A stretch of DNA of 64,000 nt from the NCBI GenBank assembly GCA_001179505.1, contig CDMY01000340.1, positions 1 through 64,000 of the forward strand, in the 5' to 3' direction. This DNA comes from Vitrella brassicaformis CCMP3155 (Eukaryota > Protista > Chromerida). The translations under genes and the position numbers were made by a program. Every line of letters starts with the position of its first letter. The stretch's first letter is position 1. The notes beneath the pieces are model-generated. The model made no database searches, was not told the DNA's origin, and saw nothing but the letters and a program-made list of their open reading frames with translations. Shown here one piece after another: positions 1-64,000 of the stretch.

Positions 1-190
1 CATCTCGGTGAGCCGCCATGTAGCTCAGTATCAGCACACGAAGTTTCCGCTTTCCAGGAGGGCATTTTCATGAAGTCCGTTACGCCATCCGCCATATGCG
101 ATTCGCGCACGGAGAAAAACTAGCCTAGAGCACTCCCCCAGCTGGTGCTTTTGGGGGGTCGTGAACGAAGAGAAGGGGGAAGGAAGCAGA

Positions 191-1255
191 ATGTCGTCAT
201 CGTCATACACGGCAGCACCAGCGTTCAGTCACGCCGACGAGGAGCCTCCCACCGTCAGATATTTCAAGGCGTGCGGCCGGTGGGGGATTCATGCTGCTCA
301 CGCCGTCGTCCGACCCGTCGCAGTACGGGCCACCTACATGGAAGCCAGAAGCAAAAGGTAGGTGAGGTGACACGGATGGGATGCACGCTGCAGGCAGTCC
401 AGTAGATAGAATAGATTGGTGGGTGTGTTTGTCTGTTGGTTGTGTGCAGGCAGGCGGGTCAGCTCAACACCCGGGAGAACGAGGCCGTGGACGACGTCGA
501 CGGCTGGCAGCCGTTCATCACCATGGGCATGGCACTGCGTAAGCATGAGGCTCGGGCAGATAGATGCGTCTGTGCCTGCCTGCCTGTCTACCTGGTGGGC
601 AGGCACCATGTGTGTTGTGTTTTGTGTGTGTCTTACCGTGATCATCATCCATCGGTTGGTTTGTGTGATTGCGTGTGCCCTCTCTCAGCGTGTCACTACT
701 GGTTCAGTCAATGGCTGCTGAAGAACTTCAAGCCCCTCACCAAAAAGAACCCGACGGAGTTCGCGATACCGCTCATCGACAAGAAGCAGGCGGCAGTCAT
801 TTTGGGCTTAGTAGGTACGGCACGCAGGCCGACTGCACCGCTACCAACGACGACAGACTGACAGACAAGAGCAGAGCAGACGATCTGTGTGTGTGTGTGT
901 GTGTCGGTTGTTTGCCTGTGTGTCTGTCTGTGTGTTCATCAGTTCCTCTGACGTTCATTTATGTGTCTGCATGTGGGTTGTGGCGTCGGAAGCTGGGCGA
1001 CATCTTCTTTGTGCCCAAGGGGATGCTCGCCAGCACATCCATCGGCGTCATGGAGCTCAGGGAAGAGTGAGTGACCAAGGGCACCCATACCAGACAGAGA
1101 GACCAGCAGAAGAGGCACACTGCCCGAGTGCGTGTGTGGATGGCTGGTGTGGTGTGGTGTGCAGCTACCGTAAGAGGGCGCCGCGTGACTACGAGAGGCT
1201 GAGGCGGATGTGCGACCCCTACTATGACCCTGCTGCTGAAGCAGATACTGAGTGA
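191..1255 (+). CDS. Hypothetical spliced protein (about 5 exons)
   Basis: ATG at 191 and a GT donor at 358. Protein-like exon blocks (LNTRENEAVDDVDGWQPFITMG, WLLKNFKPLTKKNPTEFAIPLIDKK, KLGDIFFVPKGMLAS, YRKRAPRDYERLRRMCDPYY) are separated by microsatellite-rich introns. TGA ends at 1255. No family recognised. Confidence 0.55.
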
Positions 1256-1818
1256 AAGGCTGACTGACACGACTGTTTGACTGACTGGCTGTCACACGAT
1301 GAGAGGACTGTAAATGTGCTGACTGACAAGCTTGATTCTCTGCGCATGATTGAGACTGGCGGGATGCGCATAACAGTGAGATAGATGTATGGTTGAGTCA
1401 CATGGGTTGATGTGATGGATCGATCAGTGAAGGGCTCAGTGGCACAACAAAGCCACTGCACTGCTCCACCCCACACACATGCAGGTCAGGTGTCCGATTC
1501 ACATCCACCCGAAGCAGGCATCAGACGACACACCACAGCACACGACACGGACACACGTAGATAGATGAGTCGGTCGCTCGTTGCATCCGCCGGCCCCGCC
1601 TCACCTATCGGCTCACAACTCAGTGCAGCTGTCAACCGGTGGATGAGATCCAGCAGTCCAATGCAGCGAGCGACCAGACCCAACACATGGAAGAATGAAT
1701 GAATCAAACCAGTGTCCGTCCGCACACCGCACCAGCCCCCACTGCGCTTCTCTGCTCGCGAGTGACCGACGGCCCTTCAAAATGCCCGTGTTGCGTGCGA
1801 GTGAGTCTGTCTGTGGGA

Positions 1819-2536
1819 TCACTCGTCGTCCTCCTCGTCGCCCCCACCGGCGCCCTTGGACTTCTCCTTGCGTCTGCGCACGCGTCCGGGTCTGCCGCCG
1901 CCGAATGGGCTGGTGAGCGCGAAGTCGATGTGCTTCTCGCTCTCGAGGTTGACCATGAAGGAGGGCACGTTGACGATCTGCTTGCCCACCCGGATGTGGC
2001 GCTGGCGGATGAGCACACGGGCGTGGTGGATGGACTTGGCCAGGCCCAGCTTGAACACCTTGGTCTGCAGCCGACGCTCCATGAACTTGGCAGTCGTCAA
2101 ACCCAACACGTAATCCAACTTCTGCTGACCCTCATCTGCACACACACAGAACAAACCACACACCACACCACGCCACACACGCAATGGTCAGTCACACCAG
2201 ACAGATCACCCCCCCTCTCCCTCTCGCGTGCATCGCGTGTGTGTGTGTGTGTGACATCCCTCCCTGTGTTCACTCACCGAGGAGTCCCATTCGCACCATC
2301 CGGCGCAGGAGGGCAGCTCCCTGGAACACGCGGATGGGGTCCTTCTCCTCGAGTGTGAGGAGGTGCCGTGCCGCCGCCCGCATCTTGGAGAGGGTGTACT
2401 GGACGCGCCACACCTCACGCTTGTTCTTCAGGCCGTACTCGCCGATGATCTTCATCTCGCTGTCCAACCGCTCCTTCTCGAACGGCCGCTTGGGCGTGTT
2501 CGCCACCTTTGAGTGCGTGCGGTAGCGCTTCGGCAT
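1819..2536 (-). CDS. RPS9: 40S ribosomal protein S9 (uS4), 2 exons (2536-2278, 2135-1819)
   Basis: [47 protein letters not shown] is spliced in frame to [14 protein letters not shown]...[30 protein letters not shown]...[13 protein letters not shown], the canonical S9 sequence. Confidence 0.98.
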
Positions 2537-2814
2537 CTCGGCTCACAGATGGGGCACGCGAACGCGCGAGCAGTTTCAGCCTTGCGAGCTGACGCTTGCG
2601 AGCTTGAAGCAGCAAGGGTTATTCTCCGTGTTGTCGCGCTCCGTGCCTCAAGACAGCGTCACTGCATCGCATATAGGCATCGGCTTTACGAAGGTACAAG
2701 ATCCGCATCCGACCCCCTGACCCTCCCCTGAGCCCTCTTCCCTCCCTCTGTTGACGAACCTGCAGCCCTCATCGAGCTTAGCATCGAACCTTATTGGACC
2801 TCTCTGACGTCACT

Positions 2815-4038
2815 ATGGTGCGCGGAGGCGGCTACGGCGGCCGGAGCAACAGAGGTGTGTGGAAGCGACACAGCAGGGCGGGAGAGAGGGGAACAGCAGG
2901 CAGACACAGGCACGATGAGGGCACGCAGGCGGCGAGATGGGGCAGACAGGGCGAGACAGGCCATGAGACACGAGAGAGGGGACAGGGAGGAGGGAGGGGG
3001 AGGGGAGGAGAGGCTGCTATGCGGTGACTGAATGACGGCCACCTGCTGCGGCGAGCCCTTTCCCTCCATCCCATCCACCACACCTACACCCGCACACGCC
3101 ACGCCCAGCTTACCTATTTATCTGTCCATGACGCGGCTTGCTGACGGACACGACACCGCTCTCACGATGGATGCTCTCTTTGCCTGCCTGCCTTTCTGCT
3201 TTCTCTCTCTCTATTGGGTTGGTGGTGCTGCCTGGTGACATCGCATCGCGGCCTCCATTCCTTCCCTTCCCATCCCATCATCTATCTATCTCTATCACCT
3301 ACAGGCAGAGGAGGCGGCAGGGGAGGGCGCTCCGGTGGCGGCGGGTCGGGCGGCCAGCTCGGCATCAACCGCAGATCGGGGGGCGGCGGGGGAGGGTATT
3401 CGGGAGGAGGGCGCGGTGGCCGAGGATCGGGCTCCCGCAGCAGTGGGCGCATCATGAAGGGCGGCGGCAGCATGCGCATGGGGAGGGGCGGCCGCGGCAG
3501 TGGCGGGCGCGGGCGGGGTCGTGGGCGAGGCCGTGGACGTGGACGTGGACGCGGCGGCGAGAAGCCCGCTAACAAGGAGGACCTGGTGAGAGATTGACGG
3601 AGGGGGCGACGTTGACTCACTTGGTGTTTTGTGGTTGATGTGTGTGTGCTGGTTCAGGACGACCAGCTCGACAACTACATGTGCAGCCAGAGCAAGTGAG
3701 TCCGAACAGGAAGGAGCAGCACAACCAACACGCCACACACATGACCCCACACACATGCTATGCTGTCTTCGGTCTATCTGTGGATGGATGGATGTATGGT
3801 CAGGCTCAACGCCGATTTGGACAGCTACTGGAAGAAGGGCCAGAGCGGCTCGGCCGCCCCCGCGGGCGCCGAGGGCACCGGCGAGGCCGCACAGGACGGC
3901 GATGTCGCCATGGGAGAGGCCGGTACGCTTGTGCAATGCACACCACACCCACACCTGTGTACTTGTGTGTGTTATGCTGTGTGGTGTTGGGTGTTGATCT
4001 CACGTGTGTGTCCAGAGGGTGATGGAGCCGAGACCTAG
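2815..4038 (+). CDS. RGG/GAR-rich protein with C-terminal FoP duplication motif (CHTOP/FOP-like mRNA export adaptor)
   Basis: Long RGG and (RG)n tract at about 3303-3560. Spliced C-terminus KEDL|DDQLDNYMCSQS|KLNADLDSYWKKG gives two copies of the LDxxLDxY motif typical of FoP_duplication/UBM. Confidence 0.75.
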
Positions 4039-4727
4039 GCGCATACGGCGCACACACGACACCCATGACAGCTAGATAGACACACGTAGACATCCATCGC
4101 CTCGCCACCCACACATCCATCTGCATGACACATACTCACATGGACACATGCGACTGACTGCCCGGCCGTGGAGCTTTTTCAAGCCCCGACGATCGATGTG
4201 TAGAACGTTCTTCGCCTGCCTGCCTGCATCTGTGCACCTGTCTGCCTGCCTGCCTGCCTGCCTGGCTGACCGCCCTCTCCCCTCTCCCTAATTTGTCTCG
4301 CCCACAACATTGGCTGGGTTCATGATACGTGGATACTTGGCGTGGCCGAGTGACATGTGCATCGACTCGACTGACTAAGAGTATGGGTGACGGACGGAGT
4401 GATGATTGCTTCAATCAATCGCCTGATGGGTCAGTCACTGTCGCATTCGCATAGCAGAGGGCACACAGACACCAACCACAGCAGTCGACAATTCATTCTG
4501 GGGGAAAAGGAGAACAGTTAAACGGCACATTATGATGGAGCAAGACTGCGGCTCTCATTCGTGACATCCATCCATCCAAACCCACCCCCCAAGACCAGCA
4601 AGCGAAACAGAGCGAGGACAAATCGAACATCAGATAGATGCGTGGCTGAGACACGCAATGGCCAAGTGAGTGAGTGAGTGAGTGAGTCAGACACCCTCAA
4701 GATTCTCCCCCCATATCCATCCATCCA

Positions 4728-6177
4728 TCAGCACAGGCAGGGCAGGCTCATCTGCCGATGCAGCCGCCGTGAGCCCTGTGAGGGCTCTGAGGCTTCGTTC
4801 GACAGACCGTAGGAAACGGGCAGCGGCTGCATTGCTCGTGATGCTCGGCTGCTCGGCGTCATGCTCAGCCGCACCGTGCGCGACGACGACCCGAATCCGC
4901 CGCACATGCGGGGCACAAACATGAATGCGCACCGCGTGCAGGGAAACGAGGGGGACCTTGCCAGGGATGAGGATGAGCCGTCTCGTGGAGACAACAGATG
5001 GTCCTCCTCCTCTGCCGTGAGGGGCAGAATGGATCTCTTGCGCGGCGGACGAGACACACGGCTGATCACGGCCTGGGCTCCCACCATCAAGGCGGTACCC
5101 AGCCGTCTGCCGAGCCATTGGAGGGCGACGCGCAGCCACGTGAGGGCGACGATGATGGCATAGGGGAGGTGCCAGTCGAAGACGACCACCTCGTCGCTGA
5201 TTTCTCTCTTGCAGAACGGACAGAGAAGCGACGGAATCGGCGGACGCTCCCAAAACGATCTCTGTTGGTTGATGCCAGCCAGAGACACCCACAAACGAGC
5301 AGATACCTCACGTGTCTCATGTGTCTCATGTGTCTCTTCTCATTGCTGAACTCCCCAGTAAGGCGCACCTGACTGATGAATAAGAAACACTTGAGGTGGA
5401 TGGGATGGAGGCGGCAGGATGCGTGGCCCGTGGGGGGGATAACCTTGGTGTGCCACCAGCGGAACTCCATGAGGCAGATGGGGCAGTCGTCGGTCTCTAT
5501 CCGCTTGGATGGCGAGTAGGAGGGAGGAGTGGGCCGCTCGAAGGCCAGGAATGTGCAGCCGAGCAGATACAGGGGGCACAGCAGAGCTAAGGCAAACTGG
5601 AGATGGAACAGAGCATCCCACAACAGGAACGAACCCAGCCTGCACACAGAGACACGAAGGAAGAGACAGACACGTCAAGCAGACCCATCCCAGTCAGTAC
5701 TATGACATGGTCTGTCTGTGTGTGATTCTGTCCATTCAGCTGTGCCCTCACTCACAGCAAGAGATTCAAGGTCGTCACATCACAGTAGGGCCGTTTCCCG
5801 CCGTGTATCTCCTCCCTAGCCACCTCCTCCCAGGCCATCCAGTAGAGAAACCCAATCCCCTGAAGCCACACCGTGCACGCCGTCAGGAATATCAGCTGCG
5901 CCACAAACGCCCTCTGGAAGGCCGCCCCCGCCCTCTCGTCTGCTCTGGCCCTTGTCCTTCGCCACTCGTCAACAGCATCGAGAACACGCCTCAAGAGCAG
6001 AGCGATGGTTCCGGTGGAGAAGAAAATGCCAATGCTCGTGAGGTCACGGAGAAGGATGTCCCACGAGACGTCATCTGGCTGAAGAGGGGCAGCGGCTTCG
6101 GTGGGCGGAGGGGCGGGCAGGGTGAGGGAGTTGTGGGCCAGGTCATCAGAGAGGGTGTCTGTCGGGAACGTGTGCAT
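4728..6177 (-). CDS. Multi-pass membrane RING-H2 E3 ubiquitin ligase
   Basis: Hydrophobic segments lie in exon 6177-5752 and near 5630-5560. The spliced motif CPIC...CRLHPIHLKC...SQ|RSFW...CPFC fits C3H2C3 (RING-H2). Stop at 4728. Confidence 0.72.
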
Positions 6178-6343
6178 GATGCAGAAGCGTTGGATCCGGC
6201 CCCGTTAGTCAATTCCAGCCCAACAGCTTCAATCAGTCCAACGGTGGCGAGATTTCGCGCAGAGAGAGACGGAGACGGCCTGAGGCCCTCAGTCTTTTTT
6301 TTTTGGAAGCCTAATCTTCCTTCTCTTCCGGTTCCTCTCCACC

Positions 6344-9300
6344 ATGAGCCCGACTCCCCGACCGCTGCTGGACGGGCTGCTCAGCCGCAATGGTCAGCAA
6401 CGGGGGAGGGGCGCTCTCTTGTTTGCCAGCGCTAGCGCCCACACGTTGCGAGGCGACCTTCTTCCTTGCGGCAGGTGGGTGAGTGAGGCAACGTGGAGGG
6501 GAGCTGGGAGAGGTGGAAAGTCTTTTGTTCATCAATTCGAGGGAGGACCTGTCCGCGACGATGCACACCGACCCAACCATGCTCTCAGTCGAGAGGCGGC
6601 TCAGCCAAGGCAACCAACGGCAGCGATTTGACCGGCAGTTCCTCGAGGCCCGCAAGAAGATGGAGCAGAAGGTGCTGCTGCATCTTGAAAGGTCAAGGAG
6701 ATGCCGCCGGGTAGGTGGGGGGTGGGTGGGTGCGCCAGCCACACACAGACAAACATTCAACTCTTGTAGTGACCATGTTCACCGCGACCTGCCCGCCAGC
6801 AGCCAAGCTCATCGACGCCACTCGCTCGGCGGACCCGGACATCAAGGTCAAGCTACCGCCGGAGGCAGGCGAAGAAGATGACAGTGCCGCCTTGTAGGAT
6901 CTTCAGCAGTACGACAAGGAGCACACATGGAAGAGACACCTGTTGGAGGTATGTGTCTGAACATGAGCCCTGCTCAATTTCAGCATCAACGCCCACGACC
7001 TATGTCGCCACATTTCCTGCACGTGAGGTGAAGAGCTAGGCTCATTGTGTCTGCTCCCTTTCTGTATGTCTGGCTGCCTGTTTCTGTCAGCGCATGTTGG
7101 GCCTCCTTGCGCCGGCTGAGGGTGAGCTGTTCCGCAGGTCGGCAAGGCGAGTCACATTTGAGTTCTCACTCTTCCAACGTCAGCTGTGTCCCATCTGTGC
7201 CGATTCCCACCCGTGTCTCCTCGCCCCAGATGCAGGCATCTCTCACATGCCATTGCCAGCCATACGTGGATGTTGACAACATGAGGACCCCGCGTGCTTC
7301 AGATACGTGAGGAAGCGGATCTGGAGCAGCTGGAGCTCATTGTGGATGTCGAGTTGGCATGCCCGTTTCCCTGGCTGCCTACAAAGACCCTCAAGGTACG
7401 ACACGGCACAAAACCTACACACACCCATCGCTTGATATTCCCTCTGTGTTCTCAGGATGTGTGGCGAGCGTACGACCATGTCAACCCCAACAACGCAGCG
7501 TTGTCGGCCACTCTGGCTGACGCCAAGGACCGACTCCAGGCCAAGGAGGTCACCATTCACATACACACACACACACACAGAAGAGGAGTATTCCATATGA
7601 CATTGACACCTCTGTTCCCTTCTATGCATCAGACGGTGAGCACTGCGGTGGTCAAGAGCCTCGTGGAGAGCCTGGAGGTAAGTATGTATGTCCCCCCACA
7701 CACCACAAGACCACCCTCCGCCCATGCATGTGGATGTGTGTGTGTGTAACCCATTTGCTCCCCTCGTCGACACAACGAAGTATGAGAACCGCGCTCGTCG
7801 TGCGGCCGAGTGAGCACGGAAGGCACTCACTTACTGAAGGGCCACACCGCAACACACGCATGGTGCATGGACGTGTTTGTGCGTCAGACGTGAGTCGGAG
7901 ATGTTGAAAGAGCAGCTGGAGAGGGAGACCAAGACCTGGAAGGAGACCAACCAGGTGTGCACATGCATACATTGTATAGATATATCCCCTGATAACTCAT
8001 CATCCGTGCTTGATCCGTGCTGACGTCCGTGTGCGCTTGGGCCTTGCTCCGTCAGACTATGGCATCCAAGGTCGCTCAAGTGGAGAGCGCGCTGCAGGAC
8101 TGCCGTCAACTCGAAGAGGTGCGTGTGTGGTCTTCCAGTATCTATCGAACTTGACCTCTTTCTGTCATGCATGTCATTTTTGCAGGCTTACCAGACCGAC
8201 GAGGAGATAACGCCTCAGAAGCCAAGTCGAGGAGGTAACTACCGAAGTGAGAAAGACAGACAGACAGACAGGCAGAGGCAGAAAGAATACACATGATGAT
8301 CGCCTGACACACACAGACAACATCCATCTTACATACCATACACAGCATCTTCTGCCGGTCTGTGTTGCTTTGTCTTTGGACGCACAGACCAAGAAGGAGT
8401 CGCACCACCGCGCCACTCAGAGCTGATAGTACACGCAGACACAGCACATTCATTTGTGTCTGTGTATGCAGGGGCTGCAGCGTCTGAAGGACACCGAGAT
8501 ACACCAACTGTGTAGAGAGCACCAGGAGGTAGGACGGCAAACAAGCAACACACACCAGAGAGAAAGGGAGAGACGGACGCTGACCGACCGATGGATGTGT
8601 GTGTGTGTGTGTGTGTTGGCTGAACGAACAGGTTGTCGATGCTAAGAACCGCGAGCTGGGGGCTGCTGGCACCAAGGTCATGCAGAAACAGCCGGTAGGC
8701 AGGCCAGCCCAGCTCTCACCCACACAGATAGATTATCTGCACACACATCCGTGCGTGACACACACGCACCCAATCGTGGGCGTATGTGTGTCGTCTCTAC
8801 CCAGGAGCTCGACGCCGCCATGAAGGAGCTCGACAGCCACACAGACGACAGACAGACAGACAGCAGAGAGACATGCAAACACTCGATGCCACCTTCCCGT
8901 CTCTGTGTGTGCGTCGTGTCTCCATCCCTCCCTGCAGAAGAACCAGCTTCAAGTGCGGCGACTCAAGGGCGAGCTGCAGGAGGTGAGCACCCATGGGTGT
9001 ACAGGGCGAATTTCTCTGTCTTTGCTGTCGCTGTATGTCAGGCTGATGCGACAGTGCGGCGTCTCGAGAATCGGTGTCAGCTACTTGAACTGGTCAAGGT
9101 GCGAATTGCGCGTCCTTATGCAATCAGGGAGACATATATAGTACGTCCTGCCTGCCTGATTGCATAAGGTACGTGCAGGACGGGCGCTATGCCATTTTGC
9201 CGCCGTTGGACTTGAACGTCCTCCAGAAGCAGTTCAAGGGCGACAGTAACGACACCAAGAAGATTCTAGTTGTGTGGCACCAACCGACACCAGCCCCAGC

Positions 9301-11382
9301 TACCTGTCAATCGCCAACCACGTGTCCAACATCGCCACCACTGCCCTTATCGTTGCCTTCAGATGGCTGGGCAAATGGTGTCGAGACTGCTGCGTCTGCC
9401 CTACACGGAGCAAGCCAGGCGAGCCGCGCAAGTGGTGGCAGCGAGTATTCTGCCCTCAATGTCCCAAGTGCTGCGACTGGTGTGCACTTCATCAACCCCT
9501 CGTATTCGCGATTCCGTCGATGCATTGCAAGACGGATGGTATGTAGGGGGGGAAGGGAAGGAACAGGCAGACCAAAACATAGCATGTGGCACACCCTCCT
9601 TCTCCCTCCCTCCCTCCCTCCCTCTGTCCCTGGCAGGACATGAAGGATTGCGGCCACCGATTCTGTGTAGGGTGCAAGGCGAGTCTAGGCATCGCAGCGG
9701 ACGTACGCAGACAGACAGACAGATAGACAAGACAGCCAGCGAAACAAGGCGAGGTTATGGGATCTCTCTTTCTTGTCCATCCATTCGCCCGTCTTTTTGT
9801 GTTCCTTAGGCTTCGATCGATGAGGTCCCCTGTACCATCTGCCAAGCATCCGAGGAATTCGACTGGAGGGCAGCAACCGACTTGGCTTTGGCCGACATCC
9901 ACAACTCGTACGGACGAGACGGCACGCACAGGACAACACACCACACCACACCACACCACACCACACAAGCCTTGCCTGCGTGCACACTGCGTCTCTGTCC
10001 CTCTGTCCCTCTGTTTGTGTGTGTGTGTGTGTGTGTGTGGCGCCTGTTTGCAGTTCTGAGATGGAGGGCATGTCACAGGAGGAGCGCAACGGCTTCATCG
10101 AGGAGATGATAAAGCAGTAGAGGTGAGGGACTGAGTGCCTGACCTTCACCACACACACACACACACACTCACCCACGGACGCACCCACACACATGTGGAT
10201 GACCAATGCGTGTGGGGTTTCTTCCCTGTCCATCATTCAGGCGGGCGTACGAGTCGCTGTCTCGTGGGGCCTCCCAGGCGTCGGCGTCGAGCCCATCGGA
10301 CACGGGCAATGGCGACTGGCCTGCCCTGCCCACTTCAGGCGGGGCGCAGGGAGGGGCGAGTGAGGCACACACCCACTGCTGCGGGTGGAGCATGCATGAC
10401 ACACGCCCTCTTCGCACGATTTGCTGCCTCTCTCTGTGTATGTGTCTGGTCAGGAAATTGTTTCTGCAGGGCGATCGGCGAGCCACACACAGACAAACAT
10501 CCACCACTTGTAGTGACCTGTCGTGATTGATGTGCAGGAGGGATTGGGAAGGAGATCCACAGGCGTCTGAGGTCGCTACTAAAAGACGTCGATGAGCTGC
10601 CGTTCGCCGTGCCCCAGCCGTCCGTGTATGCCGACATCAGACGCCGGATCGGCATCATCATCATGTGGTACGTGAGACACGGATAATGCAGCCCCGCTGA
10701 TCCATGCTGAGCGAGTGGATCAAGGTCTGTCTGTCTGTCCATGTGGCCTCCTTCCACCAGCCTGGACGAGCACGGCAAACCCCAAGGACAGCGGCAGCCC
10801 GTCCTCGACTCATACCACAGGGATGACCTCGCAACGGCACTCGAGCAGGCGGTACGCACGTATCCATCCATCAATCCATCCATCCATGGGATGCGCCGAA
10901 AAAAACTGACACCACTCTTTCAACATGTGTGTCAGGGTTTCATTGTGAGCAAGGAGCCCGAGCAGCCCGCAGCAGCCTGACAGCCAAGACGAGACACAGG
11001 ACACCAACAACGCTCCAGGGCAGGTCAGCCAAGCTGAGCTGAGCGGGGACAATGGATGGATGGATGGTTGAATGAATGGATGGATGTGTGTGTCTCTGTG
11101 GTGTCCAATTGGTGGTGTCAGGGCGTCACACAGGAGGACACACACGAGGAGGACAGCAGCACCACCCCCAGCAGCAGTCACGACCGCAGGAAGAGGCGCA
11201 ACGCCGTCACGCCCAAGCACTACCCCGAGACGCCAGACAACAAACGCCGCAGCACCGATGCAGAGGGAGACATCGACTCAGAAACAGATGGCGACGACTC
11301 TGATATGGTCATGGCTTGGGAGGCAGAGGGAGAGGAGGCGGAGCCATCTGTCAAGAGGCGCAAGTACATCCCTGTGGTGTAG
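6344..11382 (+). CDS. Large multi-exon coiled-coil protein with a degenerate RING-HC-like motif; C-terminus at 10980 or 11382 depending on splicing
   Basis: More than 20 short exons carry heptad-like EKLQ-rich sequence (MLKEQLERETKTWKETNQ, KNQLQVRRLKGELQE, ADATVRRLENRCQLLELVK). Exons at about 9637 and 9811 give DMKDCGHRFCVGC...VPCTIC. Phases were checked by eye from 9180 to 10980. Confidence 0.55.
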
Positions 11383-13128
11383 TGTTGAAGGCCATGGTCC
11401 CGGCCATTCGTCAGTTGACAGTCAATGAGGAGGAGATGGCTGGGGGGAAAGGTGCAGGTAGATGGATGGCTGCCTACATTTTATATTTGCTGTCATGGTT
11501 CGCATACATATCATGTGCTCGAGGGCGTCCCGCTTGACGGATTGGCTGTCGGTCGGTGTGTTGCGCTGAGTGACACAGTGTGTGTGTCGCTCCTGCCTGT
11601 AGATCTTGCGTTTGGTTTGTCAGTTGAAAGCTCTATCAGCTGGCGCCCGATGATCTCTCGCTTTTTTCTGTGTGTGTGTCGGTGCCCTCGTTGAGTTAAC
11701 TACTCAATGGGCTGGCTCGTGTGGTGCTGGGGGCTGTCATCTCAGCCATGGTATTCGACCAGTAGACTGCTGAGGTATGGATCAAACGAGACAGACGTAC
11801 GCAATGGTGTCTGTCTGTCTTTCTTTCTGTCTGTCTGTCTGTCCATGTCTGTGTCTGTGTCAGGCCGGGCGCTGGTGTGGTTCTGACGCTGGTGTGTCGA
11901 CATATGTATTACATTGCTGTGTGGCTGGATGGAGGCGGCCGGGTGGCTCTCCCTGACTAACGACGCGTACATCAGTCAGTCGTTTCAGCTCACAGGAGGC
12001 GTGTCTCGATCGGCCCACGCATGTCTCCTCGTGAATCCGTGCCTTTGTCTTATGTCCAGGTGGAGGCATAGCTGCATAGATGCTATGCATGGGTGGGACC
12101 GGGAGGGCTGTTGAGTTGACAAGAGTGCTGCATGACACTGTGCTATAAACATGCACAAGCAAGACATCCATCCATCGTCGGTCCACGGTCGTGTGAAATG
12201 CGTGTGACCCCACTATGTCCATCCATCATTCTTCATCGACACATCTCCGCATCTCAGAAGCGCTGTGCAGACCGCTCAGACCGCTCAGTCAGCGCACACA
12301 TCCGGGTGAAGGGAATGCCTCGCCAAACGTCACACGCACATCACCCACACGGCAGGATGCACGTCAGGAAATAAAGAAAGATGCACACTCACTCACGTAT
12401 GTATCTCTCGGCGCAGTAGCGCTGTGGCTGTTGCCTCACTCGATCAGCTAGCTGCCGTGCGGTTGGCGGACGGGACGGGTGGATCGATCCATGCAGACAG
12501 ACAGATAGACAGATGGGAAAAAGAATCCCTCCGGGGCGGGGATGGCTGCCGGCAGTAGCATATGTACTGCTCAGAAAGGGAGAAACACACATGCACACAC
12601 ACATACGCGCACACACATGACACGTCCATGCCACCCCCCCTAGCCTCCCCTGCTTCCCTCGTGTGTGGTCGGCCATCCCTCGGTTGCATGGCATGGACCG
12701 AGAAAAACTGGTGACGAACACGTTTGCCTGCAAACTCTCTCTCTCACCTGTCTCGCGTTGTGCTGCCTTCCCGTCCACCCACCCACCCCCCCACCAGCCC
12801 CACTCCTGCCTGCCTGTCTGTCTGCTTGTCTGCCTATGAATGGCTTTAAATCATGCCATGAACCCCGCTTGACGCACACACGCACGGAACACGCAGGTGT
12901 GTGTGAGCTTATGGGACGAGATGTGTGTCCGCATCAGGAATGTATGTATGTGTATAGGTAAGAGATATGCCGCAGGAGTGCAGTCAGACAGGCAGGCAGG
13001 CAGGCCCCCCCACCCCACCCCACCCGGCCCCAATTGCCTGGCCCGGCTGCCTTAATTGCCGCCACCCATCCCGGCCATCAAGAGAGTCAGTGAGTGCAGT
13101 GAGTGAGCGTCTTGGACGACCGTTGCTC

Positions 13129-15548
<2,420 letters not shown>

Positions 15549-15991
15549 GTTCAGTGACTCAGGCATACACACACACCGAACACACAGGACCAGCTGAGAC
15601 GATTCGAATTCGATTGCAAAATGCGACGGAAGTCTGCAAGCTTAGCTCGCAGACGGATCGATCCCCTTCTTTTGCAAACGTCATGCCTTCTTTTTTGCTC
15701 GTAGACATTCGGCACAAAGAAACGAGCAATTTTCAGCCATTTTCAGCCTATTGCTGCTTGCGTGAAGGTGCTGTAGTGAGTGACGAGATCTTCCGATGGC
15801 GTGCCTTGTCCGCGACCTCAAGCGATGCTGGGGATAGAGCCCATGACCAGCCTTCCCTCACGTTCATTCGCGGCGTTTCGAGAGCCAGGGCCCCGAGTAC
15901 CGCACAGCAAAGGGCAGCATACGGCTGCCCGACCCGCAAACACTCCAACGGGACGGCAGAGCGCCGCAGTATGACATGGATGACGTGAGGG

Positions 15992-16963
15992 ATGAGCATC
16001 CAAGATATCATGTCAAGCCGATTGGTGGTCCCAGGGGCAGGGGCGGGTGTTGTGGTGACTGAGAGGTGGGTGGACTTCATGGACGTGGTGCAGCGGCAGA
16101 TAGATCTCCTGAATTGGCGAGGGAGAGGAGCACCAACAGCATCGTCAGCATCAGAGCACCACCCATTCCGCGAATTCTGTCTGTCTGCCTGTCCGTCTGT
16201 CTGTCTGTCGGTCTGTGTGTCTGTCTGTCTGTCTGTCTGTGTTTGTTTGCGGGTGTCAGGTGTACCAAAACATCTTCCACTCGTTGATCGAGCTGGAGCA
16301 GGTGTTTGCCTTCACGCTGCACGACCAAGTGGCCGCGGCCGCCCCCATGAGCGAGCGCCAGGCAGCACGCCTCATCCAGCAGCTGATGCAGGCATATTGT
16401 GACATGCTGGAACCAGGCTACTATCAGGCGTAAAAGAGGTGGAGGGAACACAGCGACAGTTTGTATGGGTGTGTCCGTCTGTGCAGTGATGCCGACTTGC
16501 GCAACTTTGTGTATGACGTGAGGGGCCGCGTGAAGCTTATGGAGCCCGGAAAGCGGCGTACCGCATCGAGATATGAGCGCATAACGATGGGTGTGCCCTC
16601 AGGCAGGGCAAGTGGAAGGAGTGGACCGCTGAGCTGCTAGTGAAGCGAGACACGCCGCCTGAGGTCGCACACAACCCAGAAGATGCAGACGCGCATTATA
16701 ACGTCCGTGTGTGTGTATGGCATGGTGTGCCTTCATTCAGGTGTTGGCCACACAGCGCGGCCAATTTGACGCAGAGAAGGCGACCGTATGGAGCGTGGCG
16801 TGAGCAGCACCTACACGCGCCCATGCCGCCTGTGCGGGGACGTGATGAGTGCTGGGTGTTCTTCCAGATATTTGGCCCTTTAGATCGTGACGTTCCTTCG
16901 TGCATCTGTCTGTCTGTCCAGGGTAGTGGGGAGGAAGTCCTGCAGGTGTGGGTTGATGAGTGA
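15992..16963 (+). CDS. Divergent protein-kinase-fold protein (probable pseudokinase); both termini uncertain
   Basis: Spliced exons give VVVTERWVDFMDVV (hinge-like), an alphaE-like helix, YYQADADLRNF (D-x4-N), VKLMEPG (in place of DFG), RDTPPE (in place of APE) and AEKATVWSV (in place of xDVWS). Confidence 0.5.
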
Positions 16964-17407
16964 ACGGAGGTGTGTGTCGCCGCCCATTGCGTGAGTAGCC
17001 AGACAGACAGACGGGACTGGAGGTGGATGCATGTGTGCATGTAGAGACGCAGGCAGTAGGGTGGGAGGATTGTGTACAGGAAGGGAATGGATCATGGGCG
17101 AAAACCGACTGCGTTGGTGTCGCGACCGACTGACAACCAACCAGTTACTGACTCGCATTCAACAGTCGACACTGTCGTCACGTCAATCACACCAAAACAC
17201 TCGCCGCAAACGAAGCCTCCACGCGTCATACGTTCAGACACACAAACACACCGCATTCAAGCACAGCACATCATGGATGGTATATCTTCACACCTCACAC
17301 AGCCACGAGGCAAACAAGAGGGAGCTTCACTTCAGCTCCTAGCAAATGCACCTAACCGCCTCTCTCTCTCTCGTCGACTAAAAGTCCTCAACCAGCGACC
17401 CCGCTCT

Positions 17408-17476
17408 TGTTGAGGAAATGATGTGTCGGCCCGCAGATGGATAACCTCGGCTATAGCCTGATTAGTTTCTTCAACA
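17408..17476 (+). repeat. 5' LTR (69 bp)
   Basis: TGTTGAGGAAATGATG...GATTAGTTTCTTCAACA, a direct repeat of 17675-17742 differing by one substitution and one indel. Confidence 0.92.
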
Positions 17477-17674
17477 GGTCATGTGCCCACTGACCTCAGT
17501 TCGAACCCCGATTAGCGCCCATACAGGGTGATACCTAGGGCCAAACCGGGCGGAAAACAATCTCGTTGAGCAGCTGCGGAGGGGTCGCGAGTTCGATTCC
17601 TGGAGGCAACACTGGGAACCTTGGAAAGGCAGAGGCGGAAAGGGGGGACCCTAGCTCTGCGGTCCGAAGGGGGG

Positions 17675-17742
17675 TGTTGAGGAAATGATGTGTCGGCCCG
17701 CAGATGGATAACCTCGGCTATAGCCTGATTGGTTTCTCAACA
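17675..17742 (+). repeat. 3' LTR (68 bp)
   Basis: TGTTGAGGAAATGATG...GATTGGTTTCTCAACA. It supplies the last sense codon and the TGA stop of the opposite-strand DUF4291 gene. Confidence 0.92.
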
Positions 17743-18459
17743 GCTCTCCTCGCTCTCCTGCTCGGCATCTTCGGCATTCTTGCCACAGGCGTGGGAAAAA
17801 AGCAGGCGGAACCGAACGGCATCGTCTGCAACCGGGTAGACGTCTTCTGTCGGCGTACACAGCCGCTCAACGTCATTTCTGCACCGCTCGTCGAGTGTGT
17901 GCACGAGGTCGGTGACGTCCTCGACACTGCCAAGCGCGTCGGTGCACATCTCGCGAAGGAGGTCGCCTCGCACGCCTAGCTGGATGGCCCGCCGCGGCAG
18001 CGTGTCGTTGGTGAAGGGCACGTGGTCGGGGTCCCATTGCATCACCACCGACGTCTCACCAATCGCAGCCTTCCACGCCTCACGAGTGCCATAGATCTCC
18101 TGGTAAGACGAGTGCACCGCCTCGCCCAGTAGACGGTCGAAGAAACAGCGGCGCAGACGCAGCGCCAACACACGCTCCTGATTTTTCTTGCTCGCCCATC
18201 CGCATCGGCACATCATCCAGGTGAAGTTGGTCTTGATCCACGACATGCGGTTGAAGCTGAACTTGTCGCCGCCGAACCGCTGGTGCTCGACGGCGTAGTC
18301 GGCGATGAACGGGTTGTATGCCTGGTAGACTGTCACGGTCTCGTCATCGAACTGGGCAAGAATGTGCTTCCCCTCTGCCGGCCATTTCGAACGCTGCTCT
18401 GCATAGGGGCTAAGCTGCAGCCGTGTCATTGCCTGCGCCTCGGTAAGCAGCTCGGTCAT
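17737..18459 (-). CDS. DUF4291 family protein, intronless
   Basis: ILAQFDDETVTVYQAYNPFIA, FSFNRMSWIKTNFTWMMCRCGWASKKNQERVLALRL, WDPDH and RRAIQLG match the DUF4291 pattern as I recall it. Single 240-aa ORF. Confidence 0.85.
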   Translation of the reverse strand: MTELLTEAQAMTRLQLSPYAEQRSKWPAEGKHILAQFDDETVTVYQAYNPFIADYAVEHQRFGGDKFSFNRMSWIKTNFTWMMCRCGWASKKNQERVLALRLRRCFFDRLLGEAVHSSYQEIYGTREAWKAAIGETSVVMQWDPDHVPFTNDTLPRRAIQLGVRGDLLREMCTDALGSVEDVTDLVHTLDERCRNDVERLCTPTEDVYPVADDAVRFRLLFSHACGKNAEDAEQESEESC

Positions 18460-18480
18460 CGTGACTCCGCAACGAGGGGT

Positions 18481-18562
18481 CTAAACCCTAAACCCTAAAC
18501 CGGCCGAAACCCTTGTTAACCTTAAACCCTAAAGTAGACAGGTTTAGGGTTTAGGGTTTAGG
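18481..18562. repeat. Inverted interstitial telomere-like arrays (CCCTAAA)n / (TTTAGGG)n in a bidirectional promoter
   Basis: 18481-18501 (CTAAACCCTAAACCCTAAACC) is the exact reverse complement of 18541-18561. An extra TAAACCCTAAA lies at 18523-18533. Confidence 0.9.
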
Positions 18563-20254
18563 ATGGGAAAAATGACCACCAACGACAGAAGCATGGACGA
18601 CAAGCGGACGATGGAACCACCTGCCAGCGAGAGCAACAGCCACGTGGTGTCGGTGGAGGACGGCAGCTGTTTCGACTACAGCGAAGCGTCAAGCGACCAC
18701 ACAACCGAGCCGGAGGCGCACAAGGCGTCGCCTGTCGGTGGGGCTGGTGAAGACATGAAGACATGTTCGCCGATGCGTCTCCCGAGAGATCCGTACTGGG
18801 ACAACGCCAAGATCTTCCTCGTCATTAATGTCTGCGTTGGGCATTTCCTTCAGGTCAGAACGACGAAGAGCAAACACACAGATTGGCCGCTCGCGCTACA
18901 TCGATCTGTGTCCGTGGTGTGTGTGTTCTGCAGGTCTACATACCGCAGGGGGAGTTTCCCAACGTCGTGGCGCGCATCGTGTACGTCTACGCGGCGGGCT
19001 ATATCATGCCTTCCTTCTGCATGATTGTACGGAAGGAAGACAGAGATAAGAAAGGCGAACGGGTACATGTTTCACAACACGGTGGTGTGTGGTGTATGCG
19101 GCTGCATATCTCAGTCAGGCTACTTCAGCAATCGCACGCACAAAGACGACTACACCACGTTCAAGCAGTCCAACAGCCTACTGTAAGGATGGAGCAAACA
19201 CGAAAGACAGTCGGCCACATTGGTACATGCATCGTTCGTGGTGTGTCAGTCGGGGGCTCTTCTTCCCGTACGTCATCTTCCAAGTGATTTACTCGCTTGT
19301 CTATCACTTCTTCTACGAGAAGCCCGACCGAGACTTGCCCGCGTTCGGCCTCTCAGTGCAGAGCAACTATGTGTGGCAGCCGTTCATCCACCTGTGGTTC
19401 CTCATGTCGCTGCTCGCATGGCGGCTGGTCGGCCCCCATTACATGAGGGTCGTCAAGTACCCTCTCATCACCTCTATCGTCATCGGACTGCTGGCAGGCT
19501 ACTCCAAGTAGGCGAACCTAGCCGGAAAAGCCGGAAGAGCAGCTGCAGCTTCCATTGTCTGTGTGTTGGTCTCAGTGCGACCCGGTTTCTGTCGCTGCAG
19601 CGGTCACTTGCCTACTTTCCCTTTTTCGTATTTGGGTGGCTGATGAAGGACACCCAGCCCCTCTTCACCCAAGCCAGACGGAAGTGCTATACCGAAAGTG
19701 GCATTTTGCCCTCTAAGAATGGCTTCATGGTATCGGCTTCTGCGCGCTGATGCTCGTCCCATAGTGTTTTACGGCCTCTACGCGCCTGGCTACTGGGACT
19801 GCCCAATATGGTAAGTGGGTGGGTGGGGGAGGCCGTGTGCAGATGTGGTGGTCCACTTATGCGCACATGTGCCACCTCATGCAGGTTTGGGGATCCATAT
19901 TGGAGTGAGACTGGTGAGTGCAACTTCCCTCAGTGGTATGCGTTCGTGGTGCGGCTGTTCTGGTACGCCTTCGACTTGCCCCTGTCCATTGCAGTCCTGC
20001 TCGTCCTGCCGCCGTTCCGCATCCCACACGTGAGCGACAAGTGGGGCCCGAGGACCATGCTGCCCTACATCGCCCACCCCCTCTTCATCATCGCCTTCCA
20101 GCAAGCCGGCTACTACCGAATCGATGGCCTCTCTGTGTCGGCCATGGTGGCCATATCGTGCTTCTTGGGTCTGGCAGTGGCCGTCTTGCTGATGACGGAC
20201 TACCCGTTCGCATTTTGGCTGCAGTATGTGGTGGACCCGCCGTTTCTGTCGTGA
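18563..20254 (+). CDS. Acyltransferase family 3 (O-acetyltransferase-like) multi-pass membrane protein
   Basis: RDPYWDNAKIFL...VGH, IMPSFCMI|SGYFS, FPYVIFQ, HLWFLMSL, RSLAYFPFFVFGW and many TM segments. About 6 exons. Confidence 0.85.
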
Positions 20255-22085
20255 TTTCTTTTCAAGAGAGACGAGAACGACACACATGCGGCGAGGCAAA
20301 GGACACACCAGCCGGGGCGGCAGGCCGATGCAGACTGGGCGTGATGGACATTCAGAGACAGAAACACCGGAAGACTCGCTCGGCTCACCACCGAGACACA
20401 CCCGGAAATCGAAGAAAATCCTTGATGGATGGATTGATGGATGGATGGATGTGTTACATGCCCTGCTCTGTGCGTACGTACGTATACGTATGTGTTGGTG
20501 TGTGTATGTGTTGTGTCTTCTCGCTGGAGAATGGGGTGCTTGTGTGTGAATGTCTATGGCTGCTGTTTGTCTGTCCGTATGATTGCATGTGTGTTTTTAT
20601 GTGCTGTGCTGACGGTATGTTTCCCCTGCGTGCGCCAAAATTGCTTATGGATTTGCTTTTTGTCTGCTGAATCGGCGATTTTCCGCTGAAGCCTTCTTAC
20701 GTGGTGTTTCTGCAGCTCGCACACATGTGAGTACCACACATCCTGACTTGCACTGCCCGTCAAGCTTGTATCCTGTCTCGGTGATGTGGCATGGGCGTTT
20801 GTTGTTGGCGTGTGGGTGTTTGGAGCGACTGCTGTCCATCAGCAGAACTGTTTACTGAGTGTGTGGTACACACATGCATTCACACGCAGACGGGCACCCC
20901 AGCAGTGAGTCGGCCGGTCAGTCCCCGGCCGGCACTCAGCAAAGACCCGCAGGCACACCTATACAGCTTCTGTATGTGCACACACGCACACTGGAGTGGA
21001 GGGAGGTACGTACGCACCGGGCTGCACCCACGCCCTTCTCCCCCGTTCAAACGTCTGCTGCCCGGCGACTTGCCTGTCTGTCTGTCTGTCTGTCTCTGTC
21101 TGTCGGTCTCTGCATATCTGTATCTTTCTCTTTGTCTCTTTTTCTTTCTCTCTGTCTCTGCCTCTCCTCCTTCCTACGTACTGGTTTGGATGGCAATTCC
21201 ATCAAGGTACTTGACGAGTGCTGATGTTCTTGTACAGTCGATTTGTGGTCTTACATGCACAAACCGGACCTTGTCTGTCTTGTCTTATCACCGACTGTCT
21301 GTCTTGTCTGTCGTGTCTGTCTGTCTGTCTGTTACGTGTTTGTGTAGCTCGCCTCGCATATGTGAAAATACCTACCGCACAAAATGACTGACTTGCACTG
21401 CCCGTATTGTGTGCTGTCATGGTGATGTGGATTGTGTGGCGACTTACCGCACTGTGTCTATCGCGATAACCCTGCTGTAGTCTGCCCGTCTCTCTGGGTG
21501 TGGTTTGCTGCAGCCATTGTGCCCTTTGCACATGAGAAATGCAGCAGAGCAACGTCAGCAAGTTCTGTGCATGAGGAATGTGTGGTGCATTCATTCATTG
21601 TGCTCGTGTCTGTGTGCATGTTACGGTGCAGGTGCTGTGAAGGGCCAGCTCCCGATGGCTCGCAGGACAAAATCTCTGCTGTGAGATGTCAGTGAATAGG
21701 GCGGGGAGGATGCTGGCACGGCGCTGGTTGATCCATGGGTTGGGTGGGTGGATGGGTTGGTAGAGTCGGCTTCTTGTGGCAGACAGATGGATAGATGTGC
21801 GACGGTGTCCTGCCTGCTTAGCGCTTCTGTCGATGCCTGACTCAGCGACTGTTTGAATGCTTCTATCTTCGAGTGTGAATGTTTCCCGCTGTTTGCGCGG
21901 AAACACATGCAGTGAGACGGACCAAGCTTGTGCGTCGAAATTATGTCAACCGACGGAGCGATAGAAGAGATACCAACACACGCACACGCAGGGAGAGACA
22001 CATACAGGCACACGGACTCTAAGCAGACACACCAGCCCTAAACCATGAAGTTTACGCGTCGCCTTCGAATTCCCCTTGTTGGAAA

Positions 22086-25000
22086 ATGGGTGGCTGCTGC
22101 AGCAAGATAGACAAGAGTGCGAGTAGCCCTGCTCCAGTTGACAAGAAACGGCCGCAAGAAGATGCCAAGGCCAGAGATCTCGTGAGCAACGTGACCACCA
22201 AACACAAGAAGGTTCAGTCAGGCTATGGATGGAATGCGTTGATTTGGCTGCAGGGCGGTGGGAGCTCTGACGCCGAGGGGTCCATTCCTGCGGAGGCCGT
22301 GCCGGTCGCAACCTATGCCACACACGAAACCCGTGAGAAATCCATCCATCCATCCATCAGACAGATTTGGGTTGAGGGTATGGCCGGTGCGGCCATCTGG
22401 CTGTGGCTCATTTGTGTTGTGTTCAGCAGGCCGTGAGGATGAGGGCAGCATCTTGCCCCTTGGCACTGATGTAAGAAGCATTTCATCCACCCACTTCTCT
22501 GTCGGTGTCCACTCTGCATGCCGGGTGGCTGGGCTGGCCTGGCCTTCCTTGTTTGTTTCTCAGGATCTGCGAGTGGTGTCTGTGGAGCTGGCGGCATCGC
22601 TCCTCACCCAAGTAGCAGACACGCATGTAAGTGAGAAGGGGAGGGGAGGGAGCAGCCGGCCAGCATCCATCCACACCATTGTGTGTCTGGCATGCCTATG
22701 TCAATCAGATCAACTTCCCATTGCTGTGCCCGCAGTTCGCAAGCGACCCAAACAGTGACCCTGCGGAACCGCTCAAATGGTACGTACGGTGGACACATCC
22801 CTCCATCCATCCATCCATACTCACGGCTTCTTGTGTTTCCATCCAGGCATCAGGAGCTCCATGCTGCCCTCGGGCTGTCCACCAACCTTCCTACTGATAT
22901 CGTCGCCGCGGTATGAAGGCGTGACTGCTCCCTTTGCCATGCCGGCTCTTCCCCACCATGTGTGTCTTTTGTTTGCAGGCCCCTGGGCTCCCCCGTCTGG
23001 AGTCGCAGCCATCTGCTGCGCCGAGACTGCCAGACACTACTAGGGAGGTTCAGGATGGCGGGAGGGGTGCCGTCAGGGGCGAGCAGCTGGCGCTGGCTTC
23101 CGACGAGAGTGAAGGGAAGGGTAAGCACGACGACGGACGATATACAATGTCTTCACTTTCACCACCCCGTTGTTTTTCTCTCGTCAGGTGTTCCGAGTAT
23201 CCTTGTGCAGCCCCCCGGGCCAGCAGTCAAGGCCAAGGAAGCCGCACGAAAACCACAAGGTCAAATGTTTGCAGCCTGCCACGCCACTCCCCACCCGTCC
23301 CTGTCTCCCCTGTTTTGTTCCCAGTTCCCATCGAAAGACCTGTAGCCGAAGACATCACCCCCAAGCCCCAGGAGACCCCCTCTCGCCGCCCTCCAAAAGC
23401 CCCGGCACCCTCCCCCGTCACCAAACCAGGCAAGCCGTCACCTGCCGAGCCCTTCTATCCAGCCCCCCGCAAAGGAGACGACGAGAGCACCCGGCCACCA
23501 TCGCACCGGGGCAAGGCCGAGGAAGATGATTTTAGGAGAAGCCGGCTCCTCAAAGCCGCGGAGAAGGCGGTGGTGCGTGTGGAGTCTGGGACAGAGGAGC
23601 TGCCGTCGCGCACACGGAGCTGGATGCCACCGGGAAGGCCGGAACATGGTGGCCGCATGCGGTCTGACGGCACTCCTTTGGGCGGCGGTGAAGGGAGGGG
23701 GGACGGGGAGCGGCGTCACAGCATGGATGACGCCATCGTCGCAGGGGCAAAGGAGAAACCGCGGCCAAAGAAGACATCCCCGCGGACCACCAAGGCGGAC
23801 GACAGGGACAGGGGAGCTCCCAAGCCATCCCGACCAGCCCTGCCAGAGCCCTCATTGCCCACTAGAGGCGCCGCGGCAGAGGAGCCTGCTGCACCTGCTG
23901 CTGCCGAGGAGCCATCTCTCCCGACGCCTCAGAAGAAAGCCGTCGCCAAGAAGAGGGCACCACCGATGCCTGAAGACCGCCCCGGCAGGCACAGAGAGGA
24001 TGCACACCGACCGAAGTCCCCTCTGAGGAAGGCGGCCGGCGAGCGGCCCAAGAGCCCTCCAAGGTCTCCTCCTGTGCGTCAGATTAGTCTGGAGAAGGCT
24101 CCGTCTGGCCTTGGGGACGCGGCGTCGCCGTTTGCTGTGTCTCCTACCAAGAAGGGCAAAGGGAAGGAGAGGGTCCGGCACCCAGGGGCGAGGATGGAGG
24201 ACGACAAGGGCGAGAGGCGACAGGAGGTGCGCCCGGCCCCCGTCACCTCACCTGTCCGCCCTCCCAGCCGTCACAAGGAGGTAAGATCTACACAAAACAA
24301 ATTGGCAGATCAGATGGACACAGGTAGGGATTCCATGGTGTCTTGTCTGTCCTTCTCGCGGTATCAGGTTGGTCGTAGCCACCCGTCTGGTGAACCTCCC
24401 TTGGAGCCCGTTCCATTCCCCCTCGCACCTGCACCAGCACCATCGCCATCGCCATCGCCCAAGAGAGTCGTCCTGCGCTTCGCCAGATTGTTTGGGCTCG
24501 GGCGGGGGCGGACAAAGGCGAAAGGCAGGGCGGCAAAGAGCCCCACCTACCGCCCCTCCCCCGTCCAGCGGCCACTTCCCTCGCGCTCGCCACCGGCTCG
24601 TGTGTCTGTGTCGACGCGGCAGCTCCGGAGGGCTCCATCTCCCATCCGGCCGCGGCGTCCCAAGTCAGCCCCTCCTGCACACTCGCCCACTCGCCTGCCC
24701 CCCCGGCTGCCCATCCGCCGTCAGCGCGTCAAGCCCTCCCCAGTGACCACTTCCTCCATTACCGTGTCGCCTCAGAGCAGCTCGTCACGGCCCCCATCAC
24801 CCCCACAGAGAGGCACTCGGTCGGCGCCGTCCACTCCCCATGTGTTGCGGCAGCATCTCAGGGCGAGCGAGGCGTTTCGGTCGGTGTCGGTGTCACCCCG
24901 AGTGCGAAGGCGGCGGCGCAGGCCATCGCTACCGGCGTTCGAGCCACCGTATGACTGGGAGAGGCGAGAGCGTGAGGCTGAGAAGGAGAAGGAGAGGGCA

Positions 25001-26901
25001 GCACTCGAGAGGCGGGCTGACAGGGGACCGTCCATGCCGCCCGAGTGCACATTCAGGTCACTCACTCACTGACTTGCAACAAAGATGCATCCACGGCAAG
25101 CGGGTTGCAGTCGCCTGTGGGTGGGTGTGCCCTTTTCGTTTGTATTATGTCAGGCCCCGTATTCTGGACCGGTCACGTCGGCTGGCCAAGCGGTCTGAGG
25201 CGCGCATGGAGGCCATCATCGCATCGGCCAGGAAAGACAAGGAGGGGCCGGATGCAGACGACCCCCCGCTCATGACCATCAAGCCGGGGCAGCACTACCA
25301 GCCCTCCCCTGTCCGCTCGTCACCTGCGCTGCCGTCCCACCCCCCGGTTCCACCCCTGTTGAATTTGGAGGCGGCTGCTGCAGCGGCGAGGACCGAGGAA
25401 GACGATGACGCATCTGCTGACGATGAAGGTATGTTCGGGCGTCCAAAGAGGTGCTAGATAGATAGTTCTCTGCCGTGAGTGTGTGTTTTGTGCTGTGTTG
25501 TGTTGTGTAGCTGGTGTCTCGACATTCACCCTCCCCGTAGACGACCCCTCGTCCCCCTCATTTGGCGCGCACACAGCACACGACATGATGGTCATCGACG
25601 ACGACCAGCCACTGCCACAGCCACAACCACACCCACAGCCGCAGCCGCACCCCTCACCCCCCTCGCCCCCCGCAGAGGCGTCCATCGTCATCTCAGAGAC
25701 GTCTTCGCCCAGCCGTGGTGAAGGCAGGTCACCAAACCGCCACCCGTCGCCCGTGCAGCGGCGAGGCAGTTTCGGCACCTCGCAGCGGAGCGTCGAGGAG
25801 TGGCGCAACACGCCCTTCAGGAGCTACTGGAGTTCAGACACGCGCCGGTCAATGGTGGATGCGTCTCATGGCGCGACGAGAGGGGGCCGAGGGGCTGGGC
25901 GGATGGCCAAAGGAGCCAAGAGAGGGCCGCCCATTCTCGCCTGGATCAAGCAGACAGAGGGCACGGTGGCTGGGGATGGTGAGGACGAGACACGGGAGAA
26001 GCCGCTGGGGAGATCGCCACAATACGCCCAGGTGATGAGCATCAAGGCGTCCCCCCGCAGCCCACCCATGCAGCCTCGTGCCCCGGGACGGATGGAGAAG
26101 AAGCCCCTCTCCAGCAGACAGTGCAAAGCCACACACCAGGGCACCAGCACGGCAGCAGGAGCTCCCAATGCCGATGTGCACGCCACCAGGAGCCGTCCAA
26201 CCATCGACTTATCGAAGGTGGCGAGACAGAGAGCGGACAAGAGGGGCGCGACGACAGCCATCCAGCGAGAAAACGGCGTGCCATCGGTGCGAGTGGATCT
26301 GCGAAGCGGGAGGGCCGGCCGCCCCTCTCTCCGTGGTGGCCGGGAGCAAGTTGCTTCCTTCTCCATTCATGGCTCGAGCTCGCTGTCGAGTGCCGCTGAA
26401 GGAGGCCCAGAGCTGCGGAGGTCTCAGGATCCAGAAGGCGGCAGCGACGGCCCAGAAGCTGACTCCTCCTCGCCGGTGTCTCATAGCGGAACGGCAGCTG
26501 CTGCCGGATACTCATTCATGATGGCCTCTGCTGACTCGAAGGACTCACTGCCCGACGCGACGCAGCCACATGCACCACCTGAAGGCCACAGATCAAGGGT
26601 CGGACCGTTTGGCTACCGGCATAGAGATGGGGGTGGCTCAGCGTCGATGTGGGTGGCGCAGGGTGAGGGACAGGGCAGTGGGGAAGGAACGGATAGAGTT
26701 GGTGGAGGGAGAGACGAGGGAGACGAGCTGTTGGATGCCATCGGCAAGGCACCTGATACTGAGGTATGCGCTCCCACTCGCACGGCAGGACACAGAGGTT
26801 GATGGTGGTCAGTCACCTCACCGAGAGTCGTGCCTTGTTGTGTTGTGCTGTGTGTGTCACCACCGTTGCAGAGGGTAGATGACGCCGCCGTTGGAGAGTA
26901 G
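22086..26901 (+). CDS. Large Pro/Ser/Arg-rich low-complexity protein with N-terminal MGxCC acylation motif
   Basis: MGGCCSK start, several small 5' exons, then long open exons (about 22980-25066, 25160-25428, 25511-26763). A likely last exon ends at TAG 26901. Confidence 0.6.
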
Positions 26902-27290
26902 TGGTCAGATACGATGGGCCTATTCGCTCTTGTCTTGAGTTTTGCGGCTCGGCCGGTTGGTTGAGTGCATGACATGATGGACGGACGGGGTGGTTAGTGC
27001 GTGGCGTGCGTGACCCCCATACTCGAACAGACAAACCGTCGATTATCCGTGTGCATGTCCCAAAATGTCTCTCCCTCCCTCTCTCTCCCTCCGTCTCCGT
27101 CTCTGAATTCTGCTATACAACCGACCGCAGAAACGGTCCGTCAGCGATAGATGTGTACATCCATCAATCCATCAATCCATTTATCCATGGACACATTCAT
27201 CAGGGCAAATAGGGCGGCAGAAACTCGGCGGTTAACGTTGCTCAGGCAGCAGAAGGGCGTGTGCAGTGCCGTCTTGTGTGTGAGATCAAT

Positions 27291-30200
27291 CTAGGTGCTG
27301 GCCGACAGGGCCTCTCGTCTGAGAGCGCGCAACACCTGACACACACACAGAAAGACAGACAGAGAGGAAGGCACGTGCATGCGTGTCAAGACACAGGGCG
27401 GCTAAGACACACCTCGCTGGTCATCTCAACACTCGCGGAGCACACTCCCGAGGCAGATATCGTTCTGAGGGAGGGACACAACCAGCACCCACACCCACAC
27501 CACACCCACAGACGTGCAGAAGCGTCTCTCCCGTCCGTCTACACACCCACCGTGAGTTTAGTGTGGTGATCTTGGCAGCCATTTTGGCACGCTCCTCGCG
27601 GCGAGCACCCTTCATCCAGGACACACACATTAACACACTCGTCCGTCATCTGTGTCGATCACTGCACCCCCGGATGTCTGTGTACCGCATCAGCTATGAC
27701 GGACTGTGCGATTTTGTGGAGCTCGTCCTTCATGCTGTCGGTGGAGTAGCGCAGGCTGCAGGACGCACCCGCCGCAGCCGCACTGGCCAGCTGCAGGTTG
27801 CGAGACGCGCGAGAGGTGGCCGCCAGACACAAGTCCTGGCGTCACAGCACAGCACAGCACACAGACAGAGAGAGAGATAGGTGCANNNNNNNNNNNNNNN
27901 NNNNNNNNNNNNNNNNNNNNNNNNNNNNNNNNNNNNNNNNNNNNNNNNNNNNNNNNNNNNNNNNNNNNNNNNNNNNNNNNNNNNNNNNNNNNNNNNNNNN
28001 NNNNNNNNNNNNNNNNNNNNNNNNNNNNNNNNNNNNNNNNNNNNNNNNNNNNNNNNNNNNNNNNNNNNNNNNNNNNNNNNNNNNNNNNNNNNNNNNNNNN
28101 NNNNNNNNNNNNNNNNNNNNNNNNNNNNNNNNNNNNNNNNNNNNNNNNNNNNNNNNNNNNNNNNNNNNNNNNNNNNNNNNNNNNNATCTACCGAGTGGGG
28201 TGGGTGGGTGGGCGAGTGGGAGGGAGGGAGGGAGGGAGGGAAGAGGGTGGGTGATGGGTACCCACCTCGATTTGGCCGCACGCCTGCTCGACCATGTCCA
28301 TCATAGCCCTGCCGTCAAACTCACCCGAATCAACTGCCATCATGTGTAGCGGCACAACAAACCGACACACACACAGACAAACACACAGCATGCAGCGGGG
28401 CGGTGCTGGGCCGCCTCTTCCCTCCCTCCCTCCCTCTTTCCCTCACCCACCGACCCACCCACTCACTCACCGGTGTCCGTCAGATCCTTCAAGGCCATGC
28501 TCCAGGTCAGCCTCTGACGCTCAGCTATCACCTGCACACAACACACGCATCCACCCATCCATCCATCCCCTCCATGCCCTGTCTGTATCTGCCTCGGTCC
28601 GCACGCACACACCTCCTCGTCTGCCTGGTAGAGGAAATCGACACTTCCAAAGGGACTGGCGTCGCGCACCCTCTTGACCGTCAGCATGGCGCGGGGGATG
28701 TGGCAGGTGCACTTGCCCACGAGGTCCTCGTACGCCGCCTTGGCGTACAGGATCGCCGAACGCTGATCGGAGCTGAAGTTTTTCTCCTGTCAAGAACACG
28801 ACACGGAGAGGGAGGGGGAGAGGGGTGCATTGGAGGGGGAAGGATTGTGTGGGTGGGGGTACCGGAATGCTCAGTTCGATCAGGACAGATTTCTCCTCAT
28901 CTTCGAGCAGGTCCGGTATGGTGACAGTGGCCCTCTTGCCCTCCTCTAAGATGCTTTTGGGGTAGTCGCCCTCAATGGACTTTATCACGGTCCCGTCCGT
29001 GGCGCTCGCCTGCACACCGAGACACACACACACTTGGGGTGGATGGGCATGGGTATGTATCGGGGTGGTATGGTGGTACGGTACGGCACTTTGAGGCTGA
29101 TTTCGATGTTTTTGGCCCTCACGGCCTTGACGGCCCCGATGGCACCTGCAAACGCCTGACGCATCTGATCCGGACCCTGCACACAGCACAACACAACACA
29201 ACACAACACACACAACATGGATCCCTGGCTGTGTAGGTGAGCTGAGCTGCGTGCAGTCAGTCATGTGACCAGACCTCTACGTATGTGAAGGGGGTGTGCG
29301 ATTTCTCGGCAAACAGCTGCAGGATGGGGGCATTATGGTCGGTGCCGAAACCTGATACATTAATGAGATGAGCAGCGATCGATGAGAAGCAGTGATGATG
29401 TGTGTGTGCAGACATACAGACAGGCAGACATACATACCGAAGGGGAATATGGTGCAGTCGTTCTCACTGGCCCGCTTGGAGAGACCATACACGTCGCGCC
29501 GGGTGGTGTTGTCCTGTAGGTGGGTGTGTGGGTGGGCACAGACACAGACACAGACACAGACGAGATCATGCGGCCAGGAGCACATTGGCAGTGAGTGCGG
29601 ACCTGTCCGTCGGTCAGGAGAAAGGCACTTGTCACTGGGTTCTTCCACTCGCGATGCAGCAACAACTCAAGAGCCTCCTGCATCCACATCCATCCATCCA
29701 ACAGCCAAAAATCTAGAAGACTGTCTTGTGTGCTTGGATCAATCACTGGCTCCACCTCCACCCCCTTCACGATGTTCGTCCCGCTCTTGGACTCGGTCGC
29801 CATCACTGCACGCCATCCATCCATCCATCCAAGCCACCCATGGCCATGCACTCGTCCGCACCCACCCACCCACCTACCCACCTTTGTGTGAGGCCTCCTC
29901 CTTGCCACCACTTTGGGCATCCATGGACACGAAGGGGATCACCACCGAGGCGCTCTTGTTGAACGATACGATAGCCAGACTGCACCCACCAGACACAGAG
30001 AAAAGAAGAAGCAGAATGAGGGTATGACCTCACTCACTCACACAGACACACAGACACACAGACACACAGACACACAGACACACAGACACTTCCCACATAT
30101 ATCTGCAGACTGACTGACCGGTCTCCGGTGCCAAGTTCGCTGATGCAGAAATCCACCGCCCGCTTAGCTGAGTCGAGTCTGCGGCCCGCCATGCTCTTGG

Positions 30201-30630
30201 AGCAGTCGATGATGGCCACCACATCCGCCCCGACCTCACCCTTGGCCGCACCACCCGCACCCCCGCTACTAGTGTGTTTGGCCTTGAGCAGAGCGTAGAT
30301 GGTCTTGTAGTTCTGGCTGGCCTCGATGGTCCTGTACTCGAGCTGAAGCGACAGGCTCACCGGGCCTACAACACACACACACACGCACACACACGCACAC
30401 ACACATGCGGGGATGGATGGATGGATGTGTGCGCCGAACCACCAAGAGGGAAGATAGTCTATATATTGTGTGCGTTGAGTGCGCTGACCTTCATGGTTCT
30501 TCATCTGTCGACTACTGGTGGCGTCTTTCGAGTCCTGAGTGGCGTCAGAAGGCACTCTAGTGGTGGCTCGAGTGCTGGCATTGGATGCGATTCGCCTCTC
30601 GCTCGCGGGGAGGCTAACGGGAGTGGCCAT
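27291..30630 (-). CDS. von Willebrand factor A (VWA) domain protein; spans an assembly gap
   Basis: MIDAS elements VVAIIDCSKSM (DxSxS), SGTNI and FLLTDGQ, then TIFPFG|FGTDHNA and VTIPDLLEDEEKSVL. C-terminal exons continue left of the gap to TAG at 27291. The start could lie further upstream. Confidence 0.85.
27886..28185. other. Assembly gap (300 N)
   Basis: Run of N within an intron region of the VWA gene. Confidence 1.
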
Positions 30631-31165
30631 AGGGCTCAGACTAACCTGCAGGCCACACAGCACCACATCACAGCACATGCTTACCCACCTCCCTGCCCCT
30701 CTTCTCTGCCATGGAGCATCCCATCCCGCGATCACCTGTCCTGCCTGAGCCAGCCATGACCCTCCATGCAGTTCAGAAGAGGTCACAGGAGGCTCTCACC
30801 TTTATGCAGGTGGCGTGTGAGTGGAGCGTTGCAATAAATGATGGAGAAGCTATGATGACGGAAGGAAAGGGGTCTACCCCAGACTCGGAGGGCCTGGCAT
30901 TCCCAGGGCCCGTTACCGTAACCAACCAACCCGTGAGCGCGGTCGAACGATGGGTTACAGGAGGGTCTGTGAGAAGTGGGTTTGGGTTATGGTGAAGAGG
31001 ATCTGCCGGGCGGTCAGTCCCGGATAAAGGATTAAGTCAATGCAACGGAGGATTAAGTCCATGTAAACATGTAGTAGGCGTCTGTCCTTGACCTGTTCGT
31101 GGAACGGACCAACGAAAGATTCAACAGCGGTCCTGTCTCACAGATCAGTAGATCGTCGGTCTATG

Positions 31166-31185
31166 AACCCTAGACCCTAAACCCT
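31166..31185. promoter_or_regulatory. Telo-box-like motif (AACCCTAGACCCTAAACCCT)
   Basis: Degenerate CCCTAAA repeats 46 bp upstream of the ATG at 31232. Confidence 0.5.
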
Positions 31186-31231
31186 GGACCGACTTGCACT
31201 TTCTCAACCGTCTTGCCAAGAATCTGAGATC

Positions 31232-34231
31232 ATGGGTGAAAGGGCCTTCGACATCGTCGTGTTCGGCGCGAGTGGCTTCACAGGTAGGCTCATACATCAA
31301 TGGCAGACAGTGCTGAGTAGATGGAGCTCAGCAAGGGGGATCGCATGATGACCAATACACTTGATCTCCGAGCGCTGGCAGCTCGCTGCAGCCGCAGCTT
31401 GAGCTGGCCGGCCGCTCTGAGAGACAAAAGGCGAATCTGAGATCTGCCCTGCCTGATGATCGCGTGTGCCATCTTGTGCTGTGCTGTGGTGCATGAAGAT
31501 CTCTGGTGCGATGCATGTCATTGAGTGCGTGCTCTGTGTGTGTCCGTGTTGTGCAGGTGAGTATGTTGTGTCGGCGCTCAAGGATGGCGCTGCAAAGGAG
31601 GCCAGACCCATCAAATGGTATGTATGTATGCTGAGATCGATCACTTGTATGTGGGTCGGTCTGCATGGAGCGTGTGTGTTATCCTGTGTGTTCTACTTGG
31701 CTCAGGGCGGTGGCGGGTCGGTCGGCAGACAAGCTGAAAGGTGGGCATCCCCCATAGGAAGAGGCATGGCACTTCCAGCACGAGTGGGTGTATGGCTGAC
31801 GGATGGCTTTCTTTCTTCCCTGTGCTCACACGTGTGTGCTCAGGTGTGTTGGAGCGTGTGGGTGCTGCCGACATCCCCACGGTCATTGCCGATGTCAGCG
31901 ATGAAGGTAAGTCAGACACCCGCCAACCACAAGGGAGGCCTCCATGGTGCGGGTGCATGTATGTGTCGGCGACCGACTGCATGTCTGTCTGCCTGCCTGG
32001 GTGCAGGCTCGATGAAGGCCATGTGTGAACGGACTAAGGTCCTGCTCAACTGTGTCGGCCCGGTGAGTGAGTGAGTAAGTGAGTGAGGGGGGGTGAACCG
32101 TAGTATCGATTCCATCCTTCATGCATGTCTTGTCTTGTTTAAGTTTCGTTACCACGGCGAGGCGGTGGTCAAGGCTTGTGTCCAGTGCGCCACACACTAC
32201 CTCGACATATGCGGTCAGTCAGTCACTGAGTATGTGCTGGCTCATTCACTCTGTCCGGACGTCTGTCTGTTTTGTCACGTGCTGTGCTGTGCTTGTCGTG
32301 CAGGCGAACCGGAGGTAGGCAGGGCAGGGCAGGCTAGGCTGCTCGCCTCGCGCCTCTCCACTCACATTTTCTTCATCCATCCATCAGCCTTGCCTTGACT
32401 GATTCCGTGCCGTTCTTGACGGTCACGTGTGTATGGTGTGTTGTGTACACGTCATGCAGTTTTTGGAGAGGATGGAGCTCAAGTACCACCAGCAGGCGCT
32501 AGGGAACGGATGCCTCATCGTCGGATCCTGCGGATTCGACAGCGTGCCGGCAGACATCGGTTCGCAGGTGGCGCGAGAGCAATTCAAGTCGCCAGCGGTG
32601 CCCTACAAGGTCGAGACCTTCCTGCAGCTCACCATGGGAGAGGCCGGTGAGTGAGTGAGGCCGAGCCAGCCATTTGACGTACGTGTTGCATGTCTGGCCT
32701 TCCGGCTGCTTTGGTTTGGTTTTGGTTTGGTTTGGTTTGGTGTGTCAGGCGGGAGCATTCACTACACAACCTACCAGTGTGCTGTGGAGGGATTCGGCAG
32801 CGCTGCAGATCTCTCCAATATCAGGAAAGAGGTGACTGACAGGGTGACTGACAGAGGGGGACAGACACAGGCAGAGAGGAGCATCTGTGTGTGTCTGTGT
32901 GTCTGTGTGTGTGGTGTGGTGTGCGGTGTGTGTGCAGCTGGCGCCGAGCAAGCCCAAAGTGACGAAGCTGGGTGCTAAGCCGAAGCTTGAGAAGGGGCCG
33001 TTCAGCGACAAGAGGATGCCGGGCATGAGTGGGTTCCTCTTCCCGGGAGCTGACGCATCCGTGGTGAGTCAGCCGGGTCAGACGATGGATGGATGGATGC
33101 ATGGATGAATGGATGGATGGATGGAGAGACATACGCACCTTCCTGCGTGTGTGACTGTGTGGTTGTGTTAAGATAAAGCGTTCTCAGGAGTCGTTCACCG
33201 CTGCTGACCCCAGCTATGTGTCGTTTCATCCCGCATGCTACATACTGGTCGGTGCGGTGACCGATCGTCCATCACATCGACCGACCACCCACTCACTCAC
33301 TCACCTCACCTACTCATGTCTCTCTGTGTCCTCCATGCAGCTCCCCGACGGCAAGGCCAAATACTTGATGGTGAGCGACACATGGCCTGCCTATGTGTGA
33401 TGCTATCGCATAGCATATGGTGGGTCTCTGTCTGTGTGTCGGCCAGATGCTGTTTGGGGGCATGTTCTCTTTCCTCGCCAAGTACTCCCTCGGCCGGCAG
33501 CTGCTGCTGGCCGCTCCAGGAATCTTCACATACGGCATGTTCACACACTCAGGTCGGGGACCGGACCCACTCACCCCGACAGACAGGCAGAGACAGACAG
33601 ACGCATTGCATCGTGAATGAATGAACGCATGATGCTGTCTGTGCTCGTATAGGTCCGACGAAGGAGCAGGTGGCTCAGGGCGGCTTTGAGATGACCATCT
33701 TCGCATCGGGGTACATCACACGCAGCCATACGCAGCAATGGATGGATGGCCGCATTGATCTGTGCGTGTGCGTGTGCGTGTAGTTTCTCGAGCACTCCCA
33801 CGGACAAGGATGCCAAGTCAGACCTGGACGTGACGGTCAAACTCAAGGGGCCAGGTAGGTCGGCCAATCCCAGCAGTGAGTATCCCATCACCATGCGCCC
33901 CTGCCGGACTTATCTCCCGCACCGCCCCTGTGCAGAGATTGGCTACGCCTTCACGAGCATGTCCATCGCCCAGCTGGGCCTTTGTCTACTGGAGGAAAGG
34001 GTACGCAGCCAGCCAGCCAGCCAGCCAGCCAGGCAGCCAGGCAGCCTTCATTCCTTTCCGTGTCTGTGTCTGTCTTTTGTGGCATCCATCACTCAGGACA
34101 AGATGCCCGCTGGCGGAGTGCTCACGCCCGCCTTTGCCTTCGACAAGACCAAGGCAGTCGACCGGCTGAAAGCCAATGGGCTCAACGTGACCATCGAGTC
34201 GGGCGCCAGCACAGCCACAACTGCACGCTGA
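31232..34231 (+). CDS. SCCPDH: Saccharopine dehydrogenase-like oxidoreductase (SCCPDH family)
   Basis: FDIVVFGASGFTG Rossmann motif, VLLNCVGP, FRYHGEAVVKAC, HYLDICGE, IVGSCGFDSVPADIG, GPTKEQ, IGYAFT and GGVLTPAFAF. About 14 exons. Confidence 0.9.
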
Positions 34232-34567
34232 ACAGCAACTGGATGAGCGGGTGGGCGCATGTGGCTGCTGCATCATGGTCGTATTGCATGTCGTCAAGGC
34301 CCTCTGTGAGGACAGATCCTCCGGCCGTCTGCCTTTTCTAGATGCGTGTCAGTCATGTGTGGTGTGAGAGCTGTCGACTTTTTTCTGGCTAGGTCTTCGT
34401 GCGTGCGTGGGTGGGCGAGGGGTGAGATCGCGATCAACGACATTGATGCAACCAACTGGAATAGTGCACGTGTGTACTATACCATCCGTCCACTCACTCA
34501 CATGGCAGTCAGTATGTAACACAGCCTTGTGCAGTGGGTGCACCAGAACACCCACAGAACGGGTCAG

Positions 34568-35960
34568 TCAGTATCTAGAAAAGACACAGGAGGCTGCCCC
34601 TGCCCCTGCCCCCCCTCGCCAGCTGGCTAACTTCGAGCGTCGCCCTTGCCCTCCTTGTCCTTTTCCTTTTCCTTCTGCTTTTCTTCTCGTCTCTTCTGCA
34701 ATTGAGACCTGACACACCCACACCCACAACAAAGCAAGGAATGGATCAGGCACATGATCCCGTTTTGCGTGCACGCGTGTGTGTGTGCTGTTCACCTAAG
34801 GCCCTCGCGTGTCTGTTTTTTCTTGTCCACCAGCTGGGACCTCTTGCTGCACACACAAGACAACAAAAAGGAGGCCTCCATGGCATGGCATGGCATGTAT
34901 GGTGTGGGTAGGGTGGCTGGCTGACTGACTGGGTGGGTTACTACCTCTCGACGTCTCTGTGGAGGTCGTTGGTGAACTCCCTGCCCGCCTCGTCCAGCAG
35001 GGGGCAATCGAACATCTGCCTCACCGCACCTTGCATACAGACAGCCACACACACAACAGGGACGTTGGCACGGTCGATGTAGTGCCATGCCATCGATGCT
35101 CGCTCACCGCTCGGAAGGGGATTAGGTGCATCGTCAGCTGCCGTAGCGCTGGACGACTGTCCCTCCAGTGACCTCTGGGCCCCCCTCTCCCACCGCAGCC
35201 TCTGACGTTCGAGCTTCATGCTCTCTGACATCATCGTGCCCCTGATTGAGGTGATTCCACAAAGACACACACACACACACAGAACAGCCGTCGTCAGTCT
35301 GTCATTCTTGCTTGTGCGGAGGTGTGATGTCTGTTGTCAGCTCACCCCTCAATCTGCTGCTCCATCTTCTTGGCGTCTTCGGCGTACTTCTCGTAGAGTT
35401 TCTGGTCGAAGTCGACCAAGGCGCTGACGCCCATCATGTCCTTGCCATTAGCCTCACCTCTCACTGCGCGCACAGAACACAGCACAACAAACGTCGCCAC
35501 AGACACGTTGCGTTGTGTTTGTGTTGGCTGATGTACTCACTGATACTTTCGTATATGAGTGCCTTCTCCTCGAGCTTCCTCCTGCTGTTGGTGAAGTTCC
35601 TGGCTGTCCGCTCCTGCTCCTTCTTGTCCTTAGCCTCGCGCGCCGCCACACCCTCGTTCTTCTCGTCCAACAGCAACTCCTCCCGAGTCCGAAACTGACG
35701 ATACACATGTGTCATCACCATCATCACCACACACAGTGATACGTACAGCTTCGTTGCTTGTGCGCAAACCGTGTCTCTGTTCTCCGTACCTTTTTCGTTG
35801 GTTTGGTCTGCGTTGACCCTGTTTCCAGCTGGCGCTTCTTGGCAGCTGACTCCTTCTCGTACACAGCAGCCCGCAGGGCGCCCAGGGACGCTGAGGATAC
35901 GTCGATGGGCTTGGCCGGCTTGGGGATGAGCGCAGACTCGGACAACCACCCCAGCGACAT
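34568..35960 (-). CDS. CCDC174-like (DUF4078-type) nuclear coiled-coil protein
   Basis: MSLGWLSESALIPKPAKPIDVSSASLGALRAAVYEK and RRKLEEKALIYESI resemble the plant/animal CCDC174 family as I recall it. Multi-exon; 3' end approximate. Confidence 0.6.
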
Positions 35961-36096
35961 GATCGGTGCCCTGAACGAACGGCAATCAAACTCTGTCAAG
36001 AGGAAGAGCCTATCACGGAAGCTCCCACAGCACCGATTTGAGGAAGCACCCTAGCTCGAAGCATGCGAGCTTGAAGCCCGAAAGCCGCCAGTGGAC

Positions 36097-36708
36097 ATGT
36101 TGTCGCTGTGGACATACTGGTTGAACTGTGTGCTGCTGTCATGCATTTTCGGCGAGCTCCAAGGAAGATCTCTTCGCAGCCCCGAGATCCAAGGAAGATC
36201 TGCTCGGAGTTCTCATCGCCTCAGCTTCCTTGACCGCACAAGAAAGCGCCCCTTCCGTCGCCACTTTCGTGTCCGCTTCGATGAGTGCGACCTCGGCGGT
36301 ATCGTCTATCATCCGAACCATCTCCGCTACTGCTTCGACACTCTCGATGCGGCGTTCGAGCAGCGGATCAAGGAGGGTGTGCTGGAGGGGCTTGGCTGGG
36401 ATCCCCTGATGAAAAAGACCACGGTGGTGTGGCACCGGCCCCTCAAGCATCGCGACCGCTTCATTGTCGAGGGCATGGTGACACGGTGGGGCAACAGCTC
36501 GTTTGACGTGGGCTTCGTAGGCCTGGCGTCACGGGGAGGGGCGCCCGTGTTCGAGGCACGGCACACGTTTGTTGGACTGAACAGGACGACGGGGCGGCCT
36601 GCGAGGGTGCCGTCGGTGGTCAGGGCTGCCCTTGGCGATGCGATGGACTACTCCAAGTTTGTGCAGGGGCGAACCAGGAGACGAAAAATGCTGTCGTGGT
36701 TCTCGTAG
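36097..36708 (+). CDS. Hot-dog-fold acyl-CoA thioesterase (YbgC/4HBT-like), intronless, with N-terminal extension
   Basis: FRVRFDECDLGGIVYHPNHLRY...WHRPLKHRD...VTRWGNSSF...EARHTFV...RVPS fits the 4HBT/YbgC family. Confidence 0.85.
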   Translation: MLSLWTYWLNCVLLSCIFGELQGRSLRSPEIQGRSARSSHRLSFLDRTRKRPFRRHFRVRFDECDLGGIVYHPNHLRYCFDTLDAAFEQRIKEGVLEGLGWDPLMKKTTVVWHRPLKHRDRFIVEGMVTRWGNSSFDVGFVGLASRGGAPVFEARHTFVGLNRTTGRPARVPSVVRAALGDAMDYSKFVQGRTRRRKMLSWFS

Positions 36709-37032
36709 GCCTAGGCAGTGGGTGCAAGTAGCTAGCTGGCCGTGGGCAAGACAGACAGACAGACAGACATTTGTTGTGATTGATGGATGCATTTAGCTCA
36801 CTAACAGTACTGTGTGTGCATAGTGATCGACACGGCAAGACACGGAATGTGTGCCAATGACAGACAGACAGACAGACATACACAGTCAATGTATGCATGT
36901 ATATATGTACTCGAGCGATCGATCGTCAGACAATGAAATCACCGCAGCCGTCTTGCTTCTTTGGCGAGACGAAACAACGACGTATCCACGCAAACAGAAA
37001 GGAGAGCTCCGATTGACTGGCTGTCGACTGTC

Positions 37033-37510
37033 ATGGCGCGATATCGATTGAGCCTCGCTGTGTTCGCCTTTTTGGTGCTGGCTGTGCTCGACGAATCACT
37101 CGCCATCTCTGTGCAGCCTGCAGCTGCCTCTTCCGACAACACAGTCAGCCAAGCACACAGAAGAGCAAGGAAGAGACGAGCACTCATCAATTGCCTGTCT
37201 GTTTCATTGTTTGCTTGTTCGTTCGTTTGTGTCGGATGCATTGCAGGACTGTCTGTTTTACCCCCAGAGCAAGGTCGATCCTCATGTACCCCCACTCGAT
37301 GGTGCCATCAAGCCAGCGATCTCGGATGCGGACACGCACCACGTCAGTTGATCAAAGGAGCACACAGGCACGCGCAGTCGTCTGTGATGTGGCTCCTGTG
37401 TTTAGGAATTGACGCCTGCGGAAGAAGCATCAAGTGAGGAGCCCATCATGAGCGAGTCGCAAGACGAGACAAAGGGGGCAGAAAACCGCGAGGCCCTGTC
37501 GGCAAAGTAA
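37033..37510 (+). CDS. Small putative secreted protein
   Basis: MARYRLSLAVFAFLVLAVLDESLA is signal-peptide-like. GT-AG-bounded exons lead to an acidic tail (ELTPAEEASSEEPIMSESQDETK...ALSAK*). Confidence 0.4.
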
Positions 37511-38290
37511 ATTGAAGAGACACTGGCAAAAGAAATCGTGCCTTTAGACACATCCAGCTCTCTCTGCGTTCTGTGTGTGTGTGTGCGCGTGGTGAAGGAA
37601 TCATGCGATGCTGCGGAAGGCGATCGAGAGTGAGGCGAAGTGAGGAGGAGCAAGAGACAAGACAGGCACAGAAACACACACGCTACATGCTCATCCTACA
37701 GTGTGTGTGAGTGAATGAATGAGAGAATGAGCGCTGACAATGAATGACATCCGTTCCTGACATAATGGAATGCACCCCACGAGTGTGGAAGTATCGACCA
37801 ATCGCATAAATCATTCATTCATTCATTTGCGTCTCCTATGAACGCATGAAGGAAGTGGCTATCCGTAGAAAGCACTGGGGTGTGGCCTACGAAAACTGCC
37901 TCCCCCGTTCGCTCAGTCGTCGCTGTCTGACTTGCGGTCAATCACTCTTCACTATTTCCTACTCGCTATTTTCACCTAAAACAGCCGTCGGGCGTGCAGA
38001 CGCGTGTACCACAGTCACATCCATCAGCATGCATGCACACGCCCGATGGATAGACACAGCATGACTGTCCTTATCGACACAGATGAAGCATATCGACACA
38101 CACGCACCCACACATTCACTCGTCCGGCACACGCACATACATATAATGGGATGACCACGTATCCCATTCATTCACTTGCTCTGCCCCACCAGTGCACCAC
38201 GCAGCACAGAGCCCCTCGTCGGCCGATATGTGAATGCTCCCGAGCCCAACTCCACTCTCACGACACCCATCTCGTTCATCATCATCATCA

Positions 38291-39390
38291 TCACGGCCCT
38301 GTTCCGCAGCGCCGGCATCGCCCGCCCGGTTCGTGCGTCACGCACTGCTCCTGTGTGCTGTACCAGGGGCCTGTTGACGCGATGTAGATGTCGATAGGCA
38401 GCCGACACTGGACATCCATTGGGGCGGCGATGAGCTGCTGCATCATCCCTCTGGTGACATAGAAGGCACACGTTCCGTGGGCGTAGATGCACGTGGGCTG
38501 AGACACAGGTGAGGCCCGCCATAGAGAGTAGAATGGCCGCCGATCTTGCGCCGCTTGATATGCCTCCTTCCGAAAGGATTCAGCGTCAGCGAGCTCCACA
38601 TCTGCAGACACACGGAGGCATTGCAAGTGAATGAGGGATCTTCATGGTGCCTCGTGTGCAGCGGCATATGAGTACCGTCTTCGATGAAGATGAACCCTGG
38701 ATCAGAGTAGTTGGCCAGCACCCTCCTGAACACCGACTGATAGGTGTAAAATAGGCGGTTGCCGAAGGTGATAGTCCGGCACTTGCTCCGCCGATTGTAC
38801 TCAAGGCTTGGCGCTGTGGTATTGATTATCGTCATATCAAAGCGGGACGCCCATGAGGGACGGGAACGAATGCGTCTCGCGTCGTCTTCTGGACGGGCCG
38901 ATATTATGAACACCCGCGGCATAGCGCACGATGCTGACATGGCGGAGCTGCTCGCAGGGCACTGCATGGCATAGAAAGGCATCAGCATGTGCGCCTTGAT
39001 GAAGTCCAGTGGACTGTGCCGCTCGTTGATTTGGGCCCGCCGATGCATAAGGAATGCAGAAAGAGCCAGCACGCCGGTGCAGAGGCACAGCCACCACGTC
39101 AGCCACCGCAATGTTTGGACATGGCAAGTCGATGCGAAGAATGTAGAACCCCAAATGTGTTTGATGCCGAGGAGATGCAGCTGCAGCTGAACAGGCGGCG
39201 TCCAATGAGAGCTTAACTCGCGAGAGGAATAGGGACGCCGCTTGTCTTTATAGAGGCGGCAAGGCTGCTCTTCCACCGGTACATCCAGCGTCACCTGCGA
39301 CATACATCCTCACGCGCAACACATGAAATGGAGCTAATCGGTGTGTGCGATGTCACTCACCGTGTCTGAAGTCGGCTCCCGAGCGTCCAT
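38291..39390 (-). CDS. Type II membrane glycosyltransferase, GT25-like
   Basis: A single TM (WLTWWLCLCTGVLALSAFLM) is followed by VFIIS, FIFIED|DVEL (EDD motif), HGTCAFYVT and LPIDIYI, the motif order of GT25-like enzymes. Confidence 0.55.
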
Positions 39391-39709
39391 CTTCACATGA
39401 ACACAACACAAACACACACACGAGGCAACTTTGAAGGTACAACGGTTTCCGTTTCCGAGGTGCTTTTGCCTCACCCAGTCAGTGGCGGGAGTGTGTCCGC
39501 ACAATGGCACGAGGTGAGGAGAGCTGTCACCATTGGCAGATTCCTGACAGGAGAGTTGCGGAGGCCGCTTCGACATCTGACAGCGACGAGGTGATCGTTG
39601 GACAAGGCCAGATCTGGAAGAGGGGGGAGGGGAGGAAGAGGAGGAAGAGGGGGGAGGGGAGGAAGAGGAGGAGGAGGAGGAGGAAAGACGAGGCGAGATC
39701 TGCCTCAGG

Positions 39710-39737
39710 AAACCCTACACCCTACACCCTAAACCCT
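39710..39737. promoter_or_regulatory. Telomere-like degenerate array (AAACCCTACACCCTACACCCTAAACCCT) next to a polypurine tract
   Basis: Directly visible, upstream of the minus-strand GT25-like gene. The polypurine GGA/GAG tract lies at about 39616-39687. Confidence 0.5.
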
Positions 39738-40015
39738 GTGGTTGCATGAAGATGCCGCGACAGCCTGCCTGCATGCCAACGAAGCACCCTTCTTCACTTA
39801 CTAAGCTCTTTCCGACGTGTTTGGATTGTATGCAGAGTGTGTGTGTGACATTCGCCAGGATGGATGTAGGTAAATAGAATATCGCAGGTCCCGCCACGCA
39901 GCGCACACGAAAAATCCCCTTCCCTCCCCTGCACCTTCCTCCCTCCCTCCCTCCCTCCCTCTCGGTGGGTGACGTGCACTGTGTGTCGGTCGGTCGGTCG
40001 TTGTCTGCCTGTTGC

Positions 40016-42058
<2,043 letters not shown>

Positions 42059-42143
42059 GTGTTTGGAAAGAAGGCGAGCTTGGAAAGAGGAAGGGGGCAA
42101 GGCGTGAAACCGCTCTCTCACGACTGCGTGTATCCTGCCCAGC

Positions 42144-43655
42144 ATGACAGGGCCGCTTGCGCCAGCTTGGGCGCTTGCTGTGGCTGCGGTGAGCACCCTC
42201 TGTTTGTTTGTTTGGCGTTTGCTGTGGCGGTGGAACAGACGAGCAAGCCGGGCGGCGAGTGAGAGATTCGACGTGCATGGCTACGAAGGCACCACGCTGC
42301 ACTACAGGATGCCGCGAGGAGACAAACCCGCCAACAGATTCAGGTAGGGAGATTTGAGAAAGATCCATCACACAGATCTGCCTCTGCCATTGGACGCATC
42401 TGTGTGTGTGTGTGTTTGCTACTAGCTACTTCATTCGGATGGACCTGATGAATCTGAGCACACCCGTGGACACTTGGCTGGTGCGCTTCAACCGCAGTCG
42501 GCACCTCAAGCATCGCGAGGGCCGGCCGCTGAATGAGGAGGTGCTGCGCCTGTGCCAAGAACAAGCAGCCAATAGTACTGCAGAGGGCGCCGCTGTGCTG
42601 GACGGCCGGAGGCTGCGCATGTACGTTTTGACTGGTGCGGACTACCTGGGCTACTCATTTAACCCCATCAGCATCGTCTTCGTTTGTGATGACGACACCG
42701 GTAGGTATGGTATGTCCCAGCCCAACCAACCACCGTGTCTGTCGCCCGCTCTCAGTTTGTTTGTGCGCTCTCTCGCCTCGCACACAACACAGGTGACTTG
42801 TTGTATTTGGTGCACGAGGTGCACAACATCCCGTGGCTGGAGCGGACTGCCTACGTGACGCCCGTCAGGCCCACTGCCCGGCCTCCCACCCCGCCCACTC
42901 CATCGAGTGTGGCGTCCGACGGGAGTGAGATCGATGCCAATGGCGACGAGAGCGACGACTGGTGTGAGGTGGAGCTGTCGCACTCACTCCAGGACAAGAA
43001 GATGCACGTGTAATGCTTGAAACAGACGCGCACGTGTCGGGCAGGGCAGGCAACACAGGTCGATATGATGTCCCTCCCTGATGTGTTTATGTGGTCTGTG
43101 CTGTGCTGGGCGTATGGATGGCCACAGGTCGCCGTTCAACCCCCATTCGGGTCTGGTGTACCGCTTCACCTACCCACACCTCGACAGACTCCACCTAAGG
43201 AGAAGACCAGTGCAGACGAGTGACGGGCCGACATCCACATCCACACCAAGACCCGCATCCCTTGGGTGGCATCTGCCTGACCGAATCGAGATGAAGGTGT
43301 CGGTCATGGACAAGCAGACCCACCAGTCCATCATGTTCGCCGCCATCGACCTCAGGTCAGCTAGATGTCATGTGACCAATGAATGACTGGCAGCCAAGCC
43401 GCCGGGATCTGCTGCATTGACTGCATTGGTCTGTCTGTCTGTTGCAGGCGGGGCGAGTTCTCTTTATTGCGTTGGCCCCGTTCTCTGCTGACGGTGTTTC
43501 GCATCCACCTGGAGGCCTTCCTGCTGTATGTGCGGGGGTTCGTCATCTGCGACCACCCCAAGTGGGACGTTAGGGGCTATGTCTTCCAAGACCCAGAGAG
43601 GCACAACATGCACCACACACTCCCGCCAGACAGCCACTTCAACAAAAGAGATTGA
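42144..43655 (+). CDS. DUF1365 family protein
   Basis: [36 protein letters not shown]|SPF and [11 protein letters not shown]...DHP follow the DUF1365 motif order. Hydrophobic N-terminus. Confidence 0.85.
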
Positions 43656-44942
43656 TTAGTAGGGAGGGGCGTTTGTTGGTTAGCGGGTGGATTGATTTGT
43701 GTCTGGTCGTGTGAGGTGAGGGACTCGAAAATTCCTTTATCAAGAGTACGTGTTGAGTCCTCGCATCCACACAGGCAGACACACCCAGGGGCCACCAACA
43801 AACACACATAGCGGATGACCGACACTCACCCTCGTGGCCTTCTCGTAGACCTGGTCCAGTGGCGCCAGGGGATCGAGGACATACAGAACACCACATCGTG
43901 GGAGGGTCCACTCTCACCAGTGGCGTTCTGCGTGTGCCCGACACCGAGGTCACCATGAAGACTCATAAGAACGGCATCACAAGAGGAGCAGCCGACCGGC
44001 AAACCGTTCTCACCACACATGACGCCACATCATACAACCAGATTCTCTCCATCCATCCATCTATCCATCGTCATCTTGCTTGTTGTATCCATCTGTCTGT
44101 CTGTCTCTCGTGTCGCTAGCTAGTCGGAGCCGAACCAACGGCTCGATCGTCGGATGGTCTGTCAGTCAGTCGCTCACACTCCCTTGCGTACACACAACAC
44201 TTACATAAACGGGACCTTTCGATGCCACACAAAGGTCGGCCGTACACGACCACACTCACATTGCAATCCAGCCAGGCACCCAAGCAGCCAGGCATCACAC
44301 AAGCAGACAGACAGACAGGCAGACAGACAGCCGGGCACCTTAATTGACCTACGGACGGAAGTTGCAGAGTCCCTCCTCCTTAGGCACGCCACACACACTC
44401 GCACGCACCCACACACAGGTAGGCAGACAGATGGAAGAAAGATGCAAAATAGACCAACAAACAACGTTTAGATAAAGCATGGATGGACCAATCGATGGAT
44501 GCAGCCATGAAGGCAGGCAGGCAGGCGGGCAGGCGGGCAGGTAGTAGTAGCCCGTACGCAGCGTCTGTCCGTCTCAGGTGGTACTCGTACGTGCAGTGCA
44601 AGACAGCCAGTAGTCAGGGGGAGGGAGATGAGTCGTCAAGAGATGGGATGGATCCCTGTGTGCTGCACAAACAACGCAGGCAGGCAGGCAGGCAGAGGAG
44701 GCAAGTAGACGGCGCAAAAAGTTGAAGGCACGACACCGACCGAGGTTGCAGGGAAGGAAACAAGGTAGGTAGGCAGGTGGGTGTACGTGGTGGGTGAATG
44801 ATGGATGGCAAAATGACGGACGGACCGAGGCGAAGGAGACCGACGCCCGTCTATCTAACTCATGCAAAAAGTGGCCGGCCGGCCGGCCGGCACGACGACA
44901 ATCCCGGCCTGCCTACCTGCCTGCCTGCCTGCCCCCCCCCCC

Positions 44943-45242
44943 NNNNNNNNNNNNNNNNNNNNNNNNNNNNNNNNNNNNNNNNNNNNNNNNNNNNNNNNNN
45001 NNNNNNNNNNNNNNNNNNNNNNNNNNNNNNNNNNNNNNNNNNNNNNNNNNNNNNNNNNNNNNNNNNNNNNNNNNNNNNNNNNNNNNNNNNNNNNNNNNNN
45101 NNNNNNNNNNNNNNNNNNNNNNNNNNNNNNNNNNNNNNNNNNNNNNNNNNNNNNNNNNNNNNNNNNNNNNNNNNNNNNNNNNNNNNNNNNNNNNNNNNNN
45201 NNNNNNNNNNNNNNNNNNNNNNNNNNNNNNNNNNNNNNNNNN
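44943..45242. other. Assembly gap (300 N) flanked by poly-C
   Basis: Run of N with C homopolymers on both sides. Confidence 1.
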
Positions 45243-45707
45243 CCCCCCCCCCCCCCCCGTCAATCAGATCTCCCTGTCAATCAGAATCTGCTCTGCCTGC
45301 CTCTGTGCTGGGGGTCGGTTGATTGACAGGTTTGAGCGAAGAAAAAGGCAACGAAATAAAGCAACCACGGAAGAAGAACACACAGAGGGTTGGTTGGTGT
45401 GTCCACACACCACACGCACTCGTGGATGCATGTCATGCCATGCTGCCTAAATAGAAATATATTGATAAAGAACCACACACACACACCCTCACCCGCTCTG
45501 CCTGTCACGTCACATACATACACACAGACACAACACAGCGGGCGGAGGCCGCATCGGTGACCACAAGGCAGCGTAGCGTCTACAGGCCTTGAAAAAAAGA
45601 CAGACTTCTCCCTTTCAGCCCCGTGACGACACACACTGCCCCGCGCCCACACCACCCAGGCCAGCCCCCCACTGCACCAGTCAGTCAACCAGAAACCGCC
45701 AGTTGCT

Positions 45708-47171
45708 TTACAAGACAAAGATCTGCATGAGCCCAGCCGCCGCGAGAGTGGCGAGGGACACGGCGACTGCCCATGCGTTGGATGCGGTACCCTCTTCGTC
45801 GGCCTCAGTGGGGGCCTCCCTGGGAGTTGCAGCAGGCTCAGTCACATTGGCGTCCTCCGAAGGTGCGGGTGTGACCTCGGCCTGCTCCGCGACGGAGGGC
45901 GGCACCAGCACACCCTGCAGCAGATGCACATAGCCATCCGTGCCCTGCTGCTCAGAGTCCAGCACCAGAGGGAAGCCGCCTGCAAACACCACACCCCAAC
46001 AACACAGACAGACGCATTTGAGGCGGCGCTTCTTGACAAGTGCATCCTCGGTCTTGTAAGCATATATCTCAACGTACCAACAGTGAGGTTATCCCCGTCG
46101 ACGACGATGGGAAGCATGGACCCCTCGAGTGTCTCGAGTTCGCCGCCGTCCTGTGCGGCCAGCTCCTGCGTGCCGAGTGCGCCCCTCACGACATGGTACT
46201 GCAGCACTGCGGTGGCGAGTGCGTCGTCAGTGGCGATCCTCTCGAAGGTGGCGGGGTCGACCTGTGTGATGGCCTCGTCGGTCGGCGCGAACACCGTGTA
46301 GACCTCACCGGGCTCCAGGTAATCCGCAATCTCGTAGGTCTCCAGGAGGGCCTTGAGCTGCGTCGTTTGCTCCCCGTTCTCGATGATCGACAGAACGGTC
46401 TGCTGCATCGGCGTGTCGCCGCCAGGAGCCTTGGCGTCCTTGGGCGACTCCTTGGGGGCGGCGGCGGCCTCCTCGTCGCCGGCCTCGAGAGCGGGAGCAG
46501 TGGTCGGGCCCTCACCCAGCGTGATGCCGGGGGGCACCAGCACCGCATCAATCACGTGCACAACACCGTTCGACGCGGCAACGTCAGCCTGACGACACAA
46601 CACAGAAACGTATGCATCTCGAGGGCTCTCTTTCGCTTGCTGTTGCACTGCACCCCACCCCTTCCCACCTGGACGACGGTAGCGGCCTCCTCTCCGTTGA
46701 CTGTGACGACGTCGCCCTCCTTCCTGATGACCAGTGAGTCGCCCTGCAGGCTCTCGACGGTCGTCTCGCCCTCGGGCAGGTCGGTTGCAAGGGCCACCGA
46801 CTGCACTACGTGGTAGAGCAGCACCTCGCGCAGCAGCGTGTTGTTGCTCACGATGCTGTCCAGCACAGCCTCGGGCAGCGCGCTGAAGGCCTCATCTGTC
46901 GGCGCGAAAAGCGTCAGCTCCGACTCGGTGTCGTTGAGGGACGACAGCAGGTCCGCACGCACCAACAGCGACTTAAGCAGACCGGCAACCTGTGGACACA
47001 CAGACACGCAGCAAGCCGCAGAGTCACCAAGATATGCCCAGCACGTCAGATCTGCAGCACAGGCCATCCCCCCACCGCAGAAGAGTCGACAATCTCCGCT
47101 ATCGTCTGTGTCTGCGCGAAGGCGCCAGCGGCGAGAAGAGCCACGGCAAGCAGAGAAGCGACAACCCTCAT
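45708..47171 (-). CDS. Secreted, probably GPI-anchored protein with two fasciclin (FAS1) domains
   Basis: Signal peptide MRVVASLLAVALLAAGAFAQ. FAS1 motifs TLFAPTDEAF/YHVV/NGVVHVIDAVL and TVFAPTDEA/YHVV/GYVHLLQGVL. Hydrophobic C-terminal tail after small residues (ASNAWAVAVSLATLAAAGLMQIFVL*). Confidence 0.9.
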
Positions 47172-47474
47172 TGTGGACGGGGGACTGCAGCCTTGAGACA
47201 GTTGCAGTCGGAGAGGTTGATGCTAACGGTCAGCGGAGGATCTGGTCAGGTACGTCTGCAGGGCGGGAGCCTGTGCTGCTGCTCGTCGTCTGCGATGTAC
47301 GGGGGCTGTCGGGAACGCAACAGCGCGTTTTTCTGAAACGGGCTCGTCTCCCGGGTGCGAGCTTCCGAGAAAGGAGCAGCGGTTTCAGGGAGCCCTAGGC
47401 CGCTTTGAGCGCGCAAGCTGCTTGGGCAAGCGGGTCTTGCTGAGGATGTGCTGTAGATTTCCAGCGTTACCAAG

Positions 47475-50400
47475 ATGGATCTGAACCAGATGACCGGCGG
47501 GACGTCATCGACTTCCCCACAGGCGTGGGGTCAGCCGTCCGGCTTCTTAACTCAGCAAACGGCCTCCTACACTCCACCCTCGAGCGCCCAGCTTCCGCCT
47601 CTCGAGCCACACCTGTCCTCCCTCGTTGATTCTCTGGTCGACACGCCAACGAATACACAGCAACCCCAGCGTCGTGAGACACCACCCAACACGAACACCG
47701 AGATCTCACAGCCGACCATGGCGGCCGCACTCGGCGCTGACTTCGATGTGAGGAACGCCGCTTCGCTGCTGAGGCTGCGGGAGATCCTCAAGTCCGACGA
47801 CAACGTCGAGGCGCTCAGCGGCCTGCTCAGGAGCCTGCGGCGAGATACGGGAGGCGCCGACCGACAAGACGCACCACCCGGCTTCTCGCCCCACTCCCAA
47901 CAGACCTACTCGCCAGCCTCGCAGGCCACCCAGCCCCCTCCACCCCCTCCCCCCGGCAGCAACCACCACATGACCACCACCAGCCGCCAGATGACCATGA
48001 ACCCCGCCGCCCAGGCTGTCGCTGGGTACGGGCGGGCGATGACCGCCGGTCTGGAGGGCCTGCATGAGAGGGAGGTGTCGGTGATCGACTACACGGGTGG
48101 GCAGACGATGCTTCTGTCGCGTCAGCAGACGCAGCCGACATACCACCGCCCGCAGCAGCAGCAGCACCCCCCGATGCAGATGCCGATGCAGCACATGGCC
48201 CACCAGCAGCAGATGATGGAGGAGAAAAAGGGCGAGAAGGAGGGGGTCGCACGCGAAGTGCGCAGGATGATATGCTACAAAACCAAAATGTACGTCCCGA
48301 CACGGGCCACAGGAAAAACCACTGCCAAGGCCAGAAAGCGGTGGGTTCTGCATCGGTCTTTCCATCTATCTGTGTGTCGTGTTGTTGTGTGGGCCGTGCG
48401 TCTGTCTGTCTGTGCACGGACGGGATGTGTCATGCCTGCAGGTGTCCGTGGTATCCACTGGGCAAGTGCTGGCGAGGCGACCAATGCAACTTCGCACATG
48501 TACACGAAGGTGTGTACGCAGCAATCGATCCACGAACGAACAAGCTGACTCCCCTCCCTCCCTACGTGGCGTCTGTTTCTACCTGCAGAGTTGCGTCCTG
48601 GTCTGGCTGATGCTAAGGAGGAGGTGCGCACCCGCAACCCGACGACGAGCATGCAGCCGCCTCCACCGCCGCCCGGCTACCAGAACGCCGCACAGCTACA
48701 GAAACTCGCACGCGCATCCACCACTACATTCAAGGAAACGGTACGGAGGGTGACAATCAAAGTGACACACGTACGGACGCCCGTCATAGACATCTAATCT
48801 ACATGTGTGTCGTTCGTGCGTGTGTATACGTCAGCGCCCCGACGGCATGTCTGAGGAGATAAGTTTGATCCGCACACGTGACCCCTACACCCCGGCTGAT
48901 GTTGTGCCAGGGTAAGTCAACACACCGCAAGAGCAGCACACCAAAGGGGAGGGGTGCACATTCTCAATCTGCTGGGTCCTCCTCCCTCCCTTGCTCAGAG
49001 CATTCCTGCACAAGGTCGGCCAGCAGCAGCAACAGAAGCGCCCCACCACCCCCGCCCCTCCCCCCGGCTTCGCCACGCCCACACCAGCGGCCAACAGCGG
49101 CGGTCTGCCGCCTCTTCTCGGGCCCGAGCCCGACAGAAGCGCCAAGACCATGCAGGAGTACACGCGTGCAGCCTACAGCCGCATGCAGAACCAGCCCAAC
49201 ATCCGATCGCCCACCTCGGGGCCCGAGGGGGAGGATGCCTTGTCACTGCGACGTGGCGGTGGCGGTCAGACGGTGGTGTGGGGCATGGGCAAGGACGAGG
49301 TGCTCGTGCAGCGACCACCTGGCCTGGTCGCCACATCCCCTCCACCCCTCCACTCGCCACAGAACGTCCTCTCTCTCGAGTCACTGCTGGCGGGGCGGTC
49401 GATGGCCGGGACTGAGCAGGCGGCAGAGGAGTACCAGCGTCGGATGAAGGGACCCACATCGGCCGAGACCCTCCCAGTCGCATCGCACGTGTCATCTCCC
49501 CCTCTGGGCGACATCGACGTCATGAGCCCCCAGTCGCTGCCCGGCGAGCAGGCAAGCGGCGGCGCGGAGGGGCCGCCCCCCTACTCGCCCCCCCTGGCTG
49601 ATGCCAATCCCATCGAGGTGGTGTCCTTGCCGCTGTTGCACGACCTGCTGGCACAGGAGGGCAAGAAGAACGAGGCGGCCGTCACCAGCGGCGTCAGCCC
49701 ATCGGTGGCCGAGCAATCGGTCAGCCGCAGCGCAAGCCACACGTCCGCCACGCGGGACAGCTCTCGTCGCGGGCTGTCGGAGACGTCCCTTCCTGCCGTG
49801 CCCGAGGGCGAGCTCGAGAAGCAGATGATGCAGAAGCAGCTCAGCAAGAAGGAACATGCCGCCGCCAAGAGCCGATCGCTCGACACGCTGGAGCTCGCCG
49901 AGAAGGCCGACATCGAGGCACTCAACCGTGTGGTCATCGAGAAGCTCAGCGGCGGCCTGCAGGTTGGGACGGAGGGGCCAGTGGACATCTACGCGTCGTT
50001 GGCGAGTGTGCTGAGCCGCATCAAGCGGGCTAAACGCCACGAATTTTTGAAGCGAAGAATGATGCGCTTCCTGGCTGCTGGGTCTTCGGAGGGCATCATC
50101 AACCACACCGTCCACATCGACGACATGCCGCTCTTCGTCACCGGTGACGCCGTCGCGTGGCCCATCACACGCCTCCTCAAGTCGGCGGCCAAGGCCGAGG
50201 GCATGCCGGCATTCGATGCGCCATCGCTCGCCCAGTACCGCTTCGCCGACCACGAGCTCGAGGACCGGCTGTCCCCTTCTCTGGCTCTGGTTCCCGACAG
50301 CAGCGTGAGCGTCAAGTCAGTCAGCGAGCTGTTCCGCGGTGTGCTGGTGTGGACGAGTGCCATGGCCATCGTTGGCCGCATCGAATGGCACGAGGCGCAC

Positions 50401-50931
50401 CAGTACATGCAGCAGCTGACCGACATCCTCCTCAAGAGCCCGCCGTCGCCTGACCCCACCGTGGTGTGCCTGTACTACGACCAGTTCTTCAGGTCGCAGG
50501 CCGGCCTCGCCGCGCCGCTCGACCCGGAGACCGACTTCCACTCCACACCCATGCCAACGCAGACGTGGACAACGGTGTCGCAGGAGCTGCTCAGACACGC
50601 ACACAAGAAGGCGGCGGCCGTGGCGGCAGACAGCGAGAGGGCGGCAGCACCAGCAGCAGCGGCAGCGGCTCCCTCCATCTCGTCCGGCGACAACCGCTCG
50701 TCCACGCAGACGTCTCCCGTAGCGTCCCTATCAGCCGGCCGGGATGCCCTGGCACTGGCAACGGAAGTGGCGACAGAGATAGCAGCCGAGTCAGCAGCAG
50801 CGGCGGCGGAGGAGCCGACCAAGGCCGACCCGTCGCCGACTGAGGCTGAGGAGGCCATCGAGGCAGCGAGAGGTGACGAGGCGGGCGAGGTGGAGGGCGA
50901 CAGCGTTGTCGAGGACGACGACGACATGTAG
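47475..50931 (+). CDS. CCCH zinc-finger protein (TTP/ZFP36-type finger) with long low-complexity regions and an unassigned C-terminal folded domain
   Basis: Spliced YKTKM|CPWYPLGKCWRGDQCNFAH...ELR (C-x7-C-x5-C-x3-H). Gln/Pro-rich N-terminus and a 1.9-kb final exon ending at 50931. Confidence 0.8.
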
Positions 50932-50999
50932 ACTGACACACAACCAAGGGAGGGCGGGAGGAAGGGATGGGTGGGTGGGTAGGTTGGTAGGTGGTAGGC

Positions 51000-53900
51000 T
51001 GTACCTTAGTGGTGTTGAGGTTTGTAGCCGGCTTTGGTCTGAGGTGTAATTGAGCCAGTCACTCGATCAGAGCGGACGGGGCGGGGGGGAAAGGGGCGGC
51101 TGTTGGCACATATCCAGGTTGTGTCGTGTGGTGTGTGTAGCCGGGCCGGTCGTGGAGAGTGATGATTGACTGTTTGCTCGTGTGCTGTCAGTCAGTCATC
51201 TGTCTGTTGCTTCATTGCCTGTGTTTGCTGCTTGTGTCTCGGTCGAGCCAGCGGTCGGTTGTTGACTCACTCATTCATCCATCCATCCATCGCTCGATCG
51301 ATCGATCGATCGCTTGGCTAGACGAGACGAGCGAGGGGTGCGTTAAGGGCCACGATCGACGTACGTATACACACCCACAGATACACGTACAGCCAGGATT
51401 GTCTCGTCTTGTTGTGTCGAACAGCCATGGTGTGATTTCTGATGTATCGTGTGGCGTGGCAGGCCGGTGGGGTCCGTCCGTCATCCGTCCGTCCGTCCGT
51501 ACTCGTTGCCTTTTTCTCTTATTTCTCTTGGTCCGTCAAGCTAGCCAGCCAGGTAGGTGTACATACGTATGTCATATCGGTAGTGCCTGCCTGCCTCCCT
51601 GCCTGCAGTGTGCCTGCCTGCTGCCGTGTTGTTTGCCCGCCCGCCAGCTGGTGTTTGTGTGTGTCTTGTGCCTGTCTGTCTGTATATCGCTGCGGTCGTC
51701 GTTTGTTTGGCTGCCCGACCAGCCAGCACACTGCACGCCTGCACACATACGTACGGTACGTGAACACATACAAACATACATCGTGGGTGACTGACTTGCG
51801 TGGGTACCATGGATGGGATGGCACACTCATACCATGCCTCGCTTGTTTGGCCTTTGTATGCATGCACCGCACCCTGTGCGCATGGTGCTGCTGGCTTGGT
51901 CGTTGTTGGTCAGTTGGTTTGTTGTCTTGTCAGTTCGTCCGTCCGTCTGTCTGTCCGTCTATGAGAGCGTCTGTCTGTCCGTCCGTGTCTATCTATCTTT
52001 CGTCACATCGTGGAACCCAACACGTTCACATCCATACATCCATCCAAGATACATGCGGTTGTCCGTTTGTTGCCACTAACTGCTTGCTGTATATTTTCTT
52101 GCTGCTTATTAAGTGACTGAGTGACTGAAGTGAGTGAAGTGAGTGTCTGCATGCATGCGTGCTTGCGTGCATAGGTTTGTACCTATCTATCCATTCAGTC
52201 CGTCAGTCAGTCAGTCGACCCATTTCTTCATTGGTTGGTTTGTCGTCTCCGTGTCCGTGCAGTGCACCCGCCTCATTCACTCGCCAGATTGAATGACGCT
52301 GGCATGCCTGCGCGGTAGAACACCCCCCGCCCACCACGACGGCCGCACCGCACCGCACCGCACCCGTGGCAAGCACAGCCCTTCCTCAGTTGTGTCTTGT
52401 CATTCATGCGATGCCGTGCTGTGTTGCCCGAGTGGCGTGGCGGGCGTGCAGTGTTCTTACATACATACCGACTGGCGGGCGGGGTTTGCGGTGCCGCCGC
52501 GTCCCCCTGCCGTCGCCGCCCACGGTTTTGCTCACTCTTCTGTCTGTCGGGACTGTTCTTCGGTCATGGTGAGTGACGTGCTCTGAAATGCTATGCATAG
52601 CTATGATATCTCATGCAGACGTACATGATGATGCATGGAATTTGTTGGCGGATGATGGGTTTGTGAGGAGGGAGGGGAGGGGAGGGGATGGACTGACTGA
52701 CTCGTTCATGGGTCCATACATACATACACGCATTACCCATTCAATCAGCAGTTGTTTGCTCGAGAGGAGTCTGAACATCGGCTGGCTGGTTTGGCTGCCA
52801 GGCGGCAGGGGAGGGGGGGCGGGGCGAGGGTGTGGCATTTCATTTCTTTGCAGAGGCTGAGTACTACTGGCTGGCTGGCTTGCTGACCAACTACCTAAGC
52901 AGTGCTCTGCACCTGCCCTTTCAATTGCAGGCAGACCCACCACCCCCATACACACACACACACTCACACACACACGAGAATGGTGCAAATGGCGCTCCAC
53001 GTCTACGTCTTGCGTGCCACACTCACTGGCCTGCATACGCCTGTGCACAGGTAGGTACACACCCACTGTTTATACCACAGGTGCACCCACTTCTGCCTCC
53101 CACTGACTCATTGTAACTCACGGCGTTTTGTGCCGATGATCGGTGCCGACCAGACCACCAACAAGCAGGCAGGCAGGCTGGGCTGGGCTGGGCGATATCA
53201 CATCCGATTCATACGCACACTGTGGGTGCTCACATACATGGCCTGTCTGGCCACCATGGATGAGCCGCCTGTCAGTCAGACGTCTGAGTGAGAAGCCACC
53301 CCATCCAATCCACGCCACACACGCACACGTGCACGAGAATTAAAGCCACGCTGCTGCGTCAGGTCAAGCAGGTGGGAATTTGATGACACACAGAGACAGA
53401 GACATGGACAGAGAGGTGTGAGCGAGACTATCCTACTCTCCTTGTGTGGAGTGTTGTGTTGTGTTATGGCGGTGTCACTACTTGCTGCTTTGCTATTCCA
53501 TTTTCCATCAACCGCGTCTTCACTGCAGAGCCTTCTCCCGCAGAAGGTCAGCGAAGCGCGGCGCCTGCGTGCGTACCGAAAAGCCGTCTGACCTCTTTGT
53601 TGCTGCTGCGTGTGCTGCCTGGGTTGTGTTGGGTCGTGGGGTGGTGTGGTGTGGTGTGCGCGCGGTGCGGTGCAGTGACATGACGTGATCTCTTTCGGTG
53701 AGTACCCAGCTGCGTGTGCACATAACGGCAGGCAGGCAGGCAAGAGAGAGAGAGAGAGGTCGGCAGGCAGACAGACAGACAACCATGTCAGTCAGTCGGA
53801 TTTAAGGCATACACCACTCACTGACTCGCCAATCATTACACTCACTACTACCTCCTACCCTACTGGCTGGTCCTACTACTACTGCTATGCTATCGTGCAG

Positions 53901-56900
53901 GCACTCTCTCCCTGTCTGTCTGTCTGTGTCAGTCATGTGTTTACCCGGCTGTGTGCACGTCACGCCCACGAATCAAATCAATCAATCACGTGAGTCCATA
54001 TGGTCAGGGGGAGGGTGGGTGAGGGGTGGGCATGCACACATACCGACTACTCTACTCTCGATGGCAGGCACTTTTCCCCTAAACACTTGCTGCGAGCGTG
54101 CTTCGTCTTTTTCGATAGAAGTGCTTCACTCCTACATACATACATACCCGTTGCTAACGTGACGTGCGTGCGTGGGACACACACGACAGCATCTGTCATT
54201 CGGCGGCCGTATGGGCATTTCAAAAGTCAGTCAAGTGTTCTTGCCTGTTATCGTGGTGTCCTGTTGTGTTGTGTTAATTTCCTCCAGCGAACCAGTCAGT
54301 GTGTGTGCGTTGCGTAGCTAGCTAGGTCCCTTTCGCTCCTTGTTTGTTTTGCCCACCTGCTGTGTTTGCTGTGTGAGGGGGCTCAGTGAGCGGCCAAAGG
54401 GCATTATTCTGTGCGTCTGTCTGTCTGTCCGTGTGTCTGTCTGTGCGCCTGTCCACCTCTTTGTGTGTGGAGTCAACTAACTGCGTGAGAGGAAGTCGAT
54501 CGAGCGTTTCTTTCTTCTTTGTCTCTGTGTTGTTGTTGTTGTTGTTGGTATGTTTGTCCGTGTGGCCGTCTGTCTGCCTGTCTGTCTGCCTGTCTGTGTG
54601 CGTGTGTATCGTGTGTGCGTGCGCAGTGGTGTGCTGCAAGTTTTTAGTCCACAGTCAGTCAGCTGGCTCTCGGCCGCCAGACAGCTGGTGAGTGCGTTGT
54701 GTTGTTTGATTTTCTGTTGCTGTCAGTGCACTGCCTTGTGTTGTGTTGTGTGTGGTCCGTATGCTCTCCCTCTCCCTTTCCATGCCATGCAAGCCAGCTC
54801 AGCTCGCTTAACAAGTGTCTTCTGTCTAGGTGAGTGTGTGTGTGTGTGTGCGAGAGGTAACACCTCCCGAGCCACGCATCCCTCCCTCTCCCTCGTGCTT
54901 GCACTGGGCTCACTCCGTGGACGTGACGGGCCGTGTCTTTGCATGTTATCTTATGCTATGTACGTGTGTCGAGTCGGCTCACTCACTCCTTCACTTACTC
55001 ATCGCCAGCCAGCGCCTTTGTTCGTTCGGCTGAATGAGGTGGTGCGGGTGGGTGGGTGGTGTACGTGCGCATGTAGGTAGGTAGGTAGATTGCATCCTCC
55101 TTTCGTCCCTCTGTGGCTCTCCTCTCTCCTCTTGTCGCTCGCTTTGTGGTATTTTTGCAATCAACAGAATGGAAGGATCGATGGACCATCGATCCATCGA
55201 TGGATCGGTCGATGGTCCGTCGACAACCCCAACACGCAGGGCGTGCAGTTGCAGTGCGGTGCACACAGACAGACGTCTGGGCAAGCAGGCTGGCCGTTCT
55301 ATGTGGTGCTGTGCTGCTGCTGTCCGTCTGCGTGTCTCTATGTCGTCTGGACAAGACAAGACATATTAAACCAACGTACGTACACCTGTCTGATGGATGC
55401 ATGTGGCTCATGCAGCGTGTTGGTGAATTAAGTGGTCTGATGTGGTGGTGTGGTGTGGTGTGGTGTGATGGGTGTCTGATGGCATGTCTATATGGCATGT
55501 GGTGCCTCCCTCGTCTTCTCGTGCACGAACCACACACGCCCGTGGTGGGTGGGTGGACGTCTGTGTTGTACGTGTTCCCCATTCATTGTGTGACGGTGTT
55601 GTGTATGTGCCGCGCCATTTTCGAAAAGAATTACCGAATTGTATGTGTCTGTCTGTCCGCCCCCGTGCGGTCTGAGTACTTTTGCAGATTGATTAACGTA
55701 CGTATTCGCCACACACACGGATTCAGTCAGCTGCGCATGCTTGCAATGCACGCCACGAATTGAGTGACTTACTGGTGGGAGTCTGTCTCGTTTTGGCTGC
55801 CTCACTCAGCACACAGTAAGTAACAGCACACACACACACAGCGGATTCATATGTATGCAGAGCTAGCGAGGGGGGGATATCGACGTGACCGACAGACTTA
55901 CTGACACCACACGGCACGGCATGGCATGGCATGGACGCATACAGACGAGACGAAGGAGGTAGGTAGTTTCCTCATTCTGGTTCCTTCCTAAATCCCGTTT
56001 CTGTCATTTGAGGGGCAAAGGGGCCCGGCCGTGGGTCGCAGTGCAGTGCAGCCACGGCCAGCCAGGCAGTCAAGTCAGTCAGTCGAGTGCCCTCTGCTTG
56101 CCGGCATGCATAACTGTCCACATGTGGGCACGTCATGCGAGTTTGTGAGCCGCCTGGGGTGGTGGTGGGGTGACTGGGCGTCTTCTGTACGGCTCCGTGC
56201 AGTTCAGCCAGCAGTGTGCGTGTGCACTCACCTTGGTGGTCCTGTCTGTGATGGCATGCATGATGGATGGATGCTCGACAGACAGTCAGTGTGACACTCA
56301 ACTAACCACTCATTGGAATGCACACATACGTACGTACGTGTATCCAACTCAGCAACTCCATCTCTTCTTTCTTGTCGTACCAAATTGAACAAGGGGTGGC
56401 AGACAGGGACTGACGTCAGACACTGGACTGTGGGGTTCTCACGAGTGAGTGCGATTCCATCCATCGGTGCAGTCAGTGTCATCATCATGCAATGGACAGC
56501 GCCTGCCCACGGCCCAGTCGGTCCAGGACCATACCATTTGATCTCAGGATTTTCACTCCACTGACTGTCAGGTAGGTCACGTCACCCGTCCGAACGTCGA
56601 TGTCTCCTCCCAACATGTCTCCTCCCAACATGCACACCCATCTATCTCATCCACCCGCTGCCCCCGTCGGTCTGTCTGCATCGATCGCATAGACAGATGG
56701 ATGTGGCATGCACATGTCGAAAGAGAATTCCCACAACCGACGACAAACTTAGTCAGGTCGATAAAACCTCACACACTCACCTTGTAGCACAGGCACACAC
56801 CTAGCACAACTCAACTACTCATCCATTCACTCCTTCCGCCCCCCCGTCACCAGCCTGTCCGTGCGTCTGCGTGACACGCGCACACCTCACGTCAAAGCCG

Positions 56901-57050
56901 CCACCCAACCGATCCACACACTCGAAGCAGAAGTCTGGCCAATCGCCCGTCTTCCAGTCCGTCGACGGCCAGCATGACGTCCGCCCAGTCAGGTCGGATG
57001 AGACCCACCAGCCTCATGCACGACAGGGCAGGCAACCAGGTGTATTGTAC
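51000..57050. repeat. About 6 kb microsatellite-rich region with no supportable CDS
   Basis: Dense GTCT, TGCC, TCCA, CACCA, GTT and CA repeats. The ORFs here translate the repeats and resemble no protein family. Confidence 0.6.
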
Positions 57051-57274
57051 AGACACAGCTAGATAGGTCGTCGGATCGGCTTTATCGCATTGTCTGTCTG
57101 TCTCCCCATTTGAGCAGCGGCATTTCTAACTAACGCGCCAGTCATTTGCAGCCAGTCCTCGCTCGACAACGTATGCACAGCGGCCACAACAACATATCCA
57201 CCTCGCCGTATCAGCACCGCTCCCTTCCAAGCCCAGGCCTTCTCCTGCTTGGGGCTGATCTGCATGGGACGAGC

Positions 57275-58882
57275 TCAGGTGGGCTGCCGGCGATTGTCAT
57301 CATATTCGCTCTCCAGTTCCTGCAAGCATGAAGGCATTGATTGGATTGCATGCCATGCGCCACGTCCATGTGCCGTCCGTCGTGGGGTTGGTAGCTCAGC
57401 TGACTGAGTGCTGCATGTCTTATGTGCTGACTGACTGACTGACTGACTCACCCTGAGCACCCCGATGGGTATCTTTATCGACAGAGCCGTCTGCACAAGA
57501 GCCTCGGCCTGACGCGCACACACACACACACACAGAGCATTCGAATGTGTCGTCGTGAGCATGGCATGAGTGTCTGACCTTGAGTGTGGTGGGTGAGCAC
57601 TTGAGGCGGTGCAGGATGGCCTCGAAGGACTCCTTGAACAGCTCATCTGCACCACACAGACAGACAGACAGGCAGGCAGCCGTCAACCATCGACGGATCG
57701 ACCAATGCACCCACCCGGAGGCTCTGTGTGTGTCGGCTCGGCTCGGCTGCTGACCTTGTTGGAGGGTGACGGTGGCCAGGGCGACTCGAAATACGATCTT
57801 GATGCCCTCCGCCAGGAAGATGTCCCACACACGCACCATCACCTGCACACACACAGATGCACACACACAGCCACGGGGGTGCGGTGCAATGGTGGGTGCA
57901 TCATAAATGTCGGTCTGTTGTGTGTTCCCTCTGTGTGTGACCTCGAAAGGGAAGTTGTATGTGAAGACGGTCATGAACCACTGGGACGCATACATGGTCG
58001 CGTCGACATTCTCGGCGCGCTACACACCACACGTACAACATACAGACAACAGCAGGGAGGGACATGGTTGATGGTGTCTGTCTGCCATGCCCACCAGGTG
58101 GTCGTGCAGGCGCGGCATGTGGGCCTGCAACAGGCGCTGGAACTGACACCCACACAGACAGATGGGAACGAGACACACGGTGGTGAATTGATGATCATCT
58201 CTTGTCAGTGTATGTGTGACCTGGTAAAAGTACTTGTCCAGCAGAGGCAGCCCGGGGCGGCTGTGCTTGCTGTGCTGACCCGAGCCCCGATCTCTCTCTG
58301 AAGAGTAAGTGTTTGGGGAAGGTGCGGCTGATGTCACGCGAGATGTCACCCTCACACACAGCCTCGGGCTCGCGAAGCAGACGCTGAATGACGCCGACAC
58401 ACAGACGTATACACACGCGCGTCTGCGTGTCTGCTTGTCTGTCTGTCCGGTGACCTGATAGAGTCCCTCAGGGTGTTTGTTGAAGAGGTTCCGCGAGGCT
58501 GCCAGCTTCTGCCACACAAAGCCGCGGAGGCAATCGGGGACGCCGTGACGGATCTTCTGCTTCAACTGCCAAGGCCAGATCACACACAAGGAACACACAA
58601 GCAATGCACTGCGATGGATGGATGGATGGATGCCGCCTCTCCACCCACCAGATCTCTGTTGTTTGTGCGGAATCTGTCGATGTCGATGCAGATAACCCGC
58701 CATTGGTGCAGGGACCGCAGATCATTGCGGTACTTCCACCCCTCGCCGCCCGACTGAGCCCTCTCCGCCGTCTCGGCCGGGAAGGAAGGAGCCGTCAGTG
58801 TGTCCAGCTCGCTGCGTGATTCATCATCTTCAGATGCTCCTTCGTCTGAAGGGACTGCTGCAGTCCGCATCTCACGCCGCAT
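57275..58882 (-). CDS. TBC-domain Rab GTPase-activating protein; central Gln-finger segment absent from this sequence
   Basis: IRHGVPDCLRGFVWQKL, DISRDISRTFPKH (Arg finger), PGLPLL, HMPRLHDHL, MYASQWFMTVF and VRVWDIFLAEGIKIVFRVAL. No YxQ motif found. Confidence 0.85.
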
Positions 58883-59019
58883 TTCGGTCCGACCTCCTCG
58901 CTTAGCTCGCGGGGTGCAGGGTTTGAAACCCTGAAAAAGGAAACCCTGAAGCAATTTTTGAGGAAAGTGAAAGTGAGAGCGGTGATTGGGTGTAGCTGCT
59001 ACTGAAGTGAAGCAGAGGA

Positions 59020-60967
59020 ATGACCTCCATCGCGATGCACCACCCGTCCGATGCGGATCTGCAAGCAGCCTTCTCAGGCCATCCCCCTTCCTCTTCTCCC
59101 CCTCCCCCTCTGCCCTACGGCACAGCAGGCTTCCGCGCAAACAGTGCCGTCCTCCTGCACGCCATGCACCGGTGCGGCATCTTCGCTGCACTGCGGGCCG
59201 TCAAGACCAACCAGACTGTCGGGGCGATGGTCACGGCGTCGCACAATGTGGAGCCGGACAACGGCATCAAGCTCGTCGACCCGACTGGCGGCATGCTGGA
59301 ACAGTCGATGGAGCCCATTCTGACAGAGTTTGTCAATGCAGACGATGCTGTCCAGGGCCTGCGGCGGTTGCTCGAGAAGATTGAAGCACAGCCAGGAGTG
59401 GCCAATGGTGGCGGGGGGCGAGTGGTGGTCGGGCAGGACACCCGGCAGTCGTCGGAGAGGCTCGTCAAGGCGGTCAAGGACGGGGCTCAGCTCATGGGAG
59501 TGGAGAGCATCGTCGACCTGGGTGAGGTGACCACGCCCCAGCTGCACTTCATTGTGCAACAGTGCAATGCCGCTGGAGCTGAGGGGCGAAGGATAGGCGA
59601 GTCGGTCTACTTCGAGCACTTTGGGGGCGCCTTTGCCAGGTTCTGGTCGCTGCTGCCGCCCTCCCCCTCCCCCGCCCCCGCCCCTTCATCCCTCTATGTC
59701 GATGCGGCAAACGGCGTGGGTGCCCTGAAGATCGCTCCGCTAGGCGAGCACCTCAGCGCCACGCTCTCCCCATCCCCTCTCTCGCTGTCGCTGCTCAACG
59801 ACGGCACGCAGCCGACAGACCAGCTCAACGAGGAGTGCGGTGCTGAGTACGTGCAGAAGATGCAAAGACTGCCGCGAGGCTTCGACGCTGCAGAGATGGT
59901 GGGCAAGAGGTGCTGCTCGATGGACGGCGACGCCGATCGGCTGGTGTACTTCTCTCCGGGCGGGGAGTCGGACCACCTCATTCTGTGTGACGGTGACAAG
60001 ATGGCCGCCCTCTACTGCACTGCCATTCAGCGGATGCTGGCCGAGATCGACCTGCAAGACAAGGGCAAGGGCCTGCGGGTGGGCGTTGTCCAGACGGCCT
60101 ACGCCAACGGCGCCTCCACCGCCTTCCTTGATCAGCTGCCTCACGTGGATGTGAGGTGCGTCAAGACGGGCGTCAAGCACCTGCACAGGGCAGCTGAGGA
60201 ATACGACGTCGGGGTGTATTTCGAGGCCAATGGCCATGGGACGGTGCTGGTGAAGCGGGAAAGGCTGGGCGAGTGGGCAAGCGTGGTGGAGGGGCGCGAC
60301 GAGAGAGCCTACGAGAGGTTGGTGGCCTTCCTGGGTATCTTCAACCAGACGACTGGGGACGCACTGGCCGACCTCCTGGCCACTGAGGCGGCACTCAAGT
60401 AAAGATGAGAGGAGGCTGATCTGATGTCTTCTGCACACCCCTTTGTTCTGTCTGTCTGTCTACAGGTACCTCAACATGTCATTTGCTGACTGGGCGGCCC
60501 TCTACACAGAGTTGCCCTGCAGACAAACCAAGGTCACCCAACAGATCCACGGTCCACACACGCGCTTTGTTTGTCCATTGTTCATTTTGTGTGTTCGTCC
60601 GTCCAGGTGGCGCTGCCCCGGTGGGTCTTGAATCGCCTACAGCCCCACCCAGAGCACGAGAAGACCCTCACCCAGCCCACTGAGCTGCAGGCAAGGGAAA
60701 CCACGGCTGCCTCACCCACACAAGCATCCATCGGGCACGTGTCGTGCTGTCACTCAGGCATCAGTCGACACCGCCGTCTCCTCACTCATCGCCCAGCACG
60801 GGGATGGCTACAGTGCTCGGGCGTTCATCCGCCCGTCGGGCACTGAGGACGTGTGTCGGCTTTATGTGGAGGCCACCACCGCCGAGGGAGCAGACCGCCT
60901 CAGTGACGAGCTGAAGGCGAAGATCAGTCAATTCGGTGCACAGATGGCCAAAAGCGTGATGAAATGA
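59020..60967 (+). CDS. PGM3: Phosphoacetylglucosamine mutase (AGM1/PGM3)
   Basis: YGTAGFR, VTASHN (phosphoserine loop), DGDADR (metal binding), GVYFEANGHGTV (sugar binding), GDALADLL and RAFIRPSGTEDVCRLYVEA. Exon 1 covers 59020-60399, followed by three 3' exons. Confidence 0.97.
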
Positions 60968-61162
60968 CAAAGCCATTTTGTAGTGGGGCAACAGACCCGT
61001 TTTTTGTCCGTTTGTCGTTACTTCCAAACGGACGCGACTTTTCCCTTTTCTCCCCTTCTCTGGAGCGGCGAGTTTTGACAGACACCTGATTGGCGCAGAA
61101 GGTGAGGGGCTCATCGTTCCTGTGTGGGGCGCCGCGGCCCCACCCCACATAGCTCGAGCCGC

Positions 61163-62699
61163 ATGGACAGGAGACTCCCGGCTTACGAAACGGCAGAAGG
61201 ACACAAGTCCGCAGAGGCCAGCTGTTCTCCCGTGCAGCTGTCCCTCTCCTCGAGCGGCCCTCCGACGAGGGGCTCTGATTGCTCCGCTGACACCCCCCTG
61301 TTCTGCACACATGCTGATCGGCTCGACTTGACTGAGAGGGGCGAGGGGTTTTGTCCTTTGCTGCACATACCCAACCACTGCATGAGCCCACACTGGGGAA
61401 ACGAGGACGTAAGCGAGCGAACACAAGCGACCCTCATCCATACCTATGATAGATACTCCATCGTCATTGTCTCTTCAGTCCACTGCTGGTGACCCCGGTA
61501 GTTCGTCCGCCTCATCGGCAAGTTCGTCCTCTGCCTCTGCGGCCTTCCCTGCCGTGGCCGAGCTCGGGCAGTCATCCCACTCCTCCCCTCACCTTATCAG
61601 TCCCAAAGGCGCGGGCGTCAACATACGGGAAGATGACAGCCACCGTTCGGCCGGCGCTGATGGGGAGGATGGTTTCTACGCCAAGGCCAAGACCTTCGGG
61701 TCAGTCGAGGGGCTGATAACCCACCGTGCGGCCACCAAGGGGAGGCTGACGACCTGGGCCGATGAGGAGGACGCCAAGAGCCAGGCAACCAGTCTGTATA
61801 TGGACGGGCAGACCACTCCTGAGCCCTACTACAAGGTAGGTAGGTAGGTAGGTATTATGGTGCATATGCACACGCTCTGGAGCAGCAAATGTCTCGAGTG
61901 GTCTGTCTGCATTAATGTCTCTGACTCACTGCTGTGGCAGGTGGTGTGTCGGGAGATCACTGAAAACGGTTTCGTGACGTTCTTCATGACTCTGCTTACG
62001 CTTTTTGCCCTGTTTGGCAAAGACATCTGGGCGGCAGCCGCAGATGCGGTCGGTGGGCCAGTGTGGTGGCTGCAGGGAGACAGGGAGGAGATGACTGTCC
62101 GACGTTGTGAATGTGTGTGTATGTGTGTGTAGGAACATGACGACGAGTTCAACATTTTGACCATGTTGTGTCTAGTGCTGTTCACTGTCGAGATGGTCCT
62201 CATGTCCATCGGCCAACAGGACTACCTTTTCGGCTTCTTCTTCTGCCTCGGTGTGTAGAGAGCACGGGGAATAGATAGATGGATGGATGGGTGGATTGCT
62301 GGGATGGGACGCGCCATGCCATCTCTCGCTCTCCCTGCCCCCTTCAGATGCCGTGTCCACAGCCTCCCTGATTCTGGACCTCACGTGGATCTCTGACGCC
62401 CTGCAATCAGGAGAATCGGTGGAGAGCGCATCCGCGGCCAGGTAAGAAGGTCTGTGTCCATTCATCCATCCATCCATCCATCCATTGATCCAAATGCACA
62501 CAGGACGGGTCGCACAGCGCGTGCCGGCAGCCGCGCCGGCCGTGTGGTGCGGCTGTTCCGCCTCATCCGCATTGTCAAGCTCTACAAGGTCATCATAATG
62601 CGCATCGGAGGCGGCAGCCACCCCAGCCACCCCAACCACCCCCACACACAGGGCAAAGGACCCCACAAACCACACACGGTACTTACTTGCAAAGGGACA

Positions 62700-62734
<35 letters not shown>

Positions 62735-64000
62735 GGAGAGGGGGAGTGATGGGTGTGGTGTGGTGTGGTGTGGTGTGGCGTGGTGTGCAGGGTGGAGGGA
62801 GGACGGCTCCCGGCGAGGAGCTGGACATGGAGGTCGGCGAGCCCGAGTATCCGAAGCCCGAGCAGGCAGACGAGGAAGAGGAGGAAGTCGGGGTGAGTTC
62901 GCACCGCACCCAGCTACAGTGGGTGTATTTGCTTGTTTGTGCTGCCTGGCCTGCATTGATCCATCCATCCATCCATCCATCTGTGGTGTGGATGAACGCA
63001 GGAGGAGACACGTGTGGGCAAGAAGCTGTCAGATCGGACGACGCGCCGAGTCATTCTCATCGTGCTGGCCATGCTCTTTCTCTTGCCCCTCTTCTCACCG
63101 GTGAATGACTGACGCATGGCGCTGCAGACTGACTGACAGAGAGACAGAGAGACAGACTGACACACCTGCACTCACGGATGCATCCTATCCTGTACGTGGG
63201 TGGTGTGTGACATCCCTCTCTCTGCCAGGGCTTTTGGGACTCTGAGTATCCGGCATCTGTCTCGTTTGGCCTCACCACACTCGACCAGTGAGTGAGGAGG
63301 GTGCTGGGTGCCTCTCTCTCACTTTGCGTGCATGTGATGTGTGTCTTGCCCATGCACCCATCCTTGTAGGCTGTATGCCGTCAAGGAGTCCTACCCCGGC
63401 AGCACCGCGCAAGAGGCCGAGTTCGCATGGGAGGCCGGCGTGCTCTCGTACATATCCTACCACAGGGTGACCGAGCGGCCCCACCAGCCCAAGATCCGGC
63501 AGCCCCGTGTGGTCCACATCATCTTGCCCGAAGCACTGTCGCTGATCGACCCCATTCCCGAGGAGCTGTCGCTCAGCGTCAAGAACATGACTGAAAAAAT
63601 CGAGATGTGGGACCTCAATGTCGGCCGAGAGGTCCTGGAGCGACTGCAGCAGCCGGCCATCGTCACTGATGAAGGGGTCATTCTCGACCCGGATGTCGAA
63701 TCGCTCAGTAAGTCAGTCCTCACACGGCTGGCTGCAGGCAGGGAGACAGACAGATCGATTGATTGATTGATTCATGCAGGCGAGCTGCGGAAAAGTGAGC
63801 AGGAGCGGCTCAAGGGGGAGTGCCACACGGTGAGACGGCTGACGAGACAGACACCTTGACGTCCCTCCCTCCTGATGGATGGCTCCTGTCCTTGCTCAGG
63901 TGACCTTCGACCGCCGCCCTTTCACTCGTTTCGAGGCGAACCTTAGCATCGCCCAGACGTGCTTCATCTGCCTGGTGTGTTGACTGCTGGCCGATTCCAT
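61163..64000 (+). CDS. Ion-channel-like/adenylyl cyclase fusion (ACalpha type), 5' part only; runs off the window
   Basis: TM segments FMTLLTLFALFGKD, LFTVEMVLMS..YLFGFFFCLDAVSTASL; S4-like RTARAGSRAGRVVRLFRLIRIVKLYK; ETRVGKKLSDRTTRRVILIVL; and FDRR...EANLSIAQTCFICL. This matches alveolate ACalpha architecture as I recall it. The cyclase domain is not in the window and the start is uncertain (61163 or 61382). Confidence 0.8.

Follow-up and report, generated by a model that had tools for sequence, protein, structure and literature searches.

How did a stretch of a few hundred base pairs that encodes nothing come to lie in a gene of the chromerid Vitrella brassicaformis, and whose enzymes put it there? 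The locus falls within the window (the whole stretch of 64,000 nucleotides that was analysed), where positions 17403–17747 hold two short direct repeats, a segment between them and the flanking duplications. We consider this very probably a complete copy, in the V. brassicaformis nuclear genome, of a Ty1/copia-type miniature LTR retroelement (TRIM) that is non-autonomous and non-coding, with its enzymes presumably supplied in trans. The features on which this reading is built are the following.

17403–17407, plus strand: left target-site duplication GCTCT, the same 5 nt as at 17743–17747
17408–17476, plus strand: 5′ LTR, 69 bp, TGTTGAG...TTCAACA; the genome has at least 33 occurrences of the 68-bp unit
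17477–17490, plus strand: primer binding site GGTCATGTGCCCAC, adjoining the 5′ LTR, 12/14 complementary to positions 27–40 of the spliced host tRNAiMet
17477–17674, plus strand: internal region, non-coding, 198 bp, aligned with five sister copies
17666–17674, plus strand: polypurine tract GAAGGGGGG, adjoining the 3′ LTR, kept in 6/6 copies
17675–17742, plus strand: 3′ LTR, 68 bp, direct repeat of the 5′ LTR
17743–17747, plus strand: right target-site duplication GCTCT, matching the left one
17737–18459, minus strand: host DUF4291 ORF, 240 aa (Pfam PF14124, E 6.6e-59), with its stop codon at 17737–17739 inside the 3′ LTR

The initial annotation had proposed this anatomy (the LTRs with their TGTTGA...TCAACA ends, the GCTCT duplication, the polypurine tract and the primer site), and all of it is present as described; its length of 335 bp is correct for the element from LTR to LTR (17408–17742). 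The 5-bp duplication is exact on both sides. Direct comparison of the 68- and 69-bp repeats also confirms a single substitution (A at 17465 versus G) and a single indel, the 5′ LTR having one T more close to its 3′ end; 63 nt of the pair stand in register at 98%, and the indel falls within the last bases. The LTR termini, TGTTGAG...CTCAACA, form a perfect 7-bp inverted repeat, and the window contains two occurrences of a 31-nt LTR core, which none of 100 shuffles contained.

The 198-bp interior contains no ORF of 70 aa or more. Nor did we find a tRNA, a 5S or any other small RNA with Rfam, whether at E≤10 over positions 16500–18700 or at E≤1 over three other copies of the element, and ARAGORN found no tRNA in the window. 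When six copies were folded together with RNAalifold, the covariation term was positive (unfavourable), with one compensatory pair, so that no conserved fold of the interior is supported. These searches bear on the idea that the element is a TRIM driven by polymerase III, of the Cassandra/Helenus/Ajax type, with an LTR or interior derived from a small RNA gene. Two box-B-like (T-arm-like) strings, GGTTCGAACCCC and GAGTTCGATTCC, are indeed kept in all copies, and the fungal Helenus elements have the same kind of primer site (PMC10886601). However, the strings lie in the interior rather than in the LTR, they have neither a matching stem nor a box A at tRNA spacing, and no module resembling a small RNA was detected by Rfam or ARAGORN, whereas Helenus LTRs carry a tRNA-derived polymerase III promoter. 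We regard this origin as highly improbable.

The insertion point is at the end of a host gene, a 240-aa ORF on the minus strand with a complete DUF4291 domain. Removing the element together with one copy of the duplication in silico gives an ORF of 243 aa ending in ...EESGVAG, whereas with the element present it ends in ...EESC, at a stop codon (TGA, 17737–17739) taken from the terminal TGTTGA of the LTR as read on the opposite strand. The insertion thus lies four codons before the original stop and replaced those four codons while the LTR provided the new stop. It was probably nearly neutral.

The initial annotation had proposed counting further copies in the genome, each with a 5-bp duplication of its own. 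Such copies exist. With the 345-bp stretch as query against the whole assembly (72,700,666 bases in 1064 contigs), we found six full copies of 303–335 bp on six contigs (the window copy on C340 and sisters on C269, C261, C307, C477 and C515), two partial copies (C797 and C1019) and about 25–30 lone LTRs. The five sisters are 82–90% identical to the window copy. Five of the six full copies are flanked by exact 5-bp duplications, all different (GCTCT, GGTTC, AGCCG, GAGGC and AGGGG), and at the sixth, on C515, the duplication is blurred by a CT microsatellite at the end of the element. Exact duplications, again all different, also flank 12 independent lone LTRs (GACAC, TAGTG, GTCGT, GAATC, GACGG, ATTTT, GGAAG, ACATC, ACCGC, CCCTT, TTCGG and GCGAT; the chance of each is 1/1024). 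One further lone LTR has a duplication matching at 4/5 positions, and several others are truncated; loci with identical flanks (C365/C585 and C448/C133) were scored once per pair. A 34-nt LTR core with up to three mismatches has 33 matches in the genome versus 0 for the reversed control pattern. The family is real, and a metagenome scan for its LTR gave 0 matches.

The differences between the two LTRs of a copy are fewest in the window copy (one substitution and one indel, read directly; the MAFFT tally of 3 + 1 splits the indel) and on C269 (2), followed by C307 (3 and a deletion), C477 (3 and a truncation), C261 (5) and C515 (9). The window copy is therefore among the youngest of the six. 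Two differences in 68 nt, uncalibrated for rate, do not translate into an age for what was earlier described as a relatively recent insertion, and the copy lies outside any very recent burst, because its closest relative is only about 90% identical overall.

Lone LTRs outnumber full copies by about 4:1, and the lone 68-bp units are very alike, with a median pairwise difference of 3%. One could accordingly ask whether the 68-bp unit is instead a very small DNA transposon (MITE), bounded by 7-bp terminal inverted repeats and generating 5-bp duplications, and the 335-bp form a composite around a 198-bp segment. Its perfect 7-bp inverted ends and the abundance of lone units with duplications of their own would fit. 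Against this, the units are direct rather than inverted and enclose the same interior in 6/6 composite copies; that interior begins exactly at the site complementary to tRNAiMet and ends exactly at the purine tract; these signals and the start of the LTR are common to a copia element (see below); TG...CA ends with 5-bp duplications are the signature of a copia integrase; and lone LTRs are a normal product of recombination. A DNA transposon is for these reasons scarcely credible here. Under the preferred reading, in which the 68-bp units are LTRs of a TRIM, the lone ones would have arisen by recombination between the two short LTRs. Their excess sits uneasily with that reading when set beside the grass SMARTs, where the proportion is reversed and 3.4–50 full copies are found per lone LTR (PMC3281118).

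How such an element could be copied is suggested by the 14 nt next to its 5′ LTR. The initial annotation counted an 11/14 match between GGTCATGTGCCCAC and an animal-type site, GGTTATGGGCCCAG, a string complementary to the anticodon arm of metazoan tRNAiMet (the oligo is printed in PMC1797187). The count is correct, but the tRNA of the host itself matches better. We found one initiator tRNA-Met gene in the assembly (C378:53626–53706, minus strand; RF00005, 50.5 bits), located by a T-arm-anchored pattern and recognizable by an initiator-type GGG/CCC anticodon stem and by A54/A60 in the T loop. It carries a 9-nt intron, TGCAGGGAC, at 37/38, and removal of the intron gives a tRNA of 72 nt. Because of this intron, the plain anticodon-arm pattern GGGCYCATAACCC had 0 matches in the genome and no nuclear tRNA-Met appeared among the 63 best RF00005 matches.

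Once spliced, the tRNA reads GUGGGCUCAUAACC at positions 27–40, the exact complement (14/14) of GGTTATGAGCCCAC, and GGTTATGAGCCCAC lies directly after the LTR in the copy on C307. The window site, GGTCATGTGCCCAC, is complementary at 12 of the 14 positions, with two internal mismatches. The proposed relationship to the host initiator tRNA thus holds for the spliced anticodon arm; the unspliced gene lacks the 12-nt core of the site, and because the intron splits this core, the match exists with the processed tRNA only. Genome-wide, the core has nine matches, all of them primer sites of the TRIM or of one copia family, and the 11-mer that precedes the intron has 18 more matches, none of which is a tRNA or a primer site. 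The complementarity spans 14 nt (27–40) and stops on both sides, so that the primer would end at position 40, as a 39-nt 5′ fragment. A longer complementarity, running through the entire 5′ half of the tRNA, was also considered and rejected, since by eye the pairing ends at 14 nt plus one G–T.

Judged by its sequence, the arrangement is that of half-tRNA priming of the copia/Ty5 type, with the anticodon stem-loop rather than the tRNA 3′ end at the primer site and with a tRNA fragment as the presumed primer. The copia primer is a 39-nt 5′ tRNA fragment, and copia LTRs end in ...CAACA. Plant TRIMs, in contrast, prime from the tRNA 3′ end. In Drosophila copia and yeast Ty5, as in the Vitrella element, the site comes right after the LTR and is complementary to the initiator tRNA-Met in its anticodon stem-loop (half-tRNAiMet priming: Kikuchi 1986 for copia and Ke 1999 for Ty5, as cited in PMC10886601). 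Both of these are autonomous elements of about 5 kb, whereas the Vitrella TRIM is not, and its site matches the host arm only after removal of the tRNA intron. Primer sites that correspond to the iMet anticodon arm and span tRNA introns are also found in fungal TRIMs (PMC10886601).

The two mismatches of the window site are shared by the copies on C340, C261 and C515, and C477 has another variant; since the mismatched variant occurs in several copies, it was inherited through transposition. Its presence in at least three copies with different duplications is awkward for the reading that we prefer and would be unexpected if the site were re-copied from the primer in each cycle. It might reflect either relaxed primer pairing over at least three transpositions or a primer site for which the half-tRNA is not the template.

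The primer site also points to a possible source of enzymes. Eight of the nine matches to the 12-nt core follow the LTR of a single copia family (two each on C832, C861 and C1037, one each on C89 and C416), which has LTRs of about 210–230 bp and a 14-nt primer site identical to GGTTATGAGCCCAC. On C832 its parts come in the order LTR (about 210 bp), primer site, ORFs, scaffold gap, purine tract and LTR; a 750-aa ORF includes the copia protease barrel (Pol_BBD), and an overlapping ORF in another frame includes the integrase core (rve) and SH3_retrovirus. On C902, a 228-bp LTR of this family is preceded, 1.3 kb upstream, by an RVT_2 match scoring 161 bits. Between them, the two copies give the protease–integrase–RT order of a Ty1/copia element. 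No demonstrably intact copy is assembled, given scaffold gaps and a frame change.

The kinship between this family and the TRIM extends beyond the primer site. A block of the TRIM made up of the last 25 nt ahead of its 3′ LTR and the 34 nt with which that LTR begins aligns to the copia family with a local score of 42, compared with 16.2 ± 2.2 in shuffles (none of 1000 reached 42; z about 11), whereas for copia family C275 the likeness to the TRIM is limited to TGTTGA and a generic stretch of purines. Beyond that block, the LTR and the leader that follows the primer site are unalike in the TRIM and the long-LTR family. An autonomous copia partner with the same LTR ends and primer site had been anticipated, and it is found in part: the primer site and the block from purine tract to LTR start are common to both, while the LTRs differ, being alike in their first ~34 nt only. 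The short TRIM LTR looks related to the long copia LTR and much reduced in length, although in-between steps were not seen.

The two families are, moreover, physically linked on C832, where the second copia LTR is followed, unbroken, by the primer site and a TRIM-like leader and, past a 1.1-kb unrelated repeat and a gap, by a TRIM-like 3′ interior, purine tract and 66-bp short LTR. This joint is probably a recombinant and may instead be a misassembly across the scaffold gap. We rejected it as an “intermediate” element, its extra length being mostly the unrelated 1.1-kb repeat inserted into a TRIM-like copy.

From these alignments, the long-LTR copia family is the likely helper. Several of its features fit the preferred reading poorly: its LTR is about three times as long as that of the TRIM; it shares the TGTTG 5′ end but appears to end in ...CAACT rather than ...CAACA; and its leader is unrelated. 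The element could therefore be the same kind of TRIM, primed by half-tRNAiMet, that was served by some other copia lineage, one absent from or collapsed in this short-read assembly or lost by now, in which case the family is perhaps a fossil. The likeness to the candidate does end after 34 nt of the LTR, with a different last base, and contigs with two LTR cores (spaced 254–267 bp) are TRIM copies alone; by the same pattern count, the assembly has no gene-bearing or larger element with the 68-bp LTR. There is also room for another lineage, since the copia loci are full of 300-N scaffold gaps and the genome has at least 63 RVT_2 matches in several families whose ends were not recovered; gaps or truncation left us with no LTR pairs for C515, C806, C418, C615, C275, C350, C331 and C284. 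On the other hand, the 12-nt primer core occurs genome-wide in the TRIM and one copia family only (it is from this pattern count only that other copia families appear to use other primers), the likeness in the block from purine tract to LTR start is specific where that of another copia family is generic, and a TRIM-like element is joined to an LTR of the long family on C832. A different helper is thus a possibility to be taken seriously, if the less probable one.

With the long-LTR family as helper, the following cycle can be proposed. The TRIM RNA, presumably transcribed from the LTR, would carry no genes and cis signals only. It would be packaged in trans, with gag, protease, integrase and RT/RNase H coming most likely from the resident copia family that has the same 14-nt site, if any copy still supplies them today. 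As in Drosophila copia and yeast Ty5, the primer for minus-strand DNA synthesis would be a 39-nt 5′ piece of the initiator tRNA-Met after splicing, with position 40 as its last nucleotide and its anticodon arm bound to the primer site. The TGTTG...CAACA ends of the LTRs would serve as recognition signals for the integrase, integration would yield the 5-bp duplication, and later recombination of the two short LTRs would leave lone LTRs. We note that a 68-bp LTR leaves little room for a promoter, R and U5, which does not sit easily with this scheme.

Most of these properties have precedents. Like the Vitrella element, plant TRIMs and SMARTs are non-coding, a few hundred base pairs long and built from a pair of short LTRs with primer site and purine tract; they too have 5-bp duplications and lone LTRs, insert in or beside genes, and have helpers recognised by common motifs in LTR, primer site and purine tract. 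One such pair is OsajRetroS10 and its copia helper OsajLTRA10 (PMC3281118; PMC4717578). The Vitrella TRIM differs from them in its chromerid alveolate host and in a primer site that corresponds to the anticodon arm; the LTRs of the plant pairs are, furthermore, similar in size, unlike those of the TRIM and its candidate helper. At 335 bp it is no size record: the smallest plant TRIM, CcaRetroS9, has 233 bp and 52-bp LTRs (PMC4717578), and the grass SMART FRetro129, for which lone LTRs are known, has 292 bp and 85-bp LTRs (PMC3281118). In fungi, the Helenus elements (Kojima 2024) are TRIMs with 5-bp duplications whose copia helpers were inferred from common primer sites (PMC10886601).

For Vitrella itself, the genome paper lists 93 kb of “putative TRIM/LARD” and 213 kb of copia as bulk classes (Woo et al. 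2015, PMC4501334). The former comes from the same genome as our element, but is a pipeline class without a family description. The structural LTR finders used there required LTRs of 100–1000 bp lying 1–15 kb apart (PMC4501334), a range that excludes the TRIM. In the library of papers searched, we found none that combines TRIMs with alveolates. The suggestion that the element is possibly undescribed in this lineage can therefore be kept at the level of the family, and must otherwise give way to the bulk class listed for the species (PMC4501334) and to the iMet-primed TRIMs of fungi (PMC10886601). Published precedents exist for miniature LTR elements, for ones smaller than this, and for priming from an anticodon arm across a tRNA intron.

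We think it unlikely that the excess of lone LTRs despite a 68-bp LTR, together with the transposed mismatched primer site, marks a departure from textbook LTR-element biology. The excess could reflect unusually efficient short-homology recombination in Vitrella or direct integration of LTR-only cDNA, and the 198-nt interior might favour the latter.

What the locus adds is that a mobile element of a chromerid, one of the free-living relatives of apicomplexan parasites, is described at the level of the family, and that a TRIM is linked to one particular copia family and to one particular host tRNA. The match to the spliced tRNA only is internal evidence for priming by a processed tRNA, and on our reading 68 bp of homology suffices to make lone LTRs. 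The locus also documents a probably near-neutral insertion into a gene in which the end of an LTR gives the new stop codon. The accepted view of how such elements work is unchanged by the Vitrella TRIM; if the departures considered above were confirmed, it would provide a natural minimal model of reverse transcription of the copia type in an apicomplexan relative.

On contig C832 of the Vitrella brassicaformis assembly, an element of the long-LTR copia family, the candidate helper with the same primer site as the TRIM, is joined to a TRIM-like element: a single LTR serves both as the 3′ LTR of the former and as the 5′ LTR of the latter, and the far end of the TRIM-like element is a short LTR of 66 bp. 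The long LTRs at this locus are only 87% alike (n = 2), and the TRIM-like element is interrupted by one copy of an abundant ~1.1-kb repeat, which is present in at least 40 copies genome-wide at 96–98% identity. The copia/TRIM-like arrangement is a tandem or a recombinant.

C832:4050-11200 (loci L062 and L101), minus strand: joined copia and TRIM-like elements
C268:11721-12804: type copy of the ~1.1-kb repeat
L062:520-1070 and L062:1374-1479 (C832 locus): further sequence of the ~1.1-kb repeat

Further copia sequences lie on other contigs.

C861:12389-12800 (L104) and 14040-14451 (L105): two copia primer-site loci
C1037:4461-4982 (L106): copia-family LTR end and primer site, doubled

The two primer sites on C861 are spaced 1651 bp apart, with identical LTR ends and a common leader that diverges from the remaining copies of the family after ~33 nt; one possible reading of this pair is a deleted, non-autonomous copia derivative arrayed in tandem. 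On C1037, the LTR end and primer site of the same family occur twice with a spacing of 110 bp. A second copia family is represented on C275 (L045) by the 3′ end of a copia ORF, followed by a purine tract and then an LTR likewise starting TGTTGA; this element appears to be 5′-truncated, as no matching 5′ LTR was found upstream.

Only one initiator-type tRNA-Met gene was found in the assembly, and ARAGORN in its bacterial setting missed it.

C378:53626-53706 (L107), minus strand: initiator-type tRNA-Met gene

It contains a 9-nt intron at 37/38, and its terminal pair is C1:G72 rather than the A1:U72 usual in eukaryotes. Pairs of tRNA-Ile(GAT) and tRNA-Ala(TGC) genes, which are typical of the rRNA-operon spacers of plastids or bacteria, lie on the small contigs C991, C1054, C166 and C847 (L084–L088). 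C991 additionally carries a bacterial-type tRNA-Met. Contig C467 has over 20 tRNA genes and probably represents the plastid genome.

As for insertion surroundings, a short (CT)n run lies at 17364-17376 of the window, 30 bp upstream of the TRIM insertion, and a long CT microsatellite adjoins the sister copy on C515 too. Lone LTRs have identical flanks on the contig pairs C365/C585 (L013/L018) and C448/C133 (L021/L022); in each case the assembly contains either haplotigs or a recent segmental duplication. The lone LTR on C430 (L012:1480-1500), which has no duplication, runs straight into ~13 nt resembling the start of a second LTR, possibly what is left of a tandem array or of a nested insertion.
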